Source: Eledone cirrhosa (lineage: Eukaryota). Taken from it: a stretch of DNA of 64,000 bases. The translations under genes were made by a program, and so were the position numbers. Below the pieces are notes generated by a model. The model saw nothing but the letters and a program-made list of their open reading frames with translations. It was not told the DNA's origin and did no database searches. Within the stretch, counting starts at the first letter, position 1. Every line of letters begins with the position of its first letter. Location of the stretch: contig OZ024740.1 of assembly GCA_964016885.1 (NCBI GenBank), positions 386,446,001 to 386,510,000 on the forward strand, read 5' to 3'. Below are positions 1-64,000 of this stretch, piece by piece.

Positions 1-131
1 GGAGGGCCGTTGCTCTATGCTATAGGGCAAACAATTATTATAATAATACTGAACTGTAACACTCAGCTTCAATTATATGAGCTCCTTCTAAAGTCAACAG
101 TGGACATGATCTTGTATCAGTACTGACGGTA

Positions 132-137
<6 letters not shown>

Positions 138-200
<63 letters not shown>

Positions 201-320
201 GCGTGTATGTGTTTGTATGCATGAGTGTTGGTGTGTGAGTGAGTGTGTGAGTGGCGTGTGTGTGTTTGTATGCATGAGTGTTGGTGTGTGAGTGAGTGTG
301 TATGTGTGCCGTGAGTGTCA
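138..320. repeat. (TG)n microsatellite with degenerate extension
   Basis: Pure TG run followed by imperfect TG/TGAG repeats. It explains the His/Thr-rich spurious ORFs at 38-358. Confidence 0.95.
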
Positions 321-349
321 ATAAGTGGTGTGGTTTTTTTTTTTTTGCG

Positions 350-655
350 TGGGGACATAGAAATAATCGGGCTGGATACTCGATCGCGCAGTTAGACCAC
401 TGGGAGTGAAGGACCCCTAGCCCTTGTCAGGGCATTCTTCTAGGAGAAGGCATCTCAGGAAACTAGGATAACTCCGATATAAAACCTGCAGCTCAGTAGT
501 TACCGATGATGTTGATCTTTTCTTCTTTTCGGGTTATAGCTACTGTCGCTCAGAGAGTGGGATTGGCTCAGTGCACAGTCTTTCCTCACAGGCATTGCAC
601 GGTTGCATTAATTAATAACTATTAATAGTGTTATTGTTATTGTTATTATTGTTAT
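350..655 (+). mobile_element. Short interspersed element related to the 5' half of the bipartite RTE-derived repeat, with (TTA/TTG)n tail
   Basis: Shares collinear blocks (gacccctagccyttgtcarggca, tctaggagaagg, gatgttga.cttttcttcttt, agagagtggga.tggct, cacaggcattgc) with the 29-31 kb repeat unit. Confidence 0.6.
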
Positions 656-896
656 GACCATGCTGTAAAATGGAGGGGTAGAGAGGGCCCATGAGTCCAG
701 TAAGACATCCTCTCTAGTGCTGGTGGCACAAATAAAAGCACCCAGTCCATGCTGTAAAGTGGCACTGGTGTTAGGAAGGGCATCCAACCAGTGTATCAAT
801 GCCAAAACAATTATGAGCACAGCAACAAATATATATCGCAATAACTGCATAAACAGCAATAAACAGCAATAACACTAACCTGCACACGGTAGTGGG

Positions 897-3800
897 ATGG
901 CTGGTGCGGTCATGTGCGAGAACCCCCCGACTGTCTTCAAGCAATCGCACTACAGGAAAAGGAACAACAAAAATATGAAGACGTCGCATCTCAGAGTTGC
1001 AACACTTAATGTTGGCACTCTCACAGGTAGATCTGGTGAGATAGTGGAGATGCTGGAGAGAAGGCACGTGGATGTGTGTTGCGTGCAAGAGGTGAGATGG
1101 AGAGGTGCCTCTGTGAGACTAATCGCAGGTAAACATCTTAGTTATAAGCTTTTCTGGGTTAGGGGGAGTAGGCATTTTCCAGGCTGAGAGATGGATCAAT
1201 AAAACAATAGAGGTAGTTCGAGTTAATAATCGAATAATTAAGCTTAGATTAGTTGTAGGCAGGAGACTACTGACAATCATATCTGCCTATGCTCCCCAAG
1301 CAGGCCTAGGTAAAGAAGAGAGAGACTGCTTTTATGAGCAACTTTTACAAACAGTCGCAATGACAGAGGACGGAGACATCGTTATGCTAGCAAGGGACTT
1401 CAATGGTCATGTTGGACAGCTCCAGGATGGTTACACTGGGGTACATGGTGGGCATGGTTATGGCTCAAGAAATGAAGAAGGAATGAGACTTCTTGAATTT
1501 TGTGATGCAAGTACATTGACCATTTGCAACACTAACTTCCAGAAACCTGCCAACCTCCTAATAACCTACAAATCAGGCGAGCACATAAGCCAGATTGACT
1601 TCTTACTAGTTAGGCAGTGGGACAGGCAGATGGTGTCAAATACCAAGGCATACCCCGGGGAAGAATGTACCCCACAGCATAGGTTAGTCGTTAGTGATAT
1701 CTCAGTAAGCAAGAGACGGAATGAGACATACAGGGAAGTGTGAAGAAGAAAGGTCTGGAAGCTAAAAGACCTTTCATTAAATACAAATTTAGGAAAGCCC
1801 TTCAAGATGTGTATGACGAAAAAGAAGACGTTTTAGAGTCGTATGACATAGATGATAACTGGAATTTCTTACGTGACAACTCACTGCAGGCTACTGATGA
1901 AACTTGTGGCTGGAGCAGAACTCTAACCAGAGAGAGAGTGACCTGGTGGTGGAACAGCACAGTAGATAGGGCCATTAGAGACAAAAGACTAGCATGGAAG
2001 TCTTGGGAAAAAGGTGGGAGTAGAGAAGGATATACAGCCGCTAAGAGAGAAGCTAGATGTCAGGTGTACTTAGCACGCAGGGAGGCTGAGAGTAGGAGGT
2101 TTGCCAATGTTCTGCGATGGGAAGATCAGAGGCGTGCAGTGTTCCACATTGCAAGGCAGTGTGTCAATGCAAATCAGGATGTTGTTGGAGATAAATGTGT
2201 CCGGAATGATGCCGGTGTACTTAGTGTCATGAATGATCACAAAAGGGAGCCCTGGAAATGTCATTATGAGAGACTGATGAATGTGGAGAACGAATGGAAG
2301 AGAGAGAAATTATCCTCAGTAGATCCAACAGAGGGACCAGCTATTGAGATTGACGAATATAGGGTCCAAGAGGCGATTAAAGAAATGAAAAATGGTAAGG
2401 CTGCCGGACCGTCGAGGATAGTTGCTGAGATGCTGAAGGCACCAGGGGCCGTAGGCACTAAACTGGTTGCACGCATCATCAATCAGGCTATATATGGCGG
2501 TGTCATACCCAAAGACTGGTGCAGCAGTATTCTCATAAATTGCTACAAAGGTAAAGGGGTTGATCTGGAGAGGAGCAATTATAGAGGTATAAAACTGATG
2601 GATCAGGTTATGAAAATTTGAGAAAGGATATTAGCACAACTAATCAGACGAAGGGTCAAACTAGATGAGATGCAGTTTGGTTTTGTGCCTGGGAAAAGTA
2701 CAACAGATGTCCTCTTCTTGGTGAGACAATTACAAGAGAGGTTCTTAGAGAAGAATAAGCCACTCTACTTAGCTTTTGTTGACCTAGAGAACGCCTTTGA
2801 TAGGGTACCCCGATCTGTCATCTGGAGGTCCCTAAGGAAACTAGGTGTTGAGGAATGGCTTGTGAGGACAGTGCAAACTTTGTACAGAGGTGCTGTCAGT
2901 AAAGTCAGGGTAGGAATGGAGTTTAGTGAGGAATTCCAGATACAAGTAGGAGTACATCAAGGTTCGGTCCTCAGCCCACTCTTGTTCATTATAGTCCTCC
3001 AAGCCATAACAGAGGAGTTTAAGACTGGCTGTCCATGGGAACTTCTCTATGCTGACGATCTGGTTCTTATAGCAGAATCATTAGAGGAGCTAGAGAATAA
3101 ATTCTGGCTATGGAAACAGCAGTTGGAAGCAAGAGGACTGAGAGTGAACCTAGCTAAGACAAAAATGTTGATGAGTAGAAAAGAGGACAAAACTTTGCTT
3201 CCGTCAGGGAAATGGCCATGTTCGATATGCAGAAAAGGAACTGGCATAAATTCTATAAAATGCACACAATGCAGATCCTGGGTACACAAGATATGTAGTG
3301 GGATAGCAGGAAAACTAACAGGTAGGGAGAAATACGTATGCAGTAGATGTACAGGGAAATTAGACAGTAGAAGTCGCATTGATAGACGCATTTTTCAATT
3401 GCAGCGGGTGCTATAGAAGTGGTGGATAGCTTCCGCTACCTAGGAGATCACATTAGCATGGGAGGGGGGTGTTCCGAGGCCATAGTATCTAGAATAAGGA
3501 TGGGTTGGAAGAAGTTTAGGGAGCTGCTTCCTCTGCTGACGAAGAAGGGTTTCTCCCTGCGTACGAAAGGCCAGTTATATGGTGCATGTGTGAGGAGAGC
3601 GATGCTGCATGCAAGTGAGACTTGGGCAGCAACTGCAGAGGATATGCGACGGCTGGAGAGAAATGATGTGCAATGTCAATGTGCGTGAACGACCCAGCAT
3701 GGATGTGTTGAGAGAGAAACTGTGTCTGAGAGGGATAGAATGTAATGTGCGAGAGAGGAGACTGCGGTCGTATGGACATGTGATGCGCATGGAGGATGAC

Positions 3801-4025
3801 TGATGGGTGAAGAAGTGCCAGGAAATGCCAGTTGAAGGAAGACGTGGTAGAGGTAGACCACAAAAAACATGGGCGTAGGTGGTGAGAACAGACCTCAGAT
3901 CGCTGAAGCTAACGGTGGAGATGACAAAGGACAGTGACAAGTGGAGAGATGCTGTGCTGAATAAGATCCGTCCCACCCTTGCAAGCAGGGAAAAGCGGAC
4001 GTAAAATGATGATGATGATGATGAT
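897..4025 (+). mobile_element. RTE-clade LINE (family 1), nearly full length, disrupted by frameshifts and stops
   Basis: APE endonuclease motifs (ATLNVGT, CVQEVRW, DFNGHVG, SQIDF), RT motifs (QFGF, FVDLENAFD, GVHQGSVLSP, LLYADD), a PHD-like Cys cluster, C-terminal RGRGRP, and a (GAT)n tail. Confidence 0.95.
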
Positions 4026-4085
4026 ATGATCAACCTCATCATCGTCATCATCACCCCCCCCCCCACACACACACACACACATACA

Positions 4086-4116
<31 letters not shown>

Positions 4117-5804
4117 GTTATTTGACGTTTGTTTTCCCTGCTAGCAAGAGTTGGTTGAGCTTTCACAGACTATGTCAGTACTGAAGTGAGGCGACTAACC
4201 TCCCAGATAAGCAGGGGTCTGCATCTCACTTACATACTGTCCCACGTTCTACTAAGCACATTTTATTGTGACATCAGGTCTCTACAGAGATTGTCATTTC
4301 CTTGACATGAATCTACTGAACACTTTGTTTGGAAAGATTTCTACAGCTGGATGCCCTTTCTATCACCAACAACTTTACAATACTGGGTGTGTTTATCATA
4401 TAGATCACCAACCCTAGAGAGGTTGTTACATCGTTGACACACCTGAAGGGTCTTCTCAGCCCTTTTAGGCATAGTTTATACAGCAGGGTGCTCTTCCTAT
4501 CACCAACCCTCTTACAGGGTGTACCAAGTGCATTTTCGTAACACCAACACTAGAGAGGTTTTTGGTTATTGTCCCAGCTGAAGAGCGTTTTCTGCTCTGT
4601 GGGGGGTTTGTGAGAGGAGAAAGGAGATGGAAATGAAGTTATAGTTATATGGCAGATGTGATGTGATTTGACAGAGTGATGAGTGTGGAAGAGGGATTTT
4701 GATAGTATAGGGAGAGAGACAATGTAGTGATGATAAGAATACCTAAGTGGTGATAGTGGTGGGGGTCATGGAAGGTGTGATCAATAGTGCAGGGGAGGGG
4801 TGGCACTTACCTGTGTCAGGAAGGGGAGGTGTAGTGATGGAGAGAGTAGCTAAAGTGTGATAGTGGAAGAAGTGTGGTTGGAGTGGGATGTACATGTGTT
4901 GGGAGAGAAGCTACTGGTGAGTGATAGTGGAAGAGGCATTGATGGATTGTACAGAGGTAGGGACTGTAGCCACGAGGGTGCAATAGTAAGGTTTCTAAGG
5001 ACTTTGGAGAGAACAGTAGCTAAGGAGTGATACTGGAGGGGGTATAGATAGCTAGTGATGGTGAGGATAGTTACTAGGGAATGCTAGTTGTAGAGGGGAC
5101 ATGAGGATAAGTCAGGTCACATTATATGTCGTTAGCCTGGGTGGTGGATTGGCAGTATCGATAAAATAAAGCTCCAGTAATGCACTGGGGTAATTTCAGG
5201 CCTTGTACTTAAAGTAGAAACAATTATATGTTGTTGGCCTGGTCTCCACCAACACAACATAGTGCCAGCCCTCCAGATCCTTTTTATCTCGGCTGTGGGG
5301 TTTAGTTTTCCTGAGTCTGCCTCTTCCAGAGGTCCCAGCCAGTGGGGTTTCTCTGAATTTTTTATGCGGCAGGTCAGCATGTGAGACAAATAAATAAATA
5401 AATAAATGAACTTCTGAATACAAACAAAACAAAATGGAGGATATCCAGTCAATTAGTACAACTAATGCTTAGTATATTATGCATATTACATATATGATTG
5501 TTACACAAAATACATACTGTTTAGATAACACACACACTCATACACACAAAGATAAGGAACAAAGAGATAAACTGTGACTAATAAGATAAAACAAAATATT
5601 TTTAGCTATAAACAAAACAACGAAAGTCACGAATATTACATAAAACTTACACTATCTAAAAACAAATAAACTATGTCCATGGATAAATCAAGTGCCAAAA
5701 GCATTATTACCTAAGCTAGGATATATGATGGATTTCAAGCCATGAGTTTGTTGCAATCATGATACAAACATAGAATTAAGTGGTTCAGATTTGATGTTCA
5801 CATT

Positions 5805-6056
5805 CTGACTGCCAGGGGCTTGTGAGATCCCCACTTCTGCATGTGCAGTCATTTCTGGTGCCACACTTGAATAGTGGAGTTTCCATTCTCCATCCAATCT
5901 GCAGAACCAGAACTATGGAGCTTTGTTGAGGAAACCCCGACTATATCTAGCTGGTAGCATTTAGCTGCCTCCACAAATTCCTGCACCTTACCTGTAAGTG
6001 TTGTGATGTTCCAGGTTCCAATTGTCAAAGTTTGCTTCCTTCCAAACCCTCTTTGG
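5805..6056 (-). mobile_element. APE endonuclease N-terminal fragment of an Expander/Rex3-like RTE LINE
   Basis: Minus-strand peptide LTIGTWNITTLTGKVQEFVEAAKCYQLDIVGVSSTK. Confidence 0.75.
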
Positions 6057-6061
6057 AAATT

Positions 6062-6176
6062 GTTGCTTCTGACAGGACTCACTGGAAAGAGTGTTTGAGG
6101 AGTTCTCTCCCACAACCCTCTCAGGAATAAGTGGGAGAAGAAGAAGAAGAAGAAGAAGAAGAAGAAGAAGAAGAAG
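6062..6176 (+). mobile_element. 3' end of Expander/Rex3-like RTE LINE with (GAA)n tail
   Basis: Close match to 9819-9922 followed by a (GAA)n tail. Confidence 0.75.
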
Positions 6177-6603
6177 GGGTCAGATGGGCTGTCATGTTAT
6201 GTGACGAGACACTCTGCTTTTGGCTTGGTTTACTACAGCTGGGTGCCCTTCCTAATACTAGCCACCTTACAGAGAGGACTGAATGTTTTTTGTCAGGGCA
6301 TCAGTATGGCCACTTAAGTATTGGGTACTTTTTTAAATGTCACTAGCACTACCATCTAGTAAGATGGACATGGTGATTTTTGTCATGGTGCCACTGCCTT
6401 ACAGAAATGACCGGTGCTTTATTCATTACAGTTTATTCATTACAGTGTGTACTACATATTATATATATTTTGTATATTTTTTATACATCATAAAACTTTT
6501 TGTTCCTCTCATTTTTTTCAATAATGTCACTTTGACGAATCAAAGACGAAAAAAAAACACATCCTTTAAATATGCTTTTCGTGCTATTTCCAATTCCCCT
6601 CTG

Positions 6604-6672
<69 letters not shown>

Positions 6673-7075
6673 TCATTATCATTTAACATCCATTTTCCAC
6701 ACTTGCATGGGTTAGATATGAATTGTTGCTTTATAAGAAAATTCAATTCAGGAGACCACGTCTTGCTCATATGGATCTGTGTTTTGGCTTGGTTTCTATG
6801 GCTTGTTGCTCTTCCTAATACCAACCATATTATAGAGTGGACTGGGTGCTTTTTATCATGGCATGAACATGACTATCGAACAGGATGGACTGGGCGCTTT
6901 TTGTCATGTCACCAGCACAACCACCTCTGCTTCTAATTAGGTCACCTAGATAGCAGAAGCTGTTAGTCAGTTCTATAGATCTTTCATGTGATTGGAAAAG
7001 GTTTATATCACTGACACTCTTCCCTCAATTACCCCAGTGCATCTTTTACTCTCTGCCCTATATCAGTTTTTCTTC

Positions 7076-7345
7076 AGTCACTGTTCTCCTAGATTGGTTG
7101 CCTTCACTATGGCTCATGGGGTCCATCTGCCCCGTGCAGTCGTTTTTATTTGGAGTTATTGCCCTCCAAAGTGGGTTGCCTTCACCACGGCTTATGGAGT
7201 TCACATCTGCCTTGAGTAGTCATTTTTATCTGGATTCACTGCTCTCCTTGTCGGGTTACATTCACTACAGCTTACAGAGCCCATGTCTGCCTCATGCAGT
7301 TGTTCCTGTCCGGAGTCACTGCCCTCCTAGACAGGCGGCCTTCCA
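7076..7345. repeat. Degenerate ~79-bp tandem repeat (~3.3 copies)
   Basis: Units start agtcactgttctcctag (~7076), agttattgccctccaa (~7154), attcactgctctcctt (~7233) and agtcactgccctcctag (~7314). Confidence 0.7.
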
Positions 7346-9261
7346 ACTCAATCATCTTAAGAATCCCTCATTCGCCTTTCTACATGTAGTTACGGTCCAC
7401 AAATAAGTAAATTGACATTTGTCATGTGACATTAGTCCTGTGAGAGGAGAAGCAATGGACTGGAAGGTGATGGAAAGGGGGTGGGTGAGTGGGATACGGT
7501 GAACATGTTGCTATGGGTGAAGTTTCAATGTACAGCATTTACAGCATTTTTAAAGGCAAGGTAGAGGAGCAGAATCATTTATAAAACAGTATATAAAATA
7601 TAAAATGATATGATTGGAATATATGTCTTAGCTTATTATTATATATATAAAGTAATCATCATCAACAAGGCTTAGACAGGTTTCATGGTATGTGATTAGC
7701 CAGGTCAGATGACTACATCTTGCTCATAAACGACTTGGTTTTCTACAGCTGGACACACTTTCTAATGCCAACTACATTATAGCATACTGTGACTAAAAGA
7801 CTAGAGATGGTTCCCTACCTATGAAGACTTTAGCAGTCATTTCATCATGAAAGTGATGTGACACATGAAGAAAGCATAGTTCCACACAAATTCCATAGCA
7901 GATCATGATTGACAGTGTTCAAAGCCTTATATGGGTTAAAGACAAAGCAATGCTCTTTTTGATGCTCCATGGCTTTTTCCAGGAGTTGTTTAGCTACAAA
8001 GGCCATGTTAATTGTTATTGCAATCAGAATAATTATTCTTTTATTTTGTAAATGGTTATGATGGTGGCATGTTTTTTAGGAATTAAGTATTTTTCTAATT
8101 TTTCAGGAAAGTAAGAATAAATCAAGCAGTTTCTCTTGCAGATGAGTTCCACCATACTTGTAAACCTCAACAGGAATAACACCCTCAACTGGTATCTTTC
8201 TATTTTTTAATGCATTGGTTGCAGTAGTCACTTTATGAGCTGAGAGTTCCTCCAATTCTGGTATCAAATGAAGAGTTGGGTGTTTATCAAGTGCAGATGG
8301 GTTGGTTAGATTAATGAGTTTTAGAGGTTCTCCATGATGTTCTACCCATCAATCTAATGTGTCATTTAATATTTGAGAAGCTGATTTTAGTCAAATGTGC
8401 ATAAATGAGCAACTGTTCTTCAGAAAGACCAAAAATACTTTTAATTGCATTTAAGAACTTGTTGGTTTGTTTTTCATGTGCTATTACACTGGATTTCCTG
8501 TGCTATTGCAATCTAACAGGCATTTTGTATTTCTCTAAGTCTGTGTTTTGCTCTGGATCTTTTCCCAGGCTTCTAAACAGGAGAGTCATCATCATCATCA
8601 TCACTGTTTAATGTCCATTTTCCATGCTGGCATGGGACAGATGAGTTATCCTGTTGTGAACAATGCCAGGTCAGGTGACCATGTCTTGCTTATACAGAAC
8701 CTGGCTTGGTTTCTACAGCTGGATACCCTTCCTAATGCCAACCTCATTTACAGTGAGTACAAGGTGCTTTTTGTTGTGACATCTACACAACCACTTTACA
8801 GTGGATTTGCAATGTGATCTTTCAAAGCCATAATCATCATTTTCAACAAAGGCAGTATCTCATCAACAGACATCAGACTAGTCATGATAGTTTTTTTTCT
8901 TTTGACATGACAAGAACGTCAAGAACTTCCTTCAATATTGATTGCAGGGTTTCAAACAAAGAGCTCCATTTTCAAGTAAAATTACATTACTGAGCCAAAA
9001 CTGAAGTTTTTCCTGAAATGCAAGCTTGGTTTTGGCATTTTCCATAAATGCTACACTACGAGATTTGGGGATTTGCTTTCATCCAGGTACTCAATGTATA
9101 AAATAGAGAGAGAGGAGTGCACATGACAGTGACTTGCATTCTGCATCCCTCATAATTCTCCGTTGAGTGTGTGTATATATATATATATATATACATACAT
9201 AAAATGTTAAATATATTTTCTGTGCAAAAATGAAAATTTCAACACTTTCAACACATTTCAT

Positions 9262-9293
<32 letters not shown>

Positions 9294-9704
9294 ATTATAT
9301 ATATATATATATCTTTCCTCTATCTCTCTCACTCTGCATAAATATACATGAAGTGTTTAGTATATTCTGTTTGCAAGGATGAAAATTTCATGACAACTGC
9401 TAACAAATATTTATAGATTGACAACAAAAAAATGGGTGTGGGCTTAAAAATATCCTGTTTGCACTTGTAATGAAATTTCCATCCTTGCAAACAACATGTA
9501 TATGTGATAATAATTTTACATTTTAAACAAAGCAATTGACTTAAGAAGCATTGGTGAAATTTGAAATATGTGCATCCCAACACAAATGACTATAATAATT
9601 GTCAATCACTATAAATAAATGTTTCTCCCATCTTTAGGAGTAATTTATCCAATTTTCTCAACTATTATCTATAACAATTGATTATTATTATGATCATTTG
9701 TGTT

Positions 9705-9922
9705 GGGCAAAACCAACCGGCAGGAGACCCAAGGGTAGACCCCAAGCAAGATGGTTGGATATCATCCATGAGCTTGGCTGGTCTCGCTTGGAGATCCAGT
9801 CGGATCAGTTATAGACGGTTGCTTCTGACAGGACCCACTGGAATGAGTGTTTGAGGACTCTGCGCCCATGACCCTCTCAGGAATAAGTGGATGAAGAAGA
9901 AAAGGAAGAAGAAGAAGAAGAA
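9705..9922 (+). mobile_element. 3' end of Expander/Rex3-like RTE LINE
   Basis: Translates AKPTGRRPKGRPQARWLDIIHELGWSRLEI...ASDRTHW, followed by a (GAA)n tail. Confidence 0.8.
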
Positions 9923-10505
9923 GTGTTAGCACACATTTCAAATTACATTTTAAAAGCATGTGTATTATGAAAAAATAAAAAAAATAATAGTTAACTGAGC
10001 AGTATCCCTGCTGAAATGAAACTCATTTCAGTAAATACAGAAAGACAAATTATATTTGTTTAACCTTCCCCAGTATTGTTACTTGCATTTTTAATTATGC
10101 ACATATTCAGTAAGTTTACCATGTATATACATACACATGGATATATATATATATACGTCCACTGTGTCAATGACACAATACTCCACACTGTAAGGTGGCC
10201 GTGTAGGAGACACGGTGAATAGTCCACACTGTAAATGTGGTTGCTGTAAAAAAAACCTGCCAGAGCGAGACATGGTCTCCCGACCATTCCTGCATCTGAT
10301 GGAACAAAACCGTCTAACCCATGCTATTGTGGAAGATGGACGTTAAACGATGATGATGATGATGATGATATATATATATAGAAATTTCGTATTTCGAAAG
10401 AAATACGATTTTAGAAAGCCGTAGCTTCATATGCAAATGAGATTAATCACCTCATTTACACAGACGAGAAAACTATATATTCTCGGCTGTCGCAGAGCAG
10501 TGGGA

Positions 10506-10555
10506 GGGATCGTTCTGACGATGGCCAGTTAAGCCTGAAATGCATAGACGGTTCT
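10506..10555 (+). ncRNA. Minimal type-I hammerhead ribozyme candidate
   Basis: gggatcgtt-CTGACGA-tggc cagttaa gcct-GAAA-tgca-TA-gacggttct. Helix I is 9 bp with G-U pairs, helix II is ggc/gcc, helix III is palindromic, and the triplet is AUA. Confidence 0.7.
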
Positions 10556-10616
10556 CCCCCTTGCTTCTGCTGGACAACACCATGATTAATGGTCTCCTCG
10601 TTTTTAGCACTGCAGA

Positions 10617-10662
<46 letters not shown>

Positions 10663-10667
<5 letters not shown>

Positions 10668-11260
10668 TGATGAAGGACTAATTTTATTCATATGTAACCC
10701 ATGTGCAACCACGCAGCACTCCATTCTTCTCATATTTATATTTTTTCCTCAGCTGCGATTGTCTGTTTCTTTCTTACTGCTTCCCCCCTCTCTCTGTATC
10801 TCTCACCTTCTTTTACCCCCTCTGTCAGTCACACTCTCTCTCAACTGACCTCTTCCTCACACTTACACTCACTCACTCTCTGCTTCTCCCCCTCTCTCAC
10901 TTCCTCCCATTTGACCTGTGTGAAATCCTTTTCTCGCTCACATCTCACCCATGTCGGATGGTCTGTATATCTCTCGTCCATGAATCCACCAAGCTTAAGC
11001 TTAATAGATATCATGTACTTGTTTCTTTCTATCTTTCCGTTGCAATACCATCTTTGTTTGTTTACTTATCTCGCTCGCTTTACGCGATATTACTTGTCCC
11101 AATAGCTTTATTTAGCTCTTGCTCGCACCAATTAGAGGTATATGATTTTTAAAGCGATGAAATACCAATGACGGTTGGAAAATCACTGATGAAGGACTAA
11201 TTTTATTCATATGTAACCCATGTGCAACCACGCAGTACTCCATTTTTCTCATATTTATAT
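10663..11260 (+). repeat. Non-coding element bounded by ~78-bp direct repeats (10663-10740, 11182-11259) within (TA)n
   Basis: atcactgatgaaggactaattttattcatatgtaacccatgtgcaaccacgcag...ctcatatttata occurs twice about 519 bp apart. Confidence 0.85.
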
Positions 11261-11353
11261 ATATATATATATATATATGTATAAATATATATGTATATAT
11301 ATATTAATAAAAGATTGAAGGCTATATTCAGTTGATTCAGGTTTATTAAAACT

Positions 11354-11411
11354 CTGTTATACATATTTCACTAAGGACTATCTATTATGATAGCCTGAGC
11401 TCTTCAGATGG
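11354..11411 (-). ncRNA. Hammerhead ribozyme motif decayed at CpG sites
   Basis: Minus strand reads ccat-CTGAAGA-gctcaggctatc ataata gatagtccttagt-GAAA-tatgta-TA-acag. Helix I and helix III are restorable by reverting three CpG transitions. Confidence 0.65.
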
Positions 11412-11706
11412 CAAAACTTAAAATAAACATAGCAACTTCCCAAGAAACCTTTAAATTTGGAAAAATCTAATAATTTCCGCGAAAAAAGATTTTCTTTTCA
11501 TGATACAGGGGTCAGCTGAACTCATGGTGTTGTTTCTTTGACAGCCGGCCTCTGTATCTTTTCTTAATATATAATGCTCCATCTTGTACCATTTATACAG
11601 GTTGTTGAGCACTTCTTTTTATTTGCTTCACAACCAACAGATCATGGTGTGATCTGCACATCCCTGTTCTGTTAACCCCTTACTCTCGCTCTTTCTCTCT
11701 CCCTCT

Positions 11707-12014
11707 CAGGAACTCCATCCTCTGCCCCAAATGCAAACAATGGATATACAAGAGATGTAGTGGGATCTCAGGAAGCTTAGCTAAGAATGTCGGCTTTACG
11801 TGTAGCAGCTACGCCGGGACAGCAAGCAGCAAACAGCCACAGGAAACAAGCACCACCAAACTCTGTAAAAGCAGTAGACATGTTTTGCTACCTAGGTGAC
11901 CGAATTAACAGTAACCAGGTTAAGAACAGGGTGGAAGAAGTTCAGGGAGCTACTGCCACTGCTAGCTGCAAAAAGATTTTCCCTCAAAATGAAAGGCAGA
12001 CTGTATGATGCGTG

Positions 12015-12047
<33 letters not shown>

Positions 12048-12520
12048 TTAACGTCCATCTTCCACGTTAGCATGGGTTATGAACAGCAATGTTACATGGT
12101 AATGAGACCTGGGTATTGTGTGTAGAAGACTTGTGTAGATTAGAAAGAAATGAAGTTTGCATGCTCCGATGGATGCGTAATAGTAATATACGCGAACGGC
12201 AAAGCAAAAACAATTGAGAGAGAGACTGAGCATAAGAGGAATCAAATGCTGTGTGCAGGAGAGGAGGTTGCATGGGTATGGACATGTGATGCGTATGAAG
12301 GATGACAGCTGTATAAAAAGGTGCAGAGCACTAGAAGTCGATGGAAACCGCAGAGTTGGGAGACCCAAGGAGACCTGGGATGAGGTGATAACATCCGACC
12401 TTACCCAATTACACCTCTCAAAGGCGATGACACACGACCGTGACCTCTGGCGTCTCGCAGTAATACAGAAGACCCAACTTCCCATGGGTACAAGCCGAAG
12501 CTGAAGCACATAGACAATAT
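11707..12520 (+). mobile_element. RTE family 2 3' fragment interrupted by a short SINE-tail insertion (~12016-12080)
   Basis: Matches 36866-37640 (NSILCPKCKQW, RLERNE, GHVMRM, GRPK). Confidence 0.9.
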
Positions 12521-12678
12521 GCGATACAGAGGTTTATTTGCCAAATGCAGGTGCATATGTTCTCGATGCTTATGTAAACAGGGTCAAATATTAGAGGCGT
12601 TAATATTTAGTGTACAAAGTTAAGCAGAGCAATTATAATCGAAAAAATTTATGAAAGAGATGCAAGCCGTTAAAAGAC

Positions 12679-12710
<32 letters not shown>

Positions 12711-12715
<5 letters not shown>

Positions 12716-13430
12716 TTTACATATATATATACATATATATACATATACGTGTTTTGCAACGGGTCACTTTGTGGCTCAATGAAAATTTAATAAATTAAAT
12801 AATCAGAGCTATATATCATAAAACATGTCTATAGAATCACATATATGTATATATATATGTAAACTTTTATATGTAATAATCTCCCATTAAGTTGAGATAC
12901 AAATTTGGCTGTATTGTGCTGTGCTTTCTAACAAAAATGCCACCAGTCGTAAGCAACTACCACACCCCTTCCAACCTGACCGCGGCTATGTCACGATTCT
13001 TAGCCATTTTGAATGAATTCTTGGCGCGATCACTTTGGAAAATTTAGTGTCTAGATAAGAGCAAACCTCCTGATGAATCCGATGCTCGAGTTTATATAAT
13101 TATTACATAATTATTGGAAAACTCAAAATGCGGATGAAACCATGGTAGAGGTATTTAAATGTATTCTATTTTCTCCTAGTTTATTTTACACCTAATTCTG
13201 TTTAGTTGACTGTATCTGGGTGATTACGCTGTCGAAATATTCGATAAATATTCCGTTGCGGACGACGCGAAGGGCTAGTTTCGGTTATTTGTTGAAGATT
13301 TCTTCATAGAAGCCTCATTCTTATAGCCTGGTCTATTCGATTTTTTATATAGTTAATTATGCTAATTGGGAGAGGAAATGGTATATATTTTATCTTGTGA
13401 TTCTATAGACATGTTTTATGATATATATAT
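12711..13430 (+). mobile_element. Non-autonomous Penelope-type (pLTR-like) cassette with nested inverted repeats and a hammerhead
   Basis: Inverted repeats 12811-12841/13397-13427 and 12711-12738/12841-12868. Flanked by (TA)n and contains the hammerhead at 13065-13152. Confidence 0.6.
13065..13152 (+). ncRNA. Type-I hammerhead ribozyme with canonical core
   Basis: acctc-CTGATGA-atccg...cggat-GAAA-ccatgg-TA-gaggt. GUA triplet with predicted cleavage after 13147, and an extended hairpin in helix II. Confidence 0.85.
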
Positions 13431-13444
13431 ATATATATATATAA

Positions 13445-14045
13445 GACGGACGACAGCTGTATAAAAAAGTGCAGGGCGATCAAAATTGATGGAAGTTACG
13501 GAGTAGCTAGACCCAGAAAAACCTGGAACGATTTGATAAATTCCGACCTTACACACTTGCACCTCTCCAAGACAATTTCACTGGACCGAGATCTTTGGCG
13601 CTATGCAGTAATACAGAAGACCCACCTTGCCTATGTACAAAGCGAAACCTACAGTCAGTAGGCACCTCTTAACCAAATATACACCCCAATCCACTACCCC
13701 TACCCTATCCTCCCACTCCCACCAACACCACCCTCTTTCTGTAAAGTTGGTACCACAACATCCAGTCCAAATAAATGAGATCGAGATCGTGTAGGTGTCA
13801 CGACAAAAAAAACACACAGTCCACGCTGTAATGTGGCCATATAGGTAACACGGTAAAAAGTTCCCAGTTCCACACTGTAAATGTGGTTGGTGTTAGGAAG
13901 GGCATCCAGCCGTAGAAACCTGCCAAATAGTCCTATATGAGCGAGACACGGTCACCCGACCAACCTTGCCCCAAGTGGGACAACTCCCATCTAATCCATG
14001 CTAGCGTGGAAGATGGACATTAAACGAAGATGATGATGATGATGA
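13445..14045 (+). mobile_element. RTE 3' fragment plus SINE-like 3' tail ending in (GAT)n
   Basis: DDSCIKKCRAIKIDG...RPRKTW, then ggaagggcatccagc...ggacattaaacg(atg)n. Confidence 0.8.
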
Positions 14046-14224
14046 TATATATATATATATATATAATATATATATGTATGTATATATATATATGTATGTA
14101 TGTGTATATCTATGTATGTATGTATATATATATGTATATATATATGTATGTATGTGTATATCTATGTATGTATGTATATATATATGTATATATATATGTA
14201 TGTATGTATATATTTCATTTCATT

Positions 14225-14556
14225 CATTTCACTTTTACGTCCGCTTTTTCCCTGCTTGCAAGGGTGGGATGGGAATTGATTCTGGCTTGATTTCTACAGC
14301 TGGATGCTCTTCCTATCACCAATCTCATTTAAAGTGAGTGCTGCGTGCTTTTTCACCGTGGCACCTCCACGACCACTTTGCAGTGGAATGATATGGACCC
14401 CAGTCCCTATCATCTCATTTCTACAGCTGAGTAAACTGGAGCAATGTGAAATAAAGTGTCTTGCTCAAGGAAACAACACATCACCTGGTCTGAGACTTGA
14501 ACTCACAACCCTTCGATTGCAAGGCCAATGCTCTAACCACTAAGCCATATGCCTCC
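14225..14556 (-). mobile_element. tRNA-derived SINE with RTE family 1 3' tail
   Basis: The head ggcttagtggttagagc...gagttcaag has A/B-box-like motifs, the body contains tccttgagcaagacac, and the tail matches 3967-4010. Confidence 0.85.
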
Positions 14557-14921
14557 ATATATGTATGTATTAAGAAAAAAGACAAAGTTTCATTTACATG
14601 TATTTAGCTTTTTATTGTGTATTGACCTGTTTTGCATGTTTCACAGAGGATTGGCTCAAGGTCATACATAGGCTATTTATATATATATTTGCGATGAAAT
14701 ACAAACTATAAGAAACCATCAAACCAACTGATCACCAGCCAAATTGACTACATCCTCACCAGAAGACAAGACTGAGCAATGGTTGAAAACACAAAAAGCG
14801 TCCCTGATTAGGAATGTACCTCCCAACCTAGTAGTGAGCATCTTCAGAGTTAGAACTAGACAGACCTGGAGGAGAAAGATATGGAAGCTGAAGGAGCCCT
14901 CAGCTCGTAACAAATTTAGTA

Positions 14922-15110
14922 TTGGCAGTATCAGTAGAGCGTCAGACAGCATGCTTTGCGGAATAGAGTTATGGCCCTTTGCGTTCTGAGTTCAAATCTC
15001 GCCGAGGTTAGCTTTGCCTTTCATCATTAAGGGGGTCGATAAAATAAAGTACCAGTAATGTACTGGGGTAATTGCTGGCCTTGTGCCCATAGTAGAAACA
15101 ATTATTATTA
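14922..15110 (+). mobile_element. tRNA-derived SINE (second family, ttcaaatcccgccgaggttaactttgcctttcatcc type)
   Basis: B-box-like gagttcaaat. The same body recurs at ~32297, 41090, 42408, 43581, 46578, 49700, 52906 and 63325. Confidence 0.8.
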
Positions 15111-15609
15111 AGATGATAAATAACCATTGCTACACACACACATATTTTTGTTTTCAAACAACTACTCCCATACAAACAAATTTTTAAAACCCTGCCTTCA
15201 CCACTGCCACCGCCACCGCTGCCTGCTGTCACTATGTCACTATCGTCATCATCATCATAGGACACAGACCTATAAACATTCAATTGTTTACAAATCTACT
15301 TCAATAGGAATTCTGAAATTTGACACCTTTTAAAATCTTAAATTCCTCAGCTAACATCAGCCATACTCACTGAACCAGAACATTCCAATTCTTCTTCTCT
15401 TCTCCAACTTTCTGACCATCCCTTTCTTTGGCACCAAACTTTCTATGCCTAATCACATGATACTGACCATCCATTTTTGGTGCAAAAATTACTATGCGCA
15501 ATCATGTGACAGTCACTAACAAATAAAATGACAAATACAATTTTGAGCCACTTTTTCTGGTATGAAATTTACTGTACATAATCACATGACACCTGTCTTA
15601 TGGAGCCCT

Positions 15610-17259
15610 GAGCATGGTCCTTGCTGCTGATACGGTCATACCCTCGGCTACTGGGGTCCAACAGGGCGACCCTTTGGGACCCCTCCTGTTTGCCCTTGGT
15701 ATTGACCACACCGCCCGGAGTATCACGCCCCCCCCTCAATGTTTGGTATCTGGATGATGCTACGTTGGGTGGGCCCGTACGGACGGTCTGCCATGACCTT
15801 CAATCGGTGGTTCCTGCCCTTGCGGGAATCAGCCTCCAAGTCAACTCGGCCAAGTCGGACGTGGTGAATGTCAGCCTCGATGCTGCGAGCTTTGCAGCCT
15901 CCGTCTTGGACGTGCGGTCCATTCTCCGCCAGGTTCAGGTAACCTCAAAGAGGATGTCCTCATCCTCGGGTCACTGATCCAACCGCTGGCCATCCGCTCC
16001 ACCATCAGGTCCAGGCTTCAACAGCTCCAGACTCTCACAAGCCGACTGGGCTTGATTGACGGCCACCCAGCTCTCTTCCTGCTGAGGAACTGCTTCGCCA
16101 TGCCGAAGCTCCTCCATACACTCCACAGCGCTCCGTGCTACACCCAGACATCTCTCCTCGCTGACCTCGATACTTGTATCCGAGCAGCAGCCAAGGAGAT
16201 ATGCAACGTCAAGTTTGACGACATAGGGTGGCAACAGGTCACTTTACCTGTCAGGTATGGCGGCCTTGGCCTCCAGTCCCCAATCTCACTAGCTTTGCCG
16301 GCGTATCTTTCGTTGGTAACCTCGTGCCGCGTCCCCGTCAGCAGGGTTCTTCAAAACACAGAGAACGTGAGGCTGCCTGTGAGACATGGGACCGGCTGGG
16401 ACTTAGCCTAGTAGACATCCCTCCTCCTTCTCCCCCTGTTGACGTCAAGTCCTCCCAACGCACTTGGGATGCCATCCAGTGCAGCCTGGTCTCAGACAGG
16501 CTCACGCGCCAGCTCGACCAGCACCGCCTTGCTTGTTTTTGTGCGGCCTCCAAACCCCACAGTGGTGCCTAGCTCTATGCCCTGCCCTCCTTCTCCACAA
16601 GCACACAGCTAGACAACCATAGCCTGCGCATTGGCGTTTCCCTGAGGCTCGGCCTCCGGATCTGCCAGCCACACCAATGTCGCTGCGGTTACACCGTGGA
16701 CTCCTTTGGCCTTCACCCGCTTTCCTGTCACCACAGTGCCAGCCGCATTCCACGCCATGCTGCCCTCAACGAGGTCATTAAGCATGGCTTGGACGCTGCA
16801 GGCTTCCCTTCCCAGCTCGAGCCGGTGGGGCTGGATCGAGGGGACGGCAAAAGGCTAGATGGCATGACCATCTTCCTGTTCCGCGGTGGCAAACCCCTCG
16901 TTTGGGATGCCACTTGCACCAACACTTTCTGCAGCCGCAACCTGGTGCAGTCTGCGACTGACCCGAGTTCTGCTGCACGTCGGCCTGAGGGGGCCAAACT
17001 CCTCAAATACCGGTCGCTCTCCAACAGGTTTGCTGTCGTACCCCTGGCAGTGGAGACTTCTGGTGTTCTCGGCCCCAGGGCTACCTCCTTACTCACCACC
17101 ATAGGCGCTGAGCTGGCCAGCCACAGGTGTGAACCCCACGAGTTGGAGTGGCTCTTCCAGCACGTCTACCTTGCCGTCCTCCGGGGAAACGCCTTCTCCA
17201 TTCTGTCCACTGGGGCTATGGGTGGGCCCCATCGCATACCGTTGTATTTGATGGAATAG
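15610..17259 (+). mobile_element. CRE-clade non-LTR retrotransposon relic (RT C-half, CCHC, RLE), 5'-truncated and frameshifted
   Basis: GVQQGDP, WYLDD, LPVRYGGLGL, CRCG..VDSFGLHPLSC, RHAALNE, KRLDG..WDATC and PLAVETSG motifs. GC-rich relative to its flanks. Confidence 0.85.
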
Positions 17260-18049
17260 TACTTGTGACACTTTTAGCTATCATCATCATCATCATCATC
17301 GTTTAACGTCCATCTTCCACGCTTGCATGGGTTTGGATGGGAGTTTTCCCACTTGAGGCAAGAGTGGTTGTCTTGCTCGCATAGGACTGTCTGGCGGGTT
17401 TTCTACAGCTGGATGCCCTTCCTAACACCAACCACGTTTACAGTGTGGTCTGGGAGGTTTTTACCGTGTTACCTACACGGCCACATTACAGTGTGGATTG
17501 TGTGTTTTTTTGTCGTGACACCTACACGACCTCATTTGTTAATTAAAGACTAATCAAAATGTCCAATTACATCAGTAATCTTAAAAGGATCGATATCACA
17601 TGACTGTCATCAACCAAATAACGTTTTGAAGAAATAGCAATCTGAATTCTACTAACCGTTTTATTGATGTTAGTACTCAGCTCTGCTAGTATTGAGCTAG
17701 CAGAATTGGCTAGCAAGTGTGTGTGTGTGTGTGTGTGTGGCTACATGGCAACTGTGTGAGGCTGAAAAATGGACTGTCTGTCTGTGGCAGAGCAAAGAAG
17801 TAGACTCCATGTCCTGGAGTCAAATTCACATGTATATAAAAGGATTGGGTCCCCAGAAAACAGACAAATCGCCATTGATGATTTCCTTTTAAACAAAGGT
17901 AGCAAATTTAAGTAGTTACATTGTTAGCTCAAACAAAGGAATTGGTATCTTAGTTTTACTTAAGTTAAATGTCAGTGTTGATAACATTTTGGGAACATGG
18001 GACAAAATCTCCTTGAGGTTTTGAAACACACACATAACTAATTGATTTG

Positions 18050-18082
<33 letters not shown>

Positions 18083-19803
18083 CATCATCATCACCGTTTT
18101 ACGTCCGTTATTCCACACTAGCATGGGTTAGATGGGTTGTCCTGTTGTGGGCAGTGTCTGGTCAGCTGACCATGCCTTGCTCATACAGGAACTGATTTGG
18201 CTTGATTTCTACAGCTGGATGCCCTTCCTAATACCAACCTCATTTACAGTGAGTGGTGGGTGCTTTTTCGTGGCGCCTACACGTCCACTTTACAGTGTGG
18301 GCTGGGTGCTTTTTTGCCGTGGCACCTCCACGACCACTTTGCAGTGGGAGGGTGTGGGGGCATATTGTCTATATGCTTCAGCTTGAACCCATAGGCGGTC
18401 AGGTACTCTGTATTACTGCGTGACGCCAGAGGTCACAGTTGTGTGTCATCACCTTGGAGAGGTGTAATTGGGTAAGGTCTGCTTTTATCACCTCATCCAG
18501 GTCATCTTGGGTCTCCCCACTCTGCTGTTTACATCGACTTCTAGTGCTCTGCACCTTTTTATGCAGCTGTCATCCTTCATACACATCACATGTCCATACC
18601 AACGCAACCGCCTCTCCTGCACACAGCATTTGATTCCTCTTATGCTCAGTATCTCTCTCAATTCATTTATGCTTTGTCGGTCGCATATATTACTATTACA
18701 CATCCATCGGAGTATGCAGGCTTCGTTTCTCTCTAATCTACGTAAGTCTTCCACCTTCAGCGCGCAGGTCTCACTACCATGTAACATTGCTGTTCGGATA
18801 CACGCATCATACAGTCTGCCTTTCATTTTGAGGGAGAAGCCTTTTGCAGTTAGCAGTGGCAGTAGTTCCCTGAACTTCTTCCATCCCGTTCTTACCCTAG
18901 TTATTGTACTTTCTGAACACCCACCTCCGCTGCTAATTCGGTCACCTAGGTAGCAGAAGCTGTCTACTGTCTCTACAGAGCCCTCCCAGAGATTGGTGGT
19001 ACTTGTTTCCTGTGGCTGTTTGCTGCTTGCTGTCCCAGTACAGCTGCTGCATGTGAAGCCTACATTCTTAATTAAGCTTCCTGAGATCCCGCTACATCTC
19101 TTGTGTACCCATTGTTTGCATTTGTGGCAGAGAATGGAGTTCCTACCTACACCTTTCCTACATACTGAGCAAGGCCATTTCCCTGAGGGGATCTGGGTTC
19201 TGTTTTCTTGTCTACTTACAAGGACCCTAGTCTTTGTCATGTTGACTTTGAGACCCTTTCTTTCTAGTCCCTGCTTCCAAGTTTGGAATTTATTCTCTAG
19301 TTCTACCATAGATTCAGCTATAAGTGCGAGGTCATCAGTATACAGGAGTTCCCATGGGCATCTAGTCTTAAACTCCTCCGTTATTGCCTGCAGGACTATG
19401 ATGAACAGGAGAGGGCTAAGGACAGAGCCCTAGTGGACCCCAACCTGTACGCTAAATTCCTCGCTATACTCATTGCTAATCCTAACTTTGCTGACTGCTC
19501 CCCTATACATGGCTTGTACAACTTTCACAAGCCATTCATCTACTCCTAGTTTTCTAAGAGCCCACCAGATTACAGCACGTGGAACTCTGTCAAAGGCTTT
19601 CTCGAGATCGACGAATGCCAGGTAGAGCGGCTTACTTTTAGCTAGGTACTTTTCCTGTAACTGCCTGACAAGGAAGAGGGCATCAGTGGTGCCTCTTCCT
19701 GGTACAAACCCAAATTGCATCTCATCTAGTTTCACCCGGTCCCTAATCAACTGTGCTATAAGTCTTTCTGTTACTTTCATGACCTGGTCCATCAGCTTTA
19801 TAC
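18083..19803 (-). mobile_element. RTE family 2 LINE, 5'-truncated, with long SINE-like 3' UTR
   Basis: RT motifs (QFGF, DLEKAFD, LLYTDD) and a PHD-like finger. Very similar to 36205-37918. Confidence 0.95.
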
Positions 19804-19873
<70 letters not shown>

Positions 19874-19875
<2 letters not shown>

Positions 19876-20272
19876 TCATCATTTCATTTTACGTCCACTT
19901 TTCCCTGCTTGCAAGGGTGGGACGGGAACTGATGCTGGCTTGATTTCTACAGCTGGTTGAGATAGGTGAACTGAGGCTGAGACAGTGGACTGTGGTTGAG
20001 ACAGTGGACTGTGGCTTGATTTCTACAGCTGGATGCCCTTCCTAACACCAACCTCATTTACAGTGAGTGCTGGGTGCTTTTTTGCCGTGGCACCTCCACG
20101 ACCACTTTGCAGTGGAATGATAGGGACCCCAGTCCCTATCATCTCATTTCTACAGCTGAGTAAACTGGAGCAATGTGAAATAAAGTGTCTTGCTCAAGGA
20201 AACAACACATCACCCGGTCTGAGAATTGAACTCACAACCTTTCGATTGCAAGGCCAATGCTCTAACCACTAA
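19874..20272 (-). mobile_element. tRNA-derived SINE with RTE family 1 tail
   Basis: Same family as 14225-14556. Confidence 0.85.
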
Positions 20273-20290
20273 GCAATGCTCTAACCACTA

Positions 20291-20531
20291 AGGCACATGG
20301 CTTAGTGGTTAGAGCATTGGCCTTGCAATCGAAAGGTTGTGAGCTCAATTCTCAGACCGGGTGATGTGTTGTTTCCTTGAGCAAGACACTTTATTTCACA
20401 TTGCTCCAGTTTACTCAGCTGTAGAAATGAGATGATAGGGACTGGGGTCCGTATCATTCCACTGTAAAGTGGTCGTGGAGGTGCCACAGCCAAAAGAGCA
20501 CCCAGCACTCACTGTAAAGGAGGTTGGTGTT
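20291..20531 (+). mobile_element. tRNA-derived SINE, head-to-head with the preceding copy
   Basis: Reverse-complement match to 20043-20272. Confidence 0.85.
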
Positions 20532-20567
20532 ATAAATGTGAGAAAAAAATATATATATATATATATA

Positions 20568-21240
20568 TAATTATAAATGTGAGAGAAAAACAGACAAAGA
20601 ATTACCTTTTTTTTTTCAAAGTCCCTACTGCAGTTTCATCAACCGTTTTGCAGCATTGGTGCACCAGAGAAGTGCACCAATGCTGTGAGGATGTCGAATC
20701 TTCAAGGAGACCCCTCATATTGTGGACTGTATCCTGGCCTGACTGTAAGAAAGTGAATATTTCTCTGGAGGGAGAAATTGTCATGTGGTATAGGTCACAG
20801 AAGGGAGGCAAGAAATAGCAGCCAGCACCCACCTAATTAACTCTACTAAAAGGGAGTTTAGACAATAGAGTAATAAGATATATTAAAATATATAAATATA
20901 TGTGTGTGTGATGTCCTGCTTTGACCAGTTTTACTTCAATGACCGAATTAGTTAATAATAATCAGAAGAATTAAAATAATCATTTAATCAGAGCTATTTA
21001 TCAAATTATAAATGTGAGGAAAAATGGACAACAAATTACCTATTTTTTCTTCTGTGACCTATACCACATGATGATTTCTCCTTCCAGAGAAATATTCACT
21101 TTCTAACAGTCAGGTCAGGAAACAGTCCACAATATGAGGGGTCTCCTTGAAGATTCAACAGCCTCACAGTATTGGTGCACTTAAGGACTTTGAAAAAAAA
21201 AGGTATTTCTTTGTCTGTTCTTTCCTCGCATTTATAATTA
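20568..21240. repeat. Inverted-repeat cassette (20568-20812 / 21048-21240) containing a hammerhead-like motif
   Basis: The arms are imperfect reverse complements. The right arm lacks the ribozyme's 3' half. Flanked by (TA)n. Confidence 0.8.
20621..20711 (-). ncRNA. Hammerhead-like motif with variant core
   Basis: Minus strand reads gtctc-CTTGAAGA-ttcgac..[14-bp perfect hairpin]..gttgat-GAAA-ctgcag-TA-gggac. Confidence 0.55.
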
Positions 21241-21420
21241 TATATATATAATTATCAATATAAATATATAATTATATATATATAATTATATATATATAAT
21301 TATCAATATAATTATATATATATAATTATCAAATTAAATATATATATATTGTTAGTTTCAGAAGATCCCGTTAAGGGTGAAAGCAGCGATTCTTTGCTTA
21401 AACTTTAATCTGTTATTTTA

Positions 21421-21470
<50 letters not shown>

Positions 21471-21514
21471 AGAAAAAATTTGCGAAATGGAAATGCGGGT
21501 ATATAGAATTTATT

Positions 21515-21631
21515 AGGTAACAATTGTTTCTATAGTGTATGAGTTACCTATACCTCGCTATTTGAATAATACACAAATATTATCAAAAACCGAAAGTACA
21601 CTGTAAGCCAACACACCATGTCATCAGACCT
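21515..21631 (-). ncRNA. Hammerhead ribozyme in the downstream pseudo-LTR
   Basis: Minus strand reads aggt-CTGATGA-catggtgtgt...atacactata-GAAA-caattg-TT-acct. Long helix II, palindromic helix III, GUU triplet. Confidence 0.75.
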
Positions 21632-22041
21632 TTGTATTAGAATGATATGAAAATATTTTATACACTAGATAAAAGATAAAGAAGGAGGTAGGAAGAGAAG
21701 GGGAAGAGGGAAGTGAGTAAGGTGGAGGGAATCTTAGGGTTTAAGACTGTCAGACTAGTAGAGATTGTGAAGAGAGAATGTTTTGGCAGCAGTTAGCTTA
21801 ATGAGGCATGCTAAGGTTGGCTGGGAAGTAGATACTTCTAGTGGTGTTGTTCGGACAAAATTTAGTTAGAGGGGTCAAAGTGGTACAATGTCACAGACAA
21901 GTTATTAGGGCTATTATAGTAGCAGGTTATTTCTAAAGGGGTCCAGAAAAACAGTGTTTAGTACTATTATTATAGAAAGTCATATCTAGTGTATAAATAT
22001 ATAAGACAGAAATTTGCAAACGTTGGCGCAAAAAGGTAACA

Positions 22042-24318
22042 TTATATGCATTTAAAAAAAGAAAAAGTCGTTTTCAAACGATGGTTACAGTATAGAGAAC
22101 GTTCAATTTTGCTGTTCAAAAGTTTGTTTACCGACGTTAAAATGCAGTATATCTCTAAATTGCATAACTTGCAGAATCGATGATTTTGCTGATATGCAGG
22201 CGCAGCTGCAATAATTTGCCAATCAAGGGAGAACGCTTGATTGTTCCTCCGAAGCTGCCAGGCTTTATCGGCGAGGGTTGTTATGGAGCGCATTTTCTCG
22301 TGCCTGATCGAAGATCGATGTTGGTATAGGCGAGCCTTGAAAGAAGTTGCGGTACATCCGACGTAATACCATTTGTTGGTCCCGGAATTTATTGTACACC
22401 GGTAGACAATATTGCGTGCTAGGCACTGGTTATTCAGTGGGCACGTACCTGGTTTGGTGCAGTTACAACTATTTTTATGTTTTGCAGTAGAATCCTGGAT
22501 AGTTTGGTGGGGTTGCGTGTTAGTGCGTTGCATGTTGCTATGCTGGTGCGCTGAGTCATTAGGGATGTACTTATTCAGTATTGCTGAGTTGAGTTTTCTA
22601 ATTAGTTGTTCTATGTTAGGTGCAGTGGAGTATGAGAGTCTAATGGTGCGCGAGTTAAAGATTTTATAGTATTTATGTGAAGTTGTAAAGTGTTTATTGA
22701 TTAGTGTATAGAATTGTGAGATAATCTTAGTGCTAATAGAAGAATTGTACACGGGGTTATACCATATGTACTCTCTACGTCTGACTCTATTTGCTGGTTT
22801 GCACCTGTTAGTATGCCTATTGATGTGTGTGTGTGGTGCAATACTAGTTCGACTTAGATGTGTTTTATTCATAGTACTTATGTGGTTATCGTCTAGATAT
22901 TCAATTTTCTCGCAGTAACCAGCTTTTCTAAGTGCGTCATTATAATATTCAGCATGCTCGTTGAAGGTCTGCAAATTAGACGACAGTCGGGAGATCCTTA
23001 TGGATATATTTTTAGGGATAGATTTAATAATGGAATGAGGATGGTTCGATTTTACATTAACGTACTTAAGATTTTCATTAAGTTTGTGAAATGGCTCTAT
23101 ATTACCGTTATTAAGGTTGAAGGTAACATCCAAGAAGTTGACCACCTTAAGATTGTGTTCAAAGGTAATATTAAGCCCTGGTTCTAAGAAAAGTTTCCTA
23201 ATGTTTTTACGTCGCCTTTCTAGGTTTTGTTTGTTCATATTCTTGACTAATAGAAGTGTATCGTCGCAGTATATTCCGCCGTGGAGGTCCGTAAATTCGC
23301 TCTGGAGTCTATGGGCTATATAGATCCCAACCAAATCCGTGACCTCCGCCGAATCATTAGAACCCATCGTAATGTCGAATTCCGAGGGTCTATCCCTGCG
23401 GACCCAATAACTATTTTCAAAGTGCACTACTGTGCGTCTAGCTTCAAGTATAATATTAATTTCCTCGTTTGTGAGGTCCGAGTTAGTCTTAGCGAAAGAG
23501 AGGGCCTTATGCAGGGTTTCGGGTGAAATAGAGGAATAGTATTCATCTATATCGAATTGAATAAAAGAAGATTTGTTTTTGTCCCTAATGTTATTGAACC
23601 ATCTTATTGCCTGATGAGTATTACCCCATAATTTAATATCTACCTTAGCCTTAACTTGGGGGATAATACGATCTAATATGTACTTACTAATCCTACCTAT
23701 ATCGGACTTTGAAGGACATATTAATCTAATTTTAGGGTTAGTATCGAAGTTATCCTTATGGTCCTTCAGATTAAAAGTCGGTGTAGCTGGGGATAGGGGT
23801 ACCGTTCTGTCGTCAATTTTCAGTTTCCTAACAATATCACATGCTGCGTTATTAATGTTGGTTAGTGTAGTTGCGTTTGTTTTTTTGTATTTCCTATGTA
23901 ATTCCTTACGTATAAAATTGTTATATGTTTCTACATCCAGGGTGTATAGATTCGAAGTTTTGTCTGCCTTTATGATAATTCCTTTGGTATTCCTTAGGTT
24001 GTTGAGTAGAGTTTTAATATCTCGTTGCAGTTCGTTTTTCCTTCCGTCTGTAAATTTGATTCCGGTTATCATTTTCATTAAGTCCTGTTCGAAAGAATCC
24101 AAAAGAGGGTTAGAGGGTGGGTTTTTGTAGGATTTGAAACCAAACTTCTCGTTGTTGGTGTCCGAAGTTTGTGTAATCCTTTTCCGATCGAAGTGGAAGG
24201 CATTCCATCTAATCCGCCGAATAAATTCGTTGGTCCTTTGTATCATACCAAGAATGTAATCCTTTTTACCCTGAATGGGTATGTTTTTTAAGGACATACC
24301 ACAATGATGTTTTTCCAT
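22042..24318 (-). CDS. Penelope-like reverse transcriptase / GIY-YIG endonuclease (758 aa)
   Basis: N-terminal SLKNIP, KADKT, RLICP, FIQFDIDEYYSSI, ITMGS, IYCDD, VNFLDVTF, SNHP, a CNC..CPL..C linker, then IVYRC...YYVG...FKARLYQH. Confidence 0.92.
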   Translation of the reverse strand: MEKHHCGMSLKNIPIQGKKDYILGMIQRTNEFIRRIRWNAFHFDRKRITQTSDTNNEKFGFKSYKNPPSNPLLDSFEQDLMKMITGIKFTDGRKNELQRDIKTLLNNLRNTKGIIIKADKTSNLYTLDVETYNNFIRKELHRKYKKTNATTLTNINNAACDIVRKLKIDDRTVPLSPATPTFNLKDHKDNFDTNPKIRLICPSKSDIGRISKYILDRIIPQVKAKVDIKLWGNTHQAIRWFNNIRDKNKSSFIQFDIDEYYSSISPETLHKALSFAKTNSDLTNEEINIILEARRTVVHFENSYWVRRDRPSEFDITMGSNDSAEVTDLVGIYIAHRLQSEFTDLHGGIYCDDTLLLVKNMNKQNLERRRKNIRKLFLEPGLNITFEHNLKVVNFLDVTFNLNNGNIEPFHKLNENLKYVNVKSNHPHSIIKSIPKNISIRISRLSSNLQTFNEHAEYYNDALRKAGYCEKIEYLDDNHISTMNKTHLSRTSIAPHTHINRHTNRCKPANRVRRREYIWYNPVYNSSISTKIISQFYTLINKHFTTSHKYYKIFNSRTIRLSYSTAPNIEQLIRKLNSAILNKYIPNDSAHQHSNMQRTNTQPHQTIQDSTAKHKNSCNCTKPGTCPLNNQCLARNIVYRCTINSGTNKWYYVGCTATSFKARLYQHRSSIRHEKMRSITTLADKAWQLRRNNQAFSLDWQIIAAAPAYQQNHRFCKLCNLEIYCILTSVNKLLNSKIERSLYCNHRLKTTFSFFKCI

Positions 24319-24525
24319 TTCAAAGACGCGGGTTGATAGGTTGCTCGACTGTAAAGGAGTGTGAAGAATTAGATAATTTGTATTCCAATGTTACTAAGTA
24401 GTTGCATTGGATGGAGTCAACTGACGTCAGAGTTTGCTCAACGTATAATAAAGTGTGTTTTAAAATCCGGAGAAAATATGGAGAAAAAATTTACGAAATG
24501 GAAATGCGGGTATATAGAATTTATT

Positions 24526-24642
24526 AGGTAACAATTGTTTCTATAGTGTATGAGTTACCTATACCTCGCTATTTGAATAATACACAAATATTATCAAAAA
24601 CCGAAAGTACACTGTAAGCCAACACACCATGTCATCAGACCT
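24526..24642 (-). ncRNA. Hammerhead ribozyme in the upstream pseudo-LTR
   Basis: Same motif as 21515-21631, offset by 3011 bp. Confidence 0.75.
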
Positions 24643-25395
24643 TTGTATTAGAATGATATGAAAATATTTTATACACTAGATAAAAGATAAAGAAGGAGGT
24701 AGGAAGAGAAGGGGAAGAGGGAAGTGAGTAAGGTGGAGGGAGTCTTAGGGTTTAAGACTGTCAGACTAGTAGAGATTGTGAAGCGAGAATGTTTTGGCAG
24801 CAGTTAGCTTAATGAGGCATGCTAAGGTTGGCTGGGAAGTAGATACTTCTAGTGGTGTTGTTCGGACAAAATTTAGTTAGAGGGGTCAAAGTGGTACAAT
24901 GTCACAGACAAGTTATTAGGGCTATTATAGTAGCAGGTTATTTCTAAAGGGGTCCAGAAAAACAGTGTTTAGTACTATTATTATAGAAAGTCATATCTAG
25001 TGTATAAACATATAAGACAGAAATTTGCAAACGTTGGTGCAATAAGGTAACATTATATGCATTTAAAAAAAGAAAAAGTCGTTTTCAAACGATGGTTACA
25101 GTATAGAGAACGTTCAATTTTGCTGTTCAAAAGTTTGTTTACCGACGTTAAAATGCAGTATATCTCTAAATTGCATAACTTGCAGAATCGATGATTTTGC
25201 TAATATGCAGGCGCAGCTGCAATAATTTGCCAATCAAGGGAGAACGCTTGATTGTTCCTCCGAAGCTGCCAGGCTTTATCGGCGAGGGTTGTTACGGAGC
25301 GCATTTTCTCGTGCCTGATCGAAGATCGATGTTGGTATAGGCGAGCCTTGAAAGAAGTTGCGGTACATCCGACGTAATACCATTTGTTGGTCCCG

Positions 25396-25449
<54 letters not shown>

Positions 25450-25721
25450 TATATATGTTTTTTTCCTGGTCCTCACCAATCTCGAACTTAAGTTCAGATT
25501 TATGTTGACTTTAAAATTTTCTCTCTCTTCCCTTTTTTCCCATCCCAATAACTTCCTTTAGTTATTGATGCACTGGGGTAAGATATATTGTCTTTAATGT
25601 GTTGAAATATCCATGACTCCCAGCAGACAACTGATGAAGGAAAATTATCTCCCGTTCTTGCTTTCCTCTTATTTATAAGTACACCTTATCCAGCAACTCC
25701 ACAGCCCTGTACATATATGTA

Positions 25722-26487
25722 TCTCAAAATGAAAGGCAGACTGTATGATGCGTGTATACGAACAGCAATGTTAGATGGTAGTGAGACCTGGGCGCTGTCT
25801 GTAACAGACTTGCGCAGATTAGAAAGAAACGAAGCTTGCATGCTCCGATGGATGTGTAATAGTAATATACGCGAACGGCAAAGCATAAACAAATTGAGAG
25901 AGAGACTGAGCATAAGAGGAATCAAATGGTGTGTGCAGGAGAGGAGGTTGCATTGGTATGGACATGTGATGCGTAAGAAGGATGACAGCTGCATAAAAAG
26001 GTGCAGAGCACTAGAAGTCAATGGAAGCCGCGGAGTGGGGAGACCCAAGATGACCTGGGATGAGGTGATAAAAGCTGACCTTACCCAATTGCACCTCTCA
26101 AGGGTGATGACACACGACCGTGACCTCTGGCGTCACGCAGTAATACAGAAGACGCGACTTCCCACGGGAACAAGCCAAAGCCGAAGCATATAGACAATAA
26201 ACCCCCACCCCCTCCCTCTGCAAAGTGGTCGTGGAGGTGCCACGGCAAAAAAGCACCCAGCCCACACTGTAAAGTGGACATGTAGGCGCCACGGAAAAAA
26301 AGCACCCAGCACTCACTGTAAATGAGGTTGGTGTTAGGAAGGGCATCCAGCTGTAGAAATCAAGCCAGAATCAGTACCTGTATGAGCAAGACAAGGTCAG
26401 CCGACTGGACACTGCCCACAACAGGACAACCCGTCTAACCTATGCTAGCGTGGAAGAACTCACGTAATATGGTGATGATGATGATGA
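25722..26487 (+). mobile_element. RTE family 2 3' fragment with SINE-like 3' UTR
   Basis: KMKGRLYDACIRTAML...GHVMRK...GRPKMTW. Same 3' UTR as 37627-37918. Confidence 0.92.
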
Positions 26488-27442
26488 TATATATACATAT
26501 ACATATCATCATCATCATCATCGTTTAACGTCCATCTTCCATGCTTGCTGGGAGGAATATATGGGAGAGAATAACAGTAAAAATATATGCAAAATTTAAT
26601 ACAAACATAGGAATAGTAGAGATAGAAGAGTAGAGATAATGAAAGTGGAATTAGGAGAGATAGAGGTGTAGAAAGAAAACTATTAAAAACAAGGAGAATA
26701 AGAGAGAGAGAGAGAGAGTGAGTGAGGGAGAGCTGGGAACTGGAGGAGGGTATAATAAGAGTAAGGTACAAGGATGAATATCTTATTTTTCATCTTCCCC
26801 CACCCCTCTCTCTCTTTCTCATTGCCCTTGTTTGTACTTTATTCCTTCTACATCTCTTTACCTTCTCCCATTTACTCTTTAGTTATCTCCTCCTCTGTTT
26901 GTACCCTTGTTTACATGAAATTTTTCATATATATTCTCACCCTGATTTTATGGATGGTTTCATGGTTTCTTTTATGTAAGATTAAGCAACTGACCTCTTT
27001 AAAGCATAACATGAATTTTAGTATATTCTTGGCATATTGATCAAAGTATATGTATCACATAATGATACACAATGGCAGAAGACATATTTATAAGGAAGGG
27101 AATTGAGATTGTGTAACATTCATGTTTTGTTTATTGGCACTACCAGTAAATTGAAATTGGATAACCAAATGTTTACCTTCTGTTTATTATATGGTAGTCA
27201 CCACACACTAAATATTCTATATTATAATGATTGTATGCCATTTTTTATCTGTCTGTCACATGAACTCATCAATCTGACAAAATGGTGCTAAAGTTCTTGT
27301 TTAGAATTCATGAAACACAATTAAAAAGGGGTAAATGTTTTAGAATACATTCATCCATGATAAAAGTCAGCATTTTCTTCAACACTGGTGTCCGTTTATC
27401 TTTCTCTCTCTGTCTATCTCTTTGTAAATATATATATTGTGA

Positions 27443-27660
27443 AGGCACATGGATGTGTGGTTAGAGAATTGGATTTGAATTCATGAGGTTGCGAGTTCGA
27501 TTCCTGAACCAGGCGATGCGTTATGTCCTTGGACAGGACACTTTATTTCATGTTGCTCCTTCTACTTGCAGTTGCAAACGATAGAGAGTACTAGCAATTG
27601 GAAAGACCAATGGAAACATTGTTTCCTTGGTCCGATTTGACGAAAGACGATTGACTGTCG
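27443..27660 (+). mobile_element. tRNA-derived SINE with a different tail
   Basis: Head aggcacatgg..gtggttagag..gagttcgattcc and body gtccttggacaggacactttatttca. Confidence 0.65.
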
Positions 27661-27679
27661 ATATATATATATATATATA

Positions 27680-27856
27680 TGAAGATCAGCTGAAAAGTTC
27701 ATAGGTTTACTATGAAGGAGTGATGCTAGAGCTCTGAAATTTTGCATGAATTAATTTCAACTCTTCTTATTAATAACTGCATTGTTTCTTTCTAGGGACT
27801 ATGTTGAAAAATAAACCTCATTTGGTCAGCCTATGAACTTTTCAGTCAACCCTCTT
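27680..27856. mobile_element. Tc1/mariner-type MITE
   Basis: Inverted repeat ctgaaaagttcatagg / cctatgaacttttcag with TA flanks. Confidence 0.65.
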
Positions 27857-27974
27857 ATATGTAATACATATACAGGATTAAACCAGTATCAAACTAGTTA
27901 GACTATTATTCAACAAGCTGGAACTAGCTGCCAAAATGGCAAGATCTCAGACATCAGGCCCCAACTCTTTCTAA

Positions 27975-28009
<35 letters not shown>

Positions 28010-28192
28010 TTATATAAAAATTTCGCTCTACATGGCTGAATACAATAAATGTAATCTGTTTTTTTCGAATATTAATAATAACATTCAATTCGTTTGCAAT
28101 TATGCAAACAAGCCTCATTTTTAAAGCCATGTCAGTAGAATGAACCCTTCATTCTTGCTCTTGTGTTGGCATGTAAACAGAACTGATATAAA

Positions 28193-28262
<70 letters not shown>

Positions 28263-28345
28263 GGAGGTGAGTTTTATTGTAGTACAATAAAGCAATGCAG
28301 ATATCGGATAAGAAGCACTCTACAGTTTGTAGGACTGGAGTATAC

Positions 28346-28564
28346 ATAATATATAAGATCAAAAGATGGTTAAATGAGTTCCATGTATTTTATTATGCGC
28401 ATTTCAAAAACAAATATCATCATGCAATAAGATTTGTGTTTTCATATCATGTCCTCCTATTTTATCTGATGAAAACACAAATCTTATTCATGATATTTGT
28501 TTTTGAAATGCGCATAATAAAATACATGGAACTCATTTAACCATCTTTTGATCTTATATATTAT
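28346..28564. repeat. ~100-bp inverted repeat whose right arm completes a hammerhead
   Basis: 28346-28445 is the reverse complement of 28469-28564 apart from a small indel. Confidence 0.9.
28458..28524 (+). ncRNA. Type-I hammerhead ribozyme with canonical core
   Basis: tattttat-CTGATGA-aaacacaaat...atttgttttt-GAAA-tgcgca-TA-ataaaata. 8-bp helix I and AUA triplet. Confidence 0.8.
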
Positions 28565-28611
28565 ATATATATATATATATATACATATATATATACATAT
28601 ACACATATATA

Positions 28612-28955
28612 TCATCATCATCATTCATCATCATTTCATTTTACGTCCGCTTTTTCCCTGCTTGCAAGGGTGGGACGGGAACTGATTCTGGCTTGATTTC
28701 TACAGTTGGATGCCCTTCCTAACACCAACCTCATTTACAGTGAGTGCTGAGAGGTTTTTTTGCCGTGGCACCTGCACAACCACTTTGCAGTGGAATGATA
28801 TGGACCCTAGTCCCTATCATCTCATTTCTACAGCTGAGTAAACTGGAGCAATGTGAAATAAAGTGTCTTGCTCAAGGAAACAACACATCACCCGGTCTGA
28901 GAATTGAACCGGTCTGAGAATTGCAAGGCCAATGCTCTAACCACTAAGCCTCCAT
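28612..28955 (-). mobile_element. tRNA-derived SINE with RTE family 1 tail
   Basis: Same family as 14225-14556. Confidence 0.85.
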
Positions 28956-28996
28956 TATGAATATGTATGTATGTATGTGTGTATGTGTGTATATGT

Positions 28997-29627
28997 CAGG
29001 TCACCACTTGGTGCTACTGGTAACATGTATCGCAGTACAACCTGTCCCATGGTCGGGTCGTTGGCGACTAAACTGGCAACCCCACCAAGGTTTCTTGGTG
29101 AGGAGGGTGACTTTGGACATCTGGCAGGACTAAAAACAAAACCTGTCAAAGGGCAAAGGAGCTCTTAAGAGTCAATTGCCATCCAAAATCACCGGGAGAG
29201 ATGACCCCTTAGCCTTTGTCAAGGCAGAATTCTAGGAGAAGGAAAACTTTGATATAACACCTGCAACCCTTATGGTGTCCAATGATGTTGACTTGTTCTT
29301 CTTTTTGGTAAATATCATCTTGGTTAAGAGAGTGGGACTGGCTTTGTGCAGTGCCTTTGCTCACTATAAAAGCTTCACGGCACAGGCATTGCTTTATATC
29401 TGGAGATCTCTCTGCACTTGTCGTCACATGGTACCATGGGCCCAGCACTATGTGTCAATAATTGTCACAAGCGTAGTGTTTGTACCAGAGTTTTCAAGTC
29501 GCTGGCTGGACTAAAAAGTCACACTCGTTCAGCGCATCGGTAGGGGTTCTCCTACATGGATATAAAGTAGTGGCCGTACTCGAAAACGAGTTGGCAGCCA
29601 CCATATGTATGTATGTATATATGTATG

Positions 29628-29659
<32 letters not shown>

Positions 29660-30261
29660 TATGTGTATGTACAACCTGTATCATGTTCGGGTCGTTGGCG
29701 ACTAAACTGGCAACCCCACCAAGGTTTCTTGGTGAGGAGGGTGACTTTGGACATCCTGCAGGACTAAAAACAAAACCTGTCAAAGAGCAAAGGAGCTCTT
29801 AAGAGTCAATGGCCATCTAAAATCACCGGGAAAGATGACCCCTTAGCCTTTATCAAGGCAGAATTCTAGGAGAAGGAAAACTCTGATATAACACCTGCAA
29901 CCCTGATGGTATCCAATGATGTTGACTTGTTCTTCTTTTTGGTAAATATCATCTTGGTTAAGAGAGTGGGACTGGCTTTGTGCAGTGCCTTTGCTCACTA
30001 TAAAAGCTTCACGGCACAGGCATTGCTTTATATCTGGAGATCTCTCTGCACTTGTCGTCACATGGTACCATGGGCCCAGCACTATGTGTCAATAATTGTC
30101 ACAAGCGTAGTGTTTGTACCAGAGTTTTCAAGTCGCTGGCTGGACTAAAAAGTCACACTCGTTCAGCGCATCGGTAGGGGTTCTCCTACATGGATATAAA
30201 GTAGTGGCCGTACTCGAAAACGAGTTGGCAGCCACCATATGTATGTATGTATATATGTATG

Positions 30262-30293
<32 letters not shown>

Positions 30294-30880
30294 TGTATAT
30301 GTGTATGTACAACCTGTATCATGTTCGGGTCGTTGGCGACTAAACTGGCAACCCCACCAAGGTTTCTTGGTGAGGAGGGTGACTTTGGACATCCTGCAGG
30401 ACTAAAAACAAAACCTGTCAAAGGGCAAAGGAGCTCTTAAGAGTCAATGGCCATCCAAAATCACCGGGAGAGATGACCCCTTAGCCTTTGTCAAGGCAGA
30501 ATTCTAGGAGAAGGAAAACTCTGATATAACACCTGCAACCCTGATGGTATCCAATGATGTTGACTTGTTCTTCTTTTTGGTAAATATCATCTTGGTTAAG
30601 AGAGTGGGACTGGCTTTGTGCAGTGCCTTTGCTCACTATAAAAGCTTCACGGCACAGGCATTGCTTTATATCTGGAGATCTCTCTGCACTTGTCGTCACA
30701 TGGTACCATGGGCCCAGCACTATGTGTCAATAATTGTCACAAGCGTAGTGTTTGTACCAGAGTTTTCAAGTCGCTGGCTGGACTAAAAAGTCACACTCGT
30801 TCAGCGCATCAGCAGGGGTTCTCCTACATGGATATAAAGTAGTGGCCGTACTCGAAAACGAGTTGGCAGCCACCCTATGT
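28997..30880 (+). mobile_element. Three tandem copies (~635-bp period) of a non-autonomous bipartite RTE-derived element with (TATG)n tails
   Basis: Units at 28997-29603, 29671-30237 and 30309-30874. Each has the RTE 5'UTR-like motif ctaggagaaggaaaactctgat and a terminal C2H2-finger coding remnant. Confidence 0.8.
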
Positions 30881-30893
30881 GTGTATATATCTA

Positions 30894-30936
<43 letters not shown>

Positions 30937-31003
30937 AAAATTAAGATAAATCAAAATGAATTTAATCTATTTAATCTATTTAATCTATCTATATATATAT
31001 ATA

Positions 31004-31716
31004 TTTAGAAACACACAGATACATGCGGACACACACATATATACATGAATGCATCCGCAGCTTAGGTATGATACTTTTTATTACTAATTATATCTAAATG
31101 TTTCTTCTCTCTTCATAATGTATTTTTAACTCTGATACTGGTTCAGTCTAGTTCAACTGAATTGGTCTGTCCCAGTCATTCATTGAGCAACATCGGTGAA
31201 GTTGGCACCCTTAACTCACAGTTGGGTGCGGATGCATTCATGTATATATGTGTGTGTCCGCATGTATCTGTGTGTTTCTAAATATATTGTTAATAACTCC
31301 CTCTGGTCGAGCAGTCTTTGAAGTGTGGGGACAACTGGAAAGCTTCCATTACTCATACTTTTCGCCTTCTTCACCACCTCTTCTACGGCCTCGATATGAA
31401 TACCCCCTCCGCCTCCGTGGTATTTTCTTCGTGGTTATAAGAGGCTTAGCTCTGTTTCTCGACCGTTATATCGCGTGACTATCTCCCCCTCCGCCTTTTG
31501 GGATTCTTTCTCACGTCGTGTAGACGCGTTCTTGAGACTAGTAAAATGAGGTATCCTCTTGATAAGTCGGCAGACCTCGCAAGGACTCTATATCTTTGAT
31601 ATATTGTTTTTGTTTATGCCACGAAACTACGTAGTCGAGGAATTTAGGAGCAGCTTAGGTATGATACTTTTTATTACTAATTATATCTAAATGTTTCTTC
31701 TCTCTTCATAATGTAT
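31004..31716 (+). mobile_element. Non-autonomous pLTR-like cassette with inverted and direct repeats and a hammerhead
   Basis: Inverted repeat 31004-31059/31227-31282, direct repeat 31057-31123/31650-31716, (TA)n flanks. Confidence 0.7.
31554..31641 (+). ncRNA. Hammerhead ribozyme, U3-A8 core variant
   Basis: tcctc-TTGATAA-gtcggca...tgccac-GAAA-ctacgtag-TC-gagga. GUC triplet. Confidence 0.72.
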
Positions 31717-32038
31717 ATATATATATATATATATACTATAAAGTAAAAAAGCAAGTCCATAGAATTATTTGATAATATATATATCATTTCATTTCTTCTC
31801 CCAATTAGCATAATTAACAACACAAAAAATCAATTAGACCAGGCTATGAGATTAAAAGGCACCTATGAAAAAACACTAAATATACCATAGCAGCGTCTTC
31901 GCGGCCAACTGCTATAAAATATCTACCCAACATTTCAACACCACGTGGAAATTAATTAAATATATGGTCAACCATACACAATTAGGTATAAAATTACAGT
32001 TAGAAATGCTTATATACATACCAGGATTAAATCACTAA

Positions 32039-32117
32039 ATCCCGACCCATGGGTTTCGTTCTCATTTTGAGATATCCTATTAAGGATAAATCTCGAGTTT
32101 TGAACTCTTCAGAGGAC
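32039..32117 (-). ncRNA. Type-I hammerhead ribozyme with canonical core
   Basis: Minus strand reads gtcct-CTGAAGA-gttc...gaac-GAAA-cccatggg-TC-gggat. GUC triplet with an inner hairpin in helix II. Confidence 0.85.
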
Positions 32118-32296
32118 AAACTCGAAGTGGCCCCCGCCAAACAGGAATTCAAAATGGCTGAGAACTGTGACGTGGCAGTGGTCAAGTCAGAAAGTGTGTG
32201 TTGGTTGCTTACGGCGAGTGAGCTGGTTACTAGAAAGTGACTTTGTTTAATTGGTGTATGTGTAAATATTTATATATATATATATATATATACATA

Positions 32297-32485
32297 ATTG
32301 TTTCTACTTTTGGCACAAGGCCAGCAATTACCCAGTGCATTACTGGTACTTTATTTTATCGACCCAGTAAGGATGAAAGGCAAAGTAAACCTCGGCGGGA
32401 TTTGAACTCAAAATGGCAAGGACCGTAACTCTATGCATCAAAGCATGGCGTCCGACCCTCTACTGATACTGCCAATCCACCGCTA
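32297..32485 (-). mobile_element. tRNA-derived SINE (second family)
   Basis: Reverse complement of the 42408-42597 type sequence. Confidence 0.8.
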
Positions 32486-32621
32486 ATCCACTGGCAATAT
32501 ATATACATAATGGAGGCACATGGCTTAGTGGTTAGCTATATATATATATATATATATTAATATAAGTATGTAACAGCCGTACTAAGAGTGAGAAATGAAA
32601 TTTCGTTTCATTTTTTCCGTT

Positions 32622-32671
<50 letters not shown>

Positions 32672-32703
32672 TATATAATCTCTCTCTCTCTATATATATA
32701 TAA

Positions 32704-32745
<42 letters not shown>

Positions 32746-32757
32746 ATATATATATTT

Positions 32758-33251
32758 ATTGTTATATTTGGGGGAGGAACATATTGTTATATTGTTAGAA
32801 TATTAATATTGCCAGAAATAATAACAGAACACACTCACTGTTTGGTTTGGGTTGGTTTTTGCTTCTGTATCTTTTATATCTCCGTAGTTAATTTATCTGG
32901 CAATGTTTATCATTATTTATTCTTGTCTCTGTCTCTGTATTAAATAAATAAATAAAATAAAAATGGCGTAGGCATTACAATACAATGGGAGGAAACATAA
33001 TAGTGCCACTGATGATGTCACAGATGTGTGTGTGACAAAAGCACTTTGATAGACTATATATATATGTTTATATCTGTATTTTTAACTGTTGGTCAATCAT
33101 TGATAAACATTGATGCCAGATAAATAAACTATGGAAATATAAAAAATACAGAAGAGAAAACTAATCCAAACCAAACAGTGAGTGTCTTCTGTTATTATGT
33201 CTGGCAACATTATAACAATATAACAATATGACCCTCCCCAAATATAACAAT
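32758..33251. repeat. Imperfect ~150-bp inverted repeat cassette with a broken hammerhead in the spacer
   Basis: Arms ~32758-32912 and ~33101-33251. The spacer contains agtgcca-CTGATGA-tgtcaca..tgtgaca-aaa-gcact. Confidence 0.75.
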
Positions 33252-33325
33252 ATTTGTTTCAACACATGATTTCACATCAAAAACCTTGCAAAACATATAT
33301 ATATATATATATATACGTATATATA

Positions 33326-33406
<81 letters not shown>

Positions 33407-33574
33407 ACATATATATATATATATTTGTATATATATTTATACACAGAGGTATCCACTGTAAGTTGTGGGGTCTATTCTGCACGAAGAACTCGATGTAATC
33501 CATATGTTGAAAATGTTGTAGGTTAAGATAAATCTCAGAAAACAATAAAACATTAAAAGGAAAACAGAGTCATG

Positions 33575-34380
33575 ATATAAGTTAAAACAATGAAATAAAA
33601 AATCAAGTCATTAGAGATATACTTCACTGCTTTACGATCGTTTCTAGATGGTGATAATACATTGTATCTATACTCAGTTATTGATCTATGTAAGTTTACA
33701 AACTATCAGATAGAGAGAATATATTATACTGAGTGCAAGTTACCACACCGTACTATATTGTGTTGGTTAAGTTGTACATTATCGCATTACTGGGTAATTG
33801 CTGGCCTTGTGTCTAAAGTAGAAACAATTATCTTATTATAATTTTCATCTTTTAATACACTATCTTTCCTAGCCATAACATTAATTTATATTCACCTTAA
33901 AACTCAATACAACATTAATCACCATTTATTTTGACATTCCTTTTAAATTCACTATACAAGATACATTAAACTATCAGTTTGACAATCCCCTTCCTTCCTA
34001 ATAGATTTTTATGCCATTTCTACTAACCATTCCTTTCAAAGGGTCATGACCTCAACTAAAGTGTATTACTTTTCATCTTAACATCATATGAAAAAAACAA
34101 TTTGATTCGTTAGTTCTTCAACTATCCCCAAATAAGGACATGATACTAACATGCTACTAATTCTGAGTAAAATTATTATTGAATAAATTTATTATTGCTT
34201 TTGAAAACAGCTGGTGATATGCATGTAAGTAAATATTCTCTCTATCTGATAGTTTGTAAACTTACATAGATCAATAAATGAGTATAGATACAACGTATTA
34301 TCACCATCTAGAAACGATCGTAAAGCAGTGAAGTATATCTCTAATGACTTGATTTTTTATTTCATTGTTTTAACTTATAT
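33575..34380. repeat. ~150-bp inverted repeat cassette (33575-33722 / 34233-34380)
   Basis: The arms are near-perfect reverse complements. The right arm overlaps a hammerhead. Confidence 0.88.
34194..34329 (+). ncRNA. Hammerhead ribozyme, U3-A8 core variant with long helix II
   Basis: attgctt-TTGAAAA-cagctggtgata...tatcaccatcta-GAAA-cgatcg-TA-aagcagt. GUA triplet. Confidence 0.65.
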
Positions 34381-34398
34381 ATATTTATATATATATAT

Positions 34399-34433
<35 letters not shown>

Positions 34434-34892
34434 CACACACATAATGAATTCTATTACTATATAATAGTACAAGAATAACTTAGTGGTAAACTGAGTCAAT
34501 GGTGTGATGTTGAGTTCTCATTAGAATAGCTTTCCATTGATGATACCACTTAAAAACCATGAATGTCGTAACAACGTCTATAAATTTAATGGCTCTATAA
34601 GAAATCAATATTTGCCCCCAGATAGTAAAGGTCATGTCAGAAGATTTTTAAATCTATATAAAGATGAGTGCTGTGAAATGGAAGAAGACATGTCTTTGAT
34701 CCAGTTTAGATTCTTGTTTGAAATCATTTCAATTCACTTTCACTGTTAATGCCTTTGAAAGAAGCATCTAATTTCTCATGCTCTACAAAATACCTATGTG
34801 AGGCAAATTAGGTTAGTGTGGTTTTAGATGTTGAAAGTCTAACTATCATGGATAAATAAATAATAAAAATGAGGCAATAAGACAATTACCAC

Positions 34893-37800
34893 AATAATAT
34901 CAGCTTACGCACCCCAATCGGGGCTGCCAGACGAACTTAAGGATAGGTTTTACGAGTCCCTAATACACACTACTGCTCTAACAGACGACAAGGACTTCCT
35001 AATCATCGCAGGAGATTTTAACGGACACGTAGGTAAACACTGCGACGGCTTCAATAGAGTACATGGAGGCCATGGAGTTGGCACAAGGAATGAGGAAGGA
35101 TTCAGACTTCTAGAATTCTGCGACGCCAATGACATGTCGATATGTAACACAAACTTTAAAAAACCCGACAACCACCTGATCACCTATAGATCAGGGGAGC
35201 ACTCTAGTCAGTTAGATTTTATCCTCATCAGAGGACGTGACAGATGGACGGTCGTAAACACAAAAGCCTTCCCTAGTGAGGAATGTACATCCCAACATAG
35301 CTTAGTTGTCAGCGACCTCACGGTCAGAACTAGACGAACCCGGAAACAGAGGCCAACCTGGAGAAGAAAGATCTGGAAGCTGAAAGTCCCCTCAACCAGT
35401 AACATATTTAAAGATATTTTACTCAACGCCTACGACAGTAAAGAAGAACAGATAGAGACATTTAACGTAGAAGAGAACTGGGAGTTCCTAAAAAATAATT
35501 TACTAGAGGCGACGGATGAGGTCTGAGGCTGGAGTAAGACCTCAAGCAGGAGGAGAGTGACTTGGTGGTGGAACAATAAGGTAGATGAAGCAGTTAAGGC
35601 CAAGAGACAGGCATGGAAAGAATGGAAGAACGGGGGGAGCAGGGTACATTACATAGAGACCAAGAGGGAAGCTAGGCGACAAGTATACTTAGCTAGGAGG
35701 GAAGCAGAGGATAGAAAACTCAAGCATGTTTTACAACGTGGGGACCAGAAACAGGAGGTATTCAAGATTGCGAGGCAGTGTGTCAGAGATAGTTGTGATG
35801 TCATTGGAGAGAAGTGTATCTGGAATGATAAAGGTGAGCTTGCCCTCACAAGTGCTGAGAAGAAAGATGCATGGAAGAGTCATTATGATAGATTACTAAA
35901 CGAGGAGAATGCATGGGAAGAAGAGACCCTACCCCAAGTAGACCCTATAGAGGGACCAGCAGTACAAGTCAGCAGCAGCGTAGTAAGTAAGGCAATCAAA
36001 GATATGAAGATGGGGAAGGCAACCGGTCCATCGGGTATAGCTACCGAGATGCTGAAGGCATCTGGGTCTGTAGGTCACACTATAACCACACGTATCATTA
36101 ACCAGGTAATACTAGAAGGGGCCATACCAAAAGATTGGTGCAGTAGCATCATTGTCAACTGCTACAAAGGTAAAGGCGATGCACTAGATAGAGGAAATTA
36201 TAGAGGTATAAAGTTGATGGACCAGGTCATGAAAGTAACAGAAAGAGTTATAGCACAGCTGATTAGGGATCGGGTGAAAATAGACGAGATGCAATTTGGG
36301 TTTGTACCAGGAAGAGGCACCACTGATGCCCTCTTCCTTGTGAGGCAATTACAGGAAAAGTACCTAGCTAAAAGTAAGCCACTCTACTTGGCATTTGTCG
36401 ACCTTGAGAAAGCCTTTGACAGAGTTCCACGTGTTGTAATCTGGTGGGCTCTTAGAAAACTAGGAGTAGATGAATGGCTTGTGAAAGCGGTACAAGCCAT
36501 GTATAGGGGAGCAGTCAGCAAAGTTAGGATTAGCAATGAGTATAGCGAGGAATTTAGCATACAGGTTGGGGTCCACCAGGGCTCTGTTCTTAGCCCTCTC
36601 CTGTTCATCATAGTCCTGCAGGCAATAACGGAGGAGTTTAAGACCGGATGCCCATGGGAACTCCTGTATGCTGATGACCTCGCACTCATAGCTGAATCTA
36701 TGGTAGAACTAGAGAATAAATTCCAAACCTGGAAGCAGGGACTAGAAAGAAAGGGTCTCAAAGTCAACATGACAAAGACTAAGGTCCTTGTAAGTAGGCG
36801 AGAAAACAGAACCCAGATCCCCTCAGGGAAATGGCCTTGCTCAGTATGTAGGAAAGGTGTAGGTAGGAACTCCATTCTCTGCCCCAAATGCAAACAATGG
36901 GTACACAAGTGATGTAGCAATTTAATAATAATTAAGAATGTAGGATTCACATGCAGCAGCTGTGCTGAAACAGCAAGCAGCAAACAGCCACAGGAAACAA
37001 GTACCACCAATCTCTGGGAGGGCTCTGTAGAAACAGTAGACAGCTTCTGCTACCTAGGTGACCGAATTACCAACGGAGGTGGGTGTTCAGAAAGTACAAT
37101 AACTAGGGTAAGAACGGGATGGAAGAAGTTTAGGGAACTACTACCACTGCTAGCTGCAAAAGGCTTCTCCCTCAGAATAAAAGGCAGACTGTATGATGCG
37201 TGTATCTGAACAGCGATGTTGCATGGTAGTGAGACCTGGGCGCTGAAGGTGGAAGACTTACGTAGATTAGAGAGAAACGAAGCCTGCATGCTCCGATGGA
37301 TGTGTAACAGTAATATACGTGAACGACAAAGCATAAATGAATTGAGAGAGAGACTGAGCATAAGAGAAATCAAATGCTGTGTGCAGGAGAGGCGGTTGTG
37401 CTGGTATGGACATGTGATGCGTATGAAGGATGACAGCTGCATAAAAAGGTGCAGAGCACTAGAAATTGATGGAAACCGCGGAGTGGGGAGACCCAAGATG
37501 ACCTGGGATAAGGTGATAAAAGCCGACCTTACCCAATTACACCTCTCAAAGACAATGACACATGACCGAGACTTCTGGCGTCACGCAGTAATACAGAGTA
37601 CCCGACCTCCCATGGGTACATGCTGAAGCATATAAACAATATGCCCCCACACCCCTCACCGCAAGGTGGTCGTGGAGGTGCCACGGCAAAAAAGCACCCA
37701 GCCCACACTGTAAAGTGGACGTGTAGGCGCCACGAAAAAGCACCCAGCACTCACTGTAAATGAGGTTGGTGTTAGGAAGGGCATCCAGCTGTAGAAATCA

Positions 37801-37918
37801 AGCCAAATCAGTTCCTGTATGAGCAAGGCATGGTCAGCCGACCAGACACTGCACACAACAGGACAACCCGTCTAACCCATGCTAGCGTGGAAGAACGGAC
37901 GTAAAACGGTGATGATGA
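34893..37918 (+). mobile_element. RTE family 2 LINE, 5'-truncated within the APE domain, with few inactivating stops
   Basis: ISAYAPQ, AGDFNGHVG, SQLDF, a 451-aa RT-containing ORF (LLYADD), PHD-like finger and (GAT)n tail. Confidence 0.96.
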
Positions 37919-38822
37919 GGCCTGTGTATTAACATTTTACAGAGGAATTACAAATTACATATTGTTTAATATGAAGATTGAATCTAATAAGAACCAATAT
38001 TATGTCAGAGAGTTCAGTGCAACAAATTGTCTTATCTGTAACATTAGGATATTTAGCAAGTGGCAGCCTTATCCTTGTTTTAACACTTTCATTAACATAT
38101 TTGTAATGAAAGACACTGCCTATAACTTTCAAATCCTTTTGAAAATAATCAAGTATTTAGAGGGATTACTGAGAGCATAACTTAACAAAACCTCTTACAT
38201 AAAATTATGGTGGAAGGTTTTAGATAAATGTAGTCATTTTAAAATAAACAGTTTTTGTATTGTAAACCCATGGGTAGTTTCAGGTAGTTTGGTATCAAAA
38301 GGGTTAACTATTTTTGTAGTCTTTTACTATACAATGGAAAATTTGCATATTCACACAATTTCTCTTGTGTTCTGAATTGCATTTTTAAGATATCCATTTC
38401 TTATTTTAAAATATTTCTCTAACAGTTTTGTTTCAAGGAAAACAACAGTTAGACAAATTCAACAGTTAGTTGAATTCTAAAGATCATTGTTAATAAGACA
38501 GAATTTTGTATCAACCAAAAAGTATTCTGACAAATGGTTTGGGTATTAAGTCCTTCATGGCTCCTTGTCATTATTTTGAAATCATAAAATACAAAATATA
38601 AATATGACACTCAAGATTGTTCAAATTGGATTTAAGATAATTCTCGATGAAGATGATATTACTGATTCCATAATAGCAATCAATGGTATTGTAGGTGTGT
38701 TGTAATGACATACAGTCTGTCTTGGGTATTTTAAACCCGGTGGCATCCCTCTCCAGGTTTGGCTATAGCCAGTTTCTTCCAGAGAGAGATAGAGATAGAT
38801 AGAAAGATAGATAGATAGATAG

Positions 38823-38923
<101 letters not shown>

Positions 38924-41619
38924 TGGACTGGTATCCTATCTTATTGATGCCAAAAGAATGAAAGGCAAAGTTGGCTTTGGTGAGATCTGAGTGCAGAGGT
39001 AATATACAATCAAATTAAAGAATCATAAAAACCACCCAAGGGGACTCCCAACTCAGCTCTCCTTCTCTCCTAGTCCAAACACACACACACACATACACAC
39101 ACTTACACACTCACATCACAACACCCATCGGAGTCAAATGACTGAGACACAAACTTCCTCTTCTCACAATGAGGAAGAGGGAAAACCCCAAAAGCCCAAG
39201 AAAAAAAAAAAAAGAAATATAAAAAAAAACATCCTGCACCATTCCAAAGAAAACCAACACAACACACACACACCAAACACAGACACATCTCAAACTACAG
39301 TGACTCCAAATACCGACATCAACACCACAAGCCAAACCACCAACAATACAACAACCACATCCAGCCACAAAAAGAAAACACAAACAACAAGATAGTCTCA
39401 CAAATTCAAGAACAATCAAACACACCACTTCAAACTTTCTGCTACGGAAAAGGGCAAATGAATGACTGAAGTCCCTTGTAGCATGAAGAGAGGACATAAA
39501 AACAGAGTGGGGATTGATTTAGTACCAGTACTTTCAAGATAGTGCAAACTTTATTAATAGCATATATGTCTCTACAGATATACAAAAGCATGAGGGAGAG
39601 CTACCCCCATGATGTGGGAATCTTTAACATAAAAGTTACAAATAGGCTTTTAAAAGGAACTTATTTCATGATGTTTTTTATAAACTATTATTTTCTAAAT
39701 CTGAGGGTGCATGAAAAGTAGACCACTGCCAGCCAGTGTCCCCTGACTCTGGTGATGAGCCTAAAACAGTTTCCTACTATCATACTCTCTTTGGAAAATC
39801 ACAGAATTGACTCATTAAGTAAAATAACAGCATTGGCCCTCAAGCTCTTCTATTGAAAACTATATCAAGATTCAAATTTTCATAGAGAACGTCTTGAAGT
39901 TATTTCAGATCCAATTCATTTATAAAGGTTTCAAGTATAAAAATGTGATTGACACAGTCATTTAACTATCAAGTCTTCACTAAATCTTTTGTTAACCATG
40001 GCCTATTTTAGTTCCTTTGTACTCAGTCAGAACAGCTGCCACGAAGCATTCTTCCATATGTAGCTGTTTCGTTGCTGTCTTATACAACATAGAGAATAGA
40101 ACTTTCAATTACTTTTTTTTATAAATCAACAAATATAAGGTGATTTATTTTTTCTGTTTTTAAGATTAATTCTGTTCATACCATATCTAATTTCTACCTT
40201 TACTATGTCTTCCCTGCCATTTTTAATACGTTTTCCATTTATTTTCACTTTATGATTCTTTTTCCCTATAAATTAGAATTTAACAATGATAATGTTGAGC
40301 TAGATTTTTAGGAATGACATCTTTCTATGTGATTTTTATGGTTAAGTGAAGGATTACTGTTAACACCCTAAGGCTTTCATCTTGTTAGTGATTATTCTGA
40401 TAGTTTTTTTTAAAGCTATATGTTATGAATAACCTAACAATTTCTGTTGGCTAATTTCTATAGCTTATTTTGACTTTCTTTATTGCATTCATATTTCTTA
40501 TTGAGAAAACTTTTTCTATTGTAACACATCCATAGGACAAATGTGTTCAAATCATTATGGTCCCCATCCCACCAATGGAATATTGAATTTCCTGACAGAC
40601 TACTTTGCAACTATACATTTTATCCACCTCCCATTCTTTTATCTATTATTATCTGATCGACCATACTATTTCATTGTCATCTCTGCTGTGTAGTTTAATC
40701 TTTGCCCCTCTGGGTACAAATTTCATCTATGATTCATACTAGCTTGTCTGTTGAGATTTCCCCCATCAGATGTTATCAATGCATTTTACATGGCCACATC
40801 ACTGCATCTATCTCACCTACACACAATGACTCAAGTCATCAAGAAAGTCTCTATGTGGTTGCTTGACTTGCGAGAAATAGCAGCCTATTTTGCCATAAAG
40901 TATGCTATAGAAATTAGCAATTGTCTTAAACATGCAGATGACATTGGATAAAGTAGCTTTAAATATATGGTCCCGCAACTCCAGATAGAGTTGCAGGGGC
41001 ATATTGACATATGGCGTTACTTTGGCATTTTTTAAGCCTGGCAGAGCCCATCCCTGAGTACAGCAGATTTCTTCCAGAGAGGAAGAATTGACCCTAGTAC
41101 TAGACTGTTACTTTTTTTATCGACCTCGAAAGGATGAAAGATAAAGTTGACCTCGGTGGGATTTGAACTCAGAGAGCAAAGAGCCAGAACGAATACCATA
41201 AAGCATTTTATCCAATATTCTAATGACTCTGCCAATTTGCTGCCTATATACATGGTGCATGAATAAAAGTTGGCATAGCCATGCTGGAATGCTTTTAATC
41301 ATAGGTCTACTTAATCATGGCTGATCTGGGATAAGCATCAACAACACTAACACACACTGGCTGATACCTTTAACACAACAACTTGTTATCTGAGTTACAT
41401 CCCACTTTTCAGCTAATTGAATTTTCAAATCCGGAGAATCATATTCAACTTATTCCTTTCCAGTTTCTAAACATTGTATATATTTAATGCCCATGTCTCA
41501 CTATTCCTAACACATGCTTCATAGAGTTTGTCTTGGTAACAGAAGAAATTGTTTCTTGCCAACAAACATAATAATTCTTCCATGTCTTTCTTTATCCATT
41601 ATTATTTCACTGTCTATAA

Positions 41620-41995
41620 CCTTAATTAGGTCACCTGGGTAACAGAAGCTATCTTCTACATCTAATAAGCCATTTGAGCTGTCAATGGACTTTGCTTCCT
41701 ATTATTTGCTAATTAGTATTTTGTTATTTGCTATGTTGATCTTTAACTCTTTGGAATAGACTTGAAACTTTCTCTGTAATTTTTTAACTGATTATACAAT
41801 GAGAATCAAGTTATCAACATATAACAGGTCTCAAGGGCATCTTGTCTAGGCCTGAATTCCTGTGCGACTCTATCAAGAACTATAATGAAAATAAGCGGAT
41901 TAAAAATTGAGTTATGAAGAAAATCTTCCTGTATTCTAAATATTTCACTAAATTCTATACTAATCCTTACCTTGTTTGCTGTTGAGTCATACAAG
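41620..41995 (-). pseudogene. Highly decayed RTE RT fragment
   Basis: KVRISIEFSEIFRIQ...NPLIFIIVL and SFCYPGDLI remnants. Confidence 0.65.
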
Positions 41996-42407
41996 GCTTA
42001 AGTGGAGGCCTGTCACCAACCTTGGTGCTTGGGGAAAGGGGGGGGGGGGGCATCTTCATAACATTCTGGGTAGGGTACTCTAGTTCACAATAATTTTAAG
42101 GCAGCTTTTCAGTCAGGATAAGTATATTCCCCATACATTTGAGGGTGCATCATTGAAAAGAATGGGAGTGGGATGCCTTCCAGTACTCACCCTTGGTGGC
42201 AGATTCACTTGAATGGTTTTGCTTGGGCCAATTATCCACTCACCACTCTCTTGGAACACTGTCAAATATATTTTTAATTTTTTTCTCATGTAAGACATAG
42301 TTATTTGTCCTTAGCTAAGAAGTTAAAGAATACATTGATATTTCTTACCCCACTTTGAACAAATTTCTCTCTGTTAAACATTTTAATTGCACATTATAAT
42401 CTCTCTA

Positions 42408-42597
42408 GGGTGGTGAATTGGCAGTATTGGTAGAGGGTTGGACGCCATGCTTTCTAGCATAGTTACGTCCCTTTACAGTCTGAGTTCAAATCCCGCCGAG
42501 GTTAACTTTGCCTTTCATCCTTACGGGGCCGATAAAATAAAGTATCAGTAATGTACTGGGTAATTGCTGGCCTTGTGCCTAAAGTAGAAACAATTAT
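42408..42597 (+). mobile_element. tRNA-derived SINE (second family)
   Basis: gggtggtgaattggcagtattggtagag...gagttcaaatcccgccgagg. Confidence 0.85.
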
Positions 42598-43099
42598 AAT
42601 CTCTCTATTGATTTTCTTCCTGCTCCCCCTCTGTATTGAATAAATGAACAGCTCTGATTTAGGTTCACCTACATTATTTTATATATCTTTTTTACAAAAC
42701 TGCCTGAAACCCAACTGGTTCTATGATAAAAATTTTATGTAGGAACATTTAAGATATGTTCCAAAAACTAGATAAATAATTAGAAAGTTATATTACTAAA
42801 TCCTTCCAAATTTTATATTATTTTCAAAATGATTTGAAAACAATATGCAGTGTCTTTCTTCTATATAATCGCAGGCGTGGCTGTATGGTTATAAAGTTTG
42901 TTCCGTAACAATTTGCTTCTGTGTTCAATCCTGCTAATATAGCTATAGTTGTACTTCATATACATGAATATATTAGTCATCTACAACAGTGTGAGTGTGT
43001 GTCCATGAAATATATACATATACACCAGATCTGAACACAAAGAAACCAAACTCTCTCTGTCACTGCCTCTGTCTCTCCAACTCTCTCCTTCTCTCACTA

Positions 43100-43215
43100 T
43101 TATGAGCAAATGGGGGCCCACACGCTGGCTGCCTTGTGGCCCCAGTAGACAGAATAGAGAAGGCATTTCCCAGAGGATGGTGATGGAGATGTGCTGGAAG
43201 AGCCATTCCCGATTG
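43100..43215 (-). pseudogene. CRE-clade 3' end fragment
   Basis: REWLFQHISITIL and GNAFSILSTG, matching 17145-17215. Confidence 0.7.
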
Positions 43216-43580
43216 CAAGTTAGAAATAGGGTAACAAAAGGGATAAACTCTGCCTTGACTCTCAACACTGCTGTCTTCTCTTTCCCTCTTATCCTGCACC
43301 GTATCCCACACATTTTTCTTTCCTCAGTTTATTTCCACAATTTATGTACTAGCTCTGACAAAGAACCCCCCCCCCTTTTTTTTTGTCATGCGTTGCCTTC
43401 TCCTATCCTATATTTTTACTTTGCTATAACACTTTCTACCACCTATAATGCCATTTTCATTTCTTTCTTTTCAATTTGGAATTGTCTTTTTTCTTTAGTT
43501 GACCACCAAAGAAATTAATAATGATAATGTTGAACCAGATATTCGGAATAACATCCTTCTTTATTATTTTTATGGCTAAG

Positions 43581-43768
43581 AGGGCGGTGAATTGGCAGTA
43601 TCGGTTTAGGGTCGGACATGCTTTCCAGCATAGTTACGTCCCTTTACGATCTGAGTTCAAATCCCGCCGAGGTTAACTTTGTCTTTCATCCTTACGGCGT
43701 CGATAAAATAAAGTACCAGTAATGTACTGGGATAATTGCTGGCCTTGTGCCAAAAGTAGAAACAATTA
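43581..43768 (+). mobile_element. tRNA-derived SINE (second family)
   Basis: Near copy of 42408-42597. Confidence 0.85.
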
Positions 43769-44709
43769 TTTTGATAGCTAAGTGAAGGATTACTGCTAAG
43801 CACCATAGGGTTTTTATCATGCCAGTTGTTTGTTATGTTATTTCACCTAACAATTCCTGACTATTTTCTGTAGCTTATTTTGACATTCTTTATTACATTC
43901 ATATTTCTTTCTTTTTTTATTTCATTTTTCTTCTAAATTATCATTTCATAAACTTACAACCCTATAATTTGCTCTTAGAGAGAGATCCACCTCAGAAGAA
44001 ATGGGGTGTTTACAGCTGCAAAATGAAGGAACATCCCATCCTGAAATGAAAATGGCCAGCTTTGAACAGGAGAAAAAGTAAAAAATGACAAAAAAGGGCC
44101 CTTAACCCCCGATTGAATCATAAAGGTGCCATCATGACACACAGTGTATTTTGGGAATTTAAAAGCTGATGGAGAGCATTCCTCTTCAGGTCTTCCAGAG
44201 AAGGAGAGAAAGTGAGAAAAAATTGACCTCAGTAAAGAGAAATAAACAACCCCAGTACAGGATTGGTATTTTATTTATCGACCTTGGAATGATAAAAAGC
44301 AATGTTGACTCTGGCAGGAGCTGGAACAAATACCAAGGCTTTTATCAAATGCCCTAACAACTCTGTCAGTATAATGCCTTCATGAGTATCAATTAATCTA
44401 TGTTTAAATCTAGAGAAGAATAGGGCATATTGAGGACAATATGCCCAAGACACTATTGTACTCTCACAACTCCACCAGTTATTATGGATCCATAGGAATA
44501 GACACAAAGGTTAAAAGCAAACCATGATCTTTGATTTCAACTTTGCCTCCTTCACCAAATATTCATCTTCCCTTACAACCTTGACAAAGTCTATGAAAAA
44601 TAACAAAAAACAATTTGCTGGAGAATTTTCATGCTGTTATGCCAATATCCATGGAATTCAATTCAACCATATCATGCAAAGCTTATCTTACTCATTTCTG
44701 AAACACAAA

Positions 44710-45300
44710 ACTATATCCTCTATATCTAACCCTATATCCTCTATATCTAACCCTATATCTTCTATATCTAATTCTATATCCTCTATATCTAACCCTATAT
44801 TCTCTATATCTAATCCTATATCCTCTATATCTAACCCTATATACTCTATATCTAATTCTATATCCTCTACATCTAACCCTATATCCTCTATATCTAACCC
44901 TATATACTCTATATCTAACCCTATATCCTCTATATCTAACCCTATATACTCTATATCTAACCCTATATCTTCTATATCTAATTCTATATCCTCTATATCT
45001 AACCCTATATTCTCTATATCTAATTCTATATACTCTATATCTAAATATATATTCTCTATATCTTACTCTATATCCTATATAACTAACCCTATATCCTTTA
45101 TATCTAACTCTGTATCTAAGTCTATATATAACAGTATACACTTTATATTTAACTCTATATCCTCTATATATAACTATATCTAACTCAACTCTATATCCTC
45201 TATATCTAACTCTATATCTTCTATATCTAACTCTATGTCTAACTCTATATCTAACTCTATGTCTAACTATATATTTAACTCTATATTTAACTCTAATATC
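44710..45300. repeat. 21-bp minisatellite (ccctatatcctctatatctaa) decaying into 12-bp units
   Basis: Direct tandem periodicity. It explains the SISNPI and YRVRYR ORFs. Confidence 0.95.
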
Positions 45301-47471
45301 TACCTTTTGGCCCACACAACCTTCCAATTTCATTTCAAAAGATAATATAATATCTAATCTCACTAACATTCACCTCTTTCAACTGTACACCAACAAAACA
45401 AAAAATGGTCCAGTTACTCTGGCTGAAAGTCTTTGTATCTGTGTTATTTCTCTTCCTCTCTACCAGTAGTTACTTGACTATTTCTTATCTTGTATTAACC
45501 CTTTTGTTACCATATTTGTAATGAAAGACACTGTATAGGATTTTAAGAGATTTAGTTATATAACTTCTTCAATATTAAACTGGTGTTTGCAACATAACAT
45601 AAATGTTTTTACATAAAATTATATGTAAAATAAATTATATGTAAAATAAATATAAACTCTTTAGAATAAACAGTTTGTATCATAGAACCAGGGTTAGATT
45701 GAGGCATGTTGGTATCAAAAAGAGGAATGATATCTACATCAACACAGCTGTCATTGAAGTCCTCTTATTTGGGATTTCAATGTACATAATACTTCTTAGT
45801 TCTTGCACTTCTTCCCCACAGATTGCTGGCACTGTGGCCCAACTATTTTTCGTTCTGATGTACCTGCACCAGCTCCTCACTGGTGCATAAATACTCCAAA
45901 CACATTCCTTCTTCTCATCATCATAACCCATTTTGTGATCATATTTTTAATGAAATAAACTGTCTTTGTGTTTTTATCAGTTTTTAGAAATATCTAGTAA
46001 AACAAATATCTTTTTCATTATTTAAGATGGCATATGAAGCATAACTTAACAAATTGTCTTATATTAAATTATGTTGGGAGGTTTAGATTTAAATAACAAA
46101 CATTGTAACCCTTTTGATACCAACCCAGCCAAAACAACTTCTGGTTCTATGAAACAAAACCACCCATTTTAAAGAGTTCCTATTTAAATTAAAATCTTTC
46201 AACATAGTTTTATATAAGAATTATATGTTAAGTTACTACCTTACTAATTAATTAAATTAATTAAACTCTTCATTAATTAATTGAAATACAGTCACAAAAG
46301 GGTTAAAACAGACAGTTTTATATAATAGAACTGGAGGTGGTTTCAAGTGGGTTAGTGTCACAAGGTTTGAATACAAACTTTATTTGGTTATCTCTGCATC
46401 TACCTCTATTGGATCATATGATAACTCCATAATCATGGCAACTCATTCCATATCATCCTAATGTAAAACTCCTTTACCTACCCAAACTTTCTGGTACTTT
46501 CAAGTCAGCTAGTTAACATTCCTGTATTTTAATTACACAAATATTTCACACTGTAAGCAGGAAGAGAGTAAAAAAATAATTGTTTCTACGTTAGGCACAA
46601 GGCCAGCAATTACCCAGTGCATTACTGGTACTTTATTTTATCGACCCCGTAAGGATGAAAGGCAAAGTTAACCTCGGCGGGATTTGAACTCAGAGAGTAA
46701 AAAAATAATGAAATAAAATGGGAAAGCATGGAGCTGATTCTACACCCCTGGCTAAGTGGTGTATTTCAACTGTTCCCTGCGGACGAGATTGCAAAAGCGT
46801 TGCCACGAAGATCAGCTAGATATCAGCATGTTACATTGACCATTCCACCTCATGGGGTTCCTTCCTAATGTGACATTCACTCATCACAATTTTGCACTCC
46901 AAAGATCAAGAAAACCAGATATCTTAATAGCAACTGGTATGAAAAGAAGTGATCAGTCAAGTCTCAGTATTTGGATATCTTCCACTCCTCTGTAGTACCT
47001 AGGTTTCTGGTCAAAGTCACAAGGTTGGAACTGGAGAAAGTGTCACATGTGGTGTTCCAAATTAGAGATTTATCTCCCTCAAACAGAAAAGGGTTACCTC
47101 ATCTGGGCATTAACTATGACAACATTTAAGGTTGGCAGGTTCCAGTTGTGATGAGAAAATGGCCATGTCATGGTAGGAGCTTTGCCATTTGTATATTGGC
47201 TACTCTTGGCAAAAAATGTACTTTATTTCTAACTTATCCAAGACAGCTAGATTAATGATTCATACCATACTCCTAGGCATGCTTCCCATTACATTTCTAT
47301 CATAACCAAATCCCGCAATCCTCCAGGTGGTTTCCTATCAATTGTGCTGATTAAATCACATTTATATTTGTACAATAATTAATTAAGTGTTTAGAGCCTC
47401 AAAGGGAACTTAATCCGATCATGGAGGGACACACTGGACAATGTAGTCCTAGATGTACAAAGATACTAGAT

Positions 47472-48383
47472 CAGGAGTTGGCAACCCCTGGCTCGTAGGC
47501 CGCATCTGGCCTGCCAAGGATTTTTGTCTGGCCCGCCAACAGGTTTCAATCTTAGGCTAAGCGATCCCTGAAAAAATGCTCTGAATTATTTTGGATTAGA
47601 ATACCAACTAGAGAACGCATGACCCACTTAGCTGAATGTAACTTTTTGTGTCACAGTTACAAACAATCAAACTCAGACAGATAGAATAGTCAGACATCGA
47701 AGTCAAGGAGACTATCTGTGTGTGTATCCATGTATATACGTACATACATAGTATGTGTATGGCAGGGATGTGGAATAACCCAGACTAACCTAAAACAAGT
47801 TAGTGTGTCTGGCAAACAGTTATTTCATTTCATCCTCAAAATGTTTCATTTGAGTTTGCTGTCTGGTAGTAAAACATCTGTGAGTGTCTGTATTCAATAA
47901 TAATCAATATTTATTTATTTTTCTATGTTAAAAGTGTTCAGCATTATTAGAAGTAAATTTGTTCATGAAACAAATGGCAACCCTGATCTAAATACACTGC
48001 CAGGTATTGTAGTTTTGTCATAGTTTATTAAAAATGTCATAGTATTTTATCATATTACTGTATTTGTTTTTACATATGTTCTTATTACTTATTTGATATC
48101 ATGGCCCACTGACGAGATACTGCCTAGCAATGTGGCCCACTGCCGAGACACTACATAGCAATGTGGCCCACCAATGAGACACTACATAGCAATGTGACCC
48201 GCCAATGAGACACTACATAGCAATGTGACCCGCCAATGAGACACTACATAGCAATGTGGCCTGCCAATGAGACACTACATAGCAATGTGACTCGCCAATG
48301 AGACACTGCATTGCTATGTGGCCTGCTCACGAAACACTGCACATCTATGTGGCCCACACACATCAAAAGGTTGCTAACCCCTG
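47472..48383. mobile_element. hAT/Charlie-like non-autonomous DNA transposon with an internal 31-bp minisatellite
   Basis: TIRs caggagttggcaacc / ggttgctaacccctg. The 8-bp flanks tactagat/ttgtagat resemble a decayed TSD. Subterminal ggccc motifs. Confidence 0.75.
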
Positions 48384-50705
48384 TTGTAGATGATCATTGA
48401 TCATGGGACTGCTTAATCAGGGCTGACCTGGGATTAAACAACAAAACTTAATTAGTTAGTTACTGTTTCTGATGTTCTTCTATTACTCTCATCATGTTTT
48501 GTTTTATCATTTTGGAACGTTTTATTTATTTATTTATTATTTTTAAATATACTTTTCTTTGTCTGACAATACCTCATAAACTTCCTACACATAACTTTTC
48601 AAAATGATCCTCTTTTAGTTTACTTTGTAAAGTCCAATATGTTGCTAGTTTTCTACTATTTTCCCCATGTGATTTAAGAGAATAATTTACTAAATATTTC
48701 GATTCAAATCATGTGATATCTAAATTTTCATCCATATTTTTCGTTTCTTTACAATGAAATCTAGTATTCTCTGTCTTACTTTTAGATAAGCTTCTTATAT
48801 GTATTACTATCTTTCATTTATAAGTCATATGGATCATAAGTTAACCTCCATTTATATTTGTTTTTATTTTTCATATTTATAATAGCTCTTTTGAAACAAA
48901 AACATAAGAGGTCAATAACCTGACATGTTTTGGGGAGAGTGAACAATAAGGTTAGCACAAATAGCTAATACATTAATTTATGTATTTATTTTTCTTTACA
49001 TTTGTCTTCTCCAAGAAATCATAAATAGAATGGCTTTAGCTGGAGGAAATGTTTAACTGATTAAAATATTTTTTCATCAGATAGAACTTTTTTAATAAAG
49101 CTAAATGCTCAACTGTACCAGCCAGTGAGAGAACATCTACTTTGTTGATTTACTTTCCAAAAATAACTGCCAAAGCTCCCTCAAATCATAATTTATTATT
49201 TAAAAGACAAAAGGAGTATATATTTGGTAAATGTGATTCTGGATGGGATATGCTATGTCTGAAAAAAGACAGTGTGATCAAAATTGGAATGTTTTTCATC
49301 ACAGGATTGCTTGATTAAGGTTAACCAAATGTAAAGTAGGAGCACAACTTATTTTGTCAGTCATCTAGCAAACTAAGCTAATAGAGTTACATATCTTGCC
49401 TGAGGACAATGATTTCTAATTTAAGCGTAAGGCCTGCAATTTGGTGAGGGTGGGGCAGTGGCGTGATACCCAGGGAAAATCTTGATTGTATGCCCCAAAG
49501 ACTCAAGTATAAGGTCTAATATACTGAGAAATATGAGAAAGGAAAACATTTTGAATATATAAATGCAGATGAAACATGAAATAAATGCTTTATTCGATTT
49601 TAATATAAATCAATCAAATTTATTAAGTTCTTTTCCCCGAATGATGCCCCCCATCCAAAGGATGCTCGGGGCCAATGCACAGTCACCTCCCCCAACCTCT
49701 GCACGCTACTGGGTGGGGGAGAAAGTCGATTATATTGATCTCAGTATTTGACTGGTACTTTATTTTATTAACCTTGGAAAGATGAAAGGCAAAGTTGACT
49801 TCAGCAGAATTTGAACTCAGAATGTAATGAGCAGAGACAAATGTCACAAAGCATTTAAGCCAATGCTCTAATGTTTCTGCCAATCCACCACCCATGCCTG
49901 GGGACATACTATAATGGCTGCAGTGCTGTTTGGACTCATGAACAAATGGTCAGAAGTTCTCTGTCTTGACTTCATAAAAATAAGAAGGAAAAAAAATTAT
50001 TATCCCACTCTGGAAATATTCCAGAGTATAGGAGTCAGCAAACTAAAGAACTACTAAACTGAGGAACCTCTACATAGTTGTTAGACCTGCTAGAAACAGC
50101 AGGCGAATCCCTCTCAAATAAACCCCAGAAAAGAAAAATTACACATTGCTTAATGCAGTCCTACACCAACTATGCTTGGAAAAAATATGGGATAAATCAT
50201 TAATGTTTGCATATTCAAGATAAAAAAAACGAAAATAAAAGAGAAAAAAGTAAATAACATTAAATAGCAAAAGTACTGGAAAGTGGGAGGGAGTGGCAGA
50301 ATCTACAGATCAGTCTAGAAAGTATATCTCAACTGTAATGTTACAGAGAACAGCCAGCGACACTTGCTACATCAGCCACTCTGTCTCATAGAGCTCTTTC
50401 CTCAGGTGGGATGTACTCCTCGTGAATTTAAAGAGGAAAATAACAGTTTGGGGACTGAGGACCCCAGAAATCTAGATGGCACATGGCACAAAAAAGAAGT
50501 GGTTGGTCAAGTCCCCATATTTAGCTATCTTCCTCTCCTCCATATTATGGGCAGCAGTGCCTGGGATTATGACTGAAACAACAAGAGTAGAGGCAGAGAA
50601 AGTGTCATCCCAGATTAAAGATTTGAAGTAACTATCTACCGTAACTCACAAACCATCTAAACAGTACAAAAACCTTACTTCATCTCTTCAGCTTAAATAA
50701 TTTAA

Positions 50706-50903
50706 CCCTTTAGCATTTATATTACTCTATATTTATTATTATATTTTCACAGTAAAGGCTTTATCTCACATAATTATATCACGTCATATTGAATCTGAGA
50801 TTTTGATATTATTTATTTTGAGAACAATACCTTAACATCAGTAATTGAATAGAAAGAAGTGAGAGAATTCTGGCCGGATATGGTTGGTTTAAATGCCAAA
50901 GGC
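50706..50903. mobile_element. piggyBac-like MITE family A
   Basis: TTAA|ccctttagcattta ... taaatgccaaaggc|TTAA. Related copies at ~54253, ~59486-59590, 61691-62136 and ~63797-64000. Confidence 0.75.
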
Positions 50904-52128
50904 TTAAAGAGTTTTGTGTATATATTTTTTAATAATGTAAAAGAACTTAGCTGCAAAGAAGTTTTCTTTCCAGTTCCCCTGCTCCGAAGAGGATTCTTAA
51001 TATGTTTAATGGATTAAACAGCTGTTTAATTTTTTAAGAGACATACCTAACAATAAATAATGTGGTGCCAAGCAAATGATTAAGAAGAACATTGAGCAGT
51101 TAAGTCAAGAATTGTATTTAACAATTGACTATAGAAAGCTAAATTTATTCAATGAAGAAAATTGCACTGGAGTAAATTAAAAATTAAAGCAATGTTAGTA
51201 CAACAGATATAACTAGAGAACTAAATAAAATAAATTAGGAAAGTGAGTGCTAACATACTATATGTAGTGAACCAATGAATGTTTAGTTAACTGAAATTGC
51301 ACCCATGTTGAGGGAAAAAGTTTCATTAGATAAATGATTCATTCTGGTCAAGAAAGGAAAGGGAGACAATACTTGAATTTAAATTAATTAATTTATTTGT
51401 TACAATATTTCTAATGAACTGACACTGGCTACGATTTTCAAATCATTTTGAAAATAACCAAGAATTTAGAAGGGTTTAGTAATATAACAAAGGTTCTTAC
51501 ATAAAACAGTTGGAAGTTTCTTTTAGATCCTCCTCTTCTAGTTCATCATCTTCATTATTTAACCTTCTTGTCTTTTGATAGCAATGGCTGAATTGGTCAC
51601 TACAGACTGAGTTAGTACTCAAGTGGAGCTTCAGACTTCTCAGATGGGCATCTTGCAAACTTACATTTCTACCCTCTACTGAGTGCTTTGAACATAAGTA
51701 AATATAAAGGATTTAGCATTGGTAAACCAGGGTCAGTTTTGGACTGTTTGGTATCAAAAGAATCAAAAATAGAATTCAGTTGTGAGTGAGTCTGATCTTT
51801 GGCAGTACAATCACAGCTATGGATATGATTCTATGTTATTAAATATTCTCAATGAAGCATAGCCTAACTGTTATTGTTTGAAATGTCTAGAAATAAACAG
51901 AAATTTTGAGAATGAACACTGTTGGGTGTGGCAACATATAAGAATAACTGATGTGGGGAAGAGCAGATACCCAGAGACACCTGCTGAAAGAAATGCAAAT
52001 AATAAAGTGAACATTTAATGTAGTGAGCCAAAAAATGTTAATAGTGTGGAGAAAAGAATGATTTGCTAAATTATTAATTCTAATTAAGAAAGGCAGGGGA
52101 AATATTCCTTAAAATTTTTATTTATTAA

Positions 52129-52383
52129 CCTTTTGATACTAAACCACCTGAAACTGCCCCTGGTTCTGTTATACAAAAGTGTTCGGTTTAAAGTGCTTAT
52201 ATCATATTTATCTAAAAACCTCCCCTCATAATTTTATGTAAGAACCTTTGTTAGGTTCCAAACACCAACTTAATAATGAGAAAGCTAGAATTATTATTAA
52301 ATCTCTCAAAATTCTCAATTTTTTTCAAAATTATTTGAAAATCCTAAACTGTGTCTTTCATTAGAAATAAGGTAACAAAGGGG
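52129..52383. mobile_element. piggyBac-like MITE family B
   Basis: TTAA|ccttttgatac ... ggtaacaaagggg|TTAA. Related copies at ~38080-38304, ~45498, ~46109-46302 and ~58450-58695. Confidence 0.7.
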
Positions 52384-53154
52384 TTAAAATCAATTAAATA
52401 AAGAACACAGTAGAGATAGTTCGATATTTGGCAGTTTTCAAAAGAAAAAGAAAGCTGGTTGATCCATTCCTTAAGGAACCAAATTATTGCAATGTAGGTT
52501 AGTTGAAACATTAGATTTCAGTGTCAAATTATTTTTTAAAAGATGGAATCAATACTTTTTTTGGATGATATTTTTTTGGATGTTCCTTTGAGAAAAGAAT
52601 TTCACAATTTGCTATGAAAAAGAGAATTAATTAGATCACATCAATAATAGATATGAAATGATTGCTGTTATGCTGATTGTCTTTTGTGATAAGATTTATG
52701 CAGTAGTGCATGACTGTTAAAACACTCCATCTCCAATAAAAAGTAACTGTGGTGGTGGTGGTGGGAGATACTTATCCGCTATAAAAAAAGTATTCAAAAG
52801 TACAGAGTAAAAGTAAAATTATGTCACTTGCATGTCTTTAGTTTATCTGGAGACCTTAGCCCCTTTGGAGGGAGTCTCTCATTACATAAACTTGTGAAAG
52901 TAAATAATTGTTTCTACTTTTGGCACAAGGCCAGCAATTAAGTTGATTAAATTGATCCCAATTCATTACTGATACTTAATTTTATTGATCCCATAAGGAT
53001 GAAAGACAAAGCTAACCTCAGTAAATAATAATAACAAAACTACGAGAAAGAATACTCAATCATCATTATCTCATTGATATAAGCTTAGATGGTGTTCGAA
53101 AACGCTCTCTGGCAGAACCCTTAGCACAAACATCCTTGTGGTCTCGGCAGACAA

Positions 53155-53610
53155 AATGGAGAAAGCATTACTCCAAAGAAAATTGAGGGAGATGCATTGA
53201 AACAGCCATTCCAACTTGTGGGACTTACTCCTGTGGGTGATCAAGGAGGTGGTATGAGGACCAAATCACTGGATGTCTCCATATTTAATGACAAAACTAT
53301 CAGAACTAAATATTACATGACAAAACTATCAGAAAGTGACCAATACTTCAACAGCTTGTGATCTTTGGCTTGTCAGGTAACAAAGCCTGGGTCTGTCACC
53401 AAATGTATCAGATTACCATTGGAGAAAGGGTCTTTGAACGTTATATCCCAGATGTTGTCTCGTTGATTCAACCCTATTGGCTCAAGATGCAAAGGGAAGC
53501 TAGTGACGTCCAAGCAATGCTTAATGATCTCATTGAGAGCAGCATGGAGTGGAAGACAACTGGAACTGTGATGGAATGAGGGTGGATGTAGCAGGCACAC
53601 AAAGCTGTCT
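53155..53610 (-). pseudogene. Decayed CRE-clade RLE fragment
   Basis: LHPPSFHHSSSCLPLHAALNEIIKHCLDVTSFPLHLEPIGLNQRD, homologous to 16696-17259. Confidence 0.8.
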
Positions 53611-54014
53611 GAAGTCTTGTTGCACTGGTTTGTATATTATTTGCATATAGTTACATGAGCTACACATAATTCCAAGATCAATTATCTAACCCTTTAATTA
53701 GTGTTTTGGGAGGGTTAGTATCAAAAGGGTTAAAGTCTTGTTTTTTGTAAACATTTTTAATGCTGACTTACTTGAGAACATTCCTTGTAATAAAATATTC
53801 ATATTTAAATGAAAATCTTGGTCAAAATCTGATTATGACATGATTGATATAATGAGATTTCATTTAGTCAACATCAGTACAATATTTACCAGTATGTAAA
53901 ATCCAAAAGCTTGATTATATTGAAAACTAATTGAAACAGATAGGTAGTTTACTCATTGAAATATAGTCATTAAAGGATAAATTCATTCTTAGTATTTTGA
54001 TAGAATAAGATATT

Positions 54015-54215
54015 TTCTTCTTCATTTTCCATCCTCATCACTGAGGATCTGAGACCATGGCCAATTGCACCAATACTCTCCACTGGCTCCTCTTCCTTGC
54101 CACAACTGTACACTCCACCAACATTCTCTGATGTCATCATTCCAATGCCTCCTTGGTTTTCCTCTCAGTCTTCTGCCATTGATGCATCCCTCCAGGATGT
54201 GAGTACAGAGGTTCT
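54015..54215 (-). mobile_element. 3' end of another RTE LINE family
   Basis: LCTHILEGCINGRRLRGKPRRHWNDDIR. Confidence 0.65.
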
Positions 54216-54732
54216 TGGCCCAAAGTATTGTAGCTTTCAGTTATACATTTAACCCTTTAGCATTCAAACTGGCCATATCTGGCCAGAATTCTCTCACTGC
54301 TTTCAAACCTGCTGTAACTGGCCACTCATACTGATGTTAAGGTATTGTTCTCAAAATAAATAATATCAAAATCTTACAGATTTGATATTATGTGAGATAA
54401 TTATGTGAGATAAAGTGTTTACTGTGAAAATATAATAATAAATATAGAGTAATTATCTGGCAGAAAAGGGCTGTTATTGTTATCATCTTTGTTTTCACAT
54501 ACAGTTTTCTATGCTGGCATGGGTTTCACAAGACTTTTGAGGTAATATCCTACAGCCAGATCCCTTCCTGTGTTGAGCTGCAAAGTAATGTGGATTTGTA
54601 TGTGTGGGACATCAATAAAAACTAGTACATGATTAAATAGTGTCACAGTGAAAACAAATGCAGAGACAGACAAACATACATACATACATAGATACATGCA
54701 TACACACATACATATACACATACATACATACA

Positions 54733-55288
54733 TGGTGGCTGCCAACTCATTTTCGAGTACGGCCACTACTTTATACCCATGTAGGAGAACTCCTACCGAT
54801 GCGCTGAACGAGTGTGACTTTTTAGTCCAGCCAGCGACCTGAAAACTCTGGTACAAACACTACACCTATGACAATTATTGACACATAGTGCTGGGCCCAT
54901 GGTACCATGTGACGACAAGTGCAGAGAGATCTCCAGATATAAAGCAATGCCTGTGCCGTGAAGCTTTTATAGTGAGCAAAGGCACTGCACAAAGCCAGTC
55001 CCACTCTCTTAACCAAGATGATATTTACCAAAAAGAAGAACAATTCAACATCATTGGATACCATCAGAGTTGCAGGTGTTATATCAGAGTTTTCCTTCTC
55101 CTAGAATTCTACCTTGACAAAGGCTAAGGGGTCATCTCTCCCGGTGATTTTGGATGGCCATTGACTCTTAAGAGCTCCTTTGCCCTTTGACAGGTTTTGT
55201 TTTTAGTCCTGCAGGATGTCCAAAGTCACCCTCCTCACCAAGAAAACTTGGTGGGGTTGCCAGTTTAGTCACCAACGACCCGACCATG
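54733..55288 (-). mobile_element. Dispersed copy of the bipartite RTE-derived element
   Basis: Reverse complement of the 29-31 kb unit, with (TATG)n-like sequence on both sides. Intact remnant HRCSVCTRVFRSLAGLKSHTRSAHR* at 54793-54870. Confidence 0.9.
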
Positions 55289-55359
55289 AGACATACATAC
55301 ATACATACATACATACATACATACATACATACATACATACATACATACATACATACATA

Positions 55360-57550
55360 CAGAATTTCACTTTCTATCGGCAAGATCTCATACGGCTGTT
55401 TACAGAAACCATTAAAGGCACACAAGAACTGTCCAGATGGTTATCAACTGCCACTACTCTCCTCATTCCCCAAAATAGCCAAACCACCCTTGCTAAAAAT
55501 TACTGCCCAATAGCCTGCCAAAACATCATGTATAAATTATATACTGGGTGCCTTAACCTGTTCTTACAGGATCACTGTGCTACCAACAACATCATAACAC
55601 CTGAGCAAGCTGGTGGAAAGAAGGAGGTGTGAGGTTGCATAGATCACCTACTAACTAACAAAATGATTCAGGAAAAAACAACAAAGAATCACAGAAACAT
55701 GACTGTCATGTGGCTGGACTATCAAAAAGCATTTGATAGTGTACCTCATGGATGGATTATTAAGGCTTTACAGTTAGCCAAAGTCCCACAACCATTGGTA
55801 GCTGCTGTTGAACGCCTGACCAAGAACTGGTACACCAATTTGATCCTTAGAGGTGAGAAGGAGCAAGTTAAGACTGATAAGATACATTACCAGAAGGGCA
55901 TCTTTCAGGGTGATAGCTTGTCAGTGCTACTCTTCGTTCTCTCACTGAATCCACTATCTTACCTACTCAGGAAACAAGGTGGACAAAGAAGTGGGTCCAG
56001 AAGTATCTCTCATCTTTTCTTTGTTGATGACCTGAAGTTGTATGGGCCAAATACCAATGACATCAAGAAACAATTGGACCTCATTACACAATTTTCAACT
56101 GACATCAAAATGAAATTTGGTGAGTCCAAGTGTGCATATTTGGCAGTAAAACGTGGAAGAGCTGTGCCCTCCTCTAGATATGATGGACCCATAAATAAGG
56201 AGAGAACTAGAACTGAATACCTCAGAAGAGTAAAGAAAATATGGTCATCAGAACTGTCAGCGTACAACAAATACATTGCCCACAATACTTATGCTGTGCC
56301 AATTCTAACGCCAACATTTGGCCTGCTGAACTGGTCATTGCAAGAACTAAGTGAGATGGATGTTAGAACTCGCAAACTTCTCAGTGTTACTGGGAACTTT
56401 AACATCAATGGTGATGTGGATAGGCTATACTTCTCACGCAAGGAAGGTGGCCGGGGTCTAAAATCAATATTAACAACATATGAGACCCGGATAGTAACAC
56501 TGAAGCAACACCTTCAACAGAGGGAAAAGGTTGGCAACCATCTTGCCTAGGTTTATGTGCATGAAAAAAAAATATCATTAGAATAGCGACTGATCTGGAG
56601 GAGAGATATGGAATAAAGCCTGATATAAATCTCTCACCCAGAGCAATCGGAAGATCCTATTCAATGTTCAAACAAGATAAAAAAAATTGACCAATTTACA
56701 GAAAAAGTTGTGCATGGATACTTGAGACGTAAAACACAGACCATAGAGGGAATAAACCACTCAAAAAGCCTGGCATGGAGTTCCGACAAGTTTATGACAT
56801 CACACCTTGAGGGATATCTCTATGCAATACAGGAACAAGAACTCCCTACCAAATATCTGCTGCACAAAAGAGGAGGGCCAGCAGCTGACAATAAATGTAG
56901 GCTATGTAAAACAAAGATCGAGGATGTAAGCCACATTGTTGCCAGCTGCGAAAGAATGTGATCTCGCTACTACCTCTCCATGAGACACGATGGGATAGCT
57001 AGAACCATCTGGAACGCACTTCGGAAAACAAAATTAACAATAAACGAGGAAGAATATATTGAGACAGATGGCACTAAGGAATACTGGTGGAACCTGAAAA
57101 TAAAAACTGCCACCAAATTAAAGCACAACCGGCCTGATATTGTTGTTTGGGACCACACATTGAAAACGTGTTCTGTTGTGGAGATCAGCTGCCCACTTGA
57201 TGTAAACATTGTCAGAAAAATACAGGAGAAGGAGGACATCTACGGACCATTGATGAGGAGTTTACAAATCCAGTATCCAAGATACACCTTTAGCTTCATA
57301 CCCATCATTATTGGAGCTACGGGTTATATACCAACCCGCTTGGACCAAAGTATGACTGAACTTGGATTTGCGGACAAAAAGCGCAGCTCCCTAATTCATA
57401 GTCTACAAATGGCTGCGATAGCTGGCACCTTCAAAATTTGCAAAACATTCTTGCGATTCAAGGGATGACAATTTCTTTTCTTTTACAACCTTGCCACCAG
57501 GAAGGTGGCCGGTCAAAATAAATATACTCGAAATTAAGAGAAAGAGATAA
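55360..57550 (+). mobile_element. R4/Dong-like RLE non-LTR retrotransposon, 5'-truncated, with stops and frameshifts
   Basis: WLDYQKAFDSVPH, GIFQGDSLS, HLFFVDDLKLY, GGRGL, AIQEQ, CRLC..HIVASC, RHD, RPDIV and VEISCP motifs. Confidence 0.88.
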
Positions 57551-58012
57551 CATACATACACACACACATACAATGGGCTTCTGCACAATTTCTATCAACC
57601 AAAGACTATCGGAGAACATACTTGCTCAAGATGCAAGATGCCAACCAAAAGTTCATAACCACACCTGAGCATACTACTTCATCATCATCATCATCATCAT
57701 TTTATATCTGTTTTCCATAGGTTGAATGGGTTGCCATAGTCCAAGACTAGACAGGCTGGAATAACCTCATCTTGCTCATACATTCCATATTTGGGTTGGT
57801 TTTTACAGCCAGATACCTTTCCTAATGCCAACCATCTCACTGGGTGTCAAAAGTGTGTTTTATTTTGACACCAATATTAGACAGGTTGTCATATATTCAC
57901 CCAGATTGAAGAGTCCTCTCAAACCCTATATTGTCAACACTGTAGCTTCCAGATTCTCACGACTTTTACTTTTAGAGTCACAGTACTTCATATATATATA
58001 TATATATATGTA

Positions 58013-58250
58013 TGCTTCTGACGGAGTTTTCAAGTTTGTTCGTTGCTTTGTGCTCATTGCTTGACAACCTGAAACAGAGGACATGTATATAATATTATGA
58101 AGAAAAAAGTTTGATCGCTGCAGAGAGCTAAGATTACAGTTACATACTCCAGGGGGATTACTTTGAAGGAGAAAACTCTTAGTGTGAAGTTTGGGTTTGA
58201 AATAAATCTTTTGTGACATCAGTCCTGGAACTTTTCTGACCCACCTCGTA
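58013..58250. mobile_element. Mariner relic / internally deleted element
   Basis: GDYFEG C-terminal motif followed by TIR-like ggaacttttctgacccacctcgTA. Confidence 0.6.
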
Positions 58251-59847
58251 CAAAACATAGCCATGGGAAAATAAACAAAAAATAGCAAGAAATTGAAAAA
58301 TGATATACAAAAAATATGGAAAGTGCTGAATCAATTATATGCATTAAAAACGTTTTATTAATGTCATGTTTTATTAATATCATGTTCTATTTTGTAACTG
58401 AAAAGATTATGGTGTATATATAGAGATGTGACTGAAATAAGCTTTTTAATAGATAACATTTCTAATGAAAGATGCTGCTTATGGTTTTCAAATAATTCTG
58501 AAAATAATCAAGAATTTGGAAGAATTTACTAAAATAACTAACTTCCCATTATCAAGTTGATGCTTGGAATATAACAAAGATTATTACATAAAATAATGAT
58601 GGAAAAAGTTTAGATAAATTTAAGCACTTTAAAATAAACTGTTTTGTATTGTAGAACCAGGGGCAATTCCAGATAGTTTGATATCAAAAAACTTAAATAT
58701 AAGATGCTATAAACAATACTAATAAGGTTAAAACAAATATGTTTTTGTAACTTTTGTTAACAAATCTTTGGATAAAGTTTATTTGAATTCAATTTTTAAG
58801 ATTAGAAATATACATAATCTTTTACCATATATAGTTCTCAATAAGAGATTATATATTAGTTATATGTATTAAGCAACTGTTGGTCATATGCTATTTAATT
58901 ATAATAAATATTTGTCTAATATAGGTAATAAGTAGTTTCAAGATTTGTCAACACTCCTGTAATTGTAAGCATTCTAGTCTTTGATACCAGGAGGTAGGGT
59001 ATGTTTATACAAGAGATTTAAATATAATTCATGAGAGAGACTTAAGGATGTTACAGAAGACTAAAACAAATAGAATGAATCTGGAGAAATAAGTGGATCT
59101 AAATCATAAGAAATAATTAAAAATTCAATAGATAATCTCATGGAAAAATTATGTGGGAAGTAGAAGGTAACTGACTTGATTATGGTAAGAATTAGATGAC
59201 TAGATCAAGTAATTGGAAAAGATTCAGTTGGAAAATGTGAGGTTAAACAGTACATAAGCAAGATATATAATGTATACTGTTGTGTCAATGGATAAAGCAA
59301 CAGGGAATGTTGTAGTTCATCATCATCATTGTCATTATCATTATCACTGTTTAACATCTATTTTCCATGCTTGCATGAGTCAGTAGGCTGTCATGTGCTG
59401 AGGCCAGACTGCTTAGAGGACTAGGTCCTGCTTGTTTTGACTTGGTTTTCATATCTAGATGCTTTTCCTAATGCCAACCACTATTGAGAACAATACCTTA
59501 ACGTCGGTATGAGTGGCTGGTTATGGCTGGTTTTAATAGAAAGAGGTGAGAGAATTCTGGCCGGATATGGCTGGTTTAAATGCTAAAGGGTTAAGCAAGT
59601 TAAAGGTTTTACTATGTGAGGTAACTAGTTCTTTACTAGGTGACTTATATTTATCATCTTGTAAGTTTAGTTTACTTAATGGTTTATAGACACATGCAAA
59701 ACAGATGTTGTAGATATGTAGATAATATGTTCCTAATTGTGGCTATTTGGAATATGTATTTTATATAATATATGCTAGTGATTTAGAAGTGATGTAAAAA
59801 AATGGATTATTTATGTTACAGTCGAAAATAACAATAGAATCCCCCTC

Positions 59848-61135
59848 CATCATCATCACCACCATCATTATTTTATATCTGCTTTTCCATGCTTGCATGG
59901 GCTGGCTGTCTTATCCAGCACATCATCTCTCTACTAATGGTCTTTCGTCATCTCCTCAGTAAACTTCAGCGATTTCAGATCAGCTCCCTTAACCCTTTCC
60001 CAGGTTGCAGTTTCCTTCCTTTGGGATTTCTTGGTCTTTCCTCACACAATGATCATCATCTATATGCATCATAAATCCATACCAACACAGTCTTCTCTCC
60101 TGTATACTACATCTGATTCCTCTTATATCCAGCTTTGCTCTCAGCTCATCCATGTTCATCATTCATATTAACATTGCACATCCATCGGAACATACCCACT
60201 TCATTTCTCTCCAGCCTTCACATATCCTCTGTATCCATTGCCTGTTCCTCACTACCATGCAACATCACACATTGCATGTAGACATCATACAACCAGCCCT
60301 TTGTTCATAGAGAGAAACCTTTTGTTGTCAATAAAGTGAGTAGCTCCCTAAACTTCTTCTATACTGTTCTTATTCTAGCTACTATGCCCTCGGAGTGCCC
60401 TCCTCCACTGCTAATTAGATCACTCAGATAGCAGAAACTATCAATCACTTCTATAGATCCTTCCTGGGATTGGAAAAAGTTTATTTTGCTGATGTCCTTA
60501 CTACCAACCATCCCTGTTCATCTTCCACAGACAGTTTACCTTTTCTTTTAGTCTGCCTGCTACCCCACTACACTTTTTGTGTACACTGTGTAGAGTTTCT
60601 GCTTACTCCTTTTTTATGTATCGATCAAGATCACCTTTATGATGGGATAAGGGTCCTATCTTCTTTCCTACTTACAAAAACTTTGATTTTTTCCCAAATT
60701 TACTCTAAACCTGTTTGATTCTAAGTTCTGTTTCCCAAACCAGAATTTCTTATCTAGCTCTTCTACAGAACCAGGTCATCAGCATACAGAAGTTTCCATA
60801 GATAACTTGATTTAAATTCCTCTATTATGACCTAGAATAATATAATAAATGGGACAGGGCTGAGGACTGAATCACGATGAACACTTACCTACACATTTAA
60901 TTCCTCATTAAACTCATTACCTACTCTCACTTTACTGACAGCACCTATGTACATGGTTTGCACTTCTCTCACAAGCCATTCTTCTATGCCTATTTTCCTT
61001 AAGGACAACCAAATGATAGATTGTGGTACCCTATTAAAGGCTTACAGTTAGCTAGGAGCTTCTCGTGTAGTTGTTTCACTAAGAAGAGAGCATCTGTTTG
61101 ATACAAAATCAAACAGCACCTCATCTAATTTGAAT
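59848..61135 (-). pseudogene. Old RTE LINE RT to 3'-end fragment
   Basis: Minus strand remnants GVHRDSVLSP, KLLYADD, DSFCYLSD and KKFRELL, with a (GAT)n tail. Confidence 0.85.
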
Positions 61136-61690
61136 GTAGTTGCTCCTCTCTAGTGCACCACCTTTTCTCTTGTAACAATTAATGAATTTGATAACGACTA
61201 ATGTTTATAATAAAATTAATAATTTTAATTTTACAGTGGCATCAATGTCTTAAGCATCAACTTGTACTCTAGAAAAATTTGGATATAATAATTTTTATAG
61301 TCAAGTAATAAAGTTTGAAAGGATAATTAATCATTCTAATATTGTTATAGAGAAAGTGAATTACCTGATAGAATGAATGACTGAGTAATGATATAATTAA
61401 CAAAAATACTAGTTAAGCATTTTAATTGTAGCCTAGGAATGCATAGAGATATTCTGGGGGACATTTGGTGTTAATTCAAACTTGCAGTTGAGTTGTGAAT
61501 GAAGAGTGAATACAGCAGCAAGGTGTTAAATATGGAGTTAATGCTGTAAACTTAGATGTCATATGGAGTGATGATGTGAAGTATAAGTACACCAAAGTAG
61601 TTATGGTACAGATAGCCTGTTTTCTGCAGTTTCAACAGAAACTAGATGATAGTGACATCTATGGCCTGAGGAAATCTGTTGCTTCTGTAA

Positions 61691-62136
61691 CCCTTTAGCA
61701 TTTAAACCAGCTTTATCCGACCAGTCGTGTAGAAGACATAGTCGTGTAGGAGACACGGTAAAAAGGCTCCCAGTCCACACTGTAAATGTGGTTGGTTTAG
61801 GAAGGGCATCCAGCCATTGAAAACCTGACAGATACAGTCCTATACGAGTGAGACATGGTCACCCAATCAATCTTGCCTCAAGTCAGACAATTCCCGTCTA
61901 ATCCATGCTAGCATAGAAGATAGACGTTAAACGATGATGATGATGATGAATTCTCTCACCTCTTTCTGCTAAAACCGGCTGTAACTCCCCATTCATACTG
62001 ATGTTAAGGTATTGTTCTCAAAATAAATAATATCAAAATCTCATAGGTGAGACATTATGTGAGATAATAATGTGAGATAAAACCTTTACCATGAAAATAT
62101 AATAGTATATGTAGAGTAATGTAAATGCTAAAAGGG
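61691..62136. mobile_element. piggyBac-like MITE A interrupted by a SINE tail (~61724-61948)
   Basis: TIRs ccctttagcattta / taaatgctaaaaggg. The insert ends in (GAT)n. Confidence 0.75.
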
Positions 62137-62922
62137 TTATTCTAATCTTTAATTTTAATATAATTGTGTAGTTATCACCCAGCCCGCACTGTAAAGTGAT
62201 CATGTAGGTGCCACAACAAAAAGTACCCAGCATACACTGTAAAGTGGTCATGTAGGTGTCATGACAAAAAGCACCCAGCACACACTGTAAATGAGGTTGG
62301 CACTAGGAAGGGCATCCAGCTGTAGAAACCAAGCCCAAATCTTAGCATTGCTCACAACAGGATAACTCGTCTAACCCGTGCCAGAGTGGGAAAATAGATG
62401 TTAAACGGTGATGATGATGATGTTAAAATGGGCGAAAATGTAATAGAAGAGTTAGTTTGTGGAGAGCATTGGTTTTCTATGTGGATGTCATGTGTTTTTA
62501 TACTTTAGTTTTTTTATATTTTAGTTTTGACAGTTTGATAGTTTAGATATAATTTTATTTTTGTTGTTGGTTTTGGCTATATATGTTTGTGTGTGTGTGT
62601 GTCTAACGTTTTTGTGATAAGATTAAACTTAAATAATACATGTGACAAAACTGATAATAGGAACCAAACCTCATATCTGCTGTATACCAGATAAACATAC
62701 AGATAACCAACTACATGAAAATGAACTTAGCTTTTCAATATCAAATTAACTGTATTTAATGTCTAACTGGACAAACTGAAATTGTTTACTGTCAGTTGCA
62801 TCACACAACTTTCACTGGTAAGGGAGCGGTCACTTACTCACCTGTAGGAAAATCAACTACATCACTGTTAAACAAAATACATGACTTATTGAAGAGCTGG
62901 GAGTGTTTGAAATTTGAAAATG

Positions 62923-63134
62923 TGAGAGTCGCAAATGTAGAAAATAGCTGTAATAACAGTTGATCACTATAAATAATAGTTGAGAAAATGAGACAAATTA
63001 TTCTTACAGACAGAAAAAAGTGGAGCTTTTGTCCACTTTTTTTCAATTTCTAAGGGCTTTTAACCCAATTTTCTCAATTATTTAGTTTCAGTGATAGTCT
63101 GTTATTACAGTTATTTTCTACATTTGGGACTCTT
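62923..63134. repeat. Imperfect inverted repeat (hairpin/MITE-like)
   Basis: gagagtcgcaaatgtagaaaatagctgtaataacag pairs with ctgttattacagttattttctacatttgggactct, with further inner pairing. Confidence 0.7.
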
Positions 63135-64000
63135 ACCTTTTCTACTTGTACTACTGAGTAAATCCACTTCAGTTGCACAAATCTCAACTGACTCTATGTG
63201 CATATTTGAATGTACATTTACGTAGTGTATCAAGTTCTCTTACTTACAATTATTATATTTTTACTTTGAGATTCCTGATGATAGCTATCCCATTTCCTGT
63301 GACAAAATCCAAATAGATATTTAATAATTGCTTCTACTTTTGGCCAGCAATTACCCAGTGTATTACTGGTACTTTATTTTATCGACCCCGTAAGGATGAA
63401 AGGCAAAGTTAACTTCGGCGGGATTTATAGATATTTAATAATAAATAGATATTTTTTAATAATGTTTTCTAATTTAAGAACAAGGCCAGTAATTTGTGGA
63501 GCAGGGAAAGTTGGTTATATTGACCCCAGTTCTTTTATCAACCTCAGAAGGATGAAAGGCAAAGTTGACATTGGCAGCATTTAAAACCAGAATGTAAAGG
63601 GCTGTTACAAAATACTGCAAAACATTTCATACAATGCACTAATGATTCTGTCATTCCACTGCAATTAGACATTTAATAATAAAAGAATGTTATTTAGGTT
63701 TCTAGATTATAAATTTGGAGAACTCCTTGAGCAAACTGAGGATATTGAAATGGAGTGGAGACTGTTCAGCTCAGCAGTTTCAGCTTCAGCTGTTAACCCT
63801 TTAATGTTCAAACTGGCCAAAACTGGCCAGAATTCTCTACCTATTTCTGTTGAAACTGGCTGTAACTGGTCACTCAAACTGACGTTAAGGTATTGTTCGC
63901 AAAATAAATACTTTCAAAATCTCATAGATTCGATATTATGTGAGGTAATTATGTGAGATAAAGCATTTACTATGAAAATATAATAGTATATATAGAGTAA

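Follow-up and report, generated by a model that had tools for sequence, protein, structure and literature searches.

A young Hydra-clade Penelope-like insertion in Eledone cirrhosa, its long-armed hammerhead motifs, and a template likely continuous across the predicted cut

How Penelope-like elements (PLEs) rebuild their pseudo-LTRs (pLTRs), and what role their hammerheads play, are stated open questions (PMC2377424; PMC8557442). One insertion in a 64,000-nt stretch of the Eledone cirrhosa genome (hereafter the window) raises both, since it carries a hammerhead motif in each of two long direct repeats. From what kind of template are such insertions copied? The insertion, a member of what we call family A, has the following components (coordinates of the window).

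21465..25403, minus strand: whole insertion, a partial tandem of a 5'-truncated upstream unit, one full unit and a 54-nt 3' end
25400..25446, strand not applicable: (TA)n target, 5' flank
24476..25399, minus strand: 5' pLTR, beginning within the last ~350 nt of the ORF and taking in the 3' UTR and hammerhead 1
24526..24642, minus strand: hammerhead 1, type I, predicted GUU cut at 24530/24529
24542..24631, minus strand: rod-like stem II arm of 90 nt, whose internal-loop motif is conserved across five families
24319..24529, minus strand: leader of 211 nt, containing both family 3'-end sites (inferred RT starts)
22042..24318, minus strand: open reading frame of 758 aa
21465..22388, minus strand: 3' pLTR, with 8 mismatches to the 5' pLTR
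21515..21631, minus strand: hammerhead 2, type I, predicted GUU cut at 21519/21518
21465..21518, minus strand: 54-nt stretch beyond the downstream cut, a short-class 3' end whose terminal ATAT merges into the target repeat
21425..21464, strand not applicable: (TA)n target, 3' flank

The repeats measure 924 bp each, are offset by exactly 3011 nt, and differ at 21482, 21731, 21773, 21998, 22027, 22032, 22191 and 22284. This agrees with a previous sequence-only reading, which had counted about eight differences over ~920 bp and proposed a young Penelope-like insertion, a view that we judge right. Its predicted cut sites and its ~210-nt leader were equally accurate. (TA)n lies on both sides of the repeats, and any target duplication is hidden because the flanks consist of this repeat. 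The two motifs do bracket a unit-length stretch containing the ORF, as had been proposed. As a special feature, however, this arrangement has to be given up, since the layout is generic (8/78 metagenome relatives). Likewise, the exact 3011-nt monomer holds for the window copy but not for the family: the family A unit is about 3017 nt, 28/29 other copies are longer by 6 nt, and the window copy has a private 6-nt deletion near 22515.

The ORF is uninterrupted from 24318 to 22042, as claimed. It encodes an N-terminal domain, an RT at 250-400, a CxCx5C linker at 618-626 (CNCTKPGTC) and, downstream of the RT, a C-terminal GIY-YIG-type motif (IVY..YVG) at 637-654, followed by CKLC (CxxC) at 716 and CNH (CxH) at 744. 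There is a DKT motif at position 119, no CCHH, and a single Cys in the interval from the GIY to the YIG motif. A Pfam scan gave nothing significant and a sequence-profile search of PDB gave no match; the predicted structure of a sister copy (L002, pLDDT 84.8) had TERT as its best match. The element thus combines a telomerase-related RT and a GIY-YIG endonuclease within one ORF with partial-tandem pLTRs, inverted truncated partners and an optional tail, as PLEs do. Calling it near-intact is correct for the open frame but overlooks five private amino-acid changes (K39N, N91D, R351C, L380P and V679I). One of them turns the RT active-site motif YRDD into YCDD at 350-353, and another gives RWN at 37-39 where 29/29 other copies have RWK. 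The window copy is probably impaired, given these changes and the 6-nt deletion. It is otherwise an ordinary family member.

Which clade does it belong to? The earlier assignment to Naiad does not stand. In Naiads the GIY-YIG is N-terminal and includes a CCHH finger (two Cys inside GIY-YIG); they also possess a DKA motif and an insertion in fingers domain (IFD), and lack a canonical hammerhead (PMC8557442). The C-terminal GIY-YIG, the missing CCHH, DKT instead of DKA and the hammerhead in both repeats rule out this identity. The SLKNIP string that had been taken as a Naiad mark occurs once in the supplement of PMC8557442, in Hydra-1_Crog. We place the element in the Hydra clade with near certainty from its encoded features: the C-terminal endonuclease without CCHH, RWK (read from the other copies), DKT, the CxCx5C linker, CxxC and CxH near the end, a canonical hammerhead, although of atypical arm length, and insertion into (TA)n. 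Motif tallies among 66 relatives were counted for this assignment. Read as text, the published Hydra rows visibly match the order of the N-terminus and RT seen here, and our tree consists of relatives other than the named clade references. Family A is none of the listed Hydra families, since no row of File S2 has its hammerhead sequence. Our literature searches for the Hydra clade found only the original description.

The hammerheads have the CUGANGA core (CUGAUGA at 24638-24632 in hammerhead 1), GAAA, a NUH cut site and stems I-III. In family A, stem I has 4 bp, the proximal stem II 9 bp, and stem III is palindromic and minimal. Rfam detected no hammerhead at its gathering and E-value thresholds, because the stem II arm is 90 nt long. 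The arm folds well beyond expectation (z -5.2 against 300 dinucleotide shuffles), and the whole 156-nt motif is unremarkable (z -1.4). Four sister families carry the motif too, with covariation, and all five related families of this genome have arms of 75-90 nt, against 10-25 nt in metagenome relatives. The core, GAAA and stem III are conserved while the helices covary across families at 54-71% protein identity, which argues for a ribozyme under selection. Among the recurrent variants of family A (40 commonest of 152 copies) the core is changed only at N7; family E has a compensatory U3-A8 core, a variant described before (PMC4209133). These patterns suggest that the ribozyme is active in vivo, which we consider probable. 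Against this, family B has only a 1-bp stem I, and in family A the hammerhead fold is less stable than the minimum-energy fold by about 3 kcal/mol. In vitro, cleavage by metazoan PLE hammerheads is poor (PMC4209133). Literature searches did not retrieve a 75-90-nt arm common to five families or a U3-A8 family among them, and would miss long-arm variants in Lunse et al. 2017. The automatic alignment of arms has one mis-cut row and was used for viewing only. We also considered a non-circular hammerhead permutation to rescue stem I of family B, as in A and B a strand of the arm can pair with the one after the cut; it was dropped since the pairing is absent in family C and the permutation breaks the block order required in PMC10085705.

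The ends of the insertions are informative on the template. In each family they stop at two fixed 3' sites, 106-176 nt apart. In family A these lie in the leader at +49..54 (24481-24476) and +160..166 (about 24367), with 89 short and 29 long ends out of 118. Back-to-back (inverted) insertions pair one long with one short end in 53/53 cases (19 in A, 12 in B, 18 in C and 4 in D). The priming sites are only 54 and 163 nt from the 5' end of a cut monomer, which argues for a template continuous across the cut and not a cut linear monomer. At the other end, pLTRs reach deep into the ORF and arms may be longer than one unit, the longest reaching two full units. Across families A-D, 0/259 crossings have a 5' junction at the cut (+1), so that 5'-end pile-up gives no cleavage footprint. 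In family A, five junctions lie at -4 to -10; these retain bases upstream of the cut and fall inside the AT palindrome. Tandem junctions show neither (TA)n nor lesions. Only one copy (L076) has a lesion at the cut, a 5-nt deletion starting there, among 138 family A anchors, and there is none in B-D. Searches of the literature found no report of two fixed end sites with long/short pairing.

Do the repeats of one insertion come from the same RNA? Family A has 22,058 multi-copy sites, and at these 25 insertion-private variants are found on all repeats of the insertion concerned; the background between insertions is 122 variants in 5.85 million aligned sites. Tandem pairs share 10 private variants in 17,272 nt in family B (8 in 1.49 M), 24 in 10,278 nt in family C (18 in 1.33 M) and 10 in 8,339 nt in family D (12 in 0.28 M). 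Shared variants were found as near the cut as -15 and +3, and in all four families some are common to tandem and inverted arms. Most insertion-private variants of family A (204/232) are on one repeat only, which we read as decay after insertion. Duplicated arrays on C4 at 204.0-204.7 Mb (19/282 segments) were left out of this family A comparison and of the end tally. Taken with the fixed ends and the 0/259 junctions at the cut, the shared private variants make it likely that the template is one RNA continuous across the cut. We found no previous description of this combination in literature searches. It is important to highlight that shared variants fit equally a circle, homology-driven strand transfer, a homogeneous tandem donor or gene conversion. 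No joints or piled-up ends were seen in two contig sets whose kind is not recorded; contigs of this sort do not bear on ends or splicing.

Our proposal, which we put at an even chance, is that the family is copied from one RNA that is cut to unit length by its hammerheads and then closed into a circle, the order of events already suggested in 2014 (PMC4209133). A pLTR promoter would give a more-than-unit transcript, to be cut by its two hammerheads, the palindromic stem III probably needing a partner or a protein. Ligation of the 5'-OH and cyclic-phosphate ends would yield the circle. The RT-endonuclease, probably a dimer, would then nick both (TA)n strands and prime a cDNA at +54, in many cases together with another at +163. 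The pLTR would be rebuilt at any length once copying goes beyond one full turn, and the two arms would be joined back to back.

A rival template, for which we see a real possibility though short of an even chance, is a linear transcript left uncut, either terminally redundant or of several units. The RT would start at +54 or +163 and the pLTR would arise by transfer to the homologous repeat or by read-through of a tandem donor, while the hammerhead would only end or regulate transcripts, or be a protein-binding fold. Cleavage is dispensable in vitro: in the one PLE reconstituted, Poseidon of Anolis, mutating the hammerhead left insertion normal, the substrate was mainly unprocessed RNA, and RNA-seq gave no ends at the hammerhead cut (PMC11167929). 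Family B, the youngest (mostly 99.3-100% identity) and most recently active, has a broken stem I and yet the same shared-variant pattern. All junctions are seamless with none beginning at the cut, multi-unit donors exist, and in a family C insertion (L176) the 5' and 3' repeats differ at -21, as linear inheritance would have it. However, this template requires either precise strand transfers by an RT that, to our knowledge, has no RNase H, or long homogeneous donors in steady supply. Long-tailed arms are often longer than a unit, and the uncut transcript alone does not explain the compensatory catalytic-core change of family E.

The remaining explanations are much less probable. It is very unlikely that pLTRs are separate insertions beside an existing copy, as suggested in PMC2377424, later homogenised by gene conversion or unequal crossover. 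The PLE endonuclease does cut its own pLTR (PMC11167929) and the arrays on C4 form a duplicated cluster at 204.1-204.6 Mb, but tandem junctions carry neither (TA)n nor lesions, private variants are common to tandem and inverted arms in four families, and most differences are unhomogenised singletons. We give still less credence to a linear monomer released by the hammerheads, with the RT making tandems by a jump from its 5' end to a 3' end, whether its own or that of another monomer. The ends would adjoin exactly and the deletion in L076 would be accounted for, but no insertion could do without such a jump after 54 nt, and neither the crossings nor the anchors bear its mark apart from that single copy.

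The circular template can be taken further. In the fullest version, a 3-kb protein-coding circular RNA would be made via a new long-armed hammerhead in which binding of the RT-endonuclease to the conserved internal loop of the arm turns on cleavage, and the near and far sites of one circle would always be primed by an asymmetric dimer, one cDNA at each. We regard this as speculative and somewhat doubtful; if true, circle and asymmetric dimer would explain pLTR regeneration and the one-sided PLE tail by one mechanism. The long-armed hammerhead, which Rfam misses, may be where a protein binds. Natural ribozyme variants are available in this genome, with intact, weak-stem-I and U4C forms spread over at least four very young sister families and the U3-A8 core in an older one. 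With single-template repeats and strict long/short pairing among sister copies, a circle and an uncut precursor can be directly tested against each other.

How does the element compare with known systems? Hydra elements (Craig et al. 2021, PMC8557442; Hydra-1_Obim, Hydra-1_Crog, Hydra-1_Ajap) share the single ORF with C-terminal GIY-YIG, all the motifs above including YRDD, and the (TA)n target. Their hammerheads are also type I with one extra unpaired base on each side of stem II, and 10/26 Hydra rows of File S2 have a GUU cut. They differ in unit length ("generally <3 kb" against 3017-3505 nt in the families here) and in stem II, with loops of 3-10 nt in File S2. Naiads (PMC8557442) resemble the element in preferring (TA)n and in forming partial tandems, with inverted 5'-truncated partners and a tail at one end, and differ in the endonuclease, DKA and hammerhead characters given above. 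The minimal hammerheads of PLEs (PMC4209133) and non-LTR retrozymes (bioRxiv 10.64898/2026.07.22.740005) have the same type I fold, short stem I, palindromic minimal stem III and U3-A8 variant, and for them too cleavage, ligation and more-than-unit reverse transcription were proposed. In contrast, the present element has a stem II arm that is long and structured and contains a conserved internal loop, and is autonomous and protein-coding. The Anolis Poseidon element PAc (Frangieh et al. 2024, PMC11167929) likewise has two internal RT start sites past the cut, matching its genomic 3' ends, and an AT-rich target. It belongs to a different clade, its tail is 30-40 nt instead of 106-176 nt, and its hammerhead lies over the start codon, whereas here it is wholly in the UTR.

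The insertion is a Penelope-like element (PLE) that begins and ends with pseudo-LTRs (pLTRs):

25403 to 21465, minus strand: whole insertion, flanked on both sides by (TA)n runs
24476-25399 and 21465-22388, minus strand: direct repeats that start exactly 3011 nt apart and mismatch at 8 positions
24318-22042, minus strand: open ORF of 758 aa, reading frame uninterrupted
24530/24529 and 21519/21518, minus strand: predicted GUU cuts, one per repeat, by match to the type I hammerhead motif pattern

The leader from predicted cut to ORF measures 211 nt. On rechecking the repeats, ORF and cuts, all coordinates of the sequence-only reading were correct, and its count of about eight differences between repeats agrees with ours. 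The 3011-nt spacing that it called exact holds for this copy, which lacks 6 nt that 28 of the other 29 loci of its family (family A) have; 3011 nt is therefore a private length, and the family unit is about 3017 nt. Just 3' of the insertion lie two large inverted repeats (20079-20495, arms of 200 nt at 97%; 20670-21182, 134 nt at 93%), possibly inverted PLE-type or MITE-like insertions. The window also holds broken non-LTR retrotransposon copies with RT ORFs, which we take to be RTE-like (1360-3416, 18488-19792, 25717-26193 and 35134-37626), and two fragmented retroelement-like ORF sets (55216-57468 and 16100-17259), presumably with restriction-like endonuclease motifs.

Family A is abundant: the 24-mer immediately downstream of the cut has 354 exact matches in the genome, and among 40 scored of 4546 candidates the best 30 are 95-100% identical to the window element. 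A 760-aa ORF is found in 10 of the 29 other loci, six of these within one duplicated cluster. The window copy carries five private substitutions (absent from every other copy covering the position), all non-synonymous: K39N, N91D, R351C, L380P and V679I. Among 36 distant relatives, 35 have Arg at position 351 and all have Lys or Arg at position 39. The copy is therefore probably impaired. Its pLTR divergence (0.9%) lies inside the family range (0-4.8%). A family A cluster at C4 204.1-204.6 Mb (L008-L016, L064-L068) consists of duplicated two- and one-unit arrays, some units having a 14-nt 3' UTR deletion and a common stop codon; it looks like a segmental duplication.

The ORF reads as follows:

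residue 119: DKT
residue 350: RT motif
residue 618: CNCTKPGTC, the CxCx5C linker
residues 637-654: GIY-YIG-type motif
residue 716: CKLC (CxxC)
residue 744: CNH (CxH)

According to PMC8557442, Naiads carry a GIY-YIG with CCHH at the N-terminus and a DKA motif, and lack a canonical hammerhead. In Hydra elements the endonuclease is C-terminal and has no CCHH; their other traits are RWK, DKT, the CxCx5C linker, CxxC and CxH, a hammerhead and (TA)n targets. By motif set and domain order the element is thus almost certainly a Hydra-clade PLE. The Naiad assignment made from sequence alone is contradicted by the C-terminal GIY-YIG, DKT and the hammerhead, and SLKNIP, its supposed Naiad sign, occurs once in the supplement of PMC8557442, in Hydra-1_Crog. 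Telomerase RT is the first match of a structure model of sister copy L002 (mean pLDDT 84.8). Of 7858 candidates, 131 are homologues at E<=1e-20, with 30-40% identity for the 120 listed.

The hammerhead was not detected by an Rfam search. Its core is of the Hydra type in File S2 of PMC8557442, where 10 of 26 Hydra rows have a GUU cut. Loops there span 3-10 nt, whereas the window family and four sister families in the same genome (protein identity B 71%, C 63%, D 54%, E 58%) all have a rod-like stem II arm that is 75-90 nt long and contains a common internal-loop motif (z of the arms -2.1 to -5.2, each against 300 shuffles). Families A-E form one clade with support 100 in a 66-row tree built without named clade references. 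Among 78 metagenome relatives, 56 have a sense-strand hammerhead candidate, the arm being 10-25 nt long in clear cases; of seven longer-armed candidates six lie inside the ORF, and the locus of the seventh carries its own short motif. Since two hammerheads surround the ORF at eight of these loci and clear arms reach only 10-25 nt, the bracketing layout is generic, but the long arm is not. Stems II and III covary across families A-E; family E has a compensatory U3-A8 core, and family D has U4C. The stem I of family B is only 1 bp, which argues against cleavage being essential. In family A the ribozyme fold lies about 3 kcal/mol above the minimum-energy fold, and stem III is palindromic, like that of hammerheads reported to need a dimer (PMC4209133, in part).

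Several observations accompany these. Family B (L151-L170) is the youngest, mostly 99.3-100% identical, despite its 1-bp stem I; there the 8 nt that follow the cut have a possible partner in one strand of the arm, an alternative pairing that covaries in family A. The same genome holds a more distant Hydra-like family (L075, L114, L163, L168) whose hammerhead is short and ordinary, with a palindromic stem III and GUU site as in family A. DNA flanking loci L061-L210 holds many further hammerhead families; in several of them stem I is long and stem III is an AT palindrome. Families A, B and C have a long pyrimidine tract that finishes with AG and lies 15-45 nt upstream of their hammerheads (24745-24676, minus strand; equivalent place in L151 of family B and L176 of family C); in D no such tract is obvious. 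The tract resembles a splice acceptor, as known from the Penelope pLTR intron; among the genomic copies, none that had been spliced was seen.

Insertions end at two fixed 3' sites per family. In family A these lie at +54 (89 of 118) and +163 (29 of 118) after the cut, in B at +62/+168, in C at +60/+202 and in D at +61/+237. By analogy with PMC11167929 (in part), we read them as RT start sites. All 53 back-to-back insertions combine one far (long) with one near (short) end (A 19 with duplicates removed, B 12, C 18, D 4). One-sided tails were known qualitatively, at 30-40 bp (PMC3846280; PMC8557442, Fig. 2 legend; both in part), against 106-176 nt in families A-D. No 5' junction falls at the cut in 259 crossings from families A-D; at that point one copy lacks 5 nt.

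Repeats of one insertion have in common variants seen in no other sampled insertion. In family A, 22,058 multi-copy sites yield 25 private variants that every repeat of the insertion carries, compared with 204 confined to a single repeat; between insertions the figure is 122 in 5.85 million sites. The family A sample, about a third of the 354 24-mer matches, is biased to copies that have a long body or the 24-mer following the cut. Families B, C and D (20, 20 and 10 near-full-length loci, respectively) agree, and the window's own pair has one private and one rare variant in common. A single template, continuous across the cut, likely supplies all repeats of an insertion. Separate insertions followed by conversion fit more poorly than a circle or an uncut precursor, and we hold them very improbable. 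Cut linear RNA would be a poor template, because priming begins inside the predicted monomer, 54 or 163 nt from its 5' end, and the 259 crossings include no run-off products. End-to-end jumping on such monomers, again a poorer fit than circle or precursor, seems about as improbable as separate insertions.

We give an even chance to a predicted circle, re-ligated at the cut, on which RT would start 54 or 163 nt past that point. It is favoured because it would account for pLTRs of any length, for arms exceeding one unit and for a ribozyme being under selection although the ends it would make never appear in DNA. The main rival, an uncut precursor copied with strand transfer or tandem read-through, is a serious if somewhat doubtful possibility, to which the Anolis in vitro result (PMC11167929, in part) and the 1-bp stem I of family B both lend weight.

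The re-ligated circle has a published precedent: a scheme of cleavage, ligation and more-than-unit copying was put forward in PMC4209133 and taken up again in PMC6765202. PMC2377424 terms pLTR regeneration unexplained. In the literature searched, mostly outside subscription journals and covering long stem II arms in PLE hammerheads, PLE twin priming and Hydra work, we found no description of the long arm, of 106-176-nt tails or of a shared-variant test.

Follow-up and report, generated by a model that had tools for sequence, protein, structure and literature searches.

The type I hammerhead motif at positions 34192-34331 of the window (the whole 64,000-nt stretch of Eledone cirrhosa DNA analysed here, contig OZ024740.1, positions 386,446,001 to 386,510,000) is probably the terminal-repeat hammerhead of a Hydra-clade Penelope-like retrotransposon (PLE), carried in a truncated, two-armed insertion. 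Cutting is predicted to be slow and confined to double hammerheads formed via a palindrome, and the motif likely lies at the capped 5' end of the element's RNA. The motif belongs to a family referred to as F2, and its parts are as follows.

34192..34331, forward strand: whole type I hammerhead motif of family F2 (sequence, descriptor scan and genome word count)
34192..34200, forward strand: helix I 5' strand, with A34194 as the most frequent starting base among truncated arms
34201..34207, forward strand: core U3-U4-G5-A6-A7-A8-A9 (UUGAAAA), from aligned copies
34208..34310, forward strand: domain II, 103 nt, with a weakly structured interior (folding, aligned copies)
34311..34322, forward strand: GAA, palindromic helix III (ACGAUCGU) and the GUA triplet
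34323..34331, forward strand: helix I 3' strand (alignment of copies)

The features by which the motif was described in an initial annotation, namely a U3-A8 core, C-A at the base of helix II, a domain II of about 100 nt, a palindrome and GUA, are all present. The 7-bp helix I given there is the inner part, from 34194, of a helix of 9 bp, two of them G·U, that begins at 34192 (34192-34200 with 34323-34331), and its helix II of about 10 bp corresponds to a stem with one internal mismatch in which 10 of the first 12 positions are paired. GAA occupies 34311-34313 and the palindrome ACGAUCGU 34314-34321, with cutting predicted after 34322 (GUA triplet). In an alignment of 69 rows, reduced to 59 distinct copies by duplicate removal, U3 and A8 were kept in every copy, and the type I core (N3-UGA-N-N8-A, GAAA and NUH, with a Watson-Crick 3-8 pair) is seen in all 59 as UUGAAAA, GAAA and GUA. 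Helices I-III are formed with covariation and helix I is open. The 10.1-11.1 position of F2 is not paired; a C·A mismatch (C34208·A34310) stands there in 57 of the 59 copies, and in place of canonical loops there is the 103-nt domain II.

The presence of the motif was established by sequence inspection and a descriptor scan. When the window was shuffled 40 times, block by block at the dinucleotide level, no shuffle matched its strength and loose descriptor matches averaged 0.3 per shuffle, and the whole motif folds with a z of -2.37, 4 of 200 shuffles being equally good. A 20-nt word from the F2 core has 678 exact matches in the genome, the reversed control having none. Rfam did not match the motif at gathering, nor at E<=10 over 21000-35000. 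Judged from sequence and predicted folding, the motif is a real hammerhead fold of a known element class sitting in a dead copy.

The covariation claimed for the motif is borne out by comparison with the sister family F3, whose hammerhead has C3-G8, C·A, a 116-nt domain II, GUU and the same palindrome as F2. Across 22 paired positions, 10 have changed on both sides and 2 on one side, 9 are identical, one mismatch is retained and none is broken; a hybrid of F2 5' strands with F3 3' strands pairs at 13 of 21 positions, against 19. The 3-8 pair is U3-A8 in F2 and C3-G8 in F3, the other core positions being kept. Within F2 the evidence is weak because copies were partly chosen by similarity: variants common to at least 5 of the 59 copies are confined to domain II, two of them falling in its stem (G-C to G·U, and one at the existing mismatch). 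In two contig sets from one sample, frequent variants were found only in domain II and the flanks, and these were not counted as support because the sample may be the source sample. A conserved structure of the domain II insert was considered and rejected, as the F2 interior does not fold beyond chance (z = -0.31), though those of F1, F3 and F4 do; the interiors can be aligned only between F2 and F3.

Upstream of the motif, copies of F2 continue as a 3' UTR rich in microsatellites and then as a GIY-YIG remnant. A near-full copy (locus L066) comprises a hammerhead, a 278-nt 5' UTR, RT, a C-terminal endonuclease, a 1.9-kb 3' UTR, a second hammerhead and a (TA)n end. A single ORF with RT followed by C-terminal GIY-YIG is found in this copy, in F3 (L121-L125) and, in the window, in family F1, the features of which are these.

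22045..24390, reverse strand: F1 ORF, RT then C-terminal GIY-YIG, Hydra clade
24526..24642 and 21515..21631, reverse strand: F1 hammerheads, C3-G8, C·A, 90-nt domain II

The signature of the Hydra clade is RT first, GIY-YIG last, DKT and CxCX5C, according to the sections of Craig et al. (2021, PMC8557442) drawn on here. DKT is present in F1, F2 and F3, an RWK-like motif reads RWR in F2 and F3 and RWN in F1, and the parent ORFs carry the CxCX5C linker as well as CxxC and CxH around E and N; insertion is into (TA)n. The F2 parent and the F1 ORF of the window thus belong, as far as domain order and motifs indicate, to the Hydra clade, and a Neptune-type parent was rejected on the Hydra-clade features in the same sections. 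Naiad PLEs have an N-terminal EN and a DKA motif, and the Naiad set of N-terminal GIY-YIG, CxC linker and DKA is not that of the parent ORFs. The annotation had hinted at a Naiad-associated subtype. The shared C·A and long domain II of the F1 hammerheads stand, and with them a long-domain subtype (SH-aLRT 84, weak); the Naiad attribution falls, the ORF at L066 being RT then C-terminal GIY-YIG with DKT. Hydra units are described as generally under 3 kb, a descriptive and not a diagnostic feature (PMC8557442, in part), while F2 at L066 measures 4.7 kb between hammerheads because of its long, microsatellite-rich 3' UTR, and F3 6.1-6.7 kb. Nor is F2 a non-LTR retrozyme of short non-coding tandem units, as the parent has an ORF. 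The F1 ORF matched nothing in Pfam at E<=0.01, and a protein search returned 118 relatives. The RT half of F2 is 75% identical to intact F3 and 52% to F1. F3, with 3245 exact matches to its core word in the genome, has an intact ORF of 813 aa; its copies at L121-L125 are near-identical, include more-than-unit tandems and retain the intact 813-aa ORFs, and the family has likely been active recently.

The F2 hammerhead of the window lies in one of the two arms of an insertion.

33439..33722, reverse strand: inverted arm of the insertion, -89 to about +193 from the cut site, ending in (TA)n
33723..34380, forward strand: direct arm, last ~660 nt of a Hydra-clade PLE 3' UTR/pLTR, ending at +57 in (TA)n

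The direct arm carries an insert of about 40 nt of another repeat near 33790-33830. An inverted copy had been noted at 33575-33722, and it is indeed present (148 nt, 99% complementary to 34233-34380), but its extension of about 130 nt to about 33440 was missed; this tail (33446-33574, ~130 nt) is 5' UTR in full copies. Inverted 5'-truncated copies are standard PLE architecture, and the inverted copy here is the second arm of one insertion. Minimal PLE hammerheads have likewise been described as pairs on opposite strands, separated by 100-700 bp (Cervera and de la Pena, 2014, PMC4209133, in the portion consulted). Among 73 non-edge F2 3' ends, in a count whose first 30 loci were chosen with a short-end query, 45 lie at +56..60, 20 at +182..193 and none at the cut. 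In 16 of 16 two-armed F2 insertions a short end is combined with a long one (one tail interrupted), as it is in 14 of 14 clear insertions of a position-ordered sample from which 5 unclear ones were excluded. In F3 the ends are at +64 and +201, and a crude motif test found both kinds in 10 of 12 pairs. The tail of Anolis PAc (Frangieh et al., 2024, PMC11167929, cited here for the parts seen), for which uncut RNA is the template in vitro, is likewise defined by two internal RT start sites, and the F2 ends match this. Anolis PAc is of the Poseidon clade and has a 30-40-nt tail inside the ORF, whereas the tail of F2 is about 130 nt and lies in the 5' UTR, and in F2, unlike Anolis PAc, one site is used at each insertion end. 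At one further locus (L165, G000:C1 near 36,272,400) a direct duplication, a single case, leads from the region of the cut site into the beginning of domain II once more and looks as if produced by a template jump across the hammerhead.

The inverted copy had been suggested to pair with the motif and silence it. In a read-through RNA the inverted arm is indeed predicted to pair with 34233-34380 in a duplex of about -229 kcal/mol in which the F2 fold is lost, as an antisense silencer of a Naiad-associated hammerhead would require. That reading is nevertheless very improbable: the parent ORFs are not Naiad, the breakpoints of the arms differ from copy to copy, transcription is inferred to start downstream of the arm, the F2 copy here is without an ORF, and the arrangement is the usual one for PLEs. 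When the arms were compared for editing scars, they differed at just two positions (a T>C and a C>A), and nothing points to selection for disruption of the fold by the inverted arm.

Evidence for the position of the start came from the 5' ends of the arms. In a position-ordered sample of 41 F2 arms, 8 have their start 5-10 nt before U3, compared with 7 starts in the next 200 nt, and 10 of the first 30 F3 matches start likewise before N3; the mode in both families is an A seven bases before N3. These samples are blind to any arm whose start lies downstream of the search word. In a second sample, of 46 arms without that word, 22 starts are spread over the 121 nt below it. Untemplated bases are seen before the modal A, the adjacent one being G in six of seven scorable junctions (L189, L200, L284, L232, L239 and L249 but not L235; L234 is ambiguous), while four start-site junctions have no extra base. 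An extra G in LINE-1 products has been attributed to copying of the cap in the portion of that literature consulted, and no AG splice site precedes helix I in F2 or F3. The pile-up at A34194, often with an untemplated G, suggests that a capped transcript begins with the hammerhead, transcription putatively starting at 34194. With such a start a 7-bp helix I would remain and the inverted arm would lie upstream. In Drosophila virilis Penelope (Schostak et al., 2008, PMC2377424, in its sections on the promoter) there is also an internal pLTR promoter with a start upstream of the hammerhead, but 46 nt and a 75-nt intron precede helix I, whereas in F2 the start is placed at helix I itself.

The same pile-up might instead record the stopping of reverse transcriptase at helix I, for instance at the swapped helix of a double hammerhead, which stays closed while a single RNA is copied. 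In F2, in F3 and in a third family, of fold-back type, the ends do lie within the 5' strand of helix I, and the dimer fold is favoured. The modal A, however, is the same in F2 and F3, 7 nt before N3, though helix I could reach 9-10 bp, and the untemplated base next to it is in most cases a G, which is what copying of a cap would give. Such a stop is considered unlikely, though it is the rival reading of the pile-up.

The prediction of slow, dimer-dependent cutting comes from folding. For the F2 monomer the minimum free energy structure is a misfold containing a U3-A17 pair (predicted probability 0.85), and it is more stable than the hammerhead fold by 3.2 kcal/mol. For two copies the unconstrained minimum is a swapped-helix double hammerhead (-70.0 against 2 x -30.1 kcal/mol) whose helix III is intermolecular and 8 bp long; it is more stable than two monomers by 9.8 kcal/mol, although U3-A17 is favoured by 1.4 kcal/mol even in this dimer. 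F3 folds similarly but without the U3-A17 pair, and the two-copy minimum of F1 is not a double hammerhead. F2 would thus likely cut itself only when two copies pair, and both the C·A in place of G10.1-C11.1 and the U3-A17 pairing are expected to make cutting slower or to block it. The minimal PLE hammerheads of Cervera and de la Pena (2014, PMC4209133, same portion) similarly lie in pLTRs and are dimer-dependent and of low activity; unlike F2, they have a helix II of 7-8 bp with G10.1-C11.1, a long insert being unreported in that portion.

It is also conceivable that the F2 fold is kept but is catalytically dead or nearly so, acting as a scaffold for protein binding or priming by the element. 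The predicted U3-A17 pairing and the weakening of helix II by C·A would fit this, every insertion template seen passes through an uncut site, Anolis PLE insertion in vitro was unaffected by hammerhead mutants (PMC11167929, parts seen) and PLE hammerheads cleave poorly in vitro (PMC4209133, same portion). Against this, the core and the 3-8 pair have survived a double change between F2 and F3, U3-A8 variants are reported to be active in vitro, and a few arms begin at the cut site (4 of 46 arms without a core match, at -2..+1). Three of these four abut TA repeats, where microhomology explains the start, and the four amount to a weak hint of cutting. A dead scaffold is on balance improbable.

For the preferred reading, a terminal-repeat hammerhead that cuts as a dimer, the following course of events is proposed. 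The element protein would nick each of the two strands at a (TA)n target, and reverse transcription would start at two internal sites (+57 and about +190) on uncut RNA. Copying may traverse the hammerhead and come to the capped 5' end of the template, giving short arms and the extra G, or alternatively may run into the upstream sequence of a tandem or circular RNA, giving long arms, after which the two cDNAs would join head to head. Where two hammerheads meet, cleavage would separate a capped leader of 129 nt from an RNA of unit length. An extension of this scheme, which we regard as speculative and unlikely as a whole, is a dimer-gated decapping switch: the hammerhead comes first in the capped transcript, uncut RNA is translated and copied, RNA pairing removes the 129-nt leader, U3-A17 tightens the lock in F2, and domain II (90-116 nt) houses an internal promoter carried by the short arms.

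Seven Hydra-type families were linked to a hammerhead in the DNA examined. Four have a domain II of 90-116 nt with a base mismatch (C·A in three, A·A in one, a decayed copy), and the remaining three have a domain II of 31-54 nt with a paired base. The four group on one side of a branch in a quick tree of about 230 columns (SH-aLRT 84, weak), and the long domain II was most likely inherited from one ancestor as a paired extension that is tolerated. The Hydra hammerheads in the sections of Craig et al. (2021, PMC8557442) drawn on here resemble F2 in being type I, near the 3' end, with a short palindromic helix III and (TA)n targets. Among the 25 families listed there, which include Hydra-1_Obim, 15 have a mismatched 10.1/11.1 position, U·U in 14 and U·C in one; outside these families, C·A is listed only for PLE-X1_cBra. 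All 25 have C3-G8 where F2 has U3-A8, and their loop 2 is 3-10 nt and domain II at most 26 nt, that of F2 being four times longer. As the published Hydra hammerheads show a mismatch in 15 of 25 and a domain II of at most 26 nt, the base mismatch is a habit of the clade and length is the new part, a domain II of 90-116 nt in one Hydra subclade being new relative to these listed families. U3-A8 in PLEs, base mismatches in Hydra and inverted 5' arms are all known already. In the literature searched, neither a domain II of about 100 nt nor a start at helix I was reported, though Lunse et al. (2017) may describe long stem II variants.

U3-A8, already reported in natural hammerheads, including about 1,300 motifs in Schistosoma mansoni PLEs (PMC4209133, same portion), is found here in F2, a distant family (L072), a tandem family at 31.5 kb, a fold-back family and short motifs, and is read as a compensatory swap that has arisen more than once. 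The annotation had stated that the motif at 31.5 kb is unrelated to F2 in sequence yet also U3-A8, and this is so, the two having only microsatellite in common.

31554..31641, forward strand: unrelated U3-A8 hammerhead, G-C helix II base, 57-nt domain II, GUC, in a ~591-bp non-coding tandem family

The ~591-bp unit (window 31050-31710) is retrozyme-like, its short non-coding tandem units fitting the description of non-LTR retrozymes; a DNA search with its motif gave no candidates, the 6167 exact matches coming from a pattern search. The fold-back family (L080:8600-8990, G000:C1 near 322,980,800) is about 390 bp long and consists of two arms arranged head to head, their centre lying just upstream of a UUGAAAA hammerhead core with a U·U base, a domain II of 75 nt and GUA; nearly all matches among its 1007 candidates are paired 115 bp apart and the centre shifts by a few bases. 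A non-coding tandem unit of about 996 bp (L123:1648-5746) carries a hammerhead with a 96-nt domain and U·U, with 2209 candidates. Hammerhead-like motifs with a palindromic helix III lie in the window at 13065-13152 and 28458-28524 on the forward strand and at 32039-32117 on the reverse strand, the last being the sole weak Rfam hammerhead match over 21000-35000; the 28.5 kb type sits after a Hydra endonuclease in L073. Broken LINEs with AP endonuclease, RT and PHD finger (34873-37626, 1123-3416 and 18491-19825) are unrelated to F2.

Thousands of hammerheads in this genome are missed by Rfam and by published descriptors, which excluded 10.1/11.1 mispairs, and counts for such genomes are therefore too low. 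The sister families F2 (U3-A8, GUA) and F3 (C3-G8, GUU), which share the same frame, offer a natural pair for tests of core tolerance. The most testable addition is the inferred start at helix I: if this is the true start, the role of PLE hammerheads would become testable by one 5'-end mapping experiment.
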